From the NCBI GenBank assembly GCA_963734545.1, contig CAVTHO010000004.1:192001-256000 (forward strand): a DNA stretch of 64,000 bases. Direction: 5' to 3'. Positions 1 through 64,000 of this stretch are shown here, in pieces; the stretch's first letter is position 1; the number at the start of each line of letters is the position of its first letter. The notes beneath the pieces are model-generated. The model worked only from the letters and a program-made list of their open reading frames with translations. It was not told where the DNA came from and did not search any database. A program made the position numbers and the translations under genes. This DNA comes from an uncultured Spirochaetota bacterium (lineage in GTDB: Bacteria > Spirochaetota > Spirochaetia > SZUA-6 > Fen-1364).

Positions 1-40
1 GAAGTCTAAGTAAATTGCTCACCACAGAGAAGGAGATCGT

Positions 41-1468
41 ATGCCGCAAGGCGTTTTCAATACTGTTCTGGATTCCCGTTCGTATCGCTGGCGCTGGTGG
101 GCGCTCATAGGCGCGTCCCTGGCGGTCTTCATGGCAGCCCTGGACAGCAACGTGGTGAATGTCGCGCTTCCGGTCATGGCCCGCATCTTCCACGTGGATC
201 GCGAGATCCGATGGGTGGTCCTGAGCTACATACTTCCGACCACTGCCCTGCTGGGCGCCTTCGGCGCGCTCTCGGACGTCATTGGCCGCAGGCGGATCAC
301 GTTGATCGGGGTCACGCTTTTCATACTGGGAAGCATCCTTTGCGGAACAGCCCAGTCGCTTCCCCAGATGGTCGCCTACCGCTTGATCCAGGGCATCGGC
401 GGCTCGGCCATCGGCTCGGCAATACTTGCAATCGCAACGGTGAACTTTGCTCCGGAGGAGCGCGGCAGGGCCATGGCGGTAATCGGGCTGATTGCGCCGC
501 TCGGGGCGGTGGTGGGACCCAGCCTGGGCGGTCTTCTCATTGGAGCGTTCGGCTGGCCGGCGATCTTCTATATCAACGTGCCGTTCGGGATCGTCGCATT
601 CACGCTGATCTTCCGGCTCCTGCCGCATGACGAAGCCCGGCAGATCAAGACCTTCGACGTATGGGGAGCGCTTCTCTTCAGCGCCGCGCTGGTCCTGCTG
701 ATCATGGGGCTCTCCCCTTCCGGCGGCCGGCTCACGAGCCTGGATTTCCTGCTGCTTGCCGGCTGCGCCGCCGCGGTAGCCTTGCTCGTGGTCGTGGAGC
801 GCCGGGCGGCCAATCCGCTTGCCCCTCCGTCCCTGGTCGGCAAACGCCATTTCACGATCCCTCTGGCCGGTATCATGACCATGGGCATAGTCGGCGCTGG
901 GCTTGGCTTCATCATGCCGTTCTTCCTCGAGGGGACGCTCGGCATGGGCCCCGAGCGCGCGGGACTGACCCTCCTGTTCTTTCCGCTCGCAATGGCGGCG
1001 GCTTCCCAGGTAGGGGGGCGGTTGTCTGACAGGTTCCATCCGCGGCTTCCGGCCGCCGTGGGCGCAGTCATCTCCCTCATCGGCGTCATTCTCCTCCTGC
1101 CGCTGAACAGCCACTGGAGCATGGCTGACCTTGCGGTCCGATTCGCCATGGTTGGCCTGGGCTTCGGATTCTTCGTATCCCCCAGCAGTGTCGCGGTCAT
1201 GACGGCAACCCCGCGAGATCACGTGGGAGTCGGGGGCGCGCTGGCCAACACGGCAAGGTTCATGGGTTTCGCCCTCGGGCCCACACTTGCCACGGTGTTC
1301 TGGAACCCCGGCCTCACCGCGGCCGTCGGCATGAGCGCCATGCGCGTTGTCGTGTTCATCCTCGTGGGGGTTCAGGCGTTGACGCTTGCCACCGTGCTCG
1401 GCTACCGGGCCCAGCGTGATGCGGGGGAGGCAAAAACGAGCGTGGAGTCTTCCAGCAGCGCTGCCTAG
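41..1468 (+). CDS. MFS drug:H+ antiporter (DHA2/EmrB-QacA-like)
   Basis: 475 aa, many hydrophobic segments; 'FMAALDSNVVNVALP', motif A-like 'GALSDVIGRRR' and 'GGRLSDR', motif C-like 'GAVVGPSLGG'; AGGAG RBS before ATG. Confidence 0.9.
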   Translation: MPQGVFNTVLDSRSYRWRWWALIGASLAVFMAALDSNVVNVALPVMARIFHVDREIRWVVLSYILPTTALLGAFGALSDVIGRRRITLIGVTLFILGSILCGTAQSLPQMVAYRLIQGIGGSAIGSAILAIATVNFAPEERGRAMAVIGLIAPLGAVVGPSLGGLLIGAFGWPAIFYINVPFGIVAFTLIFRLLPHDEARQIKTFDVWGALLFSAALVLLIMGLSPSGGRLTSLDFLLLAGCAAAVALLVVVERRAANPLAPPSLVGKRHFTIPLAGIMTMGIVGAGLGFIMPFFLEGTLGMGPERAGLTLLFFPLAMAAASQVGGRLSDRFHPRLPAAVGAVISLIGVILLLPLNSHWSMADLAVRFAMVGLGFGFFVSPSSVAVMTATPRDHVGVGGALANTARFMGFALGPTLATVFWNPGLTAAVGMSAMRVVVFILVGVQALTLATVLGYRAQRDAGEAKTSVESSSSAA

Positions 1469-1472
1469 TCTG

Positions 1473-2360
1473 CTACGCGGCGGCCCGCGGCCGCCGCGTC
1501 TCTGACTCCTTGTGAAGGGCCACGGCGCCTATCACGAGCAGGACCCCCGCGACTTCCAGGAGCGTCGGCACCTGGCGAAGCACGATGATGCCGATCAGGA
1601 CGGCAGTGGCGGGCAGGATCGAAAGCATGAGAGCAAAGGTTGCCCGGGGAAGCCGTGCCATGGCCAACTGGTCGGTGACGTAGGGGATGACCGAAGAGCA
1701 GATCCCCACGCCGATCCCGGCAAGGATGAGAAGCGGCTTTCCCATGGCAGGCAGGGCGCCGGCAAACCCGATCGGCGTGATCGTGATCAGCGCAACCATC
1801 ATGGCAGCGCCGAGCCGGTCGATTCCCGCGGCCCCACCGTCCTGCGCAATCCTGTGACCCAGGATGATGTAGAGCATGAACAGCGCGCAATTGGCGAACG
1901 CAAATACAAAGCCCAGGGGCTGGCCGCTGATCCGGACGTCAGTCAGGAGCCAGACGCCGGCTGCTGCCAGCAGGAGCGCACCGATGTTGCGCAAGGTCCG
2001 CGAGCCGAGCGCTGCCAGTATGATGGGCCCGAGGAACTCGATTGCCCCCACGGTGCCCAGCGGAACCCGCGCAATCGCAAGATAGAACAGGGCATTCATG
2101 AGGCCGAGCACGACCCCAAGGGCAATCAGGGTCCATCGTCGGGCCCATGATATGCCCATGAACGCGCGCCATGGCCGGCGCCATACCATGAAGACCACCG
2201 CGGCAGCGGCTATCCTGAGCCAAGCCACGCCGAGCACGCTCACCGAGCTGAAGAGCAGGACCGCGAATGCCGGTCCAAGATAGTGGAAGACCGCGCTCAC
2301 GACAAAGTAGGCGTGCGGGGGAATCCTCGATCGCAGGGCTGTTCCGTTCATCTGACCCAT
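1473..2360 (-). CDS. EamA/DMT family transporter (RhtA-like)
   Basis: 295 aa, about 10 TM segments; 'FYLAIARVPLGTVGAIEFLGP' and 'GICSSVIPY' are typical of RhtA-like EamA proteins. Confidence 0.85.
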   Translation of the reverse strand: MGQMNGTALRSRIPPHAYFVVSAVFHYLGPAFAVLLFSSVSVLGVAWLRIAAAAVVFMVWRRPWRAFMGISWARRWTLIALGVVLGLMNALFYLAIARVPLGTVGAIEFLGPIILAALGSRTLRNIGALLLAAAGVWLLTDVRISGQPLGFVFAFANCALFMLYIILGHRIAQDGGAAGIDRLGAAMMVALITITPIGFAGALPAMGKPLLILAGIGVGICSSVIPYVTDQLAMARLPRATFALMLSILPATAVLIGIIVLRQVPTLLEVAGVLLVIGAVALHKESETRRPRAAA

Positions 2361-2521
2361 TTCGGGTTTTAAGATACAAATGGAAAGACCTGAAAACCAT
2401 GGCTCCTGTCAGGCGCTGTCGTCGCAGATCAGCCGACCCTGGGCGGCCGCGAATCGAAGTTCCTATCCTTTTACCCCCCACACGGTTACATTGTACCTAA
2501 GTCAAAAAGGAGGGTACAAAG

Positions 2522-2866
2522 ATGCCCGAATCTCGAATGAGGGTTGCGCCTGATAATGTGGCATATGCTGACTCGGAGAACCGCAAGCTGATAGTGGAGT
2601 TCGCCATCCCGGGAGCGCCAGCGGAAACCATCGATCTCAAGATGCTGGAAGACAGTGTCCATCTGTCAGCGCTCGCCAGGGACATCGAGTATGTTGCATC
2701 ATTGGCTTTGGGTTGGGCGGTGAAGCCTGACAAAGCCGAAGCGACCTACGAGCACGGCCTGCTTCGAATCGAGGTGCCCTTCAAAGACCCGATGGAAGAT
2801 GCTGTGAAGGTCGTCATCAAGACAGGTGGCGCAGAAACCAAGAAGAAAATAATCGCAGGCAAATGA
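2522..2866 (+). CDS. Hsp20/alpha-crystallin family small heat-shock protein
   Basis: 'VEFAIPG..ETIDL' and 'AEATYEHGLLRIEVP' alpha-crystallin signature; AAGGAGG RBS. Confidence 0.85.
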   Translation: MPESRMRVAPDNVAYADSENRKLIVEFAIPGAPAETIDLKMLEDSVHLSALARDIEYVASLALGWAVKPDKAEATYEHGLLRIEVPFKDPMEDAVKVVIKTGGAETKKKIIAGK

Positions 2867-2931
2867 CATACCGCTATTGTCTTGCAATATCCTCGTAGGT
2901 AGTCCCAGAATACCAAACGAAGGGGCAGGCG

Positions 2932-3742
2932 ATGGCTGCAAGAAGACTCATGCTGGCAGGGTTGGTGTTTCTCGCTCTGGCTGCGACTGTTCAGCCGATT
3001 GCCGCGCAGGAAGTCACGATTCCTTTCTCAGAAACTGCAGATACCGGGAACTCTGCACAAGCCGGCCGGTGACGGTCCCTTCCCTGCTCTCGTCTTTCTG
3101 GTCGGATGTGAAGGCAATACACACCCCGCTCCCCCGCTTGTGGAGCAGCATGCCCAGTGGGTCGACAGGCTGGTGGGATGGGGATATGTGACCCTGGAGC
3201 TGGACAGCTTTACTCCCCGCGGCCGTGACGGCTGTGACAAGGCCTTCACGGTCACCGAGGATATGAGGTGCCTTGACGCGTATGCCGCGAAATCGTACCT
3301 GGCAACGCTCCCGTTTGTGGATCCGGACAACGTCGGAGTCATCGGCTGGTCGCACGGGGGATCGACCATATTGTCGATGATAGATGCGTCCTCCGGCGTG
3401 AGGCTCTTGAACAAGCTGGTGAGTCCATTCAAGGCTGCCGTTGCCTTTTATCCAACCTGCCACTCCCTGTATCGTCCTGACACGCCGGTCCTTGTGCTTA
3501 TCGGGAGGAAGGATGACATAACCCCGGCGCGCCTGGCTGAATCCCTGGAGAGAGACTACAAAAGCTCAAGCTGGAATATGGAATTCTCCTTGACGGTGTA
3601 CCCGAATGCGACTCACGGCTTCGATGTGGAGGGATTCAAGGGTGGGTTCGATGTTGATCGCCACCACCTGGATTACGATCCCCAGGCCACCGCTGACGCA
3701 ATCGCCCAGACAAAGGACTTTCTCGCAAAGTACATGCGATAG
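2932..3742 (+). CDS. Exported dienelactone hydrolase-like alpha/beta hydrolase (frameshift near 3030)
   Basis: ATG 2932 gives a signal peptide MAARRLMLAGLVFLALAATVQPIAAQEVTIPFSE, then a frame switch to LQIPGTLHKP; nucleophile GWSHGG, 'AAVAFYP', 'GRKDD', 'YPNATHGFD'. Confidence 0.8.
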
Positions 3743-3751
3743 ACACCTCTG

Positions 3752-4437
3752 TCACGCGCGCTGCCGCGGCTTGGGGCGCGCACGCGCTTGCGGGGGAAGC
3801 AGCACCGCCTCCAGGATGTCCGCCAGCCATTTCTCGTAGCGGTCTCCCGACCATCCCCTGTCCACAGTCAGCAGCCAGTGCACCTCCGCGCTGCTCAGCG
3901 CCCAGGCAGCCTCTGCCGCCGCATCGACGTCGAGGCCTGGCGCAGCGGACCATTCGCGGAGACCATTCGCACAAAGGCGCGCATCCCCTCCAGTCTCTGC
4001 TCCAGAAGCTTCCCCAGGAGGGTTGCGATCTCCGGCTCTGTTGCCGCGGCGGCGTGCATGACCTGAAACAGCGGGCCGACGCGCGCCATGATCTGCCGCA
4101 TATCGGCTGCGAAGAGCCGCACCTGCTCGCCCTGGCTTTTCGAGCGGCGTACCGCCTGGGGACCTTCCTGCTCCAGCAGGGGACCGCGTCCCGCGTCTCC
4201 CAGCACCGACAGCCCGACGAGGTCGGAAAGAAGGGCACGCTTGCTCCCAAATGTGACATAGACAGTCTCTGGTGAAACCCCTGCCTCACGGGCGATCCTG
4301 CTCACCGTTGCGCCTGAGTAGCCGCGCTCGATGAAGACCCGCCGCGCCGCCTCCAGCACCTGCAGGCGCGTTTCGGCGGCCTGCGCCTTTCGCCGGTCCG
4401 AGGAGTAGGAGCGTTTTGACGTTGTGCGCCTGGACAT
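3752..4437 (-). CDS. TetR/AcrR family transcriptional regulator (frameshift near 3935)
   Basis: HTH 'GYSGATVSRIAREAGVSPETVYVTFGSKRALL'; C-terminus continues in another frame as 'LDVDAAAEAAWALSSAEVHWLLTVDRGWSGDRYEKWLADIL' to TGA at 3752. Confidence 0.85.
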
Positions 4438-4465
4438 ACCTGTTGACTCCCTGATCGTATTTTAG

Positions 4466-4480
4466 TACAGTATAACTGTA
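4466..4480. promoter_or_regulatory. Inverted repeat, candidate TetR operator
   Basis: TACAGT-ATA-ACTGTA, a perfect 6-3-6 palindrome in the AT-rich gap between divergent tetR and ester cyclase genes. Confidence 0.6.
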
Positions 4481-4598
4481 ATGAATATCTCAGTACATTA
4501 TCCATTAAATGACCGCTCAGATGATGGACATATACCGTATTCCCCGGGGCGTGTCGATCCCTCTCGGGCGGTCCATTCCACGCTCACAGGAGGTTTTC

Positions 4599-5021
4599 AT
4601 GTCTCAGCAGCATAACGCGGAGGTCTTTCGCACCGTGATGGAAGAGGCGTTCGGCAAGGGCAACGTTGCAGCCCTCGACGGATTGTTCGCCGCAGACGCC
4701 AGGGAGCACCAGTTCGGCATGCCCCCGAACGTCGAGGGCCTGAAAGGCTCGATCATGAACCTGCGTGCCGCTTTCCCCGATCTTACCCTGACCGTGGAGG
4801 AGGTCGTCACGGATGGCGACATGGTCTGGGGCCGGGCCACGGCACGCGGAACCCACCTGGGGCCGTTCATGGGCATGACGCCGAGCAGCAGGAAGTTTGC
4901 CATCCAGGTCTTCGATATGTGCAGATTCGAAGACGGGCGGATCGTCGAGCACTGGGGAGTTCCTGACAGGTTCGCGCTCATGGCGCAGTTGGGCGCTCTT
5001 CCCCGACAGGGAAGTCACTGA
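4599..5021 (+). CDS. SnoaL-like ester cyclase (NTF2 fold)
   Basis: AGGAGG then ATG at 4599; 'AAFPDL..TVEEVVTDGDMVW.R.TARGTHLGPFMG', 'RFEDGRIVEHWGVPD'. Confidence 0.85.
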   Translation: MSQQHNAEVFRTVMEEAFGKGNVAALDGLFAADAREHQFGMPPNVEGLKGSIMNLRAAFPDLTLTVEEVVTDGDMVWGRATARGTHLGPFMGMTPSSRKFAIQVFDMCRFEDGRIVEHWGVPDRFALMAQLGALPRQGSH

Positions 5022-5106
5022 CCGAAAGTAACAGGAGGAGCTCTGTCCGGAGTTGGGCGCCAGGTCGGGGTTTCGCCGTGCGTACCGCTGATGTTATAGT
5101 GTGCGC

Positions 5107-6558
5107 ATGCATAAAAAGGCTCGGTCTGGCTCCCTGACTTTCAAGGTCAACTTTATCCTGATCGCGGCGCTTGCCGTGGGAATCGGCGCCATCATGGCTG
5201 CATTCGCCGTCTCCCTTGTTGCCTTTCGCAACCAGCTCACGATCCAGAGTCTCATGAGGCAGGGCGATGATCATTTTGTGGCCGTTGAAACCTTGATGAT
5301 CTCCGGCAATGCGCCGGAGGCTGTGGGTTACTTCACAAAGGTCAATCTCACAAACGCTGCCACGACAATCACCCTCTACAGGAGGGACGGGACAAGGGCT
5401 TTCTCTGACAATAGAACCATCGAGAGGGTGAACCAGAACCTGAAGACGCAGCGGTTCCAGGTCAGGGACCGTCTTCCGCCTCCGGGCCAGACCATGCCGA
5501 CTCCTCGATTTGCCGAGGCTGTCACCCTTCCGCCCCAGGAGGTCTTTTTCAGGGACGACGTCGGCTTTGCCCTTACCGGCGGGAAGGCGTACTTCCGGGC
5601 GTACCGGCCGCTCATCAACCTGCCCAAGTGTACCGTGTGCCACGGCTCTGACCACACGGTGCGAGGCGTCATTGACATCCGAAGTGACGTCACGAGCGTT
5701 GTCCTGGCGCAGGCGTTCAGCATCGGCGGAGCCGGGGCCGGCTTTTTCGTCATGGTGGCGATCCTGGCTCTTGTGATCGGATCATTCCTGCGGCAGGTCG
5801 TGCTGCGGCCCGTGCAGGCCATCGGCAGGGTGTGCGCCCAGGTGACCTCGGGAAACTTCGACGGAAAGGTCGAAGTCCGGAGCAACGACGAAATCGGGGT
5901 CCTTGCCCGCACGGTCAACACCATGGTGGGCGGGCTTCACGAGAGATTCGAGCTCACGAAGTACGTCTCTGCCAGCACAATCGGCTCACTCAAGGCGAGC
6001 CAGGAGCCGAAGCGCGTCCTTCGTACCCTCCTTTTCACGGATGTGCGCGGATTCACCTCGTACACGGAGCGCAGCGGACCTGAGCAGGTCGTGAATGTCC
6101 TGAACCGCATCCTGGAAAAGCAGTCAGAGATCATCCAGAGCTGCGGCGGTGACATCGACAAGTTCGTGGGGGACGCCATCCTGGCGGTTTTCTCCGGAGA
6201 CGAGGCTTCGAGCCGGGCCTGCGCGGCCGCGCTCCGTATTGTCCGCCTCTGCGCGGAGAGCGCGGAGGAGTTCGAGCACCTCGCGGTAGGCGCCGGAATT
6301 GCCGCGGGATCGGTCATCCATGGCATGGTCGGGTCGGCGCGACGGGCTGACTTCACGGTCATAGGAGACTCGGTGAACGTGGCAAGCCGGCTCTGCGGCA
6401 TCGCCAAGGGAATGCAGATCGTCGTGAGCGACGCAATACGAGAGGCGGCAGGGAGCGAGTACCGGTTCAAAGGGCCGTATTCCGCAAAGCTCAAGGGCAA
6501 GAACGAAAGTCAGAATGTCTGGCTTCTCAGCGGCCAGGGAGAGGGGGGCTCACCATGA
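5107..6558 (+). CDS. Membrane class III adenylate cyclase with periplasmic heme-c (CxxCH) sensor and HAMP domain
   Basis: Two TM helices flank a domain with 'LPKCTVCHG'; HAMP 'VEVRSNDEIGVLARTVNTMV'; cyclase motifs 'LFTDVRGFT', 'IDKFVGD', 'DFTVIGDSVNVASRL' (Lys/Asp adenine-specifying pair). Start is ATG 5107 or GTG 5101. Confidence 0.9.
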   Translation: MHKKARSGSLTFKVNFILIAALAVGIGAIMAAFAVSLVAFRNQLTIQSLMRQGDDHFVAVETLMISGNAPEAVGYFTKVNLTNAATTITLYRRDGTRAFSDNRTIERVNQNLKTQRFQVRDRLPPPGQTMPTPRFAEAVTLPPQEVFFRDDVGFALTGGKAYFRAYRPLINLPKCTVCHGSDHTVRGVIDIRSDVTSVVLAQAFSIGGAGAGFFVMVAILALVIGSFLRQVVLRPVQAIGRVCAQVTSGNFDGKVEVRSNDEIGVLARTVNTMVGGLHERFELTKYVSASTIGSLKASQEPKRVLRTLLFTDVRGFTSYTERSGPEQVVNVLNRILEKQSEIIQSCGGDIDKFVGDAILAVFSGDEASSRACAAALRIVRLCAESAEEFEHLAVGAGIAAGSVIHGMVGSARRADFTVIGDSVNVASRLCGIAKGMQIVVSDAIREAAGSEYRFKGPYSAKLKGKNESQNVWLLSGQGEGGSP

Positions 6559-7121
6559 CAGGGCAGCGAATCCTTCGGGCGCTGTGGCGCTGTGTCCTGC
6601 CGCTGGCTCTATGGATGCTTGCAGGCTGCGCCGCGGAGAAGACAACCGTGTACGCCACGCCGGACTATCATTCCTGGAAGCGCACCACGGACGTGATCCT
6701 GGACTATCCGATACCGGGCCACCAGGATCGATTCCGCATCCCGAGAATGAACAGTCTCGGTTTCACCGCGCAGCCCTCCATCCAGAACGGCAAGAGACAC
6801 TGGGACTTCCCCGTTGGCACCATCATAGTGAAGGAAGTCTACCAGACGACGAAGCCGGCGCCGGAGGAGCAGCCCATACAGCTCACCATCATGGTGAAGG
6901 CTCCCCGCGACCCCCACTCCCAGGGCGGGTGGCTCTGGATCACCCGTGATCTGCCCGGCGGCAAAGAGGCGGTCTTCATGGGGAACTTCTGCATCACCTG
7001 CCATGCCAACGCCAACGAAAAGCATCCGTACGGCGACGGCAACCCGAACGAAGAGTTCCGCGACTATGTGTTCTTCGTTCCCGCCGAAGGAAGTCCGAGG
7101 CCGGCCGCCGGCTCCTACTAG
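6555..7121 (+). CDS. Cytochrome P460 family lipoprotein
   Basis: Lipobox LAGC; 'PDYHSW', 'DFPVGTIIVKE', 'MVK', 'GGWLW', C-terminal CITCH and 'DYVF' match the P460 family pattern; ATGA overlap with the cyclase stop. Confidence 0.8.
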   Translation: MTGQRILRALWRCVLPLALWMLAGCAAEKTTVYATPDYHSWKRTTDVILDYPIPGHQDRFRIPRMNSLGFTAQPSIQNGKRHWDFPVGTIIVKEVYQTTKPAPEEQPIQLTIMVKAPRDPHSQGGWLWITRDLPGGKEAVFMGNFCITCHANANEKHPYGDGNPNEEFRDYVFFVPAEGSPRPAAGSY

Positions 7122-8214
7122 CGGCACGCGGGGATGATGTAGCTCTTCAGCAGATCCCGCTTCAGGGTCACCGGATTCGATATGCGCGGTGAATACGACC
7201 ACGAGGTCCAGCCGGGGCACGACAAAGATACCCTGGCCGTAGCGCCCGCGCGCGGCAAAGAAGGGTACGTCGGTGTCGACCCACCACTGGTAGCTGTATG
7301 ACCACCCGCCGGTTGCCGTGATTTGAGGCAGCCTGGACTCCCGCACCCACGCGGCGGGAACCACCTGCTTTCCTTCCCACAACCCCTTGTGAAGATAGAG
7401 GTATCCCAGCTTCGCCATGTCTCGTGGAGAGAGCCGAAGCCCCCACCCACCAATAGGCAGGCCCTCAGGGTCCCGCTCCCAGCGAGGATTGGAAATGCCC
7501 AGGGGCTCGAAAAGGGAAGCGCGGGCAAAGTCATAGAGATCCTTGCCGCTCGACTTCTGGATTATTGCCGCCAGGATGTGCGAGTTTCCCGAGCTGTAAT
7601 TGAATCGGCTTCCCGGCCTGGCAACCATGGGAAAATCCAGAACAAAACCGATCCAGTCACCGCCGGGCAGCGTGTACATGCGGCTGTACGTTTCATCCGC
7701 TTCCCGCCAGCTCAACCCCGAGCTCATGGTGAGGAGATTCTCCACCGTGAGCGCACGCTTCCGCGAATCAGTGGCGGCAAAGGTACGCCCGGGAAAGAAG
7801 CCGAGCACCGGCCGCGCCGTGTCCGCGATATAGCCCTTGTCGATGGCGATTCCCATGAGGGCGGAAACAAAGCTCTTTGTGCAGGAAAAAAGATCATGGC
7901 TCACGTTCTCATTGTATTGCGAGAAGTACTTCTCCTTGACGATGTAGCCGTGTCGGATCACTACCAGCCCGTGAAGGTCGAGCTCGCGCTGCCTGGCTGC
8001 TTCCAGCACCGCATCCAGCTTTGCCCCGTCCATGCCCTGCGCTTCGGGCGTGGAGGTTCGCCAGCCGTGTGTGGGCCAGAAATCTTCCGCGGTGATCGCA
8101 GGCGCCTCCACGCTGACCTGCGGCATGGGGGATTGAGAGGCGGATGCGGCCTTCCCGAGCAAGACAGCGAGCACGACGACGAAAACAAGATGCGGGAATC
8201 CACCATCTTTTCAT
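7118..8214 (-). CDS. Serine hydrolase, beta-lactamase class C/AmpC-related, exported (frameshifts near 8190 and 7175)
   Basis: SxxK 'FSCTKS', 'LLTMSSG', 'FNYSSGN', 'RDMAKLGYLYL', 'ARGRYGQ'; signal peptide and the C-terminus 'RDLLKSYIIPACR*' lie in neighbouring frames. Confidence 0.85.
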
Positions 8215-8317
8215 TGCGCGCATGATAGCGAAAAGTCCCGCGCCTGTCCTCGGTGGAAGGCCTTACCTTGACCCCCGGTGCGTGATATTCTTGGCCCGCT
8301 TATGAAAGGAGACACTC

Positions 8318-9352
8318 ATGAAAAAGCTTGTTTACCTGCCGGCGCTGGCGCTCATTGCCGTCGCGCTGCTCGTTGGCTGCGCGCCCAAGTCTTCGGCGCC
8401 GAAGTCGCAGAAGGTGGTTTATCTCATCAACGGGGCCCTCGGGGACAACGCCTTCTATGATTCGGGCAAGGCCGGAATAGACGCCATTGCAAAGCAATAC
8501 GGGGTGGAGACGCGCACCATCGAGTGCAGCTTCGACGCGGCGAAATACCAGCCCGCCCTGCAGGCCGCGGTGGACTACGCGGACGTGATCTTCGTGATCT
8601 CTTACGGGTTCGAGGACCAGCTCAAGGAGATCGCCGACAAGAATCCCTCCAAGGTGTTCGTGAACATCGACACGGTGGTGGAGAACCCGAAGAAGACCAT
8701 CACCTCGGTGGACTACATCGAAGAGGAGAGCGCGTACCTGGCGGGCGTGGTGGCCGGCATGGCCACGACCGACACATCGATCAAGAAGATCAACAAGGAC
8801 AAGATCGTCGGCGTGGTGGGCGGTGACACGGATCCCGTTGTGAGCGCGTTCGTTTTTGCCTACATGAACGGCGTGAAGTCCGTGGATCCCCAGATCAAGG
8901 TGCTCACCAAGGCGCTCGGCGGGGCGTGGGATGATTCCGCAAAGGGCAAGCAGGCCGCTCTCCAGCTCTTCGACCAGAAGGCGGACATCGTGTTCCAGGT
9001 CGCGGCCGCGGCCGGGATCGGGGTCCTGCAGGCAGCCAAGGAGCGGGGGCTGTACGCAATCGGCGTGGACACCAACCAGAACGACATGGAGCCCGGCTCC
9101 GTCATCGCCAGTGACGTGAAGAACGTGGGCGCCTCCATCGAGAAGGTCTTCAAGACCATCAAGGACGGGACCTACAAGCCGGGACAGGTCCTGGCGTCCG
9201 GCATCGCGCAGGGCGGAGTGGACATCGCGCTGGACGCCAAGGTGCAGGTCCTTCCCAAGGCCATCGTGGACAAGGTCATGGATCTGCGCCAGCAGATCGT
9301 GGACGGAAAGCTCGCCGTGGAGCACTACAGCGGCCAGGAAGTCTGGAAGTAA
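8318..9352 (+). CDS. BMP-family ABC substrate-binding lipoprotein (nucleoside type)
   Basis: Lipobox LVGC; 'GALGDNAFYD', 'AYLAGVVA', 'AIGVDTNQ'; AAGGAG RBS. Confidence 0.9.
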   Translation: MKKLVYLPALALIAVALLVGCAPKSSAPKSQKVVYLINGALGDNAFYDSGKAGIDAIAKQYGVETRTIECSFDAAKYQPALQAAVDYADVIFVISYGFEDQLKEIADKNPSKVFVNIDTVVENPKKTITSVDYIEEESAYLAGVVAGMATTDTSIKKINKDKIVGVVGGDTDPVVSAFVFAYMNGVKSVDPQIKVLTKALGGAWDDSAKGKQAALQLFDQKADIVFQVAAAAGIGVLQAAKERGLYAIGVDTNQNDMEPGSVIASDVKNVGASIEKVFKTIKDGTYKPGQVLASGIAQGGVDIALDAKVQVLPKAIVDKVMDLRQQIVDGKLAVEHYSGQEVWK

Positions 9353-9429
9353 GTGAATCGGGAGCAGGGCAAGGCGGCGGGGGCACCTGGCCTCCGCCGT
9401 GCGCTCTTCCCGGCTGCTGATCAAGAACC

Positions 9430-11007
9430 ATGACGGACGCCCTCATCCGACTGGAGCACATCGTCAAGGTGTACCCGCCGAACGTCGTGGCGGTGGACGA
9501 CGTGTCCGTCGGCTTTCGACGCGGGGAGATCCACGCCGTTGTGGGGGAGAACGGCGCGGGCAAGAGCACCCTGATGAAGATCCTCTACGGCCTGGTCCCC
9601 CGGGACGCGGGGAGGATCTTCCTGGATTCCCGCCCGGTGAGCTTTCGCCAGCCCGCGGAAGCCATTGCGAGCGGCATCGGCATGGTTCACCAGGAGATCC
9701 TCCTGGTGCCCGAGTACACGGTCTGGCAGAACATCGTCCTGGGCCAGGAGCCCGTGCGGTGGCTCGGCCGCACCGACGTGGCGCGGGCCCGAAAGCTCGT
9801 GCGGAAAAAGATCGAAGAGTTCAGCTTCAGCCTGGACGCCGACGCCCGGGTGGAGGATATCTCCGTGGCAGCGCGCCAGAAGGTGGAGATCCTGAAGCTC
9901 CTGTACCGCAATGTCTCCGTGCTGATCCTGGACGAGCCCACCGCCGTGCTCACGCCGCAGGAGATCCCCCAGCTCTTCGGCGAGCTGGGCCGGCTGCGGG
10001 ACAACGGGCACACCATCCTCTTCATCTCCCACAGGCTGGACGAGGTATTGCGGCTCAGCAACAGGATCACCGTCATGCGCCGGGGAAAGATCGTGGGTAC
10101 CGTTGAAACGGCAGGCACCGGCAAGGAGGAGCTGGCGCGCATGATGGTGGGCAGGGACGTGGTGCTCACCTCGCGCCGCGCCGCCGTACCCGGCGGATTG
10201 GGCGCCGCCGTACCCGGCGGATTTGGCACGGCCCGAGAGGCCGGCCCCCCGGTGTGCGAAATCAAGAGCCTCTCCTACACTGACCCGGAAGGCCGCAGGA
10301 GACTGGCGGACATCAACCTGAGCGTGCGCGCCGGGGAGATCGTCGGAGTGGCGGGAGTCGAAGGAAACGGCCAGCTCGAGCTGGTGAACACCATAATCGG
10401 CCTGCTGGAGCCCACGGAGGGCCACGTCTACGTGAAGGGACAGGAGGTCACCGGCCTGCCCATCATCAAGAGGCGCTCACTCATCTCTTTTGTTCCACAA
10501 GACAGGGGCAGGATGGGCGCGAGCCTCGGCGCCTCTATCATGGAAAACGTGATCATGACGCATCACCGGCTGGATGGCCGGTTTTCCCAGTGGAAGGGCC
10601 TGCTCCTCAACTACGCGGTTTGCCCGGCGCTTCACCGACGAGCTGGAGCGGAAGTTCTCCGTGTCCATGGCGTCCAGCCTGGCGCCGTTCAGCTCCCTCT
10701 CCGGCGGCAATCAGCAGAAGGTGATCCTGGGCCGCGAGCTCCTCCTGGAAAGCCCGTTCGTTCTGCTGGATCAACCCACGCGAGGCCTCGACGTGGGCTC
10801 GATCGAATACGTGCACGGACAGATTCTCAGGATACGGGGGGAGGACAGGGCCATTCTCCTCGTGTCGGCCGACCTGGAGGAGCTCTTCCTCATTGCGGAC
10901 AGGATCGTCGTGCTGCACCGGGGCGAGCTGGTGGCGGATCTCCCCGTGGAAGGGACGAGTGTCGAGGAGGTGGGCTACCTCATGCTCGAGGGACGGGCCA
11001 GGGCGTC

Positions 11008-11011
<4 letters not shown>
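9430..11011 (+). CDS. CUT2/nucleoside ABC transporter ATP-binding protein (frameshift near 10618)
   Basis: Walker A 'GENGAGKST', 'LILDEPT', second domain 'GVEGNGQ'; 'LSGGNQQK' and 'QPTRGLDVG' continue in the 10574..11011 frame. Confidence 0.9.
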
Positions 11012-12092
<1,081 letters not shown>

Positions 12093-12096
<4 letters not shown>

Positions 12097-12983
12097 ACGT
12101 ATTCATCGGGTTGATAAACGGCACTCTCTCCGGAGCCACACCCATTCTCCTCGCCGCGCTCGGCGGCGCATTCACCTACTATGCGGGAGTGTTCAACATC
12201 GCGATGGAAGGAATGATGCTGACCGGCGCATTCGGCGCGGTCGTCGGCTCGTACTTCTTCCACTCCTGGCCCGTCGGCCTGGCTTTTGCCATCGCGTTTT
12301 CCGTGCTGATGGCGGTCATCTTCATCGTGTTCGCCGTTGTCCTGCGTGCGGACGAGTTCGTGACCGGCATTGCCCTCAACCTGTTCGCGGTCGGGGCAAC
12401 CACCTACCTCCTCCGCCAGACCTTTTCGGTCAAGGGCGTTTTCTCCAATCCCGGTATCATTCCCATTCCGAAGGTGGACATTCCACTCGTGGAGCAGGTC
12501 CCCTTTGTCGGGCAGATCCTCTCCGGCCAGAACCTCGTCGTGTATCTCACGGTCCTGGCGGTGTTCCTGACCGCCTACCTCGTGTTCGGCACCCGGTTCG
12601 GCCTGCGGCTGCGCGCCGCGGGCTTCAACAGTGCCTCCCTGGACTCCAGCGGCGTGTCCACGGCGCGCATCCGGGTCTCCTCTCTGCTTCTCTGCGGCGT
12701 GTTCTGCGGCGTGGCAGGCGCCTTCCTCTCCCTGGGCTACGTGCGGCTCTTCGCGGAAAACATGTCTGCCGGGCGCGGCTGGATTTCGCTTGCGGCCATC
12801 ATCCTCGTGAGCGGAAATCCATGGGGCATCGCCCTGATCTCCATTGTGTTCGGGTTCTTTGACGGCATGGGTCTTCTCATGCAGGGCTACTCTGTTCCGT
12901 CCCAGTTCACCTCCATGGTGCCCTACATCGCGACACTGGTGGCCCTGTACGTCTACTCGATTCGAAAAAAGGGAAAGGCATGA
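12093..12983 (+). CDS. Nucleoside ABC transporter permease
   Basis: '[11 protein letters not shown]', 'NIAMEGMML', '[11 protein letters not shown]', 'GRGWISLAA', 'PYIATL'. Confidence 0.9.
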
Positions 12984-14369
12984 GCGATAGGCCGCGCAGG
13001 GCGTGGGAGATCGACCGGGAGCTGCGCCTCTCCGCGGTGCCCCTGGACCGTCGTGTGAGCGCAAGTCAGTGGTATACGAGCAGCACGGTCTTTCCCACCG
13101 GTGACGACCTGACGGCGTCTGTTCTGGAATGCGCGCGTGCCGGGGTCCGGCGCGCCCGAGATCCCCTACGTGGAGATGGTGGAGTCGATGGCCAATCGCG
13201 GCTATGACATGGCGGAGGCGGAAGAGCTCCTCCCTGTGGGCATCGAGCTTGCCGGCCGCAAGGACACGGCCGGGCTCCGTGCCCTGACCGCGGAGCTCCT
13301 GGCCCGCATCTGGAGCGCACCGCGGAACCCTTCCTCCCCGTACTGGGGATATGAGCACCCCGAAGCCTGGCCGGAGGTAGAGGCTGCCATGCCGGGACGG
13401 CAGAACGACCGGTACGAGCGCGCCCTGCACGGCCTCGAGGAGAAGATCCTTGCGGGCTGGCGTGGGCAGCTTGCCGGCGGGTCTTTCGGCACGGCAATCG
13501 AAGGCTATCACACGGACCGGATCACCGAGGTCTACGGGACCATAGATCGGTACATCACAAAGCCGGAAACCGTCAACGATGACGTGGTCTACGAGCTGGT
13601 GTTCCTCGACGTGTTCGAAAGAAGGGGCCGCGCGCTCACCTCGCGCGAGCTGGCCCTGGAGTGGGTCAGGCAGATCCCGTTCGGCTGGTCGGCGGAGTGG
13701 ATTGCGCTGCACAACCTGAATGACGGGATTCTTCCGCCCCTGTCGGGCTCGTGGCGAAACCCCTACTCTGACTGGATCGGCGCGCAGATGCGCGGAATGG
13801 TCTGCGGCATGCTGGCGCCTGGGTGGCCGCGGGAGGCGGCCCGGCTTGCGCACCTGGACGGCGTAATCTCGCACGCGGCAAACGGCGTGTATGGAGAGAT
13901 CTTCGCCGCAGTGTTGACCTCGCTTTCTTTCCTGCGGACAGACCCCAGGACCCTCCTGGAGGAAGCTGCGCACTATCTGCCTGCCCGGAGCGAGTACGCC
14001 GATGTGGTGAAGCGGTGCCTCCTGGTGGTGGAAAGGGATCCCGATCCTGCCGCAGCATGGCGGACGCTCGACCGCATGTTCGAGCAGTACAACTGGATCC
14101 ACGCCTACCCCAACATCGCCGCGGACATTCTTGCGCTGTGGTTCGGGCAGGGCGACATGACCCGTTCCTTCTCCCTGCTAGCGCACGCGGGGCTGGACGT
14201 GGACTGCAACGCGGGCCTGGTGGGCAATGTCCTCGGCATCATGGGCGGAGTGCCCGACTCCTGGGCCGGTCCCCTGGGAGACACGCTCGAGACCTACTTG
14301 AAGGGAAAGGAAAAGCTTTCGATCATGAGCCTGGCGGCGCGCACGGCGCGGCTGGCGCGCCGGGAATAG
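12980..14369 (+). CDS. ADP-ribosylglycohydrolase (DraG/ARH) family protein (frameshift near 13115)
   Basis: '[12 protein letters not shown]', 'VNDD', 'WIGAQMR', 'SHAANGVYG', 'GLDVDCNAG'; N-terminus starts at ATG 12980 in another frame. Confidence 0.8.
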
Positions 14370-14393
14370 GCCCGGCGGGAACAGGAGGCAAGA

Positions 14394-14882
14394 ATGAAGG
14401 CGCTCGTTCTTTTCAGAAGCTACTACGGCAACACGAAGCAGGTGGCGGAAGCAATGTCCCGACAGATCCAGGAGCTCGGTCACGAGTCATCAGTCCAGGA
14501 TGTGCGGCGGAAGCTGCCGGACCTGCAGGGCATCGACCTCATTCTGATCGGAGCCCCGACCCGGATGGCCCGGGTCAGTCTCAGGGCCCGGGGTGTTCTG
14601 AAAACTCTCCGAAGGAGAGGATACGGGCGGAAACTGGTGGCGATATTCGACACGTACGGGCCTGTGCCGACAAAACCGGAGGAAATGGAGGAATCCAGGA
14701 AATGGCTGTTCCCCGGCGCGGCCGGCATCATGGAGAAAACGGCAAAGGACCGGGGTTTGAACGTCTACGGGAAAACCTTTCGGTGCGAGGTCCTGGGAAT
14801 GAAAGGCCCTGTCAAGGAGCACGAGCAGGAGAAGGCTGCCGCATTCGCAAAAGAGCTGATTTCCTCCATCAGCCGCATGTGA
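14394..14882 (+). CDS. Flavodoxin-like protein
   Basis: '[15 protein letters not shown]', 'LILIGAPT', 'AIFDTY'; AGGAGG RBS. Confidence 0.8.
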
Positions 14883-16374
14883 GGTCGAGCGCGACGACGG
14901 ACCGGGCCGGCAGCGTCACGACAAGCGTGCCGCGGGAAACGGTGACCCCATCGAAAGGGACCGGCGTGACCGCGTCTGGCCGCTCGAAGGTGTTGCGGCT
15001 GTCCGTGTCGGGTCCCGTCAGGATCCTCCCCACTGCCTTCCGGGCTTCGGAACCCCGCAGCTCCACGCGCAGCTCCGCCGCCTCCTTGTGGTGGAGGTTG
15101 CAGAGGGTGAGGAGAATCTTCTCCGAGCCGTTGCGCGACGCCGAGGCGCTGATCCGCGGCATCGTCTTCCCTTCCCACTCGATGGGCGCGTCCTCGAGCC
15201 AGACGGGCAGCGCGACCGCCTCCTGATGGGGCGCGTACATCTCGAACACGTGGTAGGTCGGCGTGAGAATCATCTTCGGCCCGTCGGTGAGGATCATGGC
15301 CTGGAGCACGTTGACGGTCTGGGCGATGTTGGCCACGCGGAGGCGGTCCGATCTGCGGTTGAAGATGTTCAGCGTCAGGCCCGCGACGAGCGCGTCCCTG
15401 ATCGTATTCTGCTGGTAGAGAAAGCCGGGGTTCGTGCCCGGCTCCGCGGTGTGCCATGTGCCCCACTCGTCCATCACCATGGCCACCCTTTTCTGCGGAT
15501 CGTAGCGGTCCATGATCGTCGCCGTCCTGTCGATGAAACCTTCAATGCCGAGCGCGTTTCTCAAGATCGCGTACCAATCGGAGACGGGGAATCCGGTCGA
15601 GGGTCCCTTGTCTGCCCAGACCGCGCCCTTCACCGTGTAGTAGTGGACGGAAAGCCCGTCCATCAGCGCGCCGGCCTCGCGCATGAGGGTCTCGTTCCAG
15701 CCGTCGTCGAATCCGCAGGCCACCTTGAAGAGCTTCCTGCCTCCGAAGTGCCGGCAATACCCCTGGAACTTCCTGAACTCCCACGCATACTGCAGGGCGG
15801 TCATGGTGCCGCCGCATCCCCAGTTCTCATTGCCGACCCCCCAGAAGGTGGCGTCCCACGGCTCTTCCCGCCCGTTGGCGCGCCTCATGTCGGCCATCGG
15901 GCTCTTGCCGGGCATGGTGATGTATTCGAGCCATTCAGCCATCTCGCGGACCGTTCCGGACCCGACGTTGCCGCAGATGTAAGGTTCCGTCCCGACCAGG
16001 GAACAGAAATCCAGGAACTCGTGGGTGCCGAAGTGATTGTTCTCCGTTGTGCCGCCCCAGTGGATGTTCACGATGCTCGGGCGGCCGGACCGGAGACCGA
16101 TACCGTCCTTCCAGTGGTAGGTATCGGCGAAGCATCCTCCCGGCCAGCGGAGGTTCGGCATCCGAAGCTTCGAGAGCGCGGCGATGACGTCGTTTCTCGC
16201 CCCCCTCGTGTTCGGAATTGGAGATCCCTCGCCCACCCATATCCCCTCGTAAATGCACCTTCCCAGGTGCTCCGCGAAATGTCCATACACGTGTCGGGAG
16301 ATCTTGTGCCCGCCCCTGTCAACGTCCACGAACAATCGTTCCATGTTCCCGCTCCTTGTTTCATACTCAGCCAT
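14869..16374 (-). CDS. Alpha-L-arabinofuranosidase, GH51 (cytoplasmic)
   Basis: '[15 protein letters not shown]', 'RWPGGCFAD', acid/base 'GNENWGCGG', nucleophile 'DEWG', '[11 protein letters not shown]'. Confidence 0.92.
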
Positions 16375-16532
16375 TATATCAGTCCTGGCAATACGCTCCC
16401 GGTATTTTTCTTGACAAGACAGCTAAAACCGGCGTACAAGACAAGGTACGTATCAGATGGTTTGATACATTTGGTTCAGGCTATTTGGAACAAGGGATGA
16501 AGGCTTCATCCTCTAGAAAGCAAGGAGGGAAT

Positions 16533-18489
16533 ATGCGGAAGAGACTATGGTTGGTGATCTGTACTTTGGTCGCATTCGGCGTGACCAGTTTGTACGCCGA
16601 TATCGACCCGAACAAGGAGGTCGTACCAGGCGTCAAGCGCGGCGATACGATCATCATCGAGGACCCGACCCCCGGCGCGGCTTTTTCCAACCCCGACAGC
16701 TTCAACCGGTGGTCCTGCTGGGCAGGAGGCGGGGGTGGCTGGTCCTACGGAATTCAGCAGCTCGGGCTGGACACCCTCTGGTTCATCGATCCGGACGCGG
16801 GTATTCCCCGTCCCGGCGTGAAGGACTCCGTCTGGCACAACAGCCTCGCGGCCGCCAAGCCGATCTACAACAAGGACTACACGCAGATGACCGCGAAGCT
16901 GAGGAAAGGCATCCTGTGGAGCGACGGCGTGGAGTTCACATCGGCCGACGTCAAGTACACGGTGGAGACTCCTGGCCCAGAACCCCACGATGATCTTCGG
17001 CTCGTCCTTCAAGGTATCCGTCAAGAGCGTCGAAACGCCGGACAAGTACACGGTTGTCTTCAACCTCAATGCGCCCAACAGCCGCTTCCACCGCAACTTC
17101 ACGGTGCGCTGGCAGGGCTGCTTCATCATGCCGAAGCACGTCTGGGAGAAGGCGGTCACGAAGCCCGGCGATGCGATCACCTACAATTTCAACCCGCCGG
17201 TGACCCTCGGAGCGTACGTCCTCAAGGACTATGACAAGCAGGGCAAGTGGTACCTCTGGGAGCGGCGCGCGGACTGGAACAAGACGAGCATCGCGGATTT
17301 CGGCATGCCGGTGCCCAAGTATGCGATGTACCTTACGGACCTCCCCAACGACAAGAAGGTCATCATGCAGCTCAGTCATGACCTCGACATGGTCCACGAG
17401 GTGACCCCAGAGGGCATGGTCCAGCTCGCCAAGAGCAAGAGCAACACCAACTGGTTCCAGGGATTTCCCTTCGGACATCCGGACCCGACCCTCATCTCCA
17501 TCCTGATGAACAACGCGAGAGACCCCTTCGACAAGGCCGATGTTCGCTGGGCCCTCGCGCTTGCCACCGACGTTGTGAAGGCAGCAATGGGAAGCTACAA
17601 TGGGGCTGTCCAGATCTCGCCCATTCTGTACCCGCCCACGGGCACCTCGCGGAAATACTACTTCGATCCCCTGCAGCCCTTCCTCAAGGATTTCACGATC
17701 GACGCGGGAAAGGCCGGCAAGATAAAGCCCTATGACACCACCATTGCGCAGAAGATCGCCGACGCGGCGCGGCCGCAGTTCGGAGACCAGGTTCCCAAGG
17801 CACCCAACCGCATCGCGGGCATGATCGGCCAGGGTTGGTGGAAGTACGATCCCAAGGCCGCCGCTGCGCTTCTGGAGAAGAACGGCTTTACCCAGAAGGG
17901 CGGCAAGTGGTACAAGCCCAACGGGGAACAGTTCAAGATCGTCCTGCAGAACCAGGGCCCGGACCGGCCGATCCTCCAGCGCCTCACCACGACAATCGCG
18001 GAGCTGTGGACGAACTTCGGCATTGAAACGACCGCCATCTACTCCCAGGACGACGGCACCAACCGCAACCTCGGCAATTTCGACGGTTACGTGTTCTGGA
18101 ACATCGAGACCTGGGGCGGTCACCCCGACATGAGCTACTTCATCGAAGCGTTGAGCTCCAAGTTCTACACGCCCGTCGGGGAGGTGCACAACGGCCCCAA
18201 CCCGATCCGGTACAAGAACGCGGAGCAGGACAGGATCATCGAGGAGATCCTCAAGTCCGACTTCGATTCGCAGAAGAACATCGATCTCGGGATCCAGTGG
18301 CTGAAGCTCATGGTCAAGGACATGCCGGAGATCCCCTTGTTTGCGTACAACGTGTTCGTCTCCCAGGACAACACCTACTGGACCGGCTACCCGAATTACG
18401 ATAAGCCGTACGCGAACCCCGTGACAAACTGGACGAACGGCCGTTATATCTTCACGCAGCTCAAGCAGATGCTGCCGCCCAAGAAATAG
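16533..18489 (+). CDS. Family 5 (Opp/Dpp-type) ABC substrate-binding protein, likely for oligosaccharides (frameshift near 16968)
   Basis: AAGGAGG RBS and signal peptide; 'KLRKGILWSDGVEFTSADVKYT'; continues in the 16990..18489 frame ('DVRWALALA', 'KDMPEIPL'). Confidence 0.85.
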
Positions 18490-18515
18490 CGGTATCTGGG
18501 AAGTAGTCCATCACT

Positions 18516-18543
18516 GAGCGCCCCCGCCCCCGCGGGGGCGCTC
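18516..18543 (+). terminator. GC-rich stem-loop after the SBP gene (partial terminator or mRNA stabiliser)
   Basis: GAGCGCCCCCG...CGGGGGCGCTC inverted repeat with no U-tract. Confidence 0.5.
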
Positions 18544-18580
18544 GTCATCAATCCGACCCTGTCGGAGTCCAGGGGGTTCC

Positions 18581-19609
18581 ATGCCGAACCGAGGCGTCTT
18601 CTCCAAATCGTTCTTCAAATACCTGGCGCAGCGCGTTGGACAGTGCATCCTGGTCGTCTTCATTGGCATCACCCTGACGTTCCTGCTTCCGCGCCTGGCG
18701 CCGACGAACCCGATCGAGATGAAAATTGACCAGATGATGTCGGGTCCTATGAGGGTGTACCCGGAGGCCGTCGCGGCCTTCCGGCAGGCCATGTACGACC
18801 TGTACGGCCTCAAGGGAAATCTCGGCGAGCAGTATATCGCAACCTGGGCGCGGTTCTTCCGCGGCGACCTCGGTCCCTCCCTCACCACATATCCACGGCC
18901 GGTGAGCCATCTCATTCGACGAGCCATGCCCTGGACAATCGGCCTGCTTTTGACAACCGCAATCCTCTCCTGGCTGGCCGGCAATCTGCTCGGCGGGCTC
19001 GCCGGCTACCATTCCGACAAGCGCTGGACGAAATGGGTCGAGCTGACCGCGAACTGCATCCGCCCGATCCCTTACTATATCTTCGCCTTCGTCCTGCTGA
19101 TCGTCTTCTGCTTTCTGGTGCCGATCTTCCCAAGCTCGGATGCATACGACCGAGGCGTGAAGGAAGGACTCAATCTGAGGTTCATTGTGAGCGTCCTCTA
19201 TCACACCTTCCTTCCGGCACTGTCCCTCGTTCTTACCGGCGTGGGCGGTTGGCTCCTGGGCATGCGCGCCCTGGTGTCGAACATCGTTTCCGAGGACTAC
19301 GTTCAGTATGCCGAGTTCGCCGGGGTCCGCAAGAGCACGATCCTCGGGAAATACGTCATGCGCAACGCGCTCCTCCCGCAGCTCACGGGGCTGGGACTGG
19401 GCCTGGGGACCATCTTTTCGGGCGCCCTGATCACCGAGTATGTCTTCGGAATACCCGGCATTGGCTTGATCTCCTACAGGGCGATCGTGAATTTCGACTA
19501 CAGCCTGATCATGGGCATCTCCATGTTTTCGATCGTGGGAGTCTCGGTAGCGGTGCTCATCGTGGATCTGCTCTACCCCTTCTTCGACCCACGCGTGCGC
19601 CTTCAATAG
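18581..19609 (+). CDS. Opp/Dpp-type ABC permease (DppB-like)
   Basis: 'RGDLGPS', EAA-like 'EDYVQYAEFAGV', 'RNALLP', 'DPRVR'. Confidence 0.9.
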   Translation: MPNRGVFSKSFFKYLAQRVGQCILVVFIGITLTFLLPRLAPTNPIEMKIDQMMSGPMRVYPEAVAAFRQAMYDLYGLKGNLGEQYIATWARFFRGDLGPSLTTYPRPVSHLIRRAMPWTIGLLLTTAILSWLAGNLLGGLAGYHSDKRWTKWVELTANCIRPIPYYIFAFVLLIVFCFLVPIFPSSDAYDRGVKEGLNLRFIVSVLYHTFLPALSLVLTGVGGWLLGMRALVSNIVSEDYVQYAEFAGVRKSTILGKYVMRNALLPQLTGLGLGLGTIFSGALITEYVFGIPGIGLISYRAIVNFDYSLIMGISMFSIVGVSVAVLIVDLLYPFFDPRVRLQ

Positions 19610-19620
19610 GGGAAACCGCA

Positions 19621-20484
19621 ATGCGCAAAGCCTTCTCCGGCCTCTGGAAGACCTCCGGCTATTTCCGCTTCGGCATCGTCTCCATCTCCTTTGCCGTTCT
19701 CATGTTCGTCCTGTCGTTTTTCTCGCCGTACAAGCCGATGGAGTCCTTCGTGGTCCCGAACAACCTGCCGCCGTCCCTCGCTCACTTGTTCGGCACCACG
19801 TCGCGCGGGCAGGATCTGTTCTGGCAGATGACGGTTGCCCTGCGCAATTCGCTGCTGTTCGGCGCGGTGACCGCCGCGCTCTCGCGGGTCATCGCGATAT
19901 GGGTCGGGATGTACGCCGGCTACCGGGGCGGTCTCATCGACAAGGCGATAATGGCGGTCAACGACAGCTTCATCATCCTGCCGGTGCTGCCGATCCTGCT
20001 CCTGGTGCAGTTCCTGGTCCGGGAGAAGATGAACTGGTTCTACATGGCGTCCATGCTTGCCCTGCTGGGCTGGCCCTACGATGCCCGGCTCATCCGCGCC
20101 CAGGTCCTGAGCCTCAAGGAACGCATCTTCTCGGAAACGGCGGTGTTCTGCGGCATGCCAACCAGGCGCATCATCATCAAGGAGCATTTGCCCTACGTGA
20201 TGCCCATCATCTTCGCCACCACCATCAACAACTTCCTCTGGTCGATCGGTCTGGAGGTCACGCTCTCCATTCTTGGCCTTACAAACATCAACAACGCCTC
20301 GATCGGAGTGGTGATCTTCTGGGCCAACCAGCACCAGGCAATGATCTCGGGCACCTGGTGGTGGCTGGCCGCCCCGGTGGGCATTACCGTCTTCGTCTTT
20401 GCGGGCCTGTACCTGCTCGCAGTGGCCCTGAACGAGTACATCGATCCTCGCACGAGGCTCAGCATGAAGGCGGTCGCGGCATGA
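19621..20484 (+). CDS. Opp/Dpp-type ABC permease (DppC-like)
   Basis: ATG 19621; 'PPSLAHLFGTTSRGQDLF', 'ARLIRAQVLSLKER', 'WWWLAAP'. Confidence 0.9.
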   Translation: MRKAFSGLWKTSGYFRFGIVSISFAVLMFVLSFFSPYKPMESFVVPNNLPPSLAHLFGTTSRGQDLFWQMTVALRNSLLFGAVTAALSRVIAIWVGMYAGYRGGLIDKAIMAVNDSFIILPVLPILLLVQFLVREKMNWFYMASMLALLGWPYDARLIRAQVLSLKERIFSETAVFCGMPTRRIIIKEHLPYVMPIIFATTINNFLWSIGLEVTLSILGLTNINNASIGVVIFWANQHQAMISGTWWWLAAPVGITVFVFAGLYLLAVALNEYIDPRTRLSMKAVAA

Positions 20485-21468
20485 CGACGGAAGTGCTTCG
20501 TACGCAACGCGCTTCATGCCTCCTACGTGACGCACCTGTTCGGCACGGATCGCGAGGTCAGGGTCGTCGAGGACGTGAGTCTTTCGATACGGCGCAACGA
20601 GGTCTTCGGGATCGCCGGAGAGTCCGGCTGCGGCAAGACGACGCTCCTGAAGCTCGTGGCGGGCTTCTGCCGGCCTCCGTTGTTCGTCCAGTCGGGTTCG
20701 GTCGAGTTCGTCGGCGAACGGGGAAACGTTCTGTCCCTGCTGGAGGCAAGCCCTGACGAGCTCTACGGGATCCGTTGGCGCCAGATTTCCTACATCATGC
20801 AGGGCTCGATGAACGTGCTCAATCCGGTCCGCAAGGTCTACAAGAGCTTCCTCGATTTTGCCTACCCCCACATGGGCCGAATGACCGAACACGAGTTCCG
20901 CATGGTGGTGATCGATCACCTGGGCAAGCTCCGACTCGGCAGAGAGGTCCTCAACTCCTTTCCGCACGAGTTGTCCGGAGGCATGCGGCAGCGCGTCACG
21001 ATCGGTCTCGCCACCATCTGCAAGCCTTCGATCATCATCGCGGACGAGCCCACCACCGCGCTGGACGTGGTCATCCAGCGCGAAACCCTCGGCCTCATGA
21101 AACGGATCCAGCGGGAGCTCGCCCTCACGATCGTCCTCGTGACCCATGACCTTGCCGTGCATGCCAACATGGCGGATCGGATTGCGATCATGTACGCGGG
21201 AACCATCGTCGAGGAGGGCTCGACGGCGGATATTTTCGAGAAACCTGCCCATCCGTATACGAAGCACCTGATCGGGTCCCTGCCGCGAATCGGGGACAAG
21301 GAGCGCCGGGGCTTCCTCAAGGGCGCTCCGCCCAACCTGGCGGCGCCCCCGAGCGGGTGCCGCTTCCATCCCCGCTGCCCCATCGCCGTCGCGCGATGTG
21401 CGGTGGAGGCACCGACGCTCAAGCCGTGCGCGGGCGGGACGAGGGCCGCATGCTTCCTGGCGGAATAG
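20481..21468 (+). CDS. Opp/Dpp-type ABC ATPase (DppD-like; frameshift near 20510)
   Basis: 'GESGCGKT', 'PHELSGGMRQR', 'ADEPTTALD', 'GCRFHPRC'; ATG 20481 is in another frame. Confidence 0.9.
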
Positions 21469-21484
21469 GACGTTGGGGGACCCT

Positions 21485-22474
21485 GTGAGCGACACTGCTG
21501 AGCTTCTCTCCGTTCGAGGCGCGAAGAAGGTCTTCCGGCTGGGAGGTATCCTGGGCAAGGAGATCGTGGCCGTCAACGAGGTGAGCTTTTCCCTCCTCAA
21601 GGACAAGCCTGATATCTTCTCGATCATCGGTGAATCGGGGTCCGGCAAGACAACCCTCTCGCGCATGATCCTGCGCCTCCTCCTGCCCGATTCGGGCACC
21701 ATCGAGCTGAACGGGAAGGACGTCCATGCGATAAGGGGGCGGCGCGCGATCGTCGAGTACATGCGCAACGTCCAACCGATCTTTCAGAATCCATTCGAGA
21801 CTTTCAATCCCCTCGACCGTGTCGAGGGGTTCCTCCAGGAGACCGCGAAGAATTACCATACCGGCGAATCGAGACCGCAGTCGCGGGACAGGGTGGAGAT
21901 GGCGTTGAACGTCGTAGGGCTGTCTCTCTCCGAAGTGGGCGGCCGCTACCCCCACGAGCTCTCCGGCGGCCAGCTTCAGCGCGCCTCCATTGCCCGGGCG
22001 ATCATCCCGGGCCCCAGCATCCTTGTGGCGGACGAGCCGGTCTCCATGGTGGATGCATCCCTGCGGATGAGCATCGTCAACCTGTTCCAGGACCTCAAGA
22101 ACCGGCTCGGCACTTCGATCATCTACATCACACACGACCTGGCCACCGCGTACTACATCTCGAACAGGATCGCCATCATCCACAAGGGCTTCTTCGTCGA
22201 GCAGGGAGACACGGCGCAGATCCTCACGGCTCCGCGACACCCCTACACAAAGCTCCTTGTCCGGTCCGCTCTGGATCCCCGGCCGGGCGCGACCTCTCTG
22301 GCCGATTCAGAGGCGGTGGCGGGAGGCGAGGAGGAGTACCTGGCACCGGGCTGCAAGTTCGCCGCGCGGTGTCCTCACGTTATGGACGTATGCCGACAAA
22401 GGGTTCCTCCGCCTGTCACGGTGGAGGGCCGGCAGGTCCGCTGCTTCCTCTATGGCGGGACTGATACGCGCTAG
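21485..22474 (+). CDS. Opp/Dpp-type ABC ATPase (DppF-like)
   Basis: GTG 21485; 'GESGSGKT', 'PHELSGGQLQR', 'ADEPVSMVD', 'GCKFAARC'. Confidence 0.9.
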   Translation: MSDTAELLSVRGAKKVFRLGGILGKEIVAVNEVSFSLLKDKPDIFSIIGESGSGKTTLSRMILRLLLPDSGTIELNGKDVHAIRGRRAIVEYMRNVQPIFQNPFETFNPLDRVEGFLQETAKNYHTGESRPQSRDRVEMALNVVGLSLSEVGGRYPHELSGGQLQRASIARAIIPGPSILVADEPVSMVDASLRMSIVNLFQDLKNRLGTSIIYITHDLATAYYISNRIAIIHKGFFVEQGDTAQILTAPRHPYTKLLVRSALDPRPGATSLADSEAVAGGEEEYLAPGCKFAARCPHVMDVCRQRVPPPVTVEGRQVRCFLYGGTDTR

Positions 22475-22574
22475 AGTGATCCTGGACAAAGAGTATCGAA
22501 TTGGTGACGCGGACAAACCGCGGGGAGTGCTACTTGAGCTCCATTCGGTATATGGAGATCGACCAGGCCGGTAG
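22452..22574 (+). pseudogene. Probable 5' remnant of an AbfA-type GH51 gene
   Basis: MAGLIRARVILDKEYRIGDADK resembles the first residues of AbfA-type arabinofuranosidases, then diverges and stops after 40 codons. Confidence 0.45.
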
Positions 22575-24455
22575 ATTGAAGCGGGAGCCGGTCTGCGCAA
22601 ATGCCTCTTCCCTCAGCACCACGTTCGGAGCTTTGCCAGGCTCATTGGAGGCCATGGGATTCGGCCCCGAAATGACGCTCCTGGTTGCCTTGCCGGAAAG
22701 CTTCAGCGAACCGGGATCCACGGAGAGACTTTGCGGGCTTGCACCGGTGTTCACAATGGCCAACGTCAGCGTCTTTCTGTCCTCGGTGAGGGCCGCGGAG
22801 ACATCCAGCGTGCCGGACTGCCCCGAGAGGGCGACCGGGATCGAGCCGAAGCGGTTCCGATAGAGCTTCAGCGCCAGGCCCGTCGTGTCAAGAACGGCCG
22901 CTGTCCGGGAGGTCTTGATCGCGCCGATGACGTTGACCGTCTGCGCATAGTTGGCCATGAAGTACAGGTCGCTGTTCCGGAAGAACGCGTGAAGCGCCCG
23001 GGCAATCCCGAGCGCGTCCTTGAGGTGATATTGAACGCCGAGCTCGCCATAGACATACGGACCGTACCAGTAGTTCCACTCGTCCATGGCTATCCGGATG
23101 TCCCGCCCGGATAGCTCGGGAATCGATTGCCGGTACTGGTGATGCGCCTGGGCGATCCGGTCGATGTCGTCTGCGAGCTGCCGCGAATGGGCATCGACGT
23201 CCCTGATCTCCTTGCGGTAGATGTGCTCGCTGATCAGGTCCATCCGGGCCGCGCTCTCCTTCAATATCGTCTCGTCCCACTTCCCCACCGAGCCCACCCC
23301 GACCACGTGCGCGTTCGGGTCCACTTTGCGGATCGCATCCACAATGCTGTTGTGCTTCTTGACGTAGTCCTCTATCGGCATGTGGCCGAGCTGCCATTCC
23401 CCGTACATCTCGTTGCCCACTGCCCACCAGCCCACGCCGAAGGGCTCGGGGTGACCGTTAGCCGCGCGAAGCTTCCCCATGGGCGTGTCCGCCGCCCCGT
23501 TGAAATACTCGACCTCGTCCACGACCTCTTTCACTGTTCCCAGGCCCGTGTTGAGCGCCACGTAGGGCTCAGCGCCGATCATGGCCATCAGTCTCATGTA
23601 CTCGTGGATGCCCACGTCGTTCGGCTCGACCCCTTTCCACGCAGGGTTCTGCCGGGGCGGGCGACGGTCCCGATCTCCGATGCCGTCCCGCCAGTCATAG
23701 CCGCTCACGAAATTCCCGCCCGGCCACCGATAGATGGGAGAGTCCAGCTCTCTGAGCAGGGCGATGACGTCAGGTCTCCATCCTTCGAGGTTGTCCGCCG
23801 GCATGAGGGAGACCGCACCGACCTCGAAGGTCCCCTTCCCCTTTCCCAGGATCTCGATCCGCGCATTGTCGCTCGCTGACGGCGCCACAAAGCTCAACGG
23901 GAAAGTCTTGAAGCCCGAGCCCGTCTGGCCGATTGCGTTCTCAACCGCCTCACCTGAATCCGTGACGAGCCGCACCACAACGGATATCCCCGGGGCCTCC
24001 GACAGGACGATCCTCCCGGAATAGGTCTTGCCCTTCACCAGGGCGAGTCCCTCCTGGGAGATGCCGGCCGCGTTCGCGTCACCCGGCAGGCTTATGACCG
24101 GCGAGTGGATGCCGGTAAACGGGCTGCCCGTGTCCATGGTGACGGTGCCCGCGGGTCCGACGACCTTCCATGGCGAGGCCTGGAGGTAGTCATAGGGTCC
24201 CGATCCCCAGTAGGAATCTACAGCCGTCCCCCACGGGTGATAGCGATCGGTAACGAGAAAGAAAAACTTGCGGTCCTCCAGCATCTCCGCCCAGAGTCCC
24301 CCGTAGATGCAGCGGCCCAGGTGCTCGATAAACTGCCCGTAGAGGTACTTCGAGATCGGGGCGCCGGTTTTCTCCGCGTTGATTTTGACCTGGAGTGGAT
24401 CGCCTGAAGACTCGAAAAGAGTGACGAGCAGAAACAAGGCAATGAACATCCGCAT
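22530..24455 (-). CDS. Secreted GH51 alpha-L-arabinofuranosidase with inserted beta-sandwich/CBM-like domain
   Basis: Signal peptide; '[15 protein letters not shown]', 'RWPGGNF', 'GNEMYG', 'MDEWN', 'MANYAQTVNVIG'. Confidence 0.9.
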   Translation of the reverse strand: MRMFIALFLLVTLFESSGDPLQVKINAEKTGAPISKYLYGQFIEHLGRCIYGGLWAEMLEDRKFFFLVTDRYHPWGTAVDSYWGSGPYDYLQASPWKVVGPAGTVTMDTGSPFTGIHSPVISLPGDANAAGISQEGLALVKGKTYSGRIVLSEAPGISVVVRLVTDSGEAVENAIGQTGSGFKTFPLSFVAPSASDNARIEILGKGKGTFEVGAVSLMPADNLEGWRPDVIALLRELDSPIYRWPGGNFVSGYDWRDGIGDRDRRPPRQNPAWKGVEPNDVGIHEYMRLMAMIGAEPYVALNTGLGTVKEVVDEVEYFNGAADTPMGKLRAANGHPEPFGVGWWAVGNEMYGEWQLGHMPIEDYVKKHNSIVDAIRKVDPNAHVVGVGSVGKWDETILKESAARMDLISEHIYRKEIRDVDAHSRQLADDIDRIAQAHHQYRQSIPELSGRDIRIAMDEWNYWYGPYVYGELGVQYHLKDALGIARALHAFFRNSDLYFMANYAQTVNVIGAIKTSRTAAVLDTTGLALKLYRNRFGSIPVALSGQSGTLDVSAALTEDRKTLTLAIVNTGASPQSLSVDPGSLKLSGKATRSVISGPNPMASNEPGKAPNVVLREEAFAQTGSRFNLPAWSISIYRMELK

Positions 24456-24573
24456 GGCCGCCCCCTGCCGGGATGATAGACGAACAGCCCGCGGGTCTCA
24501 AGGGAGCGCACGCTCTCGGCTACGGACTGCTCGCGATTGCGTTCTGGCGTGGCTGTGAATGGAGAAAGGGCCT

Positions 24574-26229
<1,656 letters not shown>

Positions 26230-26267
26230 GGTGCTTTCCTTCGGGCGGGCCGCAGGTGCGGGGCGTG

Positions 26268-26322
26268 AAAAAAAGGGCGGCGCAGGACGCCGCAAATGAA
26301 AGGGCGGGCTCGAAGCCCGCCC
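26268..26322 (-). terminator. Two tandem intrinsic terminator-like hairpins after the sugar-binding protein gene
   Basis: GGGCGGGCT-CGA-AGCCCGCCC and GCGGCG-CAGGA-CGCCGC, each followed by T-runs on the minus strand. Confidence 0.65.
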
Positions 26323-26331
26323 CGCCATACC

Positions 26332-27360
26332 CTAGTAAACCGTCTTCCAATCCGCGATGTTGGCCTTGTCGAACTTGAACGGGGGGCCGAGCAGGACTTC
26401 GGTTCCGCCGTCCGGTGCCTTCGTGATCGTGTAGTCTCCAAGGCGTCCCGCCTTGAACTTGTCTCCGACCGCGCCGGTGATCTTCCCGGAAACGAGCGCC
26501 GTTGCCGTGTATGCGCCGAGGTACCCGACATCGATCGGGTTCCAGAGGAACATGTACGGGCAGACGCCGTTTTCAATGTAGGTGGCCATCTCGGACGGGA
26601 GCCCGAGGCCGGTGAGGAACACCTTGCCGCCGAGTCCCTTGTCCGTGAGCACCTTGCCCGCCGCGGCGATGCCGACGGTGGTGGGGGCAATGATGACCTT
26701 CAGGTTGGGGAACGACTGGAGGAGGCCCTCCGCTTCGGAGACCGACTTGTCACGGATGTCGTCCCCGTAGGCGACCTTCACGAGCTTCACGTTGGCGTAC
26801 TTCGGATCCGTGAGCTCCTTCTTCATGTAGTCGATCCAGAGGTTCTGGTTGGTCGCCTGGCTCGTGGCGGAGAGAATGGCGATCTCGCCCTTTCCGCCGC
26901 ACATGTCGTACGCGGCCTGGATCAGGGTGCGGCCGATCTTCTCCGAGTCCGCCTGGTTGACGTGCGTCAGGCGGCTGGCCGGGTTGACGCCGGAGTCGAG
27001 GGAGAACACCTTGATCCCCGCGTTCTTGGCCTTTGTGAGAACAGGCTGCAGAGCGTCCTTGTCATTTCCGACGATGCAGATTGCCGCAACTTTCTGTGAG
27101 ATAAGCTGCTCGAGTATCTGGATCTGCGCCTCAGCGGTCGGCTGATCGGGGGCGCGCAGGATTGCCTGGAAACCCTGCTCCTCGATGCCGGCCTTGAAGC
27201 CGCCCATCTGCTTGTCGCCGTACGGGTTGCCCGTATTCTTGAACACGATGGCATACTTGTCCCCGGTCTTTGCCGGTTCGGCGCCGCCGGTGGCAAATGC
27301 CGGCAGGGCGATGGCCATGATCCCGAGGACCATGACCGCTGTGAAGATGACCTTTCGCAT
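26332..27360 (-). CDS. RhaS-like sugar ABC substrate-binding protein
   Basis: 'KNTGNPY', 'ILSATSQATNQN', 'IIAPTTVGI', 'TGLGLPSEM', 'LWNPIDVGY' are typical of rhamnose/LsrB-type binding proteins. Confidence 0.85.
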   Translation of the reverse strand: MRKVIFTAVMVLGIMAIALPAFATGGAEPAKTGDKYAIVFKNTGNPYGDKQMGGFKAGIEEQGFQAILRAPDQPTAEAQIQILEQLISQKVAAICIVGNDKDALQPVLTKAKNAGIKVFSLDSGVNPASRLTHVNQADSEKIGRTLIQAAYDMCGGKGEIAILSATSQATNQNLWIDYMKKELTDPKYANVKLVKVAYGDDIRDKSVSEAEGLLQSFPNLKVIIAPTTVGIAAAGKVLTDKGLGGKVFLTGLGLPSEMATYIENGVCPYMFLWNPIDVGYLGAYTATALVSGKITGAVGDKFKAGRLGDYTITKAPDGGTEVLLGPPFKFDKANIADWKTVY

Positions 27361-27372
27361 AGACTCCTCCTC

Positions 27373-28413
27373 CTACGAATTGCTTGCGCCCGGTTGCTCC
27401 GGTGGGGTGATGGATTTCACCGCAGAGGGCACCGCGCGTTGAGTACCGCGAAACCTGATATTGAGAACGAGAACCGAGAGAATCAGCAAGAGCCCTACGA
27501 TTATCAATAGCACTTGCGCCTGTATGTTGACGAGCCCGAGCCCGTAGTTGAGAAAACCGATGATGAATATGGCGAGCAGCGGCCCCGCCATTCTCCCCTT
27601 GCCGCCGGATGTGCTCACTCCGCCCAGCACGACCATTGCAATGACCTCGAGCTCATAGCCCTGGGCCACATTGGGCCGGGTGCTTCCCATGCGCGACGTG
27701 AGGAAAAGGGCGGTCACCCCGGCCATGAGGCCCGTCAGCACCATCACGATCATGATCACCGAATCGGTCTTTATGCCCGAGTACCGGGAAGCGGTGAGGT
27801 TGTTTCCCATGCCGTAGATCTTGCGTCCGAAGCTCGTCTTGTGAAGGAGAAGCCCGAACACAATGGCGCAGACCGCGAAGACGATCAGGATGATGGGCAC
27901 TTTTCCAATGGAACCCCAGCCGAGGGAGGAATACCAGGTGGGGAACTGCCCCGAAGCCTGGTCCGTCAGTATCACGTATGCGATGCCGCGGAATATGATC
28001 ATCGTTGCGAGGGTGACGATGACCGAGGAGAGCTCCTTGAACTTCGTCATGAGAATGCCGTTCACGAGGCCGCACGCGGTGCCCACCGCCAGGCACAGGA
28101 GGACCGCGAGCGGCATCGGCAGGCCCGCGTTGTAGGTGACGGCCATGATCACGGCGGAGAGCGCGACGCTGGACCCCACGGATATGTCGATGCTCCCCAG
28201 GATGATGACCATGGTCATGGGCAGCACGAGAAACGCCTTGTCCAGGAACGACATCGGCGTGCCGAGGAACGTGTCCACGTTGAAATAATAGGGAGAGAGG
28301 GTGCTGTTGACTATGTTGACGGCGATGAAGATGAGGACGAGCAGCCACTCCCACTGGAAAAAGAATGTGCGCCAGCTCCACAACTTGACCGCCCGTATCG
28401 ATCGATCGATCAT
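27373..28413 (-). CDS. CUT2 sugar ABC permease (RhaQ-like)
   Basis: ATG 28413 (MIDRSIRAV); 'IDISVGS', 'IVTLATM', 'GYELEVIAMVVLGG'. Confidence 0.88.
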   Translation of the reverse strand: MIDRSIRAVKLWSWRTFFFQWEWLLVLIFIAVNIVNSTLSPYYFNVDTFLGTPMSFLDKAFLVLPMTMVIILGSIDISVGSSVALSAVIMAVTYNAGLPMPLAVLLCLAVGTACGLVNGILMTKFKELSSVIVTLATMIIFRGIAYVILTDQASGQFPTWYSSLGWGSIGKVPIILIVFAVCAIVFGLLLHKTSFGRKIYGMGNNLTASRYSGIKTDSVIMIVMVLTGLMAGVTALFLTSRMGSTRPNVAQGYELEVIAMVVLGGVSTSGGKGRMAGPLLAIFIIGFLNYGLGLVNIQAQVLLIIVGLLLILSVLVLNIRFRGTQRAVPSAVKSITPPEQPGASNS

Positions 28414-28424
28414 GACTTTCTTCC

Positions 28425-29412
28425 TTAAATAGCGCGCCTGCGGAGCGCAAAGCGCTGGTTGTTTCTCTTGACCAGCACGTTGGTGAGAACAGCGGCAAGG
28501 ATGACGACTCCCTGTATTGCCTGCTGCCAGAAGGGGGATACGTTGATCAGGGGCAGGGCGTTGTTCAGGATCCCCAGGAGAATGGTTCCGAGAATCAGCC
28601 CCGACACTTTCCCGCTTCCCCCGGAGATGCTCACGCCGCCCAGAACCGCCGCCGCAATGACGCTGAGCTCGTATCCCGTGGCCGTGTCCCCCTGCGCGGA
28701 GGCGAACTTGGCCACCCAGAGCACGCCGGCAAAGCCGGAGAGCGCACCCATCACGGCGTACACGAGGAAGATGATCCGTGTGCGCGGGATGCCCGAAATC
28801 GAGGCCGCGTCCGGATTGGATCCCACGGCATAGATCTGGCGCCCGGTCTTCATGTGGTTGATGAAGTAGAAGAAGACGAGATTGATCACCACGGCAAAGA
28901 TGATCAGGTTGCTGATTCCGAGCACCTTGCCCGTGGCAATCTGCTTGAAGCCCTCCGACATCTGGTACGAGCTGACCCAGGCGCCCTTGCTCACAAGGTA
29001 GGTGACGCCCGCGGATGATGTTCATGAAGCCGAGCGTGGCAATGATGGGCAGTACGTTGAACCGCGCGATCACGAGCCCTATGACGGCGCCCACCACCAG
29101 CCCGACCGCCGTGCCCTGCAGGAGCGATACAACGGGAGAAATCTCCCGAAACGAGTTCACCGTCAGCGCGCTGATCATGCCGGCCAGCGCAAGGGTTGCG
29201 CCGATTGAAAGATCGATGCCCCGGGTAAGGATGACCATCATCATGCCGACGGAGAGAATGCTCAGGATGGCCGTGTTGGCAAGGAGGTCCCGTATATTGG
29301 ACAGGGTCAGGAAGTTGTGGTTGCGGATCTGGAATATGACGCAGACGATCACGATGAAAAAAAGGAGGCCCAGCTCCCTGAAGCTCTCGGAAAGCGTGGC
29401 GGCCCTTCTCAT
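28425..29412 (-). CDS. CUT2 sugar ABC permease (RhaP-like; frameshift near 29005)
   Basis: 'TRGIDLSIG', 'IIATLG', then 'GRQIYAVGSN', 'GYELSVIAAAVLGG' in the 28425..28994 frame. Confidence 0.88.
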
Positions 29413-30915
29413 TTTGCCCCCACCGTTTCCGGAATTGCCGCGCGCAGGATCTGCTCCTGGGAGGAGGAGGCGGTATCCATGATCGCCGCGACCCTCCCTT
29501 CCCGCATGACGACGATACGGTCGCTCATGCCGAGCACCTCCGGCATCTCCGAGGAGACCATGATGATGCCGTACCCCATCTCGGCCAGGTCATTCATGAT
29601 GTTGAAAATGGCCGTCTTTGCGCCCACGTCCACGCCCTTTGTCGGCTCATCCAGGATCACGACCTTCATCTGCGCCGTGAGGATCTTGGCCACGATTATT
29701 TTCTGCTGGTTGCCTCCCGAAAGAGTAGCGGCAAGATCGAATACGCTGCCCGGCCCTCACCTCGAGCTTTTCCGCGAGCTCCTTGGTGACCATGTTCTCC
29801 TTTTTCGTATGGAGCCAGCCCATGGTGCCGAACTTCTTGAGGGTGGGAAGCGTGACGTTCTTGGAGAGCTCCCAGTCCAGCACGAGCCCCTGCCGCAGCC
29901 GATCTTCCGGAAGGTAGCCGATGCCCTTGTCGATGGCCTGCGCCGGATTGGCAATGTGCAGTTCCTCGCCGTCCAGCACCACGCGCCCGCTGTCCGGGCT
30001 GGTGACGCCGTAGATGGCCTCGCACACCTCGGTGCGGCCGGCGCCGATCAGCCCCGTGATGGCGAGGATCTCTCCCTTGCGCAGGGAGAATGAGACATCC
30101 TTGAAGTAGCCTGTCCGGGAGAGGCCCTCCACCTTGAAGATCTCCTCTCCGATCGTGACCGCGCGTTTCGGGAAGAACTGCGTGATCTCCCGGCCCACCA
30201 TGGCCATGATGACGTCCTCACGGCTGATCTCGTTCAAGTGCCAGGTGCCCACGTACCGCGCGTCCCGGAACACGGTCACACGGGTGGCCAGCCGGTACAT
30301 GTCCTCCATGCGGTGGGAGATGAAGATGATGGAGACGCCCTTGTCCCGCAGGCCCTCGGTGGTCCGGTAGAGGTCTTCACTCTCCCTGTTCGTGAGGGGC
30401 GCGGTCGGCTCGTCCATGATGATGATGCGCGCGTTGCTGGACAGCGCCTTCGCGATCTCCACGATCTGCTGCTGGGCCACCGAAAGGTTTCCCATGAGAG
30501 CGCGGGGGTCGAAATCCGCGTCCAGGCGGGCAAGCAGCTCCTCCGCCCTGCCGTGCAGGTCCTTCCAGTCGATCTTGCGCGTGAGGGGCTGAATCTTCTC
30601 GTGCCCGATGAAGATGTTCTCCGTGACCGACAGGTCGGGGTAGCAGGTGACGTGCTGGTAGATCGCGGCGATCCCGAGTCTCTGGGAATCCGCGGGGGTG
30701 TGTATCTCCACGGGCGCGCCGTCGAAGATGATCTGCCCGGCATCGGGCTGGTACACACCGGTGATGACCTTGATGAGCGTGGACTTCCCCGCCCCGTTCT
30801 CCCCGATCAGCGCGTGGATCTCCCCCTGCTTCAGATCGAAGTGAACGTCATCCAGCGCCCTGACACCGGGAAAGGTCTTCGTGATGTGGTGCAATTCCAG
30901 AATGCGGTCAGCCAC
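29409..30915 (-). CDS. CUT2 sugar ABC ATPase (RhaT-like; frameshift near 29750)
   Basis: 'GENGAGKST', 'IMDEPT', 'GLIGAGRTE', 'PEDR'; C-terminal 'LDEPTKGVDVGAK' and 'SSEMPE' are in another frame. Confidence 0.9.
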
Positions 30916-30930
30916 TTTTGCGATCTCCTG

Positions 30931-32356
30931 TCAACACACCTTGAGACATTCGATCCCCACGAGTCGGGAGAGCTTGTCGATCCGGTCCGCGATATGCCCC
31001 GTGCCGATTGCGCAATGGTGCGCGGGCCCGGCCTTCGACCACCTGTCGGTGAACTCCCGGGCCGACAGGGGAAAGCGGTACCTGCTGTTCGTGTTCCCGA
31101 TCTGGAGCGTCGGGCCGGGCACCGATTCGCCCTCCGCGGTGAGGAGGAAGGTCTTTCCGCCCCTGCCCTGCACCACGGAAAGCAGCGTGACCGGGCCGTT
31201 CCTGACGCTCATCTGGATGGAGAGGCCCTTGCCGGGCTTGCCGTGATAGACCGGAAGCGGCACCAGGCCCACGTCCCCCTCCGCGATGGCCGGGTGCGCC
31301 GGACCGTCGTGGCCCCACAGGACCACGTCATCGTCGTAGTCGATCGACGTAGAGCTCGGAGAAGGATCCGCCTGCGCCGAAGCAGTCCATGATCTTCATC
31401 GCCACGACGTTCTTCACTTCGCACTCTCCGGCCACCGGAACGTGATGCGCCGTGAGGAGCGTGTTGCCCGCGATGACCGAGGTGACGATGTTCTCGTGCT
31501 CGTTTCCGTCCACACCTTCGTAGTAGTATGCCATGGCCCCCAGCCGCTTGTCAGCAGTCAAACGGTCCAGTGCGCACGACGTGGCGGCCGCCCGTGCGAG
31601 CTCGCCGGGTGAGCACTCGGCGGACACCTTGAACTCCTTTTCGAACTGCCGCAGCTTCCGAGCCGTTTCATCCGCGCTCACCTGGTCACGAAGCTGTTTC
31701 AGCAGGTCCATTTCCAGGAGCTCGAAATGGCAGCCGAAGACCTCCGCAAGCTGGGTGACGTCGGTGTACACGTCGAGCATGCCGCCGTAGTAGTGGCCCA
31801 GGATGCCCACCCGGGTATCGCGGACCTCCTTCCGCACGATGACGGCATCCACCCAGGCGGCGATCTCTTCCCACGCGCGCCCTTCCTTCAGCCACCCGGT
31901 GACCAGGTGATAGTCGATTCCTGCCCTGTTGAATACGTTGGCAATCTCCGGCACGGAGCAGGCCTGGCAGTGGGCCAGCCATTCGCCGGTCATGACGCCC
32001 CGGTCCCCCAGCGCGTTGAACTCCTTGTAATTGATGGAAGAAACAGGCTGCAGGTTCAGCACGATGATCGGGACCTGCGTGCGCTGCGCAACGGGCAGCA
32101 CCGTGTGGGACAGGGCGTACGTGGAGATGTAGAGGAATATCGCATCGACCTGGCGCTCGGTGAAAAGGCCCGCCGCGGAGAGGGCTTTTTCGGGAGTGTC
32201 AACGAGACCGGCATCCACTACCTCCACGCGCTGCGAAGAGAGCCGCTCCGCGATATAGCCCTGGTAGCCCAGGAGCCGCTCCTTCAGTCCCTTGAATTGT
32301 GGCCAATAGGTATCAAGGCCTATGCCGAACAGCCCGATCTTGCCGCGGTTTCCCAT
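30931..32356 (-). CDS. L-fucose/L-arabinose isomerase family protein (frameshift near 31345)
   Basis: '[10 protein letters not shown]', 'GMLDVYTD', '[10 protein letters not shown]', 'GGSFSE', then 'GHDGPAH', 'YHGKPG', 'GPAHHCAIG'. Confidence 0.8.
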
Positions 32357-32449
32357 TCCGTCCTCGGATGATTATCCATGGAAGTCTCGACGCCGTGAAT
32401 GGACTTTTCCTGCGCGCAGATGGAGGAAACCCGAAAAGATGGACAAAAC

Positions 32450-32478
32450 TTGTCGAGAATGGGCAAATGTCGTATAAC
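32450..32478 (+). promoter_or_regulatory. sigma70-type promoter for the AraC gene (apparently leaderless)
   Basis: TTGTCG-17 bp-TATAAC; ATG 32486 lies 7 nt downstream with no SD. Confidence 0.55.
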
Positions 32479-32485
32479 AAAACGG

Positions 32486-33385
32486 ATGTCCCCGGGAGAG
32501 CTGAAAAACAACAAGGCATTCTTCCGCTACCTCACCTACAGCGAAGAAGACGAGAAATGGCAGATCGTCTGCACGGACGCCGGGCACAACGAGGTGGGAC
32601 CGAATACGATATACCCGCCGCACAAGGAAGGCCATCCGCCGCCTTTCCGGTCGGTCGCGGTGGGGCGGACCCTGGCCGAGTACCAGATCATCTACATTAC
32701 CAAGGGACGCGGGGTCTTCGAAACCAACCACAGAACGCACGTCGTGGTGCCCGGGTCGATCATGATCATTTTCCCCGGGGTCCCGCACTTCTACAAGCCG
32801 GAATACGAGGTGGGCTGGACCGAATACTGGGTGGGATTCAAGGGACCCCACGTGGACACCTTGTGCGAGCAGGGATTTCTTTCCCCCCGGAAGCCGCTGT
32901 ACGAGGTGGGATTGCAGAACAGCCTGCTCGCGATCTACGCGCAGATCTTCGAGGTCGTCGAGAATCAGCGGCCCCTCTACCAGGTCAGGGCGAGCTCTCT
33001 CGTCCTCACCCTCATCGCGGAGATACTCGCGCACGAGCGGAAGAACGTCCAGTACACCCACTCGGAGCAGCTTGTCCAGAAAGCCCGGTTCCTGATGGAA
33101 GAGAATATCTACAACGAGATCAACCTCAACGCCATCGGCGAGATGCTCGGCGTGAGCACCTCGCATCTGAACGCGGTATTCAAGTCATACACGTCCATGA
33201 CGCCCTACCAGTACTTCATCAGCATCAAGATCAGGAAGGCAAAGGAGCTGCTGGAGAGCGGGGGTCTCGCGATCAAGGAAGTGGCGTTCCGCCTCGGGTT
33301 CGACGACCAGTACTACTTTTCACGCCTCTTCAAGAAAAAGGCGGGTATCCCGCCGTCGCGCTGGAGCTCATTCGTGCATCAGTAG
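32486..33385 (+). CDS. AraC family transcriptional regulator
   Basis: Cupin-like N-domain 'EYQIIYITKGRG..GWTEYWVGF'; C-terminal 'IKEVAFRLGFDDQYYFSRLFKKKAGIPP'. Confidence 0.93.
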   Translation: MSPGELKNNKAFFRYLTYSEEDEKWQIVCTDAGHNEVGPNTIYPPHKEGHPPPFRSVAVGRTLAEYQIIYITKGRGVFETNHRTHVVVPGSIMIIFPGVPHFYKPEYEVGWTEYWVGFKGPHVDTLCEQGFLSPRKPLYEVGLQNSLLAIYAQIFEVVENQRPLYQVRASSLVLTLIAEILAHERKNVQYTHSEQLVQKARFLMEENIYNEINLNAIGEMLGVSTSHLNAVFKSYTSMTPYQYFISIKIRKAKELLESGGLAIKEVAFRLGFDDQYYFSRLFKKKAGIPPSRWSSFVHQ

Positions 33386-33406
33386 GGGCGGCGGAGGCGA
33401 AGCCGC

Positions 33407-34650
33407 CTACTTTGCGGCGCCGACGATGGAGTCGATGTCCGCGGCCGCTGATTCCAGGGCCTCTGCCACGCCTTCATCTCCCGAAAAGGCGGAGCGCAGC
33501 GCGCGGACCCAGCGCTCTCCGACCTTCAGGTAGCCCGGCACGGGCGTGATGAGAACCCGCGCGTCACTTTCAATAAGGCGCCGCGCCACGGCGTAGAAGT
33601 CACCCCACTGGGAGGCGAGCCTTCGGAAAAGGGGATCCTCCCAGGTGCTGCGCCGCGTGGGGTCCATGTTTCCCTCGAAGGCCGCACGCAGCAGGAACTG
33701 CTTGCCGGCCGCCCATTCGATGAAACGCCACGCGTTCTCCTTGTTCCGGGACCGGGAGTTCATCACGAGGGACCAGGTCCACAGGTTCGATACCCTGCGG
33801 CCCGAGGGCCCGAGGGGAGGCAGCGTATAGCCGACCTTTCCCTTGAGCGCGGACTTGGGATCCAGCTCGTAGAAAGCGACGTAATGGTCCGAGTCCACGA
33901 TCAACCCGTAGCGGCCGGCGGCGAAATCCATGGCAAGCTCATACCAGCGCTGACTCAGCCAGTCCGGGGGCCCTCCCCTGGCCAGCCCTTCCACGAACGC
34001 CGCGGTGGCGGCGATGCCGTCCGCGGAGGCGATTGCGCATCTGCCCTGGTCGTCGAAGTCGCGGGCGCCGTACGCCCAGAACTGGGTGGCGTAGCCCGTG
34101 TACATCGTGTGCCAGACCTGGGTGCCCCGCTGGGCGAATCCGCGCGTCAATCCCTTTGACCTCTGCTGAAGAAGCCCGGCGACTGCGAAGAACTGGTCCC
34201 ACGTGCGCGGAATCTCGCAGTGGTGCTGTTCCAGGAGGGCCGGCACGTACGCAAGGTTGTACGTCTCGCAATTCACCGGGATCTCCCACAGCGCGCCGGC
34301 ACCCAGCCGATCTCCGAGTTTTCCCGTCCATCGATTGTTCGTCAGGAGGGGCCCGAAGAAATCTTCGACGTCGAAATCGGCGCCGGCGCGCGCAAGGAAT
34401 GGATCGAGGGGTTCGACGTACTCGGCGCCGATGTGCTCCCACAGCAGCACCGGTCCCGACATGTAGACGTCGGCGCGATCCTCACCGTCCAGATACCCGT
34501 GGATCTCGTTGGAGAAGTAAAGATCGCTGGGGATTATCCGGAGATCGAGGTCCTGACCGGTGATCTGCCTGAACTCATCCGCATGACGGACCACTGAATC
34601 GACGAAGGCATCGGTATCCGGGCCGAAGAACCTGACCGGTGAGCTCGTAT
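33407..34650 (-). CDS. CUT1-type sugar-binding protein homologue with no evident signal peptide (start uncertain)
   Basis: 'YVEPLDPF', 'IPVNCETYNLAY', 'SNLWTWSLVMNSRSRNKENAWRFIEWA'; AGGAGG at 34655-34660 followed by ATACG (possibly a damaged ATG); first in-frame GTG at 34594. Confidence 0.75.
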
Positions 34651-34664
34651 CGTACCTCCTCTAG

Positions 34665-36300
34665 TCACGCAAGATACTTGGCCCTCAACGCCACCTTGTT
34701 GATCTTGCCGACGCTGGTTTTGTCTATTGCATCCACGAACCGTATCTTGATGAGGAAAGCCTCGCGGGGAAGCACGCCCTTGTCCGCGTAATTCTTCACG
34801 TGCGCGGACAGCTCCTTCTCCGCGACCTTCTGATCCTTTTTCAGCACGACGAGCGCCACGGGGATCTCTCCCCAGGTGACATCGGGCTGGCCGACGACCG
34901 CGGACTCCGCCACGGCCTGGTGCGTGGAGAGGATGTCTTCCAGCTCCAGCGAGGACAGCCACTCTCCTCCCACCTTGATGATGTCCTTGCTGCGGTCCGT
35001 GATGCGGACCGATCCGGCGGCGTTCATGCAGGCTATGTCCTGCGTATGCATCCAGCCGCCCTCCCAGAGCCTCTGCGAGTTTGTCTGGTCCTTGAGGTAC
35101 CCCTGGGTGAGCCACGGCGCGCGCACCACGATCTCGCCGCTCGCCTTGTCGTCCCGGGGCACTTCCCCGCCTTTCTCGATCGATGACCTTGAGGTTGACG
35201 AGGGCGAACGGCCTGCCGGTGCGGCAGCGCAGGTCCGCCTGTTCCTCCATTCCCAGCGTCAGCTGCTCCGTGCTGAGCTGGCTCAGCGTCAGGACCGGGC
35301 ACGATTCCGAAAGGCCGTAGCCGACGGAGACGTCCACTCCCCGCTTGAGCGCGGCGATTGCCACAGACTTCGGAAGGGCCGCGCCGCCGATGAGGACCCT
35401 CCAGCCGGAAAGGTCCACGGCCGCGGCCGCCGGGCTGTTCACCAGCATGTTCAGGATTGTGGGGACGCAGTGGGAGAAGGTGACCTTTTCTTCCGCAATC
35501 AGCTTGAGGAGGATTTCCGGCACGTACTTGCCGGGATAGACCTGCTTGACCCCGAGCATCGTCGCCACGTACGGGATGCCCCAGGCGTGCACGTGGAACA
35601 TCGGAGTCAGCGGCATGTACACGTCTTCCCGATGAAATCGGCCCTGCGTGACGGCGGTGCCGAGCGTGGCAATGGCGCCAAGGGTGTGCAGGACGAGCTG
35701 GCGATGGCTGAAGTACACCCCCTTGGGCATGCCCGTTGTACCGGTTGAATAGAACGTGGTGGCGCGCGTGTTTTCGTCGAAGTCGGGAAACTCCTTTATC
35801 GGCTCAGCGGATGCCAGGAGGGCTTCATACTCAGCGTCGAGCGTCACCGCGGGAGGAGTGCCGGTTTCATTGATGAGGACGAACTTCTTCACCGTGTCGA
35901 TTCGGCCCTTGATCTGGTCCAGGATCGGCAGAAAATCCGAGTTGACGATGATGACCGCGTCCTCGGCGTGGGAGATCGTGTAGACGAGCTGCTCCGCGGA
36001 GAGACGGACGTTGACCGTGTGCAGGACGGCGCCGATCATGGGAACGGCGAAGAAGCACTCCAGGTAGCGGTGGCTGTCCCAGTCCATCACGGCCACCGTA
36101 TCACCCGGCTTGACTCCGATTTTTCCAAGAGCCGTGGCGAGCCGGCGGACCCTCTCCTGGAACTGCCGGTAGGTGAAGCGCAGCGTCCCGCGATAGACGA
36201 TTTCCTGGTCGGGATTGTCTACCACGGGCCCGAACATGAGATTCTTGATCAGGAGGGGGTAGCCGTAGGCGGATTCAGTTTTGAAAATGAGATTCTCCAT
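34665..36300 (-). CDS. Fatty acid/acyl-CoA ligase (AlkK/DmdB-like; frameshift near 35175)
   Basis: ATG 36300 (MENLIFKT); AMP-binding 'YSTGTTGMPKG', 'PMFHVHAWG', 'GYGLSES'; then 'DRSKDIIKVGGE', 'KTSVGK'. Confidence 0.9.
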
Positions 36301-36318
36301 TGTGTCTCCTCGGGGTGA

Positions 36319-37863
36319 GTGAAACCGAAATGTCGGATCTTGACAACCGGCAGCGCATGCGACTGGATCATATCCAGATTGGAAAAGCCTCTGTACCTTT
36401 CCGCGTCCAGCCACTACAGCCTCTATCGCCCCACCCTCTGCGAAAGGCGCGTCTACCTTGCCGCGCATGGGGAGCCTTCGCCGCCGGCATCCGATTTCGA
36501 TGTCCTGCTGAGAGACCTGGGCGAGCGGCATGAAAAGGAGCACCTTGCCGCCTTTCCGCAGTACAAGGATTTGAGCGACGGAAATCTTGCGGACCGCGCG
36601 CAGCGCACGCGGGATGCGGTTGCGCACGCGGAGCCGGTGATCTACCAGGGAGCACTTCGCGCCGCGTTCCCGGGTTCCCGCGACATTGTGTCGGGCAGCC
36701 CGGATTTCATGATCCTCGACGGGCAAAGCTACCGCATACGGGACTGCAAGCTCGCGCGGAGCATGGGCAATGGCAGGCACCCGGAGATCGATCTCCAGCT
36801 CCAGACCTACGGGTGGCTCTTCGAAAGGACTTTCTCCAGGCCGCCGTCGGCGCTCGAGGCATATCTCGGGAACCGCACCATCAGCGCAACTCCCTACCGC
36901 GGCGCCGAGAGCGCAGTGAAAGAGATTGGCCGGATCCGCGAGCTCTCCCTTCGGGAGGACGAGCCCTATGATCCGGTCGGGTGGACAAAGTGCGGCGCGT
37001 GCGTCTTTCGCGAGCGGTGCTGGACCATGGCGGAAAAAGCGCATGACGTGTCCGTCATTTACCGGGTGGACAAGGGGACTGCGCGGGCGCTGCGTGACAG
37101 GGGGATCACGACCTGGGACCAGCTCCTGGACCGCATGGACGCCAGAGCGCTGGCCAGATTGAAAAGACCGTGGGGCCCCCGCACCCAGAAGGTCGGCGGG
37201 CAGGCTGCGCGGATTCTTGCGCAGGCCCGGGCGCTCGCGGAGGGCAGGGTCGTCAGGCTCGGCAGCTTCGATCTGCCGCGCGCGGCGAGCCTTGTCATGT
37301 TCGACCTGGAGGGCATTCCTCCCCAGTACGAGGAGCTGGACAAGGTGTACCTGTGGGGCATCCAGGTGTACGGACCCGCCGGCGCCGTCGGTCCCTACAC
37401 TCCGGCCACTGCCGGGTTCGGGCCTGAAGGGGACCGCGCAGGATGGGAGCGATTCCTCGCGAACGCGCGTGAGATCCTGAGAGAGCGCGGGGATGTCCCG
37501 TTCGTCCACTGGCACGACTACGAGAAGAACAAGCTCAGGGAGTATGTCGCACGGTACGGAGACCCGGACGGAACAGCGGCACGGGTCCTCGCCGCGTGTT
37601 TCGATCTCCTGCCGGTGGTGAGGGACTCCCTTGCGCTGCCCGTGCCGAGCTACAGCCTGAAGGCCGTAGAGGGACTTGCCGGATTCGAGCGGACGATGAA
37701 GGAGTTCGGAGGGGACTGGTCCATCGGCCGCTACATCCGCGCGGTGGAGAATGAAGACGAGGCGGAACGCCGCGCGATCATGGACGAGATCCTTCGCTAC
37801 AACGAGGAAGATCTCAAGGCAACGTGGGCTGTCTTCCAGTGGGTGAAGGGGCTAGCAGGGTAA
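36319..37863 (+). CDS. TM0106-family RecB/Cas4-like nuclease with C-terminal RNase H-like (YprB) domain
   Basis: PD-(D/E)xK 'GSPDFM...IRDCK', 'QLQTY', Cys set 'CERR...CGACVFRERC', HhH-like segment, 'FDLEG', 'SYSLKAVE', 'YNEEDL'; true start uncertain. Confidence 0.85.
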   Translation: MKPKCRILTTGSACDWIISRLEKPLYLSASSHYSLYRPTLCERRVYLAAHGEPSPPASDFDVLLRDLGERHEKEHLAAFPQYKDLSDGNLADRAQRTRDAVAHAEPVIYQGALRAAFPGSRDIVSGSPDFMILDGQSYRIRDCKLARSMGNGRHPEIDLQLQTYGWLFERTFSRPPSALEAYLGNRTISATPYRGAESAVKEIGRIRELSLREDEPYDPVGWTKCGACVFRERCWTMAEKAHDVSVIYRVDKGTARALRDRGITTWDQLLDRMDARALARLKRPWGPRTQKVGGQAARILAQARALAEGRVVRLGSFDLPRAASLVMFDLEGIPPQYEELDKVYLWGIQVYGPAGAVGPYTPATAGFGPEGDRAGWERFLANAREILRERGDVPFVHWHDYEKNKLREYVARYGDPDGTAARVLAACFDLLPVVRDSLALPVPSYSLKAVEGLAGFERTMKEFGGDWSIGRYIRAVENEDEAERRAIMDEILRYNEEDLKATWAVFQWVKGLAG

Positions 37864-39208
37864 ATACTTCGAGGAGGGCGGAGTCGCCTCCCACGTTCCC
37901 GGGGAAAACGATGTAGGGAACGTCATTCCATTGCCCTTTGCCGGTCAGCCGCCAGACCGGAACACCCTTGATCACCTGGCCCAGTACATCTGCCGCCTCC
38001 ACCCCCAGGGCGCTCCGCGCGAGCTCGATGCTCGTGATCCCGCCCTTTGCAATGATATAGGCCGGTCTCCCCGTGATACGGCGCACCGTTTCACACAGGG
38101 CCGCCATGACTGCCTTGCCCGTTGCCAGGAAATCCTCGGACTGATCCCGCGTGCGGGAAGTGAAGATCACCGGTGTGGTCCCGCGCTCCAGGCACAGGCT
38201 TGCTTCACGCGCAATGCGTGCGACCTCCGGCGAGGATACCTGCAGCTCGATTCCCTGGACCCCCTTCGCGCGCAGGAGCATCTCGAGCTGCCGGGTGGTT
38301 TTCGTCACGTAGGAGCCGATGACGACGAGCCCTGCCCTTCCTTCCGGCTCGATCCCTTCCCGGGTCAGGAGAGGCCGGTCCTCGATACCCGCGCGCGCCT
38401 TTACGAAAGAGGCTGCCGTGCGATAGACAAAGCGTTTGCCGCGGCTTTCCGCCTCGATGACACCGAGCGCCAGCGCTTCCAGGTCTTCGTAACCGGCCGC
38501 ATTTGCGACGATCGGAATTCCTTTCTCCGCCCGGCAGAGGACCTCTGCAGCGAATGCAGGGCCCTTCAGCCTCAGCTCCCGGACCGGGATGCTCATGACG
38601 TCGCGGGCCTTCGTGTTCCCCCTGCTCTTTTCTTCCACCCAGTCCTTGAGGTTGCTGTGCCGGAAGCCAAAGTCAGGGTCGCGCGCGAACTCGGTCAGAT
38701 GCGCCGCAACGAGCTCCGTCCCCTCGTCGACCCAGTGGATGTCGTTGAGGGTATAGCGCCCCGCTTCGAAGAATGCGGGCACGAGGATGACGCCGTCGAT
38801 CGGACGGGAGAGCTCGGACACGAGCGCCGAGACCTCGGCGGGGAAATGGCCGCGCAGCGTGCTGTCGCTGCGCGAAGCCACCACGAAATCCACGGCCGCT
38901 GCCGCGGATGTTCTTTGCAGTGCGCGGCCCAGCTCCGCGGCAAGCCCCGCCGCCTGGGCCTCGGGAAGACTGCGGGAGTTCGTGGAGATATAGAATACGG
39001 GGTCCCCGCGGCGGAGCGCCGCGGCGAGCGTCGATTCCGACCAGTCCATGTAGACCCGCACCCCGTGAACCGTCTGTGTCCCGGTCGGGTCATCATCGAT
39101 CACGACGAGCCGCTTTCCCGACTTCTCGAGGCTGCTCCGGATCGCGCCGCGGGCGCCCGTGATTCTCATGGGCGCGGGAAGCTGCGACAGCGCGGCGGCA
39201 AGCGTCAT
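37814..39208 (-). CDS. Four-carbon acid sugar kinase family (DUF1537/YgbK)
   Basis: 'VIDDDPTGTQ', 'STNSRS', 'SRSDSTLRGH', 'PAFFEAGR', 'AKGGITS', 'FPGNVG'; ATG 39208 overlaps the SET gene stop. Confidence 0.9.
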   Translation of the reverse strand: MTLAAALSQLPAPMRITGARGAIRSSLEKSGKRLVVIDDDPTGTQTVHGVRVYMDWSESTLAAALRRGDPVFYISTNSRSLPEAQAAGLAAELGRALQRTSAAAAVDFVVASRSDSTLRGHFPAEVSALVSELSRPIDGVILVPAFFEAGRYTLNDIHWVDEGTELVAAHLTEFARDPDFGFRHSNLKDWVEEKSRGNTKARDVMSIPVRELRLKGPAFAAEVLCRAEKGIPIVANAAGYEDLEALALGVIEAESRGKRFVYRTAASFVKARAGIEDRPLLTREGIEPEGRAGLVVIGSYVTKTTRQLEMLLRAKGVQGIELQVSSPEVARIAREASLCLERGTTPVIFTSRTRDQSEDFLATGKAVMAALCETVRRITGRPAYIIAKGGITSIELARSALGVEAADVLGQVIKGVPVWRLTGKGQWNDVPYIVFPGNVGGDSALLEVFTLLAPSPTGRQPTLP

Positions 39209-39648
39209 GCGCCCGAGCCGTTCCGCCCGTTCTTCCTTGCGCAATGGAGACAGGCGCACCCCCTGGGCTTTATGAACTCGTCGAAGTACTCTTTTCCATA
39301 ATCGTATGAGAGCTCTTCCCCCGCGGAGATGTTCCTCTTCGCGTATATGAAGATCTTCAACCGGGAAACCTGCGCCACGCAATTCGGCCTGCAGGAGTGA
39401 TTGATATAGCGGCTCAGGTTCTCCCGGCCGCTGCCGTCAACGGTCCATCGCTTGTTCACCTGGAAAAGGTAGCGGCTGTTGAGGAGATCCGCTTCCGCGT
39501 TCGGCAGGAGCCTGCCCGTGTACTCAATGACAAGGTCCCCTTTTGAAATGCGCCTGCTCGCGAAAAGCCCCAGCCCGATTGGCGTCCGTCTCAGGGCAAA
39601 CTTGCCGTTGGTTCCTCCCATATGAGTGGCATAGTTTGTATCAGACAT
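39205..39648 (-). CDS. SET-domain protein-lysine N-methyltransferase
   Basis: 'GLGLFA', 'IEYTG', 'RYINHSCRPN', 'GEELSYDY', post-SET 'CACLHC'; start 39648 or 39621. Confidence 0.93.
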   Translation of the reverse strand: MSDTNYATHMGGTNGKFALRRTPIGLGLFASRRISKGDLVIEYTGRLLPNAEADLLNSRYLFQVNKRWTVDGSGRENLSRYINHSCRPNCVAQVSRLKIFIYAKRNISAGEELSYDYGKEYFDEFIKPRGCACLHCARKNGRNGSGA

Positions 39649-40291
39649 TCCCGCGCGATGCAATGGCGCAGCAACTCGTGTGCTTCCCGGAAGCTGCCGC
39701 AGGCCAGCCATGGGCCCAGGTGATCAAGAAACTCCTGGCGGGGCAGGGCGATGACCACGCGTGCGGTCATGAATGCCTGCGAGCCGCAATGGACCAGGAA
39801 CCCTCGGTCAACTACCCCCCGCTCAATACCGAGGCGCAGGGGCGCCCAATCCCGATTCCGAAGACCCTGGCCCTCCACGAACCGAAAGCCGACCGTCTCC
39901 CGTGGGGTGGATGCGACAAGGTCGATCTCTTCGCTTTGAAAGTCGTCGTGATGCGCTCTGTCAGGGAGGCTCGCAGCATGGCAAGGCTGCTGCCGCCAAG
40001 TGTCTCGATCAGCCGGCAATTCCGAAGCAGCACGTGAGGGGGCCGGCCTGCCAGGGACGGCAGCACACGGACCAGACCCGCAGTCTCGAGCGACGCAATG
40101 CGATGCAGGACCGTATGGTAGGAGATGTCGAGGCGTCGCCCGATTGCAGACGCATTCAGCGCCTGCCCATTGCAGGTGGCAATCTCCCGCAATATCTCCC
40201 GCGCAAGCGGCGTGCGCCATTCCAGCCAGTGCAGGCCCTGCGGATCCGCTGTCATCAACTGGTCGGATTTCCTCGTACGCATGCTCGCCAT
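39591..40291 (-). pseudogene. wHTH + degenerate PD-(D/E)xK (DUF4143-like) protein lacking the AAA ATPase; frameshift near 39940
   Basis: 'NGQALNASAIGRRLDISYHTV.HRIASLETAGLVRVLP', then in another frame 'EIDLV...VGFRF'. Confidence 0.55.
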
Positions 40292-40419
40292 TGGTGAAAA
40301 CGCGGAATTTAGAACTGGCACTTCTAAATTCCGTAAAATCGCAAGGCTTGCGGGTCGGTCATCGGAAAATCGCAGCCGGTACCGCGGCGGCCTGACCATT
40401 TTTCCGATAATGGGGTATA

Positions 40420-42345
40420 GTGCACGAATTGACCGAACCAAGCAGGGCAAGCTTCGACAGGGTCCTGGAACAAAAACCCACCCACGAATTGTGGTCGTCC
40501 CACAATGAAGAGTTCTGGTCCAAGGACCCCTACTATCATCTCCGCCTGGGAGAGAAAGCAGACACGAGCGGCCAGTCAATGCTCGCCCACGACATCTTCA
40601 AGGACGGCCTGCGATTGTTCCCCGGCCATCCGCGCCTGACCCAGCTCTACTGCCGTACCCTCATCAATTGCGGGTTCCTTCTCACCGCGCGGGACCTGCT
40701 CACCGACATGGTGAAACGCGGACACTTCGACGAAGAGACGCTGGGCATTCTCGGCCGGGTCTACAAGGAGATGTGGTTGATCGAGGGCAGCGGCGCTCCC
40801 GATCACCCGCATCTTGTGAAGTCCCGCGAGGTGTACCTGGGGGCGTTCAACCGCAGCAAGGGCGTCTGGACAGGCATCAACGCGGCAAGCCTCAGCCTGA
40901 TCATGGGAGACAGCGCACAGGCGGAACGGCTGGCGCGGAAGGTGATCCGGCTCTGCGCGGCGGCCTGGAGAAAGCCTCCCTACGGAGACTATTGGACCGT
41001 GGCCACGGTGGCGGAGGCGTTTCTCCTGCTGGGCCGACAGGAACAGGCGGCAAGGTACTACCGCATTGCGCGGACGCGAAGCGGGCAGGATTATTCGAAG
41101 CTGGCAAGCACGCGCCGCCAGCTCAACCTGCTCGCCCGTTACACGGCAATCGATCCGAAGGTCATGGAGACTCTCCGCATTCCACCCGTGGTGGCATTTT
41201 CAGGCCACATGCTCGACCAGCCGGGTCAAAGACGCCCGCGTTTTCCGGAGAAGGCCTCGGAGCCCGTGAGGCGGAGCATCGCGGAGATACTGGAGCGGTT
41301 CGACGTGCGGATAGGCTATGCCTCGGCGGCCTGCGGGGCGGATGTCCTGTTTCATGAATGCCTCCAGGACCGCGGTGGAGAGAGCAACGTGGTGCTCCCG
41401 TTCGCGCGCGAGGACTTCATGGAAACGAGCGTGCGCTTCGCGGGCCCCGCGTGGGTCAGGAGAGCGGAGGGCATCCTCGCGGGAAGCTCAGTGGTGGAGC
41501 AGGCCACCCGGGGCGGATACGGAGGAGAAGATCAGCTTTTCTCCTACGCCAATCGGCTCATCATGGGCAAGGCGATTCTCCGCAGCCGTTTCCTGGAGAC
41601 GGAACCGCTCCTTCTTGCCGTGTGGGACGGAGCTCACGGCGGAAAACCCGGAGGAACCGGGGAAAGCGTCGAGACATGGAGGGCAAGCGGCTTTCCCTAT
41701 GTCGTGATCAAGCCCGCAACGGCGTCAGTGGAGGAGCACGCGGGCAGCCGGCGCAGGATGAGCAGGCCGAGGGCTCGAAGTGAAAGCGCGGCACACGCCG
41801 GTCGGCAGACGGTTGCCATCCTCTTTGCCGACATTGTCGGGTACAGCCGGCTCCGGGAGGAGCAGATCCCCCACTACGTGCAGGGCTTCCTCGGCGGATT
41901 GGCCCGGATAGTTCAACGCGCCGGGCATGAGCCGCTCTACAAGAACTCCTGGGGGGATGCGATCTGCTTCATGTTCGCGGATCCCCTCGAGGCGGCGGCC
42001 TGCGCCCTGGCAATGCGCGACATGGTCCGGCACACCGACTGGGCCAGCCTCGAGCTGCCGAAGGACCTCAACATCCGCATAGGCCTGCACGCCGGCCCCG
42101 TGTACGGCTTCCACGAGCCGCTGCTGGAAAGGCGGAATTTCTTCGGCTCCCACGTCAATCAGGCCGCCCGCATCGAGCCGATCACCAGTCCGGGCAACGT
42201 CTACTCGAGCGAATCCTTCGCTGCCCTGCTGCTGGCGGACGGGAGGAACCGGTTCGACTGCCGCTACGTCGGGGTCATTGTTCTGCCGAAAGAATTCGGA
42301 AGCTATCCGATATATCATGTGAAGCGAATGACGGAAGTGGGATGA
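40420..42345 (+). CDS. Multidomain protein: TPR/MAP3K TRAF-binding-like + SLOG-like + class III nucleotide cyclase
   Basis: 'ETLGILGRVYKEMW', 'GINAASL', 'DYWTVATVAEA' (DUF4071-like); 'FSGHMLD', 'ASAACGAD', 'VVLPF', 'AVWDG..GGT' (SLOG-like); 'LFADIVGYS', 'WGDA', 'RIGLHAGP', 'GSHVNQAARIE'. Confidence 0.85.
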   Translation: MHELTEPSRASFDRVLEQKPTHELWSSHNEEFWSKDPYYHLRLGEKADTSGQSMLAHDIFKDGLRLFPGHPRLTQLYCRTLINCGFLLTARDLLTDMVKRGHFDEETLGILGRVYKEMWLIEGSGAPDHPHLVKSREVYLGAFNRSKGVWTGINAASLSLIMGDSAQAERLARKVIRLCAAAWRKPPYGDYWTVATVAEAFLLLGRQEQAARYYRIARTRSGQDYSKLASTRRQLNLLARYTAIDPKVMETLRIPPVVAFSGHMLDQPGQRRPRFPEKASEPVRRSIAEILERFDVRIGYASAACGADVLFHECLQDRGGESNVVLPFAREDFMETSVRFAGPAWVRRAEGILAGSSVVEQATRGGYGGEDQLFSYANRLIMGKAILRSRFLETEPLLLAVWDGAHGGKPGGTGESVETWRASGFPYVVIKPATASVEEHAGSRRRMSRPRARSESAAHAGRQTVAILFADIVGYSRLREEQIPHYVQGFLGGLARIVQRAGHEPLYKNSWGDAICFMFADPLEAAACALAMRDMVRHTDWASLELPKDLNIRIGLHAGPVYGFHEPLLERRNFFGSHVNQAARIEPITSPGNVYSSESFAALLLADGRNRFDCRYVGVIVLPKEFGSYPIYHVKRMTEVG

Positions 42346-43307
42346 GGGGTATGGCAGCAAAGAAGAAGAAAAAGAGGCCCGCATCGCGGAAAAAGACCGG
42401 CCGCAAGCGCCTGGCAAAGCGCGTCGCAAAGCGCGTCGTCAAGCGCGCGAAGAAGCGGACAACCCGCCGCGCCCCCAAGCGCGCGCCAAAGCGGAAGAAG
42501 AAGCGGCCTGTCCGGCGCAAGACCGGCTCGGCAAAGCGCAAGGTCGGCCGCAAGGTCCGGCGGAAAGTCGGCCGCAAGGCCAAACGAAAGACAGCCCGCA
42601 AGAAAACACGCAAACCGGCACGCAAGACGGCCCGCAAGCGGCCCAAGACCGCCGCGCGCAGGAAGAAGAAGCCTGCCCGGCGCAGGACTTCCGCCAGGTC
42701 GCGGCCCGCCCGAAAAAAGGCACGGGCCGCGAAGCGCAAGCCGGCGCGCAGAAAGACCGCTGTCCGGAAGAGCAGGAAGCCGGCGCGCCGGTTTCCCAAG
42801 GCGCCCGCGGCCGCGGCCCGCAAACGGACGCCGGGGTTCTCCCTGCGCAAGCTGGCTGCCCGGCTGAGCCCCGGCATCAAGCCTCCGATCGAGGCCTACA
42901 GCGGCAACAAGCCGTACATCTTTGCCAGCTATTCTCACAAGAACATCAAAGAGGTGTTCTGGTGCATCAAGAAGCTGGCGGAGAGCCGCTACAGGATCTG
43001 GTACGACGAAGGGATCGAGCCGGGCAATGAGTGGCCCGAAGAGGTGGGCCGGGCGCTCACGGGGTGCCAGCTCTTCCTGGTATTCATGAGCCCGGCGGCC
43101 ATGGATTCCCGGAACGTGCGTAACGAGATCAACTTCGCCTCCAGCGCGAACAAGAGCATGATGGTGGTCATGCTGCAGCCTGCCGGCCTGTCAGAGGGGA
43201 TGCAGCTTCAGATCGGGACTGTTCAGTTCGTCAGCAAGCACGAGATGACGGACGCCGAGTTCCTGGAGAAGATGAAGAAGGTGCTGGACCCCTCGCTCCG
43301 CGTCTGA
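42342..43307 (+). CDS. Histone H1/Hc2-like basic region fused to a TIR domain
   Basis: 85 of the first 150 residues are K/R (hand count) and there is no D/E before residue 184; TIR 'YIFASYSHKN', 'IWYDEGIEPG.EW', 'FLVFMS', 'SRNVRNEINFA'; start 42342 (ATGA overlap) or 42351. Confidence 0.88.
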   Translation: MRGMAAKKKKKRPASRKKTGRKRLAKRVAKRVVKRAKKRTTRRAPKRAPKRKKKRPVRRKTGSAKRKVGRKVRRKVGRKAKRKTARKKTRKPARKTARKRPKTAARRKKKPARRRTSARSRPARKKARAAKRKPARRKTAVRKSRKPARRFPKAPAAAARKRTPGFSLRKLAARLSPGIKPPIEAYSGNKPYIFASYSHKNIKEVFWCIKKLAESRYRIWYDEGIEPGNEWPEEVGRALTGCQLFLVFMSPAAMDSRNVRNEINFASSANKSMMVVMLQPAGLSEGMQLQIGTVQFVSKHEMTDAEFLEKMKKVLDPSLRV

Positions 43308-43321
43308 GGAGGGGCCCGGTT

Positions 43322-44398
43322 TCAGTCGAGACGGACCGCGCGGCCCGTCGCGGCGGATTCGACCGCCGCAAAGCAGATCCTCAGGCTGTTCACGGCATCC
43401 GCAATGTGCGCCGAGAGGTCGATGTCCTCGGTAATGGCGCGGTAGAGATATTCCTGCTCGCGGCGGCACAGCTCGTTGTGGTCCGGCTCGTCGGTGATGC
43501 GTATGATCTCGTCCTTCTTCGCCTGCAGGCCGTTCGCGTCCGGCGTGCTCGCGTGCACGATGATCGAGTCCACCGTGGTGTGCTGGGACACGTCGGCGGG
43601 ATCCACCCGGCGCGCGTCCTTGTCGATGCTCACGCAACCTTTCGGCCCGATCACGTCCTTCACGAAGAAGGCCGTCTTGCTCATCATGGGGCCCCAGCCC
43701 ACCTCGTACCAACCGACGGACTTGTCCTCGAACACGACCTGCAGCGCGCCGTAGTTGCTCGCATCCGGGGCGATCTCCTCGGAGACCCGGGCCGCGATTC
43801 CCTGGACAAGGACGGGCCGGGCCCGCGTCATCTGGCACATCACGTCCACGTAGTGCACGCCGCAGTCCACGATGGGCGGAACCTGCGCGATGAATGACTT
43901 GTGCACCTCCCACTCGCGGCCCCAGCTCTGCTGGTTGAGGTTCATGCGCATGATCAAGGGCTTGCCGAGGGTCCGGGCAAGCTCGATGAATTTCGTCCAT
44001 GCGGGGTGCACGCGCAGGATGTAGCCGATCAGCAGCTTGCGGCTCGTCTCCCGTGCGACACGGGCCACCTCCTCCGCTTCGGCAACCGTGTGCGCAATTG
44101 GTTTCTCCATGAACACGTGGCAGCCGCGCTTCATGGCGCTGATCGCATAGGGGGCGTGAGTATCGGCGAGCGTGTTGATCGACACCACGTCCGGCTTCAG
44201 CTCCGCCATGGCCTTCTCGAAATCCGTGTAGATCGGAATGTCGAGCGCGAGGTCAGCGGCGAGTCTTGCCGCGCGGTCCACGTTCCTTGCCACGACGAAC
44301 CCGGCCACCTTGAAGCCGGGCAGCCTCGCGTACCCCCGGGCGTGAGACGCGCCCATGCCGCCCACTCCGACGACCAGCACTTTCACAGGAGAACGCAA
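43322..44398 (-). CDS. Gfo/Idh/MocA family NAD(P)-dependent oxidoreductase
   Basis: 'VVGVGGMG', 'HVFMEKP', 'DCGVHYVD'. Confidence 0.92.
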   Translation of the reverse strand: MRSPVKVLVVGVGGMGASHARGYARLPGFKVAGFVVARNVDRAARLAADLALDIPIYTDFEKAMAELKPDVVSINTLADTHAPYAISAMKRGCHVFMEKPIAHTVAEAEEVARVARETSRKLLIGYILRVHPAWTKFIELARTLGKPLIMRMNLNQQSWGREWEVHKSFIAQVPPIVDCGVHYVDVMCQMTRARPVLVQGIAARVSEEIAPDASNYGALQVVFEDKSVGWYEVGWGPMMSKTAFFVKDVIGPKGCVSIDKDARRVDPADVSQHTTVDSIIVHASTPDANGLQAKKDEIIRITDEPDHNELCRREQEYLYRAITEDIDLSAHIADAVNSLRICFAAVESAATGRAVRLD

Positions 44399-44423
44399 TG
44401 GGCACCTCCCGACGCCTTCAATG

Positions 44424-44452
44424 TTGACACCACCGGACGGCGACCCTATATT
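44424..44452 (+). promoter_or_regulatory. sigma70-type promoter for the sugar ABC operon
   Basis: TTGACA-17 bp-TATATT. Confidence 0.65.
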
Positions 44453-44515
44453 TATACACGATCAAGAGCCGAATGTGGGTTTCCGGTCAAAGATCGATTC
44501 GACAAGGAGGTGTCT

Positions 44516-45769
44516 ATGAAAAGAGGTTTGATACTCGCGCTTGCCATGGTCCTCGTGGTATGCGCGCTGCCTGTCTTTGCTCAGAAAGTCACTCTCACCA
44601 TCGAGAGCTGGCGGAATGACGATCTGTCCATCTGGACGGACCAGATCATCCCCGTTTTCGAAAAGCAGAACCCGGACATTCACGTGGTGTTCGCCCCGAC
44701 GGCGCCCGCAGAGTACAACGGGGTGCTCAACACGAAGCTCCAGGGTGGAACGGCGGGAGAGCTCATCACCGCACGGCCGTTCGATGCCTCGCTCCTGCTT
44801 TTCCAGAAGCACTACCTGGCTGATCTGACGGATCTCCCCGGCATGTCGAATTTCAGCTCGGTGGCCAAGAGCGCCTGGATCACCGACGACGGAAAGAGCG
44901 TTTTCGCGGTCCCCATGGCCTCCGTCATCCATGGTTTCTTCTACAACAAGGACATATTCGACCAGCTGAAGCTGAAGGTCCCGGTCACGAAAGCCGAGTT
45001 CATGGCGGTTCTGCAGGCAATCAAGAAAGACGGGAGGTACATCCCGCTCGCCATGGGCACCTCCGACATGTGGGAGGCCGCGACCATGGGCTTCCAGAAC
45101 ATCGGTCCGAACAACTGGAAGGGTGAGGACGGCCGCACGGCGCTCCTCAAGGGCAAGGCGAAGTTCACCGATCCTGCCATGATCAAGACGTGGACGGAGC
45201 TCGCCTCCTGGGCGCCCTACATGCCCTCGGGATTCCAGGCGGTGAAATACCCGGACTCCCAGCAGCTCTTCACACTGGGCAAGGCGGCCATCTATCCGAC
45301 CGGCTCGTGGGAGATCTCGCAGTTCGAGAAAGACGCGAGCTTCAACCTCGGCATCTTCAAGCCGCCGGTGGAGAAGCGGGGTGACACCGTGTACATCTCC
45401 GACCACACGGACATCGCCATGGGAATGAACGCGAACGCCAAGAATCCCGCGGAGGCCCGGAAGTTCCTCCAGTGGATGACCACGCCCGAGTTCGCGGCCC
45501 TCTACTCGAACGCGCTGCCCGGTTTCTTCACGCTCTCCAACGCCAAGATCACCCTGAAGGACCCGCTGGCGAACGAGTTCCTTTCCTGGCGCGGGACGAG
45601 CAAGTCGACCATCCGCAACTCCTACCAGATCCTCTCCCGCGGAACCCCCAACCTCGAGAACGAGCTGTGGCGGGTGAGCGCGGCCGTCATCAATGGAACG
45701 ATGACCCCGGCGCAGGCCGGCAAGGAGATTCAGGACGGACTGAACAAGTGGTATAAGCCTTCAATGTAG
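44516..45769 (+). CDS. CUT1 sugar ABC substrate-binding protein
   Basis: AAGGAGG RBS, signal peptide ending VFA; 'ESWRNDD', 'ASVIHGFFYNKDIF', 'GKAAIYPTGSWE'. Confidence 0.9.
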   Translation: MKRGLILALAMVLVVCALPVFAQKVTLTIESWRNDDLSIWTDQIIPVFEKQNPDIHVVFAPTAPAEYNGVLNTKLQGGTAGELITARPFDASLLLFQKHYLADLTDLPGMSNFSSVAKSAWITDDGKSVFAVPMASVIHGFFYNKDIFDQLKLKVPVTKAEFMAVLQAIKKDGRYIPLAMGTSDMWEAATMGFQNIGPNNWKGEDGRTALLKGKAKFTDPAMIKTWTELASWAPYMPSGFQAVKYPDSQQLFTLGKAAIYPTGSWEISQFEKDASFNLGIFKPPVEKRGDTVYISDHTDIAMGMNANAKNPAEARKFLQWMTTPEFAALYSNALPGFFTLSNAKITLKDPLANEFLSWRGTSKSTIRNSYQILSRGTPNLENELWRVSAAVINGTMTPAQAGKEIQDGLNKWYKPSM

Positions 45770-45794
45770 GCAAGCTCTCTTCTCTTGTGAGTCT

Positions 45795-45824
45795 TCCCGG
45801 CGGCCGGCGCCGCCGGGATATTTT
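45795..45824 (+). terminator. Stem-loop with short T tract after the SBP gene
   Basis: TCCCGGCGGC-CGGC-GCCGCCGGGA followed by TATTTT. Confidence 0.55.
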
Positions 45825-45854
45825 CCCGTTCGCGACTGGACGTGAGGAACACCG

Positions 45855-46778
45855 ATGTTGGATGTGACGCACGCAAAGCGTTTCCCCGTCTACCTGATCG
45901 TCTTCCTCGGTCCCGCGGTCGCCGTGTACACCCTGTTCATGATCTACCCCCTGCTGGATTCGCTGCGCCTGAGCTTCTTCGCCACCACGCAGGACAATCG
46001 AGAAGTATTCAATGGCCTGGGCAACTTCCGCACGCTCTTCGGTGACAGCAACTGGGCGCCCCGCTTCTGGGGCGCGCTGAAGAACAATCTTGTCTTCTTC
46101 TGCGTCCACATGCTCGTGCAGAACCCGGTGGGGCTTCTCATTGCCGCGCTGCTGGTGGGAAGCATCCGGGGCCGCGTGTTCTACCGGACGGTGCTCTTCA
46201 TGCCGACCGTTCTTTCGGTCGTCATCATCGGCTTCATCTGGCAGCTCATCCTGAGCCCCCTGTGGGGTGTCACGCCCAGCATCCTGAAGGCCGTCGGCCT
46301 GGGAAGCCTGTTTCAACCCTGGCTGGGCCTCTCGCGGTACGCCCTGGTTACCGTGGCCCTCATCTCCGTCTGGCAGTTCGTCGGTATACCGATGATCCTC
46401 TTCTACACTGCCCTGATCGGCATCCCTGACGAGCTCCTGGAGGCGGCCCGGGTGGACGGCGCCACCAGGCTCCAGATCTTCTGGCGGATCAAGTTCCCTT
46501 TGCTTCTTCCCATGGTGGGAATCGTCGGCGTGCTCACCTTCGTCGGGAACTTCAACGCGTTCGATCTGATCTATACCATGAAAGGAGCCCTCGCCGGTCC
46601 GGACTTCTCCACCGACATCATGGGCACGCTCTTCTACCGCACGTTTTTCGGCCAGCAGCTCCAGTTGGGCAACCCGACAATGGGAGCGACGGTTGCCACG
46701 ATGATGTTCCTCATCATTGCCGTCGGGGTGTCACTCTACACGCTGTGGCGCCGGCGCGTGCAGACCTACCAGCTATGA
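45855..46778 (+). CDS. CUT1 sugar ABC permease (MalF-like)
   Basis: EAA motif 'LLEAARVDGA', 'FNAFDLIY'. Confidence 0.92.
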   Translation: MLDVTHAKRFPVYLIVFLGPAVAVYTLFMIYPLLDSLRLSFFATTQDNREVFNGLGNFRTLFGDSNWAPRFWGALKNNLVFFCVHMLVQNPVGLLIAALLVGSIRGRVFYRTVLFMPTVLSVVIIGFIWQLILSPLWGVTPSILKAVGLGSLFQPWLGLSRYALVTVALISVWQFVGIPMILFYTALIGIPDELLEAARVDGATRLQIFWRIKFPLLLPMVGIVGVLTFVGNFNAFDLIYTMKGALAGPDFSTDIMGTLFYRTFFGQQLQLGNPTMGATVATMMFLIIAVGVSLYTLWRRRVQTYQL

Positions 46779-47590
46779 AAAAAGCCGTCCCGCACATCAT
46801 TCTGATCCTGTTCACGATCATGGCGTTCTTCCCCATCTACATGATACTCAGCAATTCCTTCAAGCTGAAGAAGTTCATCTTCGGGGACCCGTTCGGGATT
46901 CCCATCGGGAAGGCGTTCAGCCTCATCGGCTATCAGACAGTCCTGGCCAGGTCCCACGTGATGCTCAACTTCGCAAACAGCCTGGTGGTGACCCTCGCCT
47001 CGCTCTTCCTGATCCTCTTCATCGGGTCAATGGCCGCCTATGCGCTCTCGGAATACAGGTTCAAAGGCTCGGGATTCCTCGGCTTCTACCTCGCCATCGG
47101 GATCATGATTCCCATCAGGCTGGGCTCGGTGAGCCTGCTGAAGCTGATGGCGGGTCTCGGGCTCGTCAACACGCTGGTCGGGCTGGTCCTGATCTACATC
47201 GCGCAGGGGCTTCCGCTCACCATTTTCATCCTGTCGAGCTTCATGCGGCAGGTCCCGGACGAGCTCAAGCAGGCGGCGCGGATCGACGGCGCGACGGAAT
47301 ACAGGATATACGCGTTCGTGGTCCCCCTGGTGCGGCCCGCCCTCGGATCCATCGGGATCTTCACGATGATCCCGATCTGGAACGATCTGTGGTTCCCCTT
47401 GATCATCGCCCCGAGCGCGCGAACAGCCACGATCACGCTCGGCGTGCAGCAGTTTCTCGGCCAGTTCGTGAGCGACTGGAACGCGGTCCTGTCTTCCCTC
47501 ACCATGGCCATGGTCCCCATTCTCCTGATCTACCTGGTGTTCTCGAAACAGCTCATCAAGAGCATCACCTCGGGCGCGCTCAAATCATGA
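46775..47590 (+). CDS. CUT1 sugar ABC permease (MalG-like)
   Basis: ATG 46775; 'AAYALS', 'ELKQAARIDGA', 'WNDLWFPL', 'TSGALK'. Confidence 0.92.
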   Translation: MKKAVPHIILILFTIMAFFPIYMILSNSFKLKKFIFGDPFGIPIGKAFSLIGYQTVLARSHVMLNFANSLVVTLASLFLILFIGSMAAYALSEYRFKGSGFLGFYLAIGIMIPIRLGSVSLLKLMAGLGLVNTLVGLVLIYIAQGLPLTIFILSSFMRQVPDELKQAARIDGATEYRIYAFVVPLVRPALGSIGIFTMIPIWNDLWFPLIIAPSARTATITLGVQQFLGQFVSDWNAVLSSLTMAMVPILLIYLVFSKQLIKSITSGALKS

Positions 47591-47614
47591 CCCGGGCGGC
47601 GATGCGGCTGTCGC

Positions 47615-49777
47615 TCATGACAGGCTCTCCCCTCTCCCCTGGTATTCGCGGAATACTCTCACCAGGTCCTGCAGCGGCTCCTCCTGCTGTCCGTCGTGCG
47701 CGCCTTCCAGCGTGAAGACGTTCAGGTTGTCCATTGCCCGCGTCATGGCCACGTAGATGAGGTTCCGCACGAGCGTGTCGCCCGTCTTGTCGTCATGGTC
47801 CCCGCGCGGCGGCAGGGCCGGGAGGAAGAGAAGCACGACGGCGAAGTCCAGACCTTTGCTCGAATGAAGGGTGGAGAGCCGGATGGTCTTTTCCTGTTTG
47901 AAAGAGAACTCCTCGTCGCGAATATTGGCGAACTGGTACCCCGCGTGCCCGAGCATGTCCCCAATGGTGACCAGGTCCGTCCGGGCAGGCGCCAGCACCG
48001 TGATGTTCTCCGGGTCGTAGCCCAGGGTGTCGATGAAGAGCGCCGCCTTCCGCAGCAGGAGCCGCGCGAGCTTGTCCCGGCTTGCCGCCGTGTAGAGCTC
48101 CGGGATCGGTCCTTCACGGAAAGCGACGCTCGCGCCTCCCTCGTCGTCGTCCAGCCGGGAGAGCTTCCGATACGCTTCGGTAATCTCCTGGATTGCCACC
48201 GTGTTGCGAAAGCTCGTGTGGAGGACCCGGGACCTCCCCGCGATGTCCACCCCGGCGCGCTTGTAGGGTGAGCTGAGCCCATAGATGCTCTGCCCCGTAT
48301 CACCGGCCATGATGAGACCGCGCTGCGTCATGAGCTTCAGCGCCTTGAGGTCAGCGGCGCTGAGATCCTGGGATTCATCCACGAAGCAGAAGTCCAGGTC
48401 CCTGAGCCGGACATCATCCGGGTGGGCCTGGAGGTGTTCGATCAGCTTCGTCCGTGAGTAGTTCTTGCTCAGAAGGCCGCTGTTCTCCATCTCCGCCTTG
48501 ATCCGTTCCTGGAGGGACCACACCGTCTCCCGCTGACCCGCGGAGAGCGGCTGGCGCATGCCCTTGCGCGGAATCATCTCCTGCAGGTATTCCTGGCGGG
48601 TGACGAGATTGCCGAATATGAAATCCTCGATCTCGACGGCCAGCTCCTGCGCGGTGAAAAAACCGGTGGAGTTGAGCTTCTCGGCGAGCTTGGAAATGAC
48701 GGCGTAGTCCACCCTCTGGCCCTGTCCCAGCATCCTGAGCCGGGCCTGGAAGAAACTGTCGGCCGTGAAGATCAGGTTGTCCGCGTCCTTCGCCTTGAGG
48801 ATCTCCGCGACGTAGCGGTCATACTTCACCAGCGTGTTGGTGTAGGTGAGGAACAGGATGCGGGGGCCGGTCTTCAGCTCGAGCTCGGCTTCCCGCGCGC
48901 GCCTCAGATTGTCCAGCGCGTGGAGCAGCACGATGGTCTTTCCCGTGCCGGCGCCGCCGCGGATGAGGAAGTCGTGGCCCGGCCGCACCGCGTCCACCGC
49001 CTGCCGCTGCTCCGGGGTGAGCTTCATCACGCTGCGCTCGTAGTCCATCCGCGTGCGCGTGTACAGGGAGAAGCGGCGGACGTGCTGCACGTAGAGGTCG
49101 AGGTCCCGAAAGGCCTCGAGCTGCTCGGAGAGCTGTCTCTTCTGCAGCGTGAGATTGTTCAGCTCGCGGCGCAGCTCATCCACCCTGCCCGCCTTCGCAT
49201 CCGCGCGCTCCTTCTCCCTTTCGAGCTCCGTGGCGAGGCGCATGGTCTCTCCGTCCAGCTCGGCCAGCCGCCACTTGTCCCTGGCCCACTGCTCCGTCTG
49301 CGCCAGCAGCTTCTTGTTGTCCCGCTGCGCGAGGAAAAGCTCGTACTGGACCCGCTTCAGCTCCGCGCTCTGCTCGAGAGGCGATTTTTTCTCCTCCCAC
49401 GTCTCGAGGGTACGCTTCAGGTCGGCGAGGCCCGGGGCCTCGAGGCGGCAGAGCGCGCAGAAGCTCAGGAAATTATGGGTGGCGGCCCGCACCTCTTCCC
49501 TGTCCAGCCGGAGGAACGAGTGCCTGACCTGGTTGGTGAGCGCGTGCTCCTTGATGAGGCGCGTGACGGTCTTCAGGTCTTCGCGGGGGCATCCGCGGGA
49601 CTTGAGGTGCTCGCCGTACTCCCACAGCAGATCGGGGAAATGGTCGATGCTCGACAGCCGGGGGAGATCGTCGCAGACATACGCTTCAATGAAAGAGTGA
49701 AGCGCGAGGACGAAGAACCCTTCATCGGAGCCCGCCAGCCGGACCAGGCGGGAGATGCGTCCTTCCAGCTCGTTCAT
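47615..49777 (-). CDS. SF1 (UvrD/Rep-like) helicase with N-terminal helical HEPN-like domain and coiled coil
   Basis: Q motif 'LTPEQ', Walker A 'GGAGTGKT', 'LTYTNTL', Walker B 'VDESQD', 'GDTGQSIY', 'SFRN', 'STLHSSKGLDF', 'YVAMTRA'; residues ~115-225 are E/K/R/L heptad-rich. Confidence 0.88.
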   Translation of the reverse strand: MNELEGRISRLVRLAGSDEGFFVLALHSFIEAYVCDDLPRLSSIDHFPDLLWEYGEHLKSRGCPREDLKTVTRLIKEHALTNQVRHSFLRLDREEVRAATHNFLSFCALCRLEAPGLADLKRTLETWEEKKSPLEQSAELKRVQYELFLAQRDNKKLLAQTEQWARDKWRLAELDGETMRLATELEREKERADAKAGRVDELRRELNNLTLQKRQLSEQLEAFRDLDLYVQHVRRFSLYTRTRMDYERSVMKLTPEQRQAVDAVRPGHDFLIRGGAGTGKTIVLLHALDNLRRAREAELELKTGPRILFLTYTNTLVKYDRYVAEILKAKDADNLIFTADSFFQARLRMLGQGQRVDYAVISKLAEKLNSTGFFTAQELAVEIEDFIFGNLVTRQEYLQEMIPRKGMRQPLSAGQRETVWSLQERIKAEMENSGLLSKNYSRTKLIEHLQAHPDDVRLRDLDFCFVDESQDLSAADLKALKLMTQRGLIMAGDTGQSIYGLSSPYKRAGVDIAGRSRVLHTSFRNTVAIQEITEAYRKLSRLDDDEGGASVAFREGPIPELYTAASRDKLARLLLRKAALFIDTLGYDPENITVLAPARTDLVTIGDMLGHAGYQFANIRDEEFSFKQEKTIRLSTLHSSKGLDFAVVLLFLPALPPRGDHDDKTGDTLVRNLIYVAMTRAMDNLNVFTLEGAHDGQQEEPLQDLVRVFREYQGRGESLS

Positions 49778-49796
49778 CCTGTTTCGTGCTCCCCGA

Positions 49797-51710
49797 TCAT
49801 ACGCGCGCGTCCAGAAGCTGGCGGACTTTTGCCAGGAGCTCCCGAGAGCTGAATGGTTTCTGGAGAAAATCGGCTCCCTGCTCGAGGATGGCGTGTTGCT
49901 GGATCGCGTTTCCCGTGTATCCGGACACGTAGAGCACTTTCACGCGCGGGGAGATATGGGCGAGATTCCGCGCGAGCTCCCTTCCGCCCATCTGGGGCAT
50001 GACGACGTCTGTCACCAGCAGATCCACCTCATGCTCCCTGGTCGCCACGCGTGCCAGGGCATCCATGCCTCCCGCGGCCTCGATGACGAGGTAGCCGTTC
50101 TTCTCCAGCACCGTCCGCGCAAAGGCGCGCACCGCCTCCTCGTCCTCCACGAGAAGGATCGTCTCCGTGCCGCGCCGCGAAGCTGTTGCCGGGAGAGGGC
50201 CGGACGCCGTCACGCTGGCCTCTGCCGTGCGCGGGAAATAGATCGTGAAGGTCGTGCCCTTGCCCGGCTCGCTGTAGCAGGTGACATGACCTTCGCTCTG
50301 CTTCACGATTCCATACACGGTGGAGAGCCCGAGCCCCGTGCCCTTTCCCTGCTCCTTCGTCGTGAAGAACGGCTCGAAGATATGCGACAGCACCTCCCTG
50401 TCCATGCCCACGCCCGTGTCGCTCACGGCGATCCGCACGTATTCACCCGGCCTCACGTCCGTGTGCTCCCGGGCGTACGCCTCGTCGAACACCCGAACGG
50501 ACGTCTCGATCGTCAGTTTTCCGCCCTCCGGCATGGCATCCCGCGCGTTGACGACGAGGTTCATGAGCGCCTGCTCGATCTGCCCCGAATCCGCCCTGAT
50601 GTTGCCCGTCCCGGGATGGAGGAAGGTCCGGAGCTCGATATCCTCTCCAACCACTCTTCCCACGATCGTTTCCAGGGCGCGCACGAGCTCGTTCGTGTCC
50701 ACCACCTGGGGTATGAGGACCTGCTTCCGGCTGAAGGCGAGAAGCTGTGAGGTGAGAGTAGCCGCCTGCTTGGCTGCCCGGGCGATCTCGTCGATCTTTG
50801 CTTCCGCGAGGCCCCCCTGCGGCAGATCCGTCCGGACAAGGTCGCAGTAGCCGCTGATGACCGTCAGGAGATTGTTGAAATCATGCGCAATGCCTCCCGC
50901 CAGCCGTCCGATGGCTTCCATCTTCTGCGCCTGCATGAACTTTTCGGCAAGGGACTTCTCCTCGGTGACATCTCTCCCGTACAGGTTGATGTAGCCGCCG
51001 TCGCGGATGGGCGTGATGGTGAGGGCGAAAGTCTTCCGGCCTTCACGCACCTCGACCTCCCGCAGCTCCCCCGCGTCCCAGGCCTGCCGGAGCGCGGGCA
51101 GGTGCGCGGGGGGTATCCTGCCATCCGGTGCTGACACCCAGGAGGCGAGCAGGACCCGGCTGGAGGCATTGCAGTACAAGAGAGATCCCTCCGGTGAAAC
51201 ACGCATGACAGGGTTCGGATTCTCGTCAGGAAACCGCGCGAGGTTCTGAATCCTTTCCTCGGCGTGTCTCCTCTCCGTGATGTCCCGAATCGTGGCAAAG
51301 ATCATCGGTTTGCCGTCCAGCTGGAAGAGCCGGTTGCTGATCTCCACGGGGATCTTGCGGCCGTCCCTGGTGACGTGCATCCCTTCCCAGACCGCACGGC
51401 CTTCGGCCGCGAGCTTTGCCATGGCCGCGGGAATTGCAGTGAGCCCCTCCGGAGCGTCGATGTCGTACGTGCTCATGCGGAGAAGCTCGTCGCGCGTGTA
51501 GCCGAGGCGCTCGCACGCCACGTCGTTCACCTCGACGAATATCTCCGGCGTGCCGTCCGCGTGGAACTCGTGGACGAGGATGGCGTCGTTGATGCTGCTG
51601 AAGAGCAATCGATAGCGTTCTTCGGTCTTGCGCAGCGCCTCCTGTGAAGGCTGCCGCCTGAGCGTGTGGGCGAGCGCAGCGATACGGTCACCGAGCGACC
51701 GTCTTCCCAT
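49797..51710 (-). CDS. Cytoplasmic hybrid histidine kinase (PAS-PAS-HisKA-HATPase-REC)
   Basis: H-box 'AGGIAHDFNN', 'NLVVNARDAM', 'DTGVGM', 'FEPFFTTK', 'GTGLGL', receiver 'LLVEDE..TDVVMP..KPF'. Confidence 0.93.
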   Translation of the reverse strand: MGRRSLGDRIAALAHTLRRQPSQEALRKTEERYRLLFSSINDAILVHEFHADGTPEIFVEVNDVACERLGYTRDELLRMSTYDIDAPEGLTAIPAAMAKLAAEGRAVWEGMHVTRDGRKIPVEISNRLFQLDGKPMIFATIRDITERRHAEERIQNLARFPDENPNPVMRVSPEGSLLYCNASSRVLLASWVSAPDGRIPPAHLPALRQAWDAGELREVEVREGRKTFALTITPIRDGGYINLYGRDVTEEKSLAEKFMQAQKMEAIGRLAGGIAHDFNNLLTVISGYCDLVRTDLPQGGLAEAKIDEIARAAKQAATLTSQLLAFSRKQVLIPQVVDTNELVRALETIVGRVVGEDIELRTFLHPGTGNIRADSGQIEQALMNLVVNARDAMPEGGKLTIETSVRVFDEAYAREHTDVRPGEYVRIAVSDTGVGMDREVLSHIFEPFFTTKEQGKGTGLGLSTVYGIVKQSEGHVTCYSEPGKGTTFTIYFPRTAEASVTASGPLPATASRRGTETILLVEDEEAVRAFARTVLEKNGYLVIEAAGGMDALARVATREHEVDLLVTDVVMPQMGGRELARNLAHISPRVKVLYVSGYTGNAIQQHAILEQGADFLQKPFSSRELLAKVRQLLDARV

Positions 51711-51762
51711 TCCCTCTTCCCCCTGCTAAAACCAACATACACCCAAAGCGCGGGAGGGGACA

Positions 51763-52881
51763 ATGGAAGCAGCCAAACGGATCGCGGCCGAGATCCTCGA
51801 AACGGCGGATGTCAGGATAGGCGGAGACCGGCCGTGGGACATCCGCGTGCACAACGAGGGCTTCTACGCGCGGGTGCTCGCCGGCGGCTCCCTGGCGCTC
51901 GGTGAGTCCTACATGGATGGGTGGTGGGACAGCGACGCGGTGGACGAGCTGCTCGCGCGGATCCTCTCCCATGACCTGCAGAAGCACGTGCGGCCGTCGG
52001 CCTCGATGCTGCTGCTCGGGCTCAAGGCGGTCCTCCTGAACCTGCAGCGGAAGAACCGGGCATTCAACATCGGCCGCCGCCATTACGACCTGGGCAATGA
52101 CCTGTATTCCCTCATGCTGGACAAGGGGATGAATTACAGCTGCGGCTACTGGAAGAATGCGGACAACCTGGACGCGGCCCAGGAGGACAAGCTCGAGCTG
52201 GTCTGCCGGAAGATCGGCCTGGAAAAGGGGATGCGGGTGCTGGATATCGGCTGCGGCTGGGGCGGATTCGCCCGGCACGCGGCCGAACGGCACGGCGCCG
52301 AAGTCGTGGGCATCACCGTGTCCCGGGAACAGGCGGGGCTGGCACAGGAACGCTGCAAGGGCCTGCCGGTCGAGATCCGGCTCCAGGACTACCGCGACGT
52401 GGACGAACACTTCGACCGGGTCGTATCCATAGGCATGATCGAGCACGTCGGCTGGAAGAACTACCGGCGCTACATGGAGATCGTGGCAAGGTGCCTGGGT
52501 CCGGACGGCCTCTTCCTGCTCCATACGATAGGCGGGAACCTGTCCGGCCGGGTCCCGGATCCGTGGTCCGACAGGTATATCTTCCCGGACAGCCTGCTGC
52601 CTTCGGCGCGCCAGCTCACCGCCGCGGCCGAAGGGCTTTTCATGATGGAGGACTGGCACAGCTTCGGGCACTACTACGAGCGCACCCTTCTTGCCTGGCA
52701 CAGGAACTTCACTGCCGGCTGGGACAGGATCAAGGAACGCTACGGGGAGCGCTTCTTCCGGATGTGGAAGTTCTACCTCCTGACGAGCGCGGGCTCCTTC
52801 CGGGCGCGGCACATCCAGCTCTGGCAGATCGTCTTCTCCCCGCGCGGCCGTTCCCGGGCCTACGAAAGCGTCCGGCTCTGA
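51763..52881 (+). CDS. cfa: Cyclopropane-fatty-acyl-phospholipid synthase
   Basis: 'LGESYMDGWW', 'HYDLGN', 'YSCGYW', 'LDIGCGWG', 'SIGMIEHVG', 'YIFP'. Confidence 0.95.
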   Translation: MEAAKRIAAEILETADVRIGGDRPWDIRVHNEGFYARVLAGGSLALGESYMDGWWDSDAVDELLARILSHDLQKHVRPSASMLLLGLKAVLLNLQRKNRAFNIGRRHYDLGNDLYSLMLDKGMNYSCGYWKNADNLDAAQEDKLELVCRKIGLEKGMRVLDIGCGWGGFARHAAERHGAEVVGITVSREQAGLAQERCKGLPVEIRLQDYRDVDEHFDRVVSIGMIEHVGWKNYRRYMEIVARCLGPDGLFLLHTIGGNLSGRVPDPWSDRYIFPDSLLPSARQLTAAAEGLFMMEDWHSFGHYYERTLLAWHRNFTAGWDRIKERYGERFFRMWKFYLLTSAGSFRARHIQLWQIVFSPRGRSRAYESVRL

Positions 52882-53025
52882 TGAGACAACGGCGCGATCT
52901 CGCGCAAGAGCTCATCGGCGCCGGGATTACGTATATTCTACCGTGACGTAATATGCACAGCGCCGTGATTGTTCCGTGACTATTGCCCTGTATTTTTCTC
53001 GTATCGAATCTCAGGAGGTTTCAGG

Positions 53026-53700
53026 ATGAAGCGGTTTTTTCGGACATCGATCGTATCGCTCGCCTCCCTGGCGGCGATGCTTTTCATAGGCGCGGCCAGC
53101 GCCGCGGCAGAGTTTCCCAGTCCCCCGTCGGATACGTCAGCAATGATGAAGGGCACGCAGACCGCCGTGATTGCGGGCGGGTGCTTCTGGGGCATGGAGG
53201 GGGTCTTCGAGCGGCTGAAGGGAGTCGTGGACGTCACCTCGGGGTATTCGGGCGGGGAGAAGAACACCGCGCACTACGAGATGGTCGGCTCGGGAACCAC
53301 GGGCCACGCCGAGTCCATCCAGATCGTCTACAATCCCGCGCAGATCAGCTACGGGACCCTGCTCAAGATCTTCTTCTCCATCGCGCACGACCCCACCGAG
53401 CTCAACTACCAGGGTCCGGACCATGGGACCCAGTACCGCTCGGCGATCTTCTACGCCAACGAGGGGCAGAAGCAGGTTGCGGAGAATTATATCCGCGCCC
53501 TGGACAAGGCGAAGCTGTTCCCGAAGCCCATCGTGACGCAGGTGGTGCCTTTGAAGGCATTCTATCCGGCCGAGGACTATCACCAGAACTTCCTCGACAA
53601 CAATCCCACCTACCCCTACATCGTGTACTGGGATCTCCCGAAGATCGCGGACCTGCAGCGGACCTACCCGGAGCTGATGGCGAAACCTAACGCGGGTTGA
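53026..53700 (+). CDS. msrA: Peptide-methionine (S)-S-oxide reductase with signal peptide
   Basis: 'GGCFWG', 'GHAE', 'QGPDHGTQYRS', 'AEDYHQ'; AGGAGG RBS before ATG 53026. Confidence 0.95.
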   Translation: MKRFFRTSIVSLASLAAMLFIGAASAAAEFPSPPSDTSAMMKGTQTAVIAGGCFWGMEGVFERLKGVVDVTSGYSGGEKNTAHYEMVGSGTTGHAESIQIVYNPAQISYGTLLKIFFSIAHDPTELNYQGPDHGTQYRSAIFYANEGQKQVAENYIRALDKAKLFPKPIVTQVVPLKAFYPAEDYHQNFLDNNPTYPYIVYWDLPKIADLQRTYPELMAKPNAG

Positions 53701-56314
53701 GCACCAGCCTGTCAGGCCTGGATGAAACCAGTGCTGCCTCGTCCCACCAGGTGGGGTGGTAGCGCACCTTGCTCCACGAATCGATCTGGTCGTCGTAGTG
53801 CCGATTGCCCGCATGACCGCTCTGGCCGGTCGCGTTGATCACGACGGAGCCGGACAAGTTCGACAGATCGATTACCTGGCGCATGGAGGAGATGGCGTAC
53901 ACGTCAAACGGCGCGTTCGGCTTCCAGTCCGTTGAGAATACCTGCTGGAAGCCGCCGCCCACGGGCAGGGGGCCGCGATTGAAGATCCGCTCGATGAGCC
54001 CGATGCCTGATTTCCCGAGGGTCAGATTGCGGAACACCGCGGTATGCGCCTTTCCCCACCGCCATTTTCGCATGTCTTTCCCCTGGGCCTTGGTCCCCCG
54101 CTTGACCGCCGCTTCGAAGGCGCGCACGAGGATGTCGTCCCGCGACTCCTTGACGTCAGGAGTGGACATCCTGTCCCACAGCGGATGCGCCGGGTTTTTC
54201 AAAAGAATATAGACGGTGTTCATGAGCCGTGAATTGCTGTCGAGACCCGTATCGGGGTTCCACAGCGCCGCGGCGAACTTGTCCTTGAAGATTTCTTCCA
54301 GGAGAGACTGCCAGAAACAGGCGTACACCGCCGCCCCGGTGCTCTCCATCTGCATCCTGAAATCCCATTTCATGAGGAGATCACGCGCCTGCGCGGATGC
54401 GCCCGCGAGCGGAAGGCCGGCCAGATAGGGCATGATTTCACGCGCGGAGGTATTGAGAATGTCTCCCTGCATGGCTTCCATGTCGGAGACGGAGAGCTTC
54501 CCGCCCGCCCCCTCCACCATTTCCACGATGCGCTGTGCCCGATAGCCGTTATCGTAGTCCCGGCTGATGAAATACCGATAGGCGTCGCTCGTCACCGGAT
54601 TGTTGGCGGTGACAATATAACCATTTGCCGGGTTGAACGAAAAAGGAAGACTCTCGAAAGGAATGAAACCTGTCCACTCGTATTCGTCCGTCCAGCCGGG
54701 GGACGGGACGGAGCCGTCTCCCTTTTTGCGAATCGGGATCATCCCGGGGCTCTGATATCCTATATTTCCGTCCACGTCCGCGTAGACGAAGTTCTGCGAG
54801 GGAATGTCCCAGAGCTTCAGGCTTTCGCGGAAGTCCGTGAAGTTCCGGGAATCGTCCAGCTGGAGAACGGACCGGAACGTGTGGTTGGCCTGCAGCGCGG
54901 TCCAGCGGAGCGAAAGCGCCTTGAGCTCCAGGTTCATCGGGAACTCACCGTGGGGATTGATGGCGAACCCGCGATAGCCGGCGAAAGACTCCTGGTCGGT
55001 GATGAGCGGACCATGCCGGGTTTCCCGCGCCAGCAGGACGACAGGATCGTCCTGGCGGTGAACGCGTATCTCCTCACGATGAATCTTCATGTCCACCCAG
55101 CGGCCGTTCACCTCGTATTGATTCGGGTTTTCCGGATTTATCCGCTCGATGTAGAGGTCCTGCACGTCGGGATTCAGATTCGTGACGCCCCAGGCAATCC
55201 GGTCATTGTGCCCCACGACGACGCCCGGGGTCCCTGCAAAGGTGAAACCCCGCACGTGGAATGTTCCCCCGGCCCGCTTGCCCATCTGTGCATCCTGGGC
55301 AGAGCAGTACAGGTCGACCTCGTTCCAGATAGAGGGCATCTGGATGCCCAGGTGAGGGTCATTGGCAAGGAGCGGCTTCCCCGAAAGGGTGCGGGACCCG
55401 CTGATCACCCAGTTGTTCGACCCGATCCCCGCGCCGGTGCCGAGGGCCAGGGCCGCGCCGGGATCGAAACCGCCGACGAGGCGCGTGCTTACGCCTGAGA
55501 GAGCGGCGAGCTGTTCGGCGGTGGGCGCCGGGTACGCACCGCCGGACGTGTTCCCGGAGACACCGGAGGCGCCCCTGGAGACGCCGGAGGCGCCCTTCCT
55601 CAGCAGAGTCTGCCTGAGCTCGCTGTCAGGAACGATGAAAGGCATCTCCCCGGCGCGATACTCACCGAAAAAGTCCCGCGTGAGGGAAAGCCCCAGCTTG
55701 TGAATGAGGTCGATCGTGTACATCTCCCGGCGCATGTTCCCGCCGAGGTCCTGCGACATCAGCTTGAGCCATGTGAGGGAGTTCTGGACCACCCACGGCT
55801 CGATCTCGAACTTGACGCCTTGCAGCTTCAGCAGGGCAAACTCCAGGCTGAGCTTTCGGGCCGAGCGATTCAGGATGTATGCGTTCACCCCGTCCGCGTA
55901 GGTCTGAAACACGTCCCGCGTCTCCTGGTCCATGGCCGCGTAGTCCTGATCTGCTGCCCGGCGGAAGCCCACGGTACGCAGGTAGATGTCGGTACCGAGC
56001 GTTGTCTTCCCGAACAGCTCCGACAACCGCCCGGAGCCGATCCGCCGCCAGAACTCCATCTGCCAGAACCGATCCTGCGCGGTCACGTACCCCTGCGCGA
56101 AGTAGAGGTCGTGCATGTTCCGCGCCCGGATGTGCGGCACCCCCAGGCGGTCCCGGAGCACTTCCACCGGCTCGTTCAGGCCCTTGAGGCTCAGCGCGCC
56201 CCGGGTCTGGGGGAACGAGGCGCGGACGGTGACAAGCAGGGTGACGCCCGCGAGCAGAACGATCAAGAGGAGAGCGCCCAGAGCGACGAGAAGGATTCTT
56301 ATCGATCTCCGCAT
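53687..56314 (-). CDS. Penicillin acylase/AHL acylase family Ntn-hydrolase (peptidase S45), N-terminally anchored
   Basis: 'GVPHI', 'AQGYVTAQDRFWQM', beta-chain start 'GSNNW', 'LANDPHL', 'TANN', 'GQSG'. Confidence 0.93.
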   Translation of the reverse strand: MRRSIRILLVALGALLLIVLLAGVTLLVTVRASFPQTRGALSLKGLNEPVEVLRDRLGVPHIRARNMHDLYFAQGYVTAQDRFWQMEFWRRIGSGRLSELFGKTTLGTDIYLRTVGFRRAADQDYAAMDQETRDVFQTYADGVNAYILNRSARKLSLEFALLKLQGVKFEIEPWVVQNSLTWLKLMSQDLGGNMRREMYTIDLIHKLGLSLTRDFFGEYRAGEMPFIVPDSELRQTLLRKGASGVSRGASGVSGNTSGGAYPAPTAEQLAALSGVSTRLVGGFDPGAALALGTGAGIGSNNWVISGSRTLSGKPLLANDPHLGIQMPSIWNEVDLYCSAQDAQMGKRAGGTFHVRGFTFAGTPGVVVGHNDRIAWGVTNLNPDVQDLYIERINPENPNQYEVNGRWVDMKIHREEIRVHRQDDPVVLLARETRHGPLITDQESFAGYRGFAINPHGEFPMNLELKALSLRWTALQANHTFRSVLQLDDSRNFTDFRESLKLWDIPSQNFVYADVDGNIGYQSPGMIPIRKKGDGSVPSPGWTDEYEWTGFIPFESLPFSFNPANGYIVTANNPVTSDAYRYFISRDYDNGYRAQRIVEMVEGAGGKLSVSDMEAMQGDILNTSAREIMPYLAGLPLAGASAQARDLLMKWDFRMQMESTGAAVYACFWQSLLEEIFKDKFAAALWNPDTGLDSNSRLMNTVYILLKNPAHPLWDRMSTPDVKESRDDILVRAFEAAVKRGTKAQGKDMRKWRWGKAHTAVFRNLTLGKSGIGLIERIFNRGPLPVGGGFQQVFSTDWKPNAPFDVYAISSMRQVIDLSNLSGSVVINATGQSGHAGNRHYDDQIDSWSKVRYHPTWWDEAALVSSRPDRLVLNPR

Positions 56315-56422
56315 ACCCTTTCCTTTCCGACGGGCTTTTCTCCTTGTAGCGCGTCACGGGCATCAAGTCAATGACGTCGCCGGGTATTGCCATGATAGGA
56401 ACCTCGCATGGTAGTATCCCGC

Positions 56423-58333
56423 ATGCCCAACCTCGATCCGCGCGGCCCGCGTCGGTACCTTCTGGCGTCCGTCCTCAGCGCTGTGCTGTTCGCTCTTGCG
56501 TTCCCGCTGGCCACGTACCTGGTGCCCGGGGGCGTCTTGTTCGGGGCCGTCATGGTCATTCCCCTCACGCTCTTCGCCTGGAACTGGGGCGAGCGCACGG
56601 GGGTGAGCACCGCCGTGATCGGCATTTTCTACACCGAGGTGGTCTTCTCGACCGTGCATTTCCTCGTTCTTCGCAACCCGGTCACCCCTCTCTGGGCCAT
56701 GGCCACGTTCATCCCGCCGCTCATTTTCCTGTTCGTCGGGACCGTGGTCGGCAGGTTGAGCAACACGCTCCGGGAGCTGCGCTCGACCATGGCGGCGCTG
56801 AAGGACAGCCACGCGCACCTGCATGCCGTGCTGAATGCCATTCCCGATCTCCTTTTCGAGGTCGATCGGAAAGGCCGATTCTACGAGGTCCCGACTCCCC
56901 ACACCGAGCACCTGCTCGCCGCGCCCTCCGTTTTCATCGGCCGGACGGTCGTCGACATGCTTCCCGCGGACGCCGCGGCCATCTGCATGGATGCCCTGGA
57001 AAGGGCCTCCCTGAACGGGGAAGACAAGGGGGCCGCGTACACCCTGGAAGGCGAAACCGGCACCCGATGGTTCGAGCTTTCCATTTCGGCGATCGGCGAC
57101 TCCCGGGCCGAAAATGCGCACTTCATCGTTCTGGTCCGCGAAATAACGGAGCGCAAGAGAGCTGAAATTGAACGCAGAAACATGGAGGAACAGGTCATCC
57201 AGGCGCAGAAGATGGAAGCGGTGGGGAGGCTGGCGGGAGGCATCGCGCACGACTTCAACAATATCCTCATGGTCATCCTGGGCTATTGCGACCTGATCCG
57301 GGAAGTGCCGGAGGACCGGAGAGAGGTCTTGAAGTCCATCGGAATCATACGGGACTCAGCGGAAAAGGCCGCCTCCCTCACGCACCAGCTGCTCGCCTTC
57401 AGCCGCAAGCAGATCATCCAGCCCGCCGTGATGGACCTGAATTCCCTCCTCAAGAAGTCGGAAGAATTGCTGAGGCGTGTCCTGGGTGAGCACGTCGGAT
57501 TGATCGTGCAGCAGAGCGATCGGCCGTGCATGGTGAAAGCCGACCCCGGCCAGCTCCAGCAGGTGATCATGAACCTGGCGGCCAACGCCCGCGACGCGAT
57601 GCCCGGGGGCGGCAAGCTGACGATCGAGGCGCACGTCGTGGAGGTGAAGGAAGGGGATGTCCAGGAGAGGTCCGACATCGCACCGGGCGCCTATGCGATG
57701 GTGTCATTTGCGGACACGGGGGCGGGAATGGACGCGCAGACAGCCGCCCGGATTTTCGAGCCGTTTTTCACGACAAAGGAGCTGGGGAAGGGGACCGGGC
57801 TCGGCCTGTCGATCGTCTACGGGATCATCGAGCAGGCCGAAGGCTACATCACGGTGACCAGCCAGGTCGGCGCCGGTTCAACCTTCTGCGTCTACCTGCC
57901 TCTCACCCGGGATTCCGGGGAGACGCGGAACAAGTCAAAGGACAGGCCGCACCGGGGCACCGAGACGATCCTTCTCGTGGAAGACGAAGATGCGGTGCGC
58001 AACCTCATCCTCCTCAACCTGACCAGCCGCGGATATGCCGTGCTGGAGGCCAGGAACGGCGCGGAAGCGGTGAAGATCTGCCAGGTCCACGACGGGCCCA
58101 TCCACCTGCTGCTCACGGATGTCGTCATGCCGGGAATGGGCGGAGGAAAAGTGGCCGAGCACGTGAGGGCCTGCCGCCCGGATGCGCGCATCCTCCTGAT
58201 GACCGGATACACGAGCAGGTTCGAAGAGCTGGAGCAATCCCTCGGTGAGCCGCTGCGCATCCTCCACAAGCCGTTCGACATGCAGGAATTGCATCTGTCG
58301 GTCCAGAAAGCGCTCGAGGGGACCCCCGGCTGA
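56423..58333 (+). CDS. Membrane hybrid histidine kinase (TM-PAS-HisKA-HATPase-REC)
   Basis: About 4 N-terminal TM segments, PAS, 'AGGIAHDFNN', 'FEPFFTTK', 'GTGLGL', receiver domain; start 56423 or 56408. Confidence 0.92.
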   Translation: MPNLDPRGPRRYLLASVLSAVLFALAFPLATYLVPGGVLFGAVMVIPLTLFAWNWGERTGVSTAVIGIFYTEVVFSTVHFLVLRNPVTPLWAMATFIPPLIFLFVGTVVGRLSNTLRELRSTMAALKDSHAHLHAVLNAIPDLLFEVDRKGRFYEVPTPHTEHLLAAPSVFIGRTVVDMLPADAAAICMDALERASLNGEDKGAAYTLEGETGTRWFELSISAIGDSRAENAHFIVLVREITERKRAEIERRNMEEQVIQAQKMEAVGRLAGGIAHDFNNILMVILGYCDLIREVPEDRREVLKSIGIIRDSAEKAASLTHQLLAFSRKQIIQPAVMDLNSLLKKSEELLRRVLGEHVGLIVQQSDRPCMVKADPGQLQQVIMNLAANARDAMPGGGKLTIEAHVVEVKEGDVQERSDIAPGAYAMVSFADTGAGMDAQTAARIFEPFFTTKELGKGTGLGLSIVYGIIEQAEGYITVTSQVGAGSTFCVYLPLTRDSGETRNKSKDRPHRGTETILLVEDEDAVRNLILLNLTSRGYAVLEARNGAEAVKICQVHDGPIHLLLTDVVMPGMGGGKVAEHVRACRPDARILLMTGYTSRFEELEQSLGEPLRILHKPFDMQELHLSVQKALEGTPG

Positions 58334-58337
58334 ACCT

Positions 58338-58447
58338 GGGCCCCCGTCTTCGCCCGAAGGGCCCCCGTCTTCGCCCGAAGGGCCCCCGTCTTCGCCCGAA
58401 GGGCCCTCGTCTTCGCCCGAAGGGCCCTCGTCTTTGCCCGAAGGGCC
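58338..58447. repeat. 21-bp tandem repeat, about 5.2 copies
   Basis: GGGCCCCCGTCTTCGCCCGAA x3, then GGGCCCTCGTCTTCGCCCGAA, GGGCCCTCGTCTTTGCCCGAA, GGGCC; followed by ATTTTTT. Confidence 0.95.
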
Positions 58448-58514
58448 ATTTTTTCACTTACCCTTGCGCGGAGGGCCTGCAAATTCGATAATTTCGGGTA
58501 GGCAGGCCTTGAGA

Positions 58515-59171
58515 ATGAAATCCGAACCAGAGCTGAGAGAGGAATTGAGACAGGTCGAGACCCAGATTGCCGCGATAGTCAGACGGGTCAAGAGCGTGGA
58601 CGGGGTGCTGAACGTGAACCTGACCTCCCCGCACGCGCCCGGGTCCGTCGCCGCCATCAAGGAGTATCTTGCCTGGCTCGACGGGGTCGAGGCATTGGGC
58701 CTCTCATACGTCAACGGGAATATCGTGACCCAGAGGCTCCGGCTTTTCTATACCCGCCCGGAAAAGAAAGAAACGAGGGACTCCGATCCCTACCCGCGCA
58801 TGCGGGAAGTGAAGAACCTGCTGGAAGCGGTACGGCACAAGGACCAGGCGAATCTCGTCCTCCTGCGGGGAAAGCGGCATATCCTGAATACTCAGATTCA
58901 AAAACTGGAACGGGACACCACCAATCGCGCGGGGCGTCACTCCGGGTTCGGGGGGCTGAAAAGGCGGATCCAGTTCGCAATCTGGCTCCAGATCACCGTG
59001 GTGGTGCTCATCATTCTCCTCGGAGGGGTGGTCTTCGAATCATTGCAAACCCGAGATCATCCATTTTGTCCGATCAACCGTGGGGCTGCGGGACAGCCCT
59101 TCCGGTCCCACGGCTCCGAGCGCGCAGGAGCAGGGCCGCACCCGGCGGGGCTTTCCGGACCGGACCGCTAG
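58515..59171 (+). CDS. Hypothetical helical protein with one C-terminal TM segment
   Basis: 218 codons from ATG 58515; amphipathic helices and 'FAIWLQITVVVLIILLGGVVF'; no family recognised. Confidence 0.55.
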   Translation: MKSEPELREELRQVETQIAAIVRRVKSVDGVLNVNLTSPHAPGSVAAIKEYLAWLDGVEALGLSYVNGNIVTQRLRLFYTRPEKKETRDSDPYPRMREVKNLLEAVRHKDQANLVLLRGKRHILNTQIQKLERDTTNRAGRHSGFGGLKRRIQFAIWLQITVVVLIILLGGVVFESLQTRDHPFCPINRGAAGQPFRSHGSERAGAGPHPAGLSGPDR

Positions 59172-59173
59172 AG

Positions 59174-59243
59174 TCCGCGGAATACCGCGGCGCACAATTC
59201 CGCGGAATACCGCGGCGCCCCAATCCGCGGAATACCGCGGCGC
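59174..59243. repeat. Palindromic 20-bp unit x3 at 25-bp period between convergent genes
   Basis: TCCGCGGAATACCGCGGCGC at 59174, 59199 and 59224, separated by ACAAT and CCCAA. Confidence 0.95.
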
Positions 59244-59244
59244 C

Positions 59245-60069
59245 CTAGTTCAGGCTGCCCTCGAGCCTGATGGGGAAGATGAACCACCCGTACGGCGTGC
59301 CGAGTCGGATGGTGCCCGTAACGGCGAACTTCTTGTCCGGGGATTGCGCGAGGTTGAGCGCCATGCCGAGGGTCTTCCCCGGTGTGTTCTCCATGCGCAG
59401 CCTGACGATTCCCGATTCACCCGGCTGCATTTCCGTGGACTGCTCGGTATGGAGGAGACTGTACCTCCTCTCGTTGAGCTCCAGGAAAGTCTGGACCGTA
59501 TCCACCGAGAAGGCAAAGGTGTTCGTATTCTTTACGCTGAAGGTCAGCGAAAAAGAATCGCTGAACGGCACCCCCTGCACCCCGACCAGGGCCACAACAG
59601 GAATGCGGGGGATGGGGATGGTGATGGTATCCGTGAACGGGATGGGGTCGAATCCGTTTTTTGCCGCGGGATACACTTCGCCGCGGAAGGTCACTCGCAC
59701 GCTCTCTTCGGAAAGGACGTCCACGACCTGCTTGGCGATGTCATCCATCGCTATCTGGAAAGGGAATGTGACGGTCTGATTGCCGCCGCCGTTCGTGCGC
59801 TTCATTCCGTTGAACGTGTCGGTGAACAGCTCCTTGTCGAACAGGTCCACCGCGTAATCGACCTTTTCGAAATCAAGGGGAATGGTCATGACGTTGTGGA
59901 TCAGTATCTTCGCCTGGAACTTCACCAGGTCAGGCGTAAAGGAGAGGGATTCGAGCTGGCTCACCCGGACGGTCGGGGGGGCGGAAAGAACCGGTTCCTG
60001 GCTCGCGCAGCCGACCAGAACAATCGCGAGCACGCTGCCGGCCAGTAACAATGGAAAAGTCTTTTTCAT
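59245..60069 (-). CDS. LEA_2/WHy-domain lipoprotein (two domains)
   Basis: GGAGGAGG RBS, lipobox LVGC; 'PTVRV', 'IHNVMTIPL..VDY', second 'VKNTNTFAF'. Confidence 0.75.
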   Translation of the reverse strand: MKKTFPLLLAGSVLAIVLVGCASQEPVLSAPPTVRVSQLESLSFTPDLVKFQAKILIHNVMTIPLDFEKVDYAVDLFDKELFTDTFNGMKRTNGGGNQTVTFPFQIAMDDIAKQVVDVLSEESVRVTFRGEVYPAAKNGFDPIPFTDTITIPIPRIPVVALVGVQGVPFSDSFSLTFSVKNTNTFAFSVDTVQTFLELNERRYSLLHTEQSTEMQPGESGIVRLRMENTPGKTLGMALNLAQSPDKKFAVTGTIRLGTPYGWFIFPIRLEGSLN

Positions 60070-60103
60070 CAGGATCCTCCTCCATGCGCGAGCTTCGATG
60101 TTC

Positions 60104-60132
60104 AGACTACGAGGAGGCCTCCGCGCTGTCAA
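60104..60132 (-). promoter_or_regulatory. sigma70-type promoter for the LEA_2 lipoprotein gene
   Basis: TTGACA-17 bp-TAGTCT on the minus strand. Confidence 0.6.
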
Positions 60133-60345
60133 CTAAGCGAGGAGATTGACCTTGGTGCCGGTTTCCTCGTCGGTGGGATTGATCTTCAGGGTCTGGGCAG
60201 GCTGAGGGGCAGCCTTCTTTGCGTCATCCTGATCGCCGTCCGGCTCCCGATCGATCGCCGTTTCAGGTCGGGGGGACATCATGGCGTTGCGTGCGGCCCA
60301 TTGCCACTGACCGTTGTCAGAATCGATTCTCATGGGTATTGCCAT
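60133..60345 (-). CDS. Small hypothetical protein ending GTKVNLLA
   Basis: 70-codon ORF directly behind a near-consensus promoter; acidic, likely disordered. Confidence 0.6.
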   Translation of the reverse strand: MAIPMRIDSDNGQWQWAARNAMMSPRPETAIDREPDGDQDDAKKAAPQPAQTLKINPTDEETGTKVNLLA

Positions 60346-60356
60346 CCTTATATAGT

Positions 60357-60385
60357 AGTATATGCATGTTCTGCATCCCTGTCAA
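60357..60385 (-). promoter_or_regulatory. Near-consensus sigma70 promoter
   Basis: TTGACA-17 bp-TATACT on the minus strand. Confidence 0.75.
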
Positions 60386-60401
60386 TGGAAGCGCTGCCGT
60401 C

Positions 60402-61506
60402 TCAACCCTTCGCGGGAGGGTCGACCGCGGGCTCCTGCTGCGTCAGGCAGTGGAGCGTTCCCAGGCCCCACACAAGGTCCACCGCGTGTATGCCGACCAC
60501 CGCGCGATCGGGAAACAGGTCCGCCAGGATGCCGAGAGCCAGGCGATCATTCGGATCGTTGAATGTCGGAACGAGCACGGCCTGGTTCGTGATGTAGAAA
60601 TTAGCGTAGCTGGCGGGCAGCCGCTGGCCCTGCAGGTACAGGGGGGCGGGCATCGGAACGAACGCCAGCTCGGCCCGTCCGCCGTCTTCCAGTCGAAAGC
60701 CCTCGGCGCGTTCCCGGTTTTCCTCAAGCGCCCGGTAGTTGGCGTCCTGTGGATTGGACTCGCGGCAGAGGACGAGCGTTCCCGGGCGGACGAACCGGCA
60801 CAGGTCATCGACATGCCCGTGCGTGTCGTCACCTGCGATGCCTTTTCCGAGCCACAGCACGTTCCGGGCGCCGAGATTCTCGGCCAGGATGAGGCCAAGG
60901 TCCTCCTTGTCGAGGCCCGGATTGCGCGCCTGGATATTCCCGTCCAGCAGGCATTCCTCCGTCGTGATCAGGCTCCCACGGCCATTGACGTCTGATGCTT
61001 CCGCCCTCCAGCACGACGGGTTTCTTATTGAAGAGAACGGGAAAGAACGTTCGGCGCGTGGCAGCCGCTATGCGCGCGGGAACCCGGCAGTCCAGGTCCC
61101 AGTCGGGGTACTTGGCCCAGGCATTGAACTTGAATCCGGCTATCGCCAGCTCCCGCCGTCCGCGCTGTTCGCGCCGGAGATGGATCGGCCCGGTGTCTCG
61201 CGTCCAGCCGCGATTGGTGGGGATGCGGAAGAATTCGACCTTGCCGGGATCCACGCCGACCCGCGTGAGGATGCGCCGCGCCTGCTCTTCGCTGGCGGAG
61301 GTGTTCACCAGGATGCGGAGGTTCTCGCCGAGCGTAACCTTGCGCGCTATCTCTCCGTACACCCACTGGACCGGCGCGATCTTTCCCGGCCAATCCCCGC
61401 GGTTGTGCGGCCACGCGATCCATGTTGCGGCGTGCAGCTCCCACTCCGCAGGCATCCGGAAGCCGTTCGAGGCGGGTGATCCCTGCATGACGGTGCGGCC
61501 GGTCAT
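60402..61506 (-). CDS. aguA: Agmatine deiminase family protein (frameshift near 60995)
   Basis: 'RMPAEW', 'WTRDTGP', 'FNAW', 'VLEGGSI', then 'DDTHGHVD', 'ASYANF', 'GTLHCLTQQ'. Confidence 0.92.
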
Positions 61507-62399
61507 TCCGGGTCGATGAAACGCTTGTCGATGCCCTGGTAGGAATCGATCCGCCGATCCCGCAGGAAAGGCCAGTTGCGCCGCACCTCTTCGATGCGTG
61601 ACGGGTCGACCTCGCCGATCACGATCTCTTCCCTGCCGTCGCCGCTTGCCCGCGCGATCACTGCTCCAAAAGGATCCGCGATGAAGCTGGCGCCCCAGAA
61701 TTCGATTCCCGCGCCGTCGGACGGCTTCTCAAGCCCCGTGCGATTGACCGCCGCAACGTACACGCCGTTGGCAATGGCATGGCCGCGCTGGACGGTCTGC
61801 CAGGCATCGAGCTGCGCGCCGCCATGCGACGCTTTCTCGTGCGGGTGCCAGCCGATGGCCGTGGGGTAGAAAAGGATGTCGGCGCCGCGCAGCGAGGTGA
61901 GACGCGCCGCTTCGGGGTACCACTGGTCCCAGCAGATGAGAGTACCGATCTTTCCGACGGGCGTATCGAAAGCCCGGTACCCCAGGTCACCCGGCGCAAA
62001 GTAGAACTTCTCGTAGAACGACGGATCGTCCGGGATGTGCATCTTTCGATAGACCCCGTCGATCCGGCCGTCGGGCCCGATGACCGCGGCGCTGTTGTGA
62101 TAGAGGCCGGCGGCGCGCTGCTCGAAGACAGGCACGATTGCCGTGATCTTTTTTTCCCTGGCCACGGCGCCGATGACGTCTGTCGAGGGACCGGGTATGG
62201 TCTCCGCCAGGTTGAAGAGCTCCGCGTCTTCCCGCTGGCAGAAGTACCGGGTGCGGAAAAGCTCCGGCAGGCAGATGACCTGGGCGCCCGCCCCCGCCGC
62301 TTCGCGGACGAACTGCACGGCCTTGTCCAGGTTCACGCGCGAATCGACATCCGCCGCCATCTGGACGAGGCCCACGGTGAACGGGTCGCGGTGCTTCAT
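61503..62399 (-). CDS. aguB: N-carbamoylputrescine amidase (carbon-nitrogen hydrolase)
   Basis: 'LPELF', 'YRKMHIPDD', 'ICWDQWYPE', 'YPTAIGW', 'WPFLRDRR'; overlaps the aguA start. Confidence 0.92.
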   Translation of the reverse strand: MKHRDPFTVGLVQMAADVDSRVNLDKAVQFVREAAGAGAQVICLPELFRTRYFCQREDAELFNLAETIPGPSTDVIGAVAREKKITAIVPVFEQRAAGLYHNSAAVIGPDGRIDGVYRKMHIPDDPSFYEKFYFAPGDLGYRAFDTPVGKIGTLICWDQWYPEAARLTSLRGADILFYPTAIGWHPHEKASHGGAQLDAWQTVQRGHAIANGVYVAAVNRTGLEKPSDGAGIEFWGASFIADPFGAVIARASGDGREEIVIGEVDPSRIEEVRRNWPFLRDRRIDSYQGIDKRFIDPE

Positions 62400-62471
62400 A
62401 GCCGGTGAGCGTACACAAAGATCGATTTCTGTCCAATGGACACGCGCCGACATCGGTGGCAAAGTGGGTGG

Positions 62472-63677
62472 ATGAGATTCGAAAACCTGCTGGCTCCGCG
62501 TACGCGCGTCATGGGCGCGAGCGCCATCCGGGAAATCCTGAAGGTCGTGGCGCAGCCCGGCATGATCTCTCTTGCCGGCGGCATTCCCGCGCCGGAAAGC
62601 TTCCCCCTGGAGCTCATGGGGGCGCTCACGGAAACCGTTCTCACGCGGTTCGGCTCCGCCGCCCTCCAGTACGACCGCACGGAAGGCTTCGCGCCGCTCC
62701 AGGCTGCCCTGGCGGACCGGCTGGGGACCCGGGGCATTCAGGCGGCAGCGGACGATGTCCTTATCACGAGCGGCTCCCAGGGGACCCTGGACGCCATCGG
62801 CAAGCTGCTGATAGCGCCGGGGGACTCGGTTGCCGTGGAAGCACCCACGTACCTCGGCGCTCTCCAGGCATTCAGCCCCTATGAGCCGGAATACCAGACA
62901 CTGGAGACCGACGACGACGGGCTCATTCCCGAGTCCCTGGAAGAGGTGCTGAAGCACAAGCGGGTGAAGTTCATCTATCTGGTCCCGACCTTCCAGAACC
63001 CCACCGGCCGCTCCCTGCCCCTGTCACGAAGGCGCAAGGTAGCCGCGCTCATCCAGCGGCACGACGCGCTCCTTGTGGAAGACGACCCGTACAGCGAGCT
63101 GCGCTACCGCGGAGAGCCGCTTCCCTCGCTCAAGTCGATGGCACCCGGGCATGTCGTCTACACGAGCACGCTCTCCAAGGTGCTGGCCCCCGGTCTTCGC
63201 GTCGGGTACGTGCTGGCACCGGAGCCCATCGCGCGGTGGCTCGTGATCGTGAAGCAGGGCGTAGACCTGCACACCAGCACTTTCTCCCAGGCGCTGGCCG
63301 CGGAGTACATTGCCGGCGGGCACCTGGACAGGCACCTGCCGAAGATTCTCGACTTCTACCGCCCGCGCCAGGAGGCCATGCTCGCCGCGCTGGACGAATA
63401 TTTCCCGCGCGAGTTCCACTGGTCGAAGCCCGACGGGGGAATGTTCATCTGGGTGGAAGGGCCGGATGAGCTGAACACGGACGAGCTGGCTCATGCATGC
63501 ATTCGTCGCTGTGTCGCCTATGTCCCCGGCAGGTATTTCTACCCGGGCGCCGGCCAGGGGCTGGGAACGATGAGGCTGAACTACACGATGACGGACCCTC
63601 CGACGATTCGAAACGCGATACGGATCGTGGCAGAGGTCTTCCGCGCGGCCCAATCCGCCGCGCGCGGCTCCGCCTGA
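62472..63677 (+). CDS. PLP-dependent aminotransferase class I/II (LysN/2-aminoadipate-like)
   Basis: 'ISLAGGIP', 'ITSGSQ', 'PTFQNPTG', 'EDDPY', 'TLSKVLAPGLRVG', 'GGMFIW'. Confidence 0.92.
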   Translation: MRFENLLAPRTRVMGASAIREILKVVAQPGMISLAGGIPAPESFPLELMGALTETVLTRFGSAALQYDRTEGFAPLQAALADRLGTRGIQAAADDVLITSGSQGTLDAIGKLLIAPGDSVAVEAPTYLGALQAFSPYEPEYQTLETDDDGLIPESLEEVLKHKRVKFIYLVPTFQNPTGRSLPLSRRRKVAALIQRHDALLVEDDPYSELRYRGEPLPSLKSMAPGHVVYTSTLSKVLAPGLRVGYVLAPEPIARWLVIVKQGVDLHTSTFSQALAAEYIAGGHLDRHLPKILDFYRPRQEAMLAALDEYFPREFHWSKPDGGMFIWVEGPDELNTDELAHACIRRCVAYVPGRYFYPGAGQGLGTMRLNYTMTDPPTIRNAIRIVAEVFRAAQSAARGSA

Positions 63678-63681
63678 TCGC

Positions 63682-64000
63682 CTATTCCGCCAGAACCTTC
63701 CGCAGCTTCTCTTCCAGCAGGGGAACGTGGTACGGCTTCTGTATGAAACCGGCCAGTCCGGATCCCTCGAACTGCTCCATTGTCTCCTGCTCGTTGTAGC
63801 CGCTGGACAGCAGCACGACAACGCCGGGATCGATGCCCTGCAATTCCCGAAATGCGTCCCCGCCGTCCATGACGGGCATGGTCAGATCGAGAATGATGCA
63901 GGAAATATCGCGCTGCCGCGCGCGGAAGACTTCCACCGCTTCCCGGCCGTCATTTGCAAGAAGCACGCTGAAACCCAGGGCCTCGAGCATGCGCCGGCCC
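63682..64000 (-). CDS. Receiver domain, probably the C-terminus of a hybrid kinase (cut by window edge)
   Basis: 'ANDGREA', 'ILDLTMPVMDG', 'SSGY', 'FIQKPY'. Confidence 0.85.
   Translation of the reverse strand, partial: GRRMLEALGFSVLLANDGREAVEVFRARQRDISCIILDLTMPVMDGGDAFRELQGIDPGVVVLLSSGYNEQETMEQFEGSGLAGFIQKPYHVPLLEEKLRKVLAE

Follow-up and report, generated by a model that had tools for sequence, protein, structure and literature searches.

A TIR protein with a polybasic tail and its linked TPR-S/SLOG/cyclase gene form a candidate nucleotide-signalling cassette in Spirochaetota

Introduction

In a 64,000-nt stretch of the genome of an uncultured Spirochaetota bacterium (hereafter the window), an open reading frame joins a long run of lysine and arginine to a TIR domain. 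Bacterial proteins of the histone H1 type (Hc1/Hc2, AlgP and the HupB tail) bind DNA, and the initial annotation of the window proposed that the polycation scaffolds a TIR NADase on nucleic acid. Is this fusion real, and is the protein a sensor in its own right or one part of a larger signalling unit?

Results

The tail and the TIR domain lie in one frame

The gene is a single ORF (42342..43307, +) of 321 aa. The second ATG, at 42351, is the likelier start, because 14 of the 16 readable relative loci have ATGGC(A/G) 3–4 nt past the upstream stop; the product is then 318 aa, begins MAAKKK and has the same length as this protein's database copy. In one metagenome contig, 1 nt is missing at 42346, and the ATG at 42342 would then be out of frame. 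At the gene junction (42343..42353, +), the TGA of the cyclase gene upstream (42343–42345) is followed by 5 nt and then by the likely ATG at 42351, a geometry that suggests translational coupling of the TIR gene to the cyclase gene.

The polybasic, acid-free and repeat-rich tail (42351..42833, +) covers residues 1 to ∼161 of the 318-aa form, and the net charge of the tail region is +90 over residues 1–170. Lysine and arginine make up 56.7% of residues 1–150 (42 K + 43 R; 321-aa form), as the initial estimate of ∼57% had it, and the earliest acidic residue is indeed at position 184 of that form. The DNA of the tail contains four tandem arrays with a 12-nt repeat, i.e. 4-residue units. When six frames of the 5.1-Mb genome were scanned for 80-aa windows with at least 40% K/R, no more than one D/E and at least 12% K, three frames passed genome-wide and the tail–TIR frame was the strongest (48/80 K/R), so composition of this kind is far beyond chance. 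We infer that the polycation is probably disordered. A linker (FPKAP ... FSLRKLAARL; 42792..42866, +) is conserved at genus level in the alignment.

The fusion had been proposed because no ATG, GTG or TTG occurs in 42781–42900. This is true in every plus-strand frame, and both the homologues and independent contigs agree with a true fusion: the layout of basic tail plus TIR is common to the homologues, 16 of 19 relatives have a single frame through both parts, and contigs from other samples, none of which covers the entire gene, bridge the junction with no gaps and cross 42780–42900 without a stop or net indel. That the tail is untranslated and the true product a short TIR protein, or that an assembly error joined two genes, is hardly credible: this GC-rich, low-complexity DNA does open several long ORFs, including 42275..42880 (−) and 42315..42938 (−), and certain database homologues are merely 176–240 aa, but besides the start-free stretch and the bridged junction, the plus frame is retained despite unalignable tail sequences, the minus-strand ORFs are unmatched at the loci of all 20 relatives, and tail codon statistics are normal (GC3 0.82, AAG for 37 of 45 Lys codons) and resemble those of other genes of the region.

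The TIR domain keeps a putative catalytic glutamate

The TIR domain (42879..43304, +) runs from the KPPIEAY edge to the C-terminus and is 57–94% identical among relatives. Pfam TIR_2 (PF13676) matches residues 193–302 of the 321-aa form (E 1.6e-15; 58.1 bits, cut-off 28). The Glu placed initially within 'SRNVRNEINFA' is present (codon 43125..43127, +; E259 of the 318-aa form, E262 of the 321-aa form). It is invariant together with the motif SRNVRNEIN in 16/16 sequences, and the Glu itself in 18/18 sequences, other phyla included. A profile built from the TIR domains matched Cat1, TLR15/TLR2, the TIR protein 7uxr, MyD88 and SARM1 in the PDB, superseding a single-sequence search that had returned Cat1 alone (E 0.079). 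In HMMER alignments, the Glu falls on that of Cat1 'WDELEQA', TLR15/TLR2 'QYELYFA', 7uxr 'EYELNG' and 9m0n 'KKEITE', a position that we take to be the catalytic Glu of NADase TIRs.

No curated Thoeris model matched the protein above its cut-off. Pfam ThsB_TIR reached 21.1 bits, just below its cut-off of 21.2, and the NCBIfam Thoeris model ThcB4 scored 15.3 against a cut-off of 220. The PADLOC Thoeris models gave no match, and PADLOC Aga_TIR matched weakly (E 1.5e-5). TIR_2 and the sub-threshold ThsB_TIR were the only Pfam results on the tail–TIR protein, which had no cNMP_binding match at E ≤ 0.01.

The upstream gene combines TPR-S, a predicted SLOG domain and a class III cyclase

The partner gene directly upstream (40420..42345, +) encodes a protein of 641 aa. 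Pfam recognised TPR-S (56.5 bits), Guanylate_cyc (43.9 bits; cut-off 21.9) and MAP3K_TRAF_bd (30.3 bits). The TPR-S/ASK1-like helical repeat region (40435..41133, +; residues ∼6–238) is all-helical in the AF2 model, with pLDDT mostly 85–96, and its Foldseek matches are TPR proteins and the ASK1 central regulatory region (5ulm).

On the middle domain (41182..41739, +; residues ∼255–440), Pfam found nothing, even at E ≤ 10. Since a full-length fold search was swamped by TPR matches, this region was folded separately (pLDDT 87). The best Foldseek match was YpsA (2nx2; E 4.6e-7), with a VIA-align Z of 17.4 (rmsd 2.5, 156 aligned), ahead of DprA (12.0), ShosA (11.1), LOG (10.9), TRPM2 (9.2) and the ThsA SLOG with 3′cADPR (7uxs; 7.0). 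As modelled, the middle domain is a YpsA-like Rossmannoid SLOG fold.

The C-terminal class III nucleotidyl cyclase domain (41806..42279, +; residues 463–620) matches soluble guanylyl cyclases and adenylyl cyclases in PDB sequence searches. Six residues are invariant in 13 orthologues: D471 and D513, presumably the metal-binding Asp residues; N580 and R584, presumably the transition-state Asn/Arg; and N509 and N573, which we take to be the base-specifying pair. The last two align to the E and C of soluble guanylyl cyclase. Canonical pairs are K/D for ATP and E/C for GTP, and because N/N differs from both, the substrate of this cyclase cannot be read from its sequence. PADLOC PycC matched the domain weakly (E 3.2e-6, 24.5 bits). 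Complex prediction with partner residues 1–446 and the linker–TIR part (146–318) scored 0.00, which gives no answer and is evidence neither way.

The two genes travel together, apparently by descent

Of 20 TIR-positive relatives, 19 have an orthologue of the TPR-S/SLOG/cyclase gene immediately upstream of the TIR gene, and genomes that lack one cassette gene also lack the other. More broadly, 42 of the 45 loci selected for a tail keep the partner gene, and two of the remaining three are at a contig edge. In one Anaerolineae MAG (L079), a tail–TIR gene occurs with cyclase and SLOG absent within 4 kb; its neighbours are a HepT/MNT-like pair and an isochorismatase-family gene. The flanks of the cassette in the window are metabolic or transport genes, common only to the two closest relatives, and cassette identity tracks RpoB identity and species relationships. 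These comparisons point more to a signalling cassette passed on vertically than to a defence island.

TIRs of three architectures occur in association with TPR-S/SLOG/cyclase. Besides the tailed form of Spirochaetia, Leptospirales keep the cassette with a TIR that has a transmembrane helix and a coiled coil instead of the tail, and a paralogous cassette consists of a RyR-TPR-S-SLOG-cyclase gene followed by a TIR beside a kinase-like ORF. Since the Leptospirales TIR has an alternative tether, a role of the tail as a localisation device is supported. In other phyla, LRR, TPR, FGE-sulfatase or GYF sensor domains occupy the tail position in the TIR clade. Outside Spirochaetota, a search with a local SLOG HMM detected no such domain within ∼4 kb of the TIR homologues, and RyR-domain neighbours of two TIR-LRR genes (L084 and L092) were for this reason not equated with the partner.

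Charge, rather than sequence, appears to be conserved in the tail

The tail is present in relatives, and its sequence is unalignable. Across the 42 loci with both tail and partner, its length ranges from 109 to 336 aa with 0–4 D+E per tail, and K/(K+R) goes from ∼0.3 in loci of 63–69% GC to 0.98 in one locus of 41% GC. By this comparison, charge is what the tail conserves, while sequence and length drift and K:R tracks GC. An electrostatic ligand fits, because charge alone is conserved. Among the loci examined, a +90 polycation on a TIR was confined to this clade and the one Anaerolineae MAG.

The tail had been described as H1-like. This likeness is one of composition and not of homology: Pfam HC2 (PF07382) had no match on the tail–TIR protein at E ≤ 0.01, and a precomputed PF07382 call is attached to only 5 of the 120 homologues listed. 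Like Hc1/Hc2, AlgP and the HupB tail, this tail is rich in K/R/A/P, acid-free, built of repeats and of fast-diverging low complexity. Those polycations are free nucleoid proteins, whereas the tail is joined to an enzyme domain.

Discussion

A proposed relay from a tethered TIR to a cyclase

A stand-alone sensor, as first proposed, leaves out the TPR-S/SLOG/cyclase gene, which that reading had missed and whose linkage is near-perfect. Because of this linked partner, the likely logic shifts from an NADase effector to a signal generator in a relay. We propose, with a probability of roughly 0.4, that the tail concentrates the TIR on a polyanion, that an NAD-derived signal results, and that this signal acts through SLOG to alter cyclase output. 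The tail–TIR protein would be encoded by the downstream gene of a two-gene cassette for nucleotide signalling. The polycation of this protein would tether the TIR to a polyanion and concentrate it there; nucleic acid, as nucleoid DNA or RNA, is the likeliest such scaffold. Known TIR enzymes are switched on by density, and the tether would set this density locally. TIRs that are activated by oligomerisation or scaffolded by nucleic acid are already reported: the PucTIR filament, a plant TIR bound to dsDNA, and SPARTA. Once active, the TIR would turn NAD+ into a small molecule derived from ADP-ribose. On binding this product, the YpsA-like SLOG of the partner would alter the C-terminal class III cyclase of the same protein, with TPR-S as an additional input or docking surface. 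The state of the polyanion scaffold would thus become a cyclic-mononucleotide signal, to be read by many cNMP-binding proteins; the genome has 21 cNMP_binding matches above the Pfam cut-off.

Several observations count against this relay. The likeness of the SLOG domain to cADPR-binding ThsA reaches only Z 7.0, and its best match, YpsA, has no established ligand in the sources consulted. The Anaerolineae tail–TIR does without cyclase or SLOG within 4 kb. A cyclase is also an unusual output for a Thoeris-type system, and the cassette encodes no dedicated effector. The direction could be reversed, since SLOG and related domains can themselves be the enzymes that generate the signal, and in BcTir/Tpr the TPR protein is reported to make the cADPR isomer. 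The target of the tail could be anionic membrane, polyphosphate or the ribosome instead of DNA; the Leptospirales orthologue carries a membrane anchor.

Relation to known TIR systems

TIR–SLOG signalling is familiar from the anti-phage Thoeris systems, whose output leads to death or arrest of the cell. As in type I and other Thoeris, the TIR gene adjoins a SLOG-domain gene and the TIR retains its catalytic Glu. In contrast to Thoeris, the output is a class III cyclase and not a SIR2, TM domain or protease, the SLOG protein adds TPR-S, the TIR adds a polycation of ∼160 aa, and, within one spirochaete group, the cassette seems to be inherited vertically and to lie outside a defence island. It appears to be a variant of Thoeris-like TIR–SLOG signalling. 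According to PMC9503650, the YpsA-type SLOG clade includes cADPR-sensing members, and another report describes 3′cADPR, made by a TIR, as the ligand of the ThsA SLOG (10.64898/2025.12.03.692087).

Type VIII Thoeris and BcTir–BcTpr (a TIR with a nucleoside-hydrolase-TPR protein) are also two-gene operons of a TIR and a TPR protein with a Rossmannoid domain of the TIR/DrHyd/SLOG class, and the type VIII TPR is predicted there to participate in TIR signalling. In our cassette, the Rossmannoid domain is a YpsA-like SLOG that is placed after the TPR and is followed by a fused cyclase, and the TIR has a tail, a feature not reported for those systems. A literature search found no description of a TIR with an H1-like tail in bacteria, nor of TPR-S with TIR and cyclase. 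Novelty would lie in the tail more than in the cassette, since Burroughs & Aravind 2020 and Burroughs et al. 2015 may well describe the association.

Alternative explanations

An alternative that we regard as unlikely makes the TIR a non-catalytic adaptor that docks the TPR-S/SLOG protein. By way of the tail, the cyclase would be brought to the nucleoid or membrane and make cNMP locally, with no NAD+ chemistry. Adaptor TIRs, those of TLR and MyD88, are among the PDB matches of our profile, and the Leptospirales orthologue likewise resembles an anchor. A preprint on BcTir/Tpr reports a TIR–TPR complex whose NADase is not the TIR; a cADPR isomer is made by the TPR protein instead. However, the invariance of SRNVRNEIN, and of its Glu as far as distant phyla, is expected of an enzyme, and an adaptor model leaves the SLOG ligand pocket without a function.

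It is rather unlikely that the pair works in the manner of Pycsar or Pucsar, with the partner sensing and making a cNMP, this cNMP activating the TIR as an NAD+-depleting effector in abortive infection and the tail localising or restraining the toxin. The gene content of PycTIR/PucsarTIR, as given in 10.64898/2026.08.12.744502, is likewise a class III-type cyclase and a TIR protein, PucTIR being activated by oligomerisation into filaments. The cyclase domain has its weak PycC match, and the order of cyclase then TIR would agree with the usual one of sensor then effector. Against this, the Pycsar and Pucsar TIRs are reported to receive their signal through a cyclic-nucleotide-binding domain, where the tail–TIR protein has a polycation instead, and their cyclases are stand-alone, whereas ours carries TPR-S and SLOG. 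This reading also leaves the SLOG domain unexplained, and it sits badly with metabolic flanks, a cassette that follows species relationships and a base-specifying N/N pair unlike K/D and E/C.

We consider quite unlikely the proposal of the initial annotation itself, i.e. a self-sufficient NADase, scaffolded by nucleic acid, that would sense DNA or RNA that is naked or foreign and deplete NAD+ in defence against phage, independently of its neighbour gene. The architecture fits, a polycation on a TIR that keeps its Glu, and the Anaerolineae tail–TIR occurs without a cyclase gene. Precedents for nucleic-acid-dependent activation are reported in a plant TIR bound to dsDNA and in SPARTA, both of which need a nucleic-acid scaffold for the TIR to assemble and act; there the TIR itself (plants) or Argonaute (SPARTA) contacts nucleic acid, whereas here the tail would. 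However, 42 of 45 tail loci keep the partner gene, with linkage near-perfect in relatives, no defence-island context is evident, and PADLOC yields no more than weak Aga_TIR matches. A charge of +90 would presumably bind the cell's own nucleoid and RNA constitutively, so it is difficult to imagine how foreign nucleic acid would be told apart.

Implications

The pairing of TIR and SLOG appears here to feed a cyclic-nucleotide cyclase and to have been inherited vertically throughout a spirochaete group. If the proposed relay is true, it would directly link NAD-derived and cNMP second messengers, and it would give a bacterial TIR a simple physical switch, namely density on a polyanion. Doubtful to us, and of wider reach, is a housekeeping, non-immune role of TIR chemistry: a TIR bound to the nucleoid or to RNA would signal the condition of this scaffold through an NAD-derived molecule, a SLOG-gated cyclase would turn this into a cNMP, and a cNMP-binding GGDEF protein of this lineage, with an independently acquired polybasic tail of its own, would read it. 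Three messenger layers (ADPR-derived, cNMP and c-di-GMP) would in this way be coupled on a single polyanionic platform. The three tethers found on orthologous or paralogous TIRs (polycation, TM helix and kinase-like neighbour) amount to a natural comparative experiment.

A polybasic tail is fused to a TIR domain

The TIR gene was confirmed as an ORF at 42342..43307 (+), which reads as 321 amino acids. Residues 1-150 of this reading comprise 42 Lys and 43 Arg (56.7%), the first Asp or Glu occurs at residue 184, and Pfam TIR_2 matches residues 193-302 (58.1 bits; cut-off 28), in agreement with the ~57% K/R, acid-free tail and TIR domain of the initial annotation. The second ATG, at 42351, is the likely start (318 aa, MAAKKK...), because relatives start there and the 318-aa form is the version in the protein database; among 16 readable loci from relatives, the TIR gene begins 3-4 nt past the stop of the upstream gene in 14. 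Within the tail DNA, 12-nt tandem units form four arrays, and coding statistics are normal (GC3 0.82; AAG for 37 of 45 Lys codons). When all six frames of the 5.1-Mb genome were scanned for 80-residue windows with K/R ≥40%, D/E ≤1 and K ≥12%, only three frames qualified, of which that of the TIR gene was the strongest (48/80). Opposite the tail, two minus-strand ORFs of 201 and 207 aa occupy 42275-42938 (-); they have no counterpart in 20/20 loci from relatives and are by-products of GC-rich low-complexity DNA.

The tail and TIR had been proposed to be a true fusion, based on a lack of start codons between them. Indeed, no ATG, GTG or TTG occurs in any plus-strand frame of 42781-42900, and a single unbroken frame with conserved start, tail and TIR was present in 16 of the 19 TIR-positive relatives from which the locus was taken, upholding the fusion. 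The tails of these 16 span 137-305 residues with 38-54% K+R, and D+E is 0 in 14 and 1 in two. The three exceptions were an N run, a frame problem at the tail start and a genome in which the cyclase gene is fragmented too. Aligned to the gene, contigs from four other metagenome runs show neither a stop nor a net indel in 42780-42900, a support that consists of assembled contigs rather than reads, none spanning the whole gene. Those aligned to 42699-43284 and 42452-42874 have 0 gaps, and one low-depth contig carries +1 and -1 changes four bases apart that cancel each other. Among the best 120 database homologues, a motif placed the TIR start in 87 (33 were unparsed and left out), and all 87 share the layout, with a basic N-terminus of 46-247 residues containing 0-8 acidic residues.

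The tails could not be aligned among relatives and their repeats are lineage-specific. The K:R ratio tracks GC content, with K/(K+R) at ~0.3-0.5 where locus GC is 57-69% and 0.7-0.98 in most loci with 41-60% GC. Together, these features indicate that charge, and not sequence, is what the tail conserves.

The partner gene encodes TPR-S, SLOG and cyclase domains

Directly upstream, the partner gene (40420..42345, +) ends 5 nt short of the ATG at 42351. Its product has Pfam matches to TPR-S, the related MAP3K_TRAF_bd and a class III cyclase, with no Pfam match at E≤10 in the middle ~190 residues. Modelled alone with 13 orthologues as input (pLDDT 87), this middle region is predicted to be a SLOG-superfamily domain. 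The model matched YpsA (2nx2; Z 17.4, rmsd 2.5, 156 residues), DprA (Z 12.0), ShosA (Z 11.1), LOG (Z 10.9), the TRPM2 ADP-ribose-binding domain (Z 9.2) and the 3'cADPR-bound SLOG of ThsA (Z 7.0). The domain family has 4415 representatives at E≤1e-3; in 71 sampled from the best 150, a cyclase was found in 53, TPR-S in 54, both in 43, an N-terminal RyR domain in 8 and a fused TIR in none.

The cyclase retains two metal-binding Asp and the Asn/Arg pair. At the positions that we take to specify the base it has Asn/Asn (41944-41946 and 42136-42138), invariant in 13 orthologues; in soluble guanylyl cyclase, the aligned residues are the Glu and Cys that specify guanine. The Asn/Asn pair differs from both the ATP pair (Lys/Asp) and the GTP pair (Glu/Cys), suggesting that the cyclic nucleotide produced may be unusual. 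A candidate 255-aa ORF at 39812-40579 (-) shares the first 160 nt of the cyclase gene as predicted here, and only the two closest relatives have matches to it, which are weak (42-51%).

The two genes behave as a cassette, probably inherited by descent

The TIR was present in 20 of 40 relatives searched, and in 19 of the 20 a full-length TPR-S/SLOG/cyclase orthologue immediately precedes it in the same orientation; in the remaining one, TIR and partner genes are on separate short contigs. Of five same-genus genomes without the TIR, four have paralogous cyclase matches only (~1e-8) and the fifth, G017, has a 37%-identical partner paralogue. Since flanking genes are common to the two closest relatives only, the pair behaves as a cassette. 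Ranking by cassette identity parallels ranking by RpoB-segment identity (RpoB vs cassette: 99% vs 85% in the relative G002, 92-95% vs 63-71% in most congeners, 77-79% vs 49-51% in other families). Judged by this shared order, descent with losses fits the cassette better than frequent transfer, the RpoB segment being absent from two informative genomes.

A wider scan, limited to one genome for each species, produced 80 loci, which probably overlap in part with the earlier relatives, so that the counts are not independent. Requiring a tail of ≥100 residues, K+R ≥25% and D+E ≤3%, we found tail and partner in 42 loci and neither in 27. Three had a tail without a detected partner: two stop at a contig edge and one is an Anaerolineae MAG. 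In the remaining eight, the partner was present and the tail criteria failed: two Leptospirales loci are genuinely tailless, four have frame or start problems, one has a basic N-terminus of 200 residues with 8 acidic, and one an N-terminus of 36 residues. A local SLOG HMM matched 49/80 loci, Spirochaetota in every case. The Leptospirales orthologue places the TIR first, followed by a charged linker, a single hydrophobic and apparently transmembrane helix, and an end that resembles a coiled coil. In other phyla, TIRs of the same clade are N-terminal to LRR, TPR, FGE-sulfatase or GYF domains.

Outside Spirochaetota, the scan yielded a single tail-TIR, that of the Anaerolineae MAG (L079, 2643-6043). 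It has a K/A/P-rich tail, a non-basic helical stretch and the TIR, with no cyclase nearby. It directly follows a gene of the isochorismatase family, which includes nicotinamidases; downstream, the opposite strand encodes a HepT-like protein and has a nucleotidyltransferase ORF. A paralogous cassette in G017 (L028, 2473-6362) encodes an 823-aa RyR, TPR-S, SLOG and cyclase protein, followed after 140 nt by a different TIR_2 ORF (115 aa, E 5e-12) and then a protein-kinase-like ORF. The latter recalls eukaryotic ASK1, in which a TPR of this type is paired with a kinase. Further downstream is a C-terminal cyclase fragment containing a TAG. RyR proteins of ~575 aa (C-terminal RyR; L084 2171-3901 and L092 2173-3897) are also encoded immediately before TIR-LRR genes that belong to the same TIR clade, and the local SLOG HMM detected no SLOG in them.

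A proposed TIR-SLOG-cyclase relay

What we infer beyond architecture and linkage concerns the tether, its ligand and a relay. In Thoeris, a cADPR isomer made by a TIR is bound by the SLOG domain of the effector, as outlined in 10.64898/2025.12.03.692087, and cADPR-isomer sensors are reported from within the YpsA-like SLOG clade (PMC9503650). As a TIR gene and a SLOG-bearing protein recur together here as they do there, a TIR product may act through SLOG on the cyclase to yield a cNMP. This could be received by the cNMP-binding-domain proteins of the genome, which has 21 such matches over the Pfam cut-off. Since a cNMP-binding domain is absent from the TIR protein, a Pycsar-like reverse order is less likely, and the invariant Glu motif similarly makes a purely adaptor TIR less likely. 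In the literature searched, which covered TPR-S/SLOG/cyclase-TIR papers and preprint supplements incompletely, no account of a polybasic-tailed TIR was found. We file the cassette as a variant of TIR-SLOG signalling and a member of neither Thoeris nor Pycsar.

The tail sits where relatives carry sensor or anchoring modules, with a membrane anchor instead in Leptospirales, and is therefore most simply viewed as a tether, which would fix the location and density of the TIR. Known TIR enzymes are described as switched on by packing together. Inside a bacterium, DNA and RNA are the obvious ligands for a polycation of charge +90, and anionic membrane or polyphosphate are also possible. A stand-alone sensor of foreign DNA is less likely, given the strict linkage to the partner gene and that such charge could hardly distinguish self from foreign.

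A second polybasic tail in the genome

Outside the window, the region 280165-281354 of contig C6 of the source genome (locus L110/L111) has a Lys-rich tract (MKKKPATVKKAA...) just before a cNMP-binding and GGDEF-like ORF in a different frame. A frame change near 280355-280400, real or an assembly error, is likely, because the Lys-rich frame has normal codon statistics (GC3 0.77) and reading in frame with the ORF instead gives a poly-Glu stretch encoded entirely by GAA (GC3 0.45). In nine more distant congeners, the N-terminus is short and lacks a Lys-rich tail. In the closest relative (L112), the cNMP-binding protein carries a Lys-rich tail of ~115 aa as an in-frame fusion.
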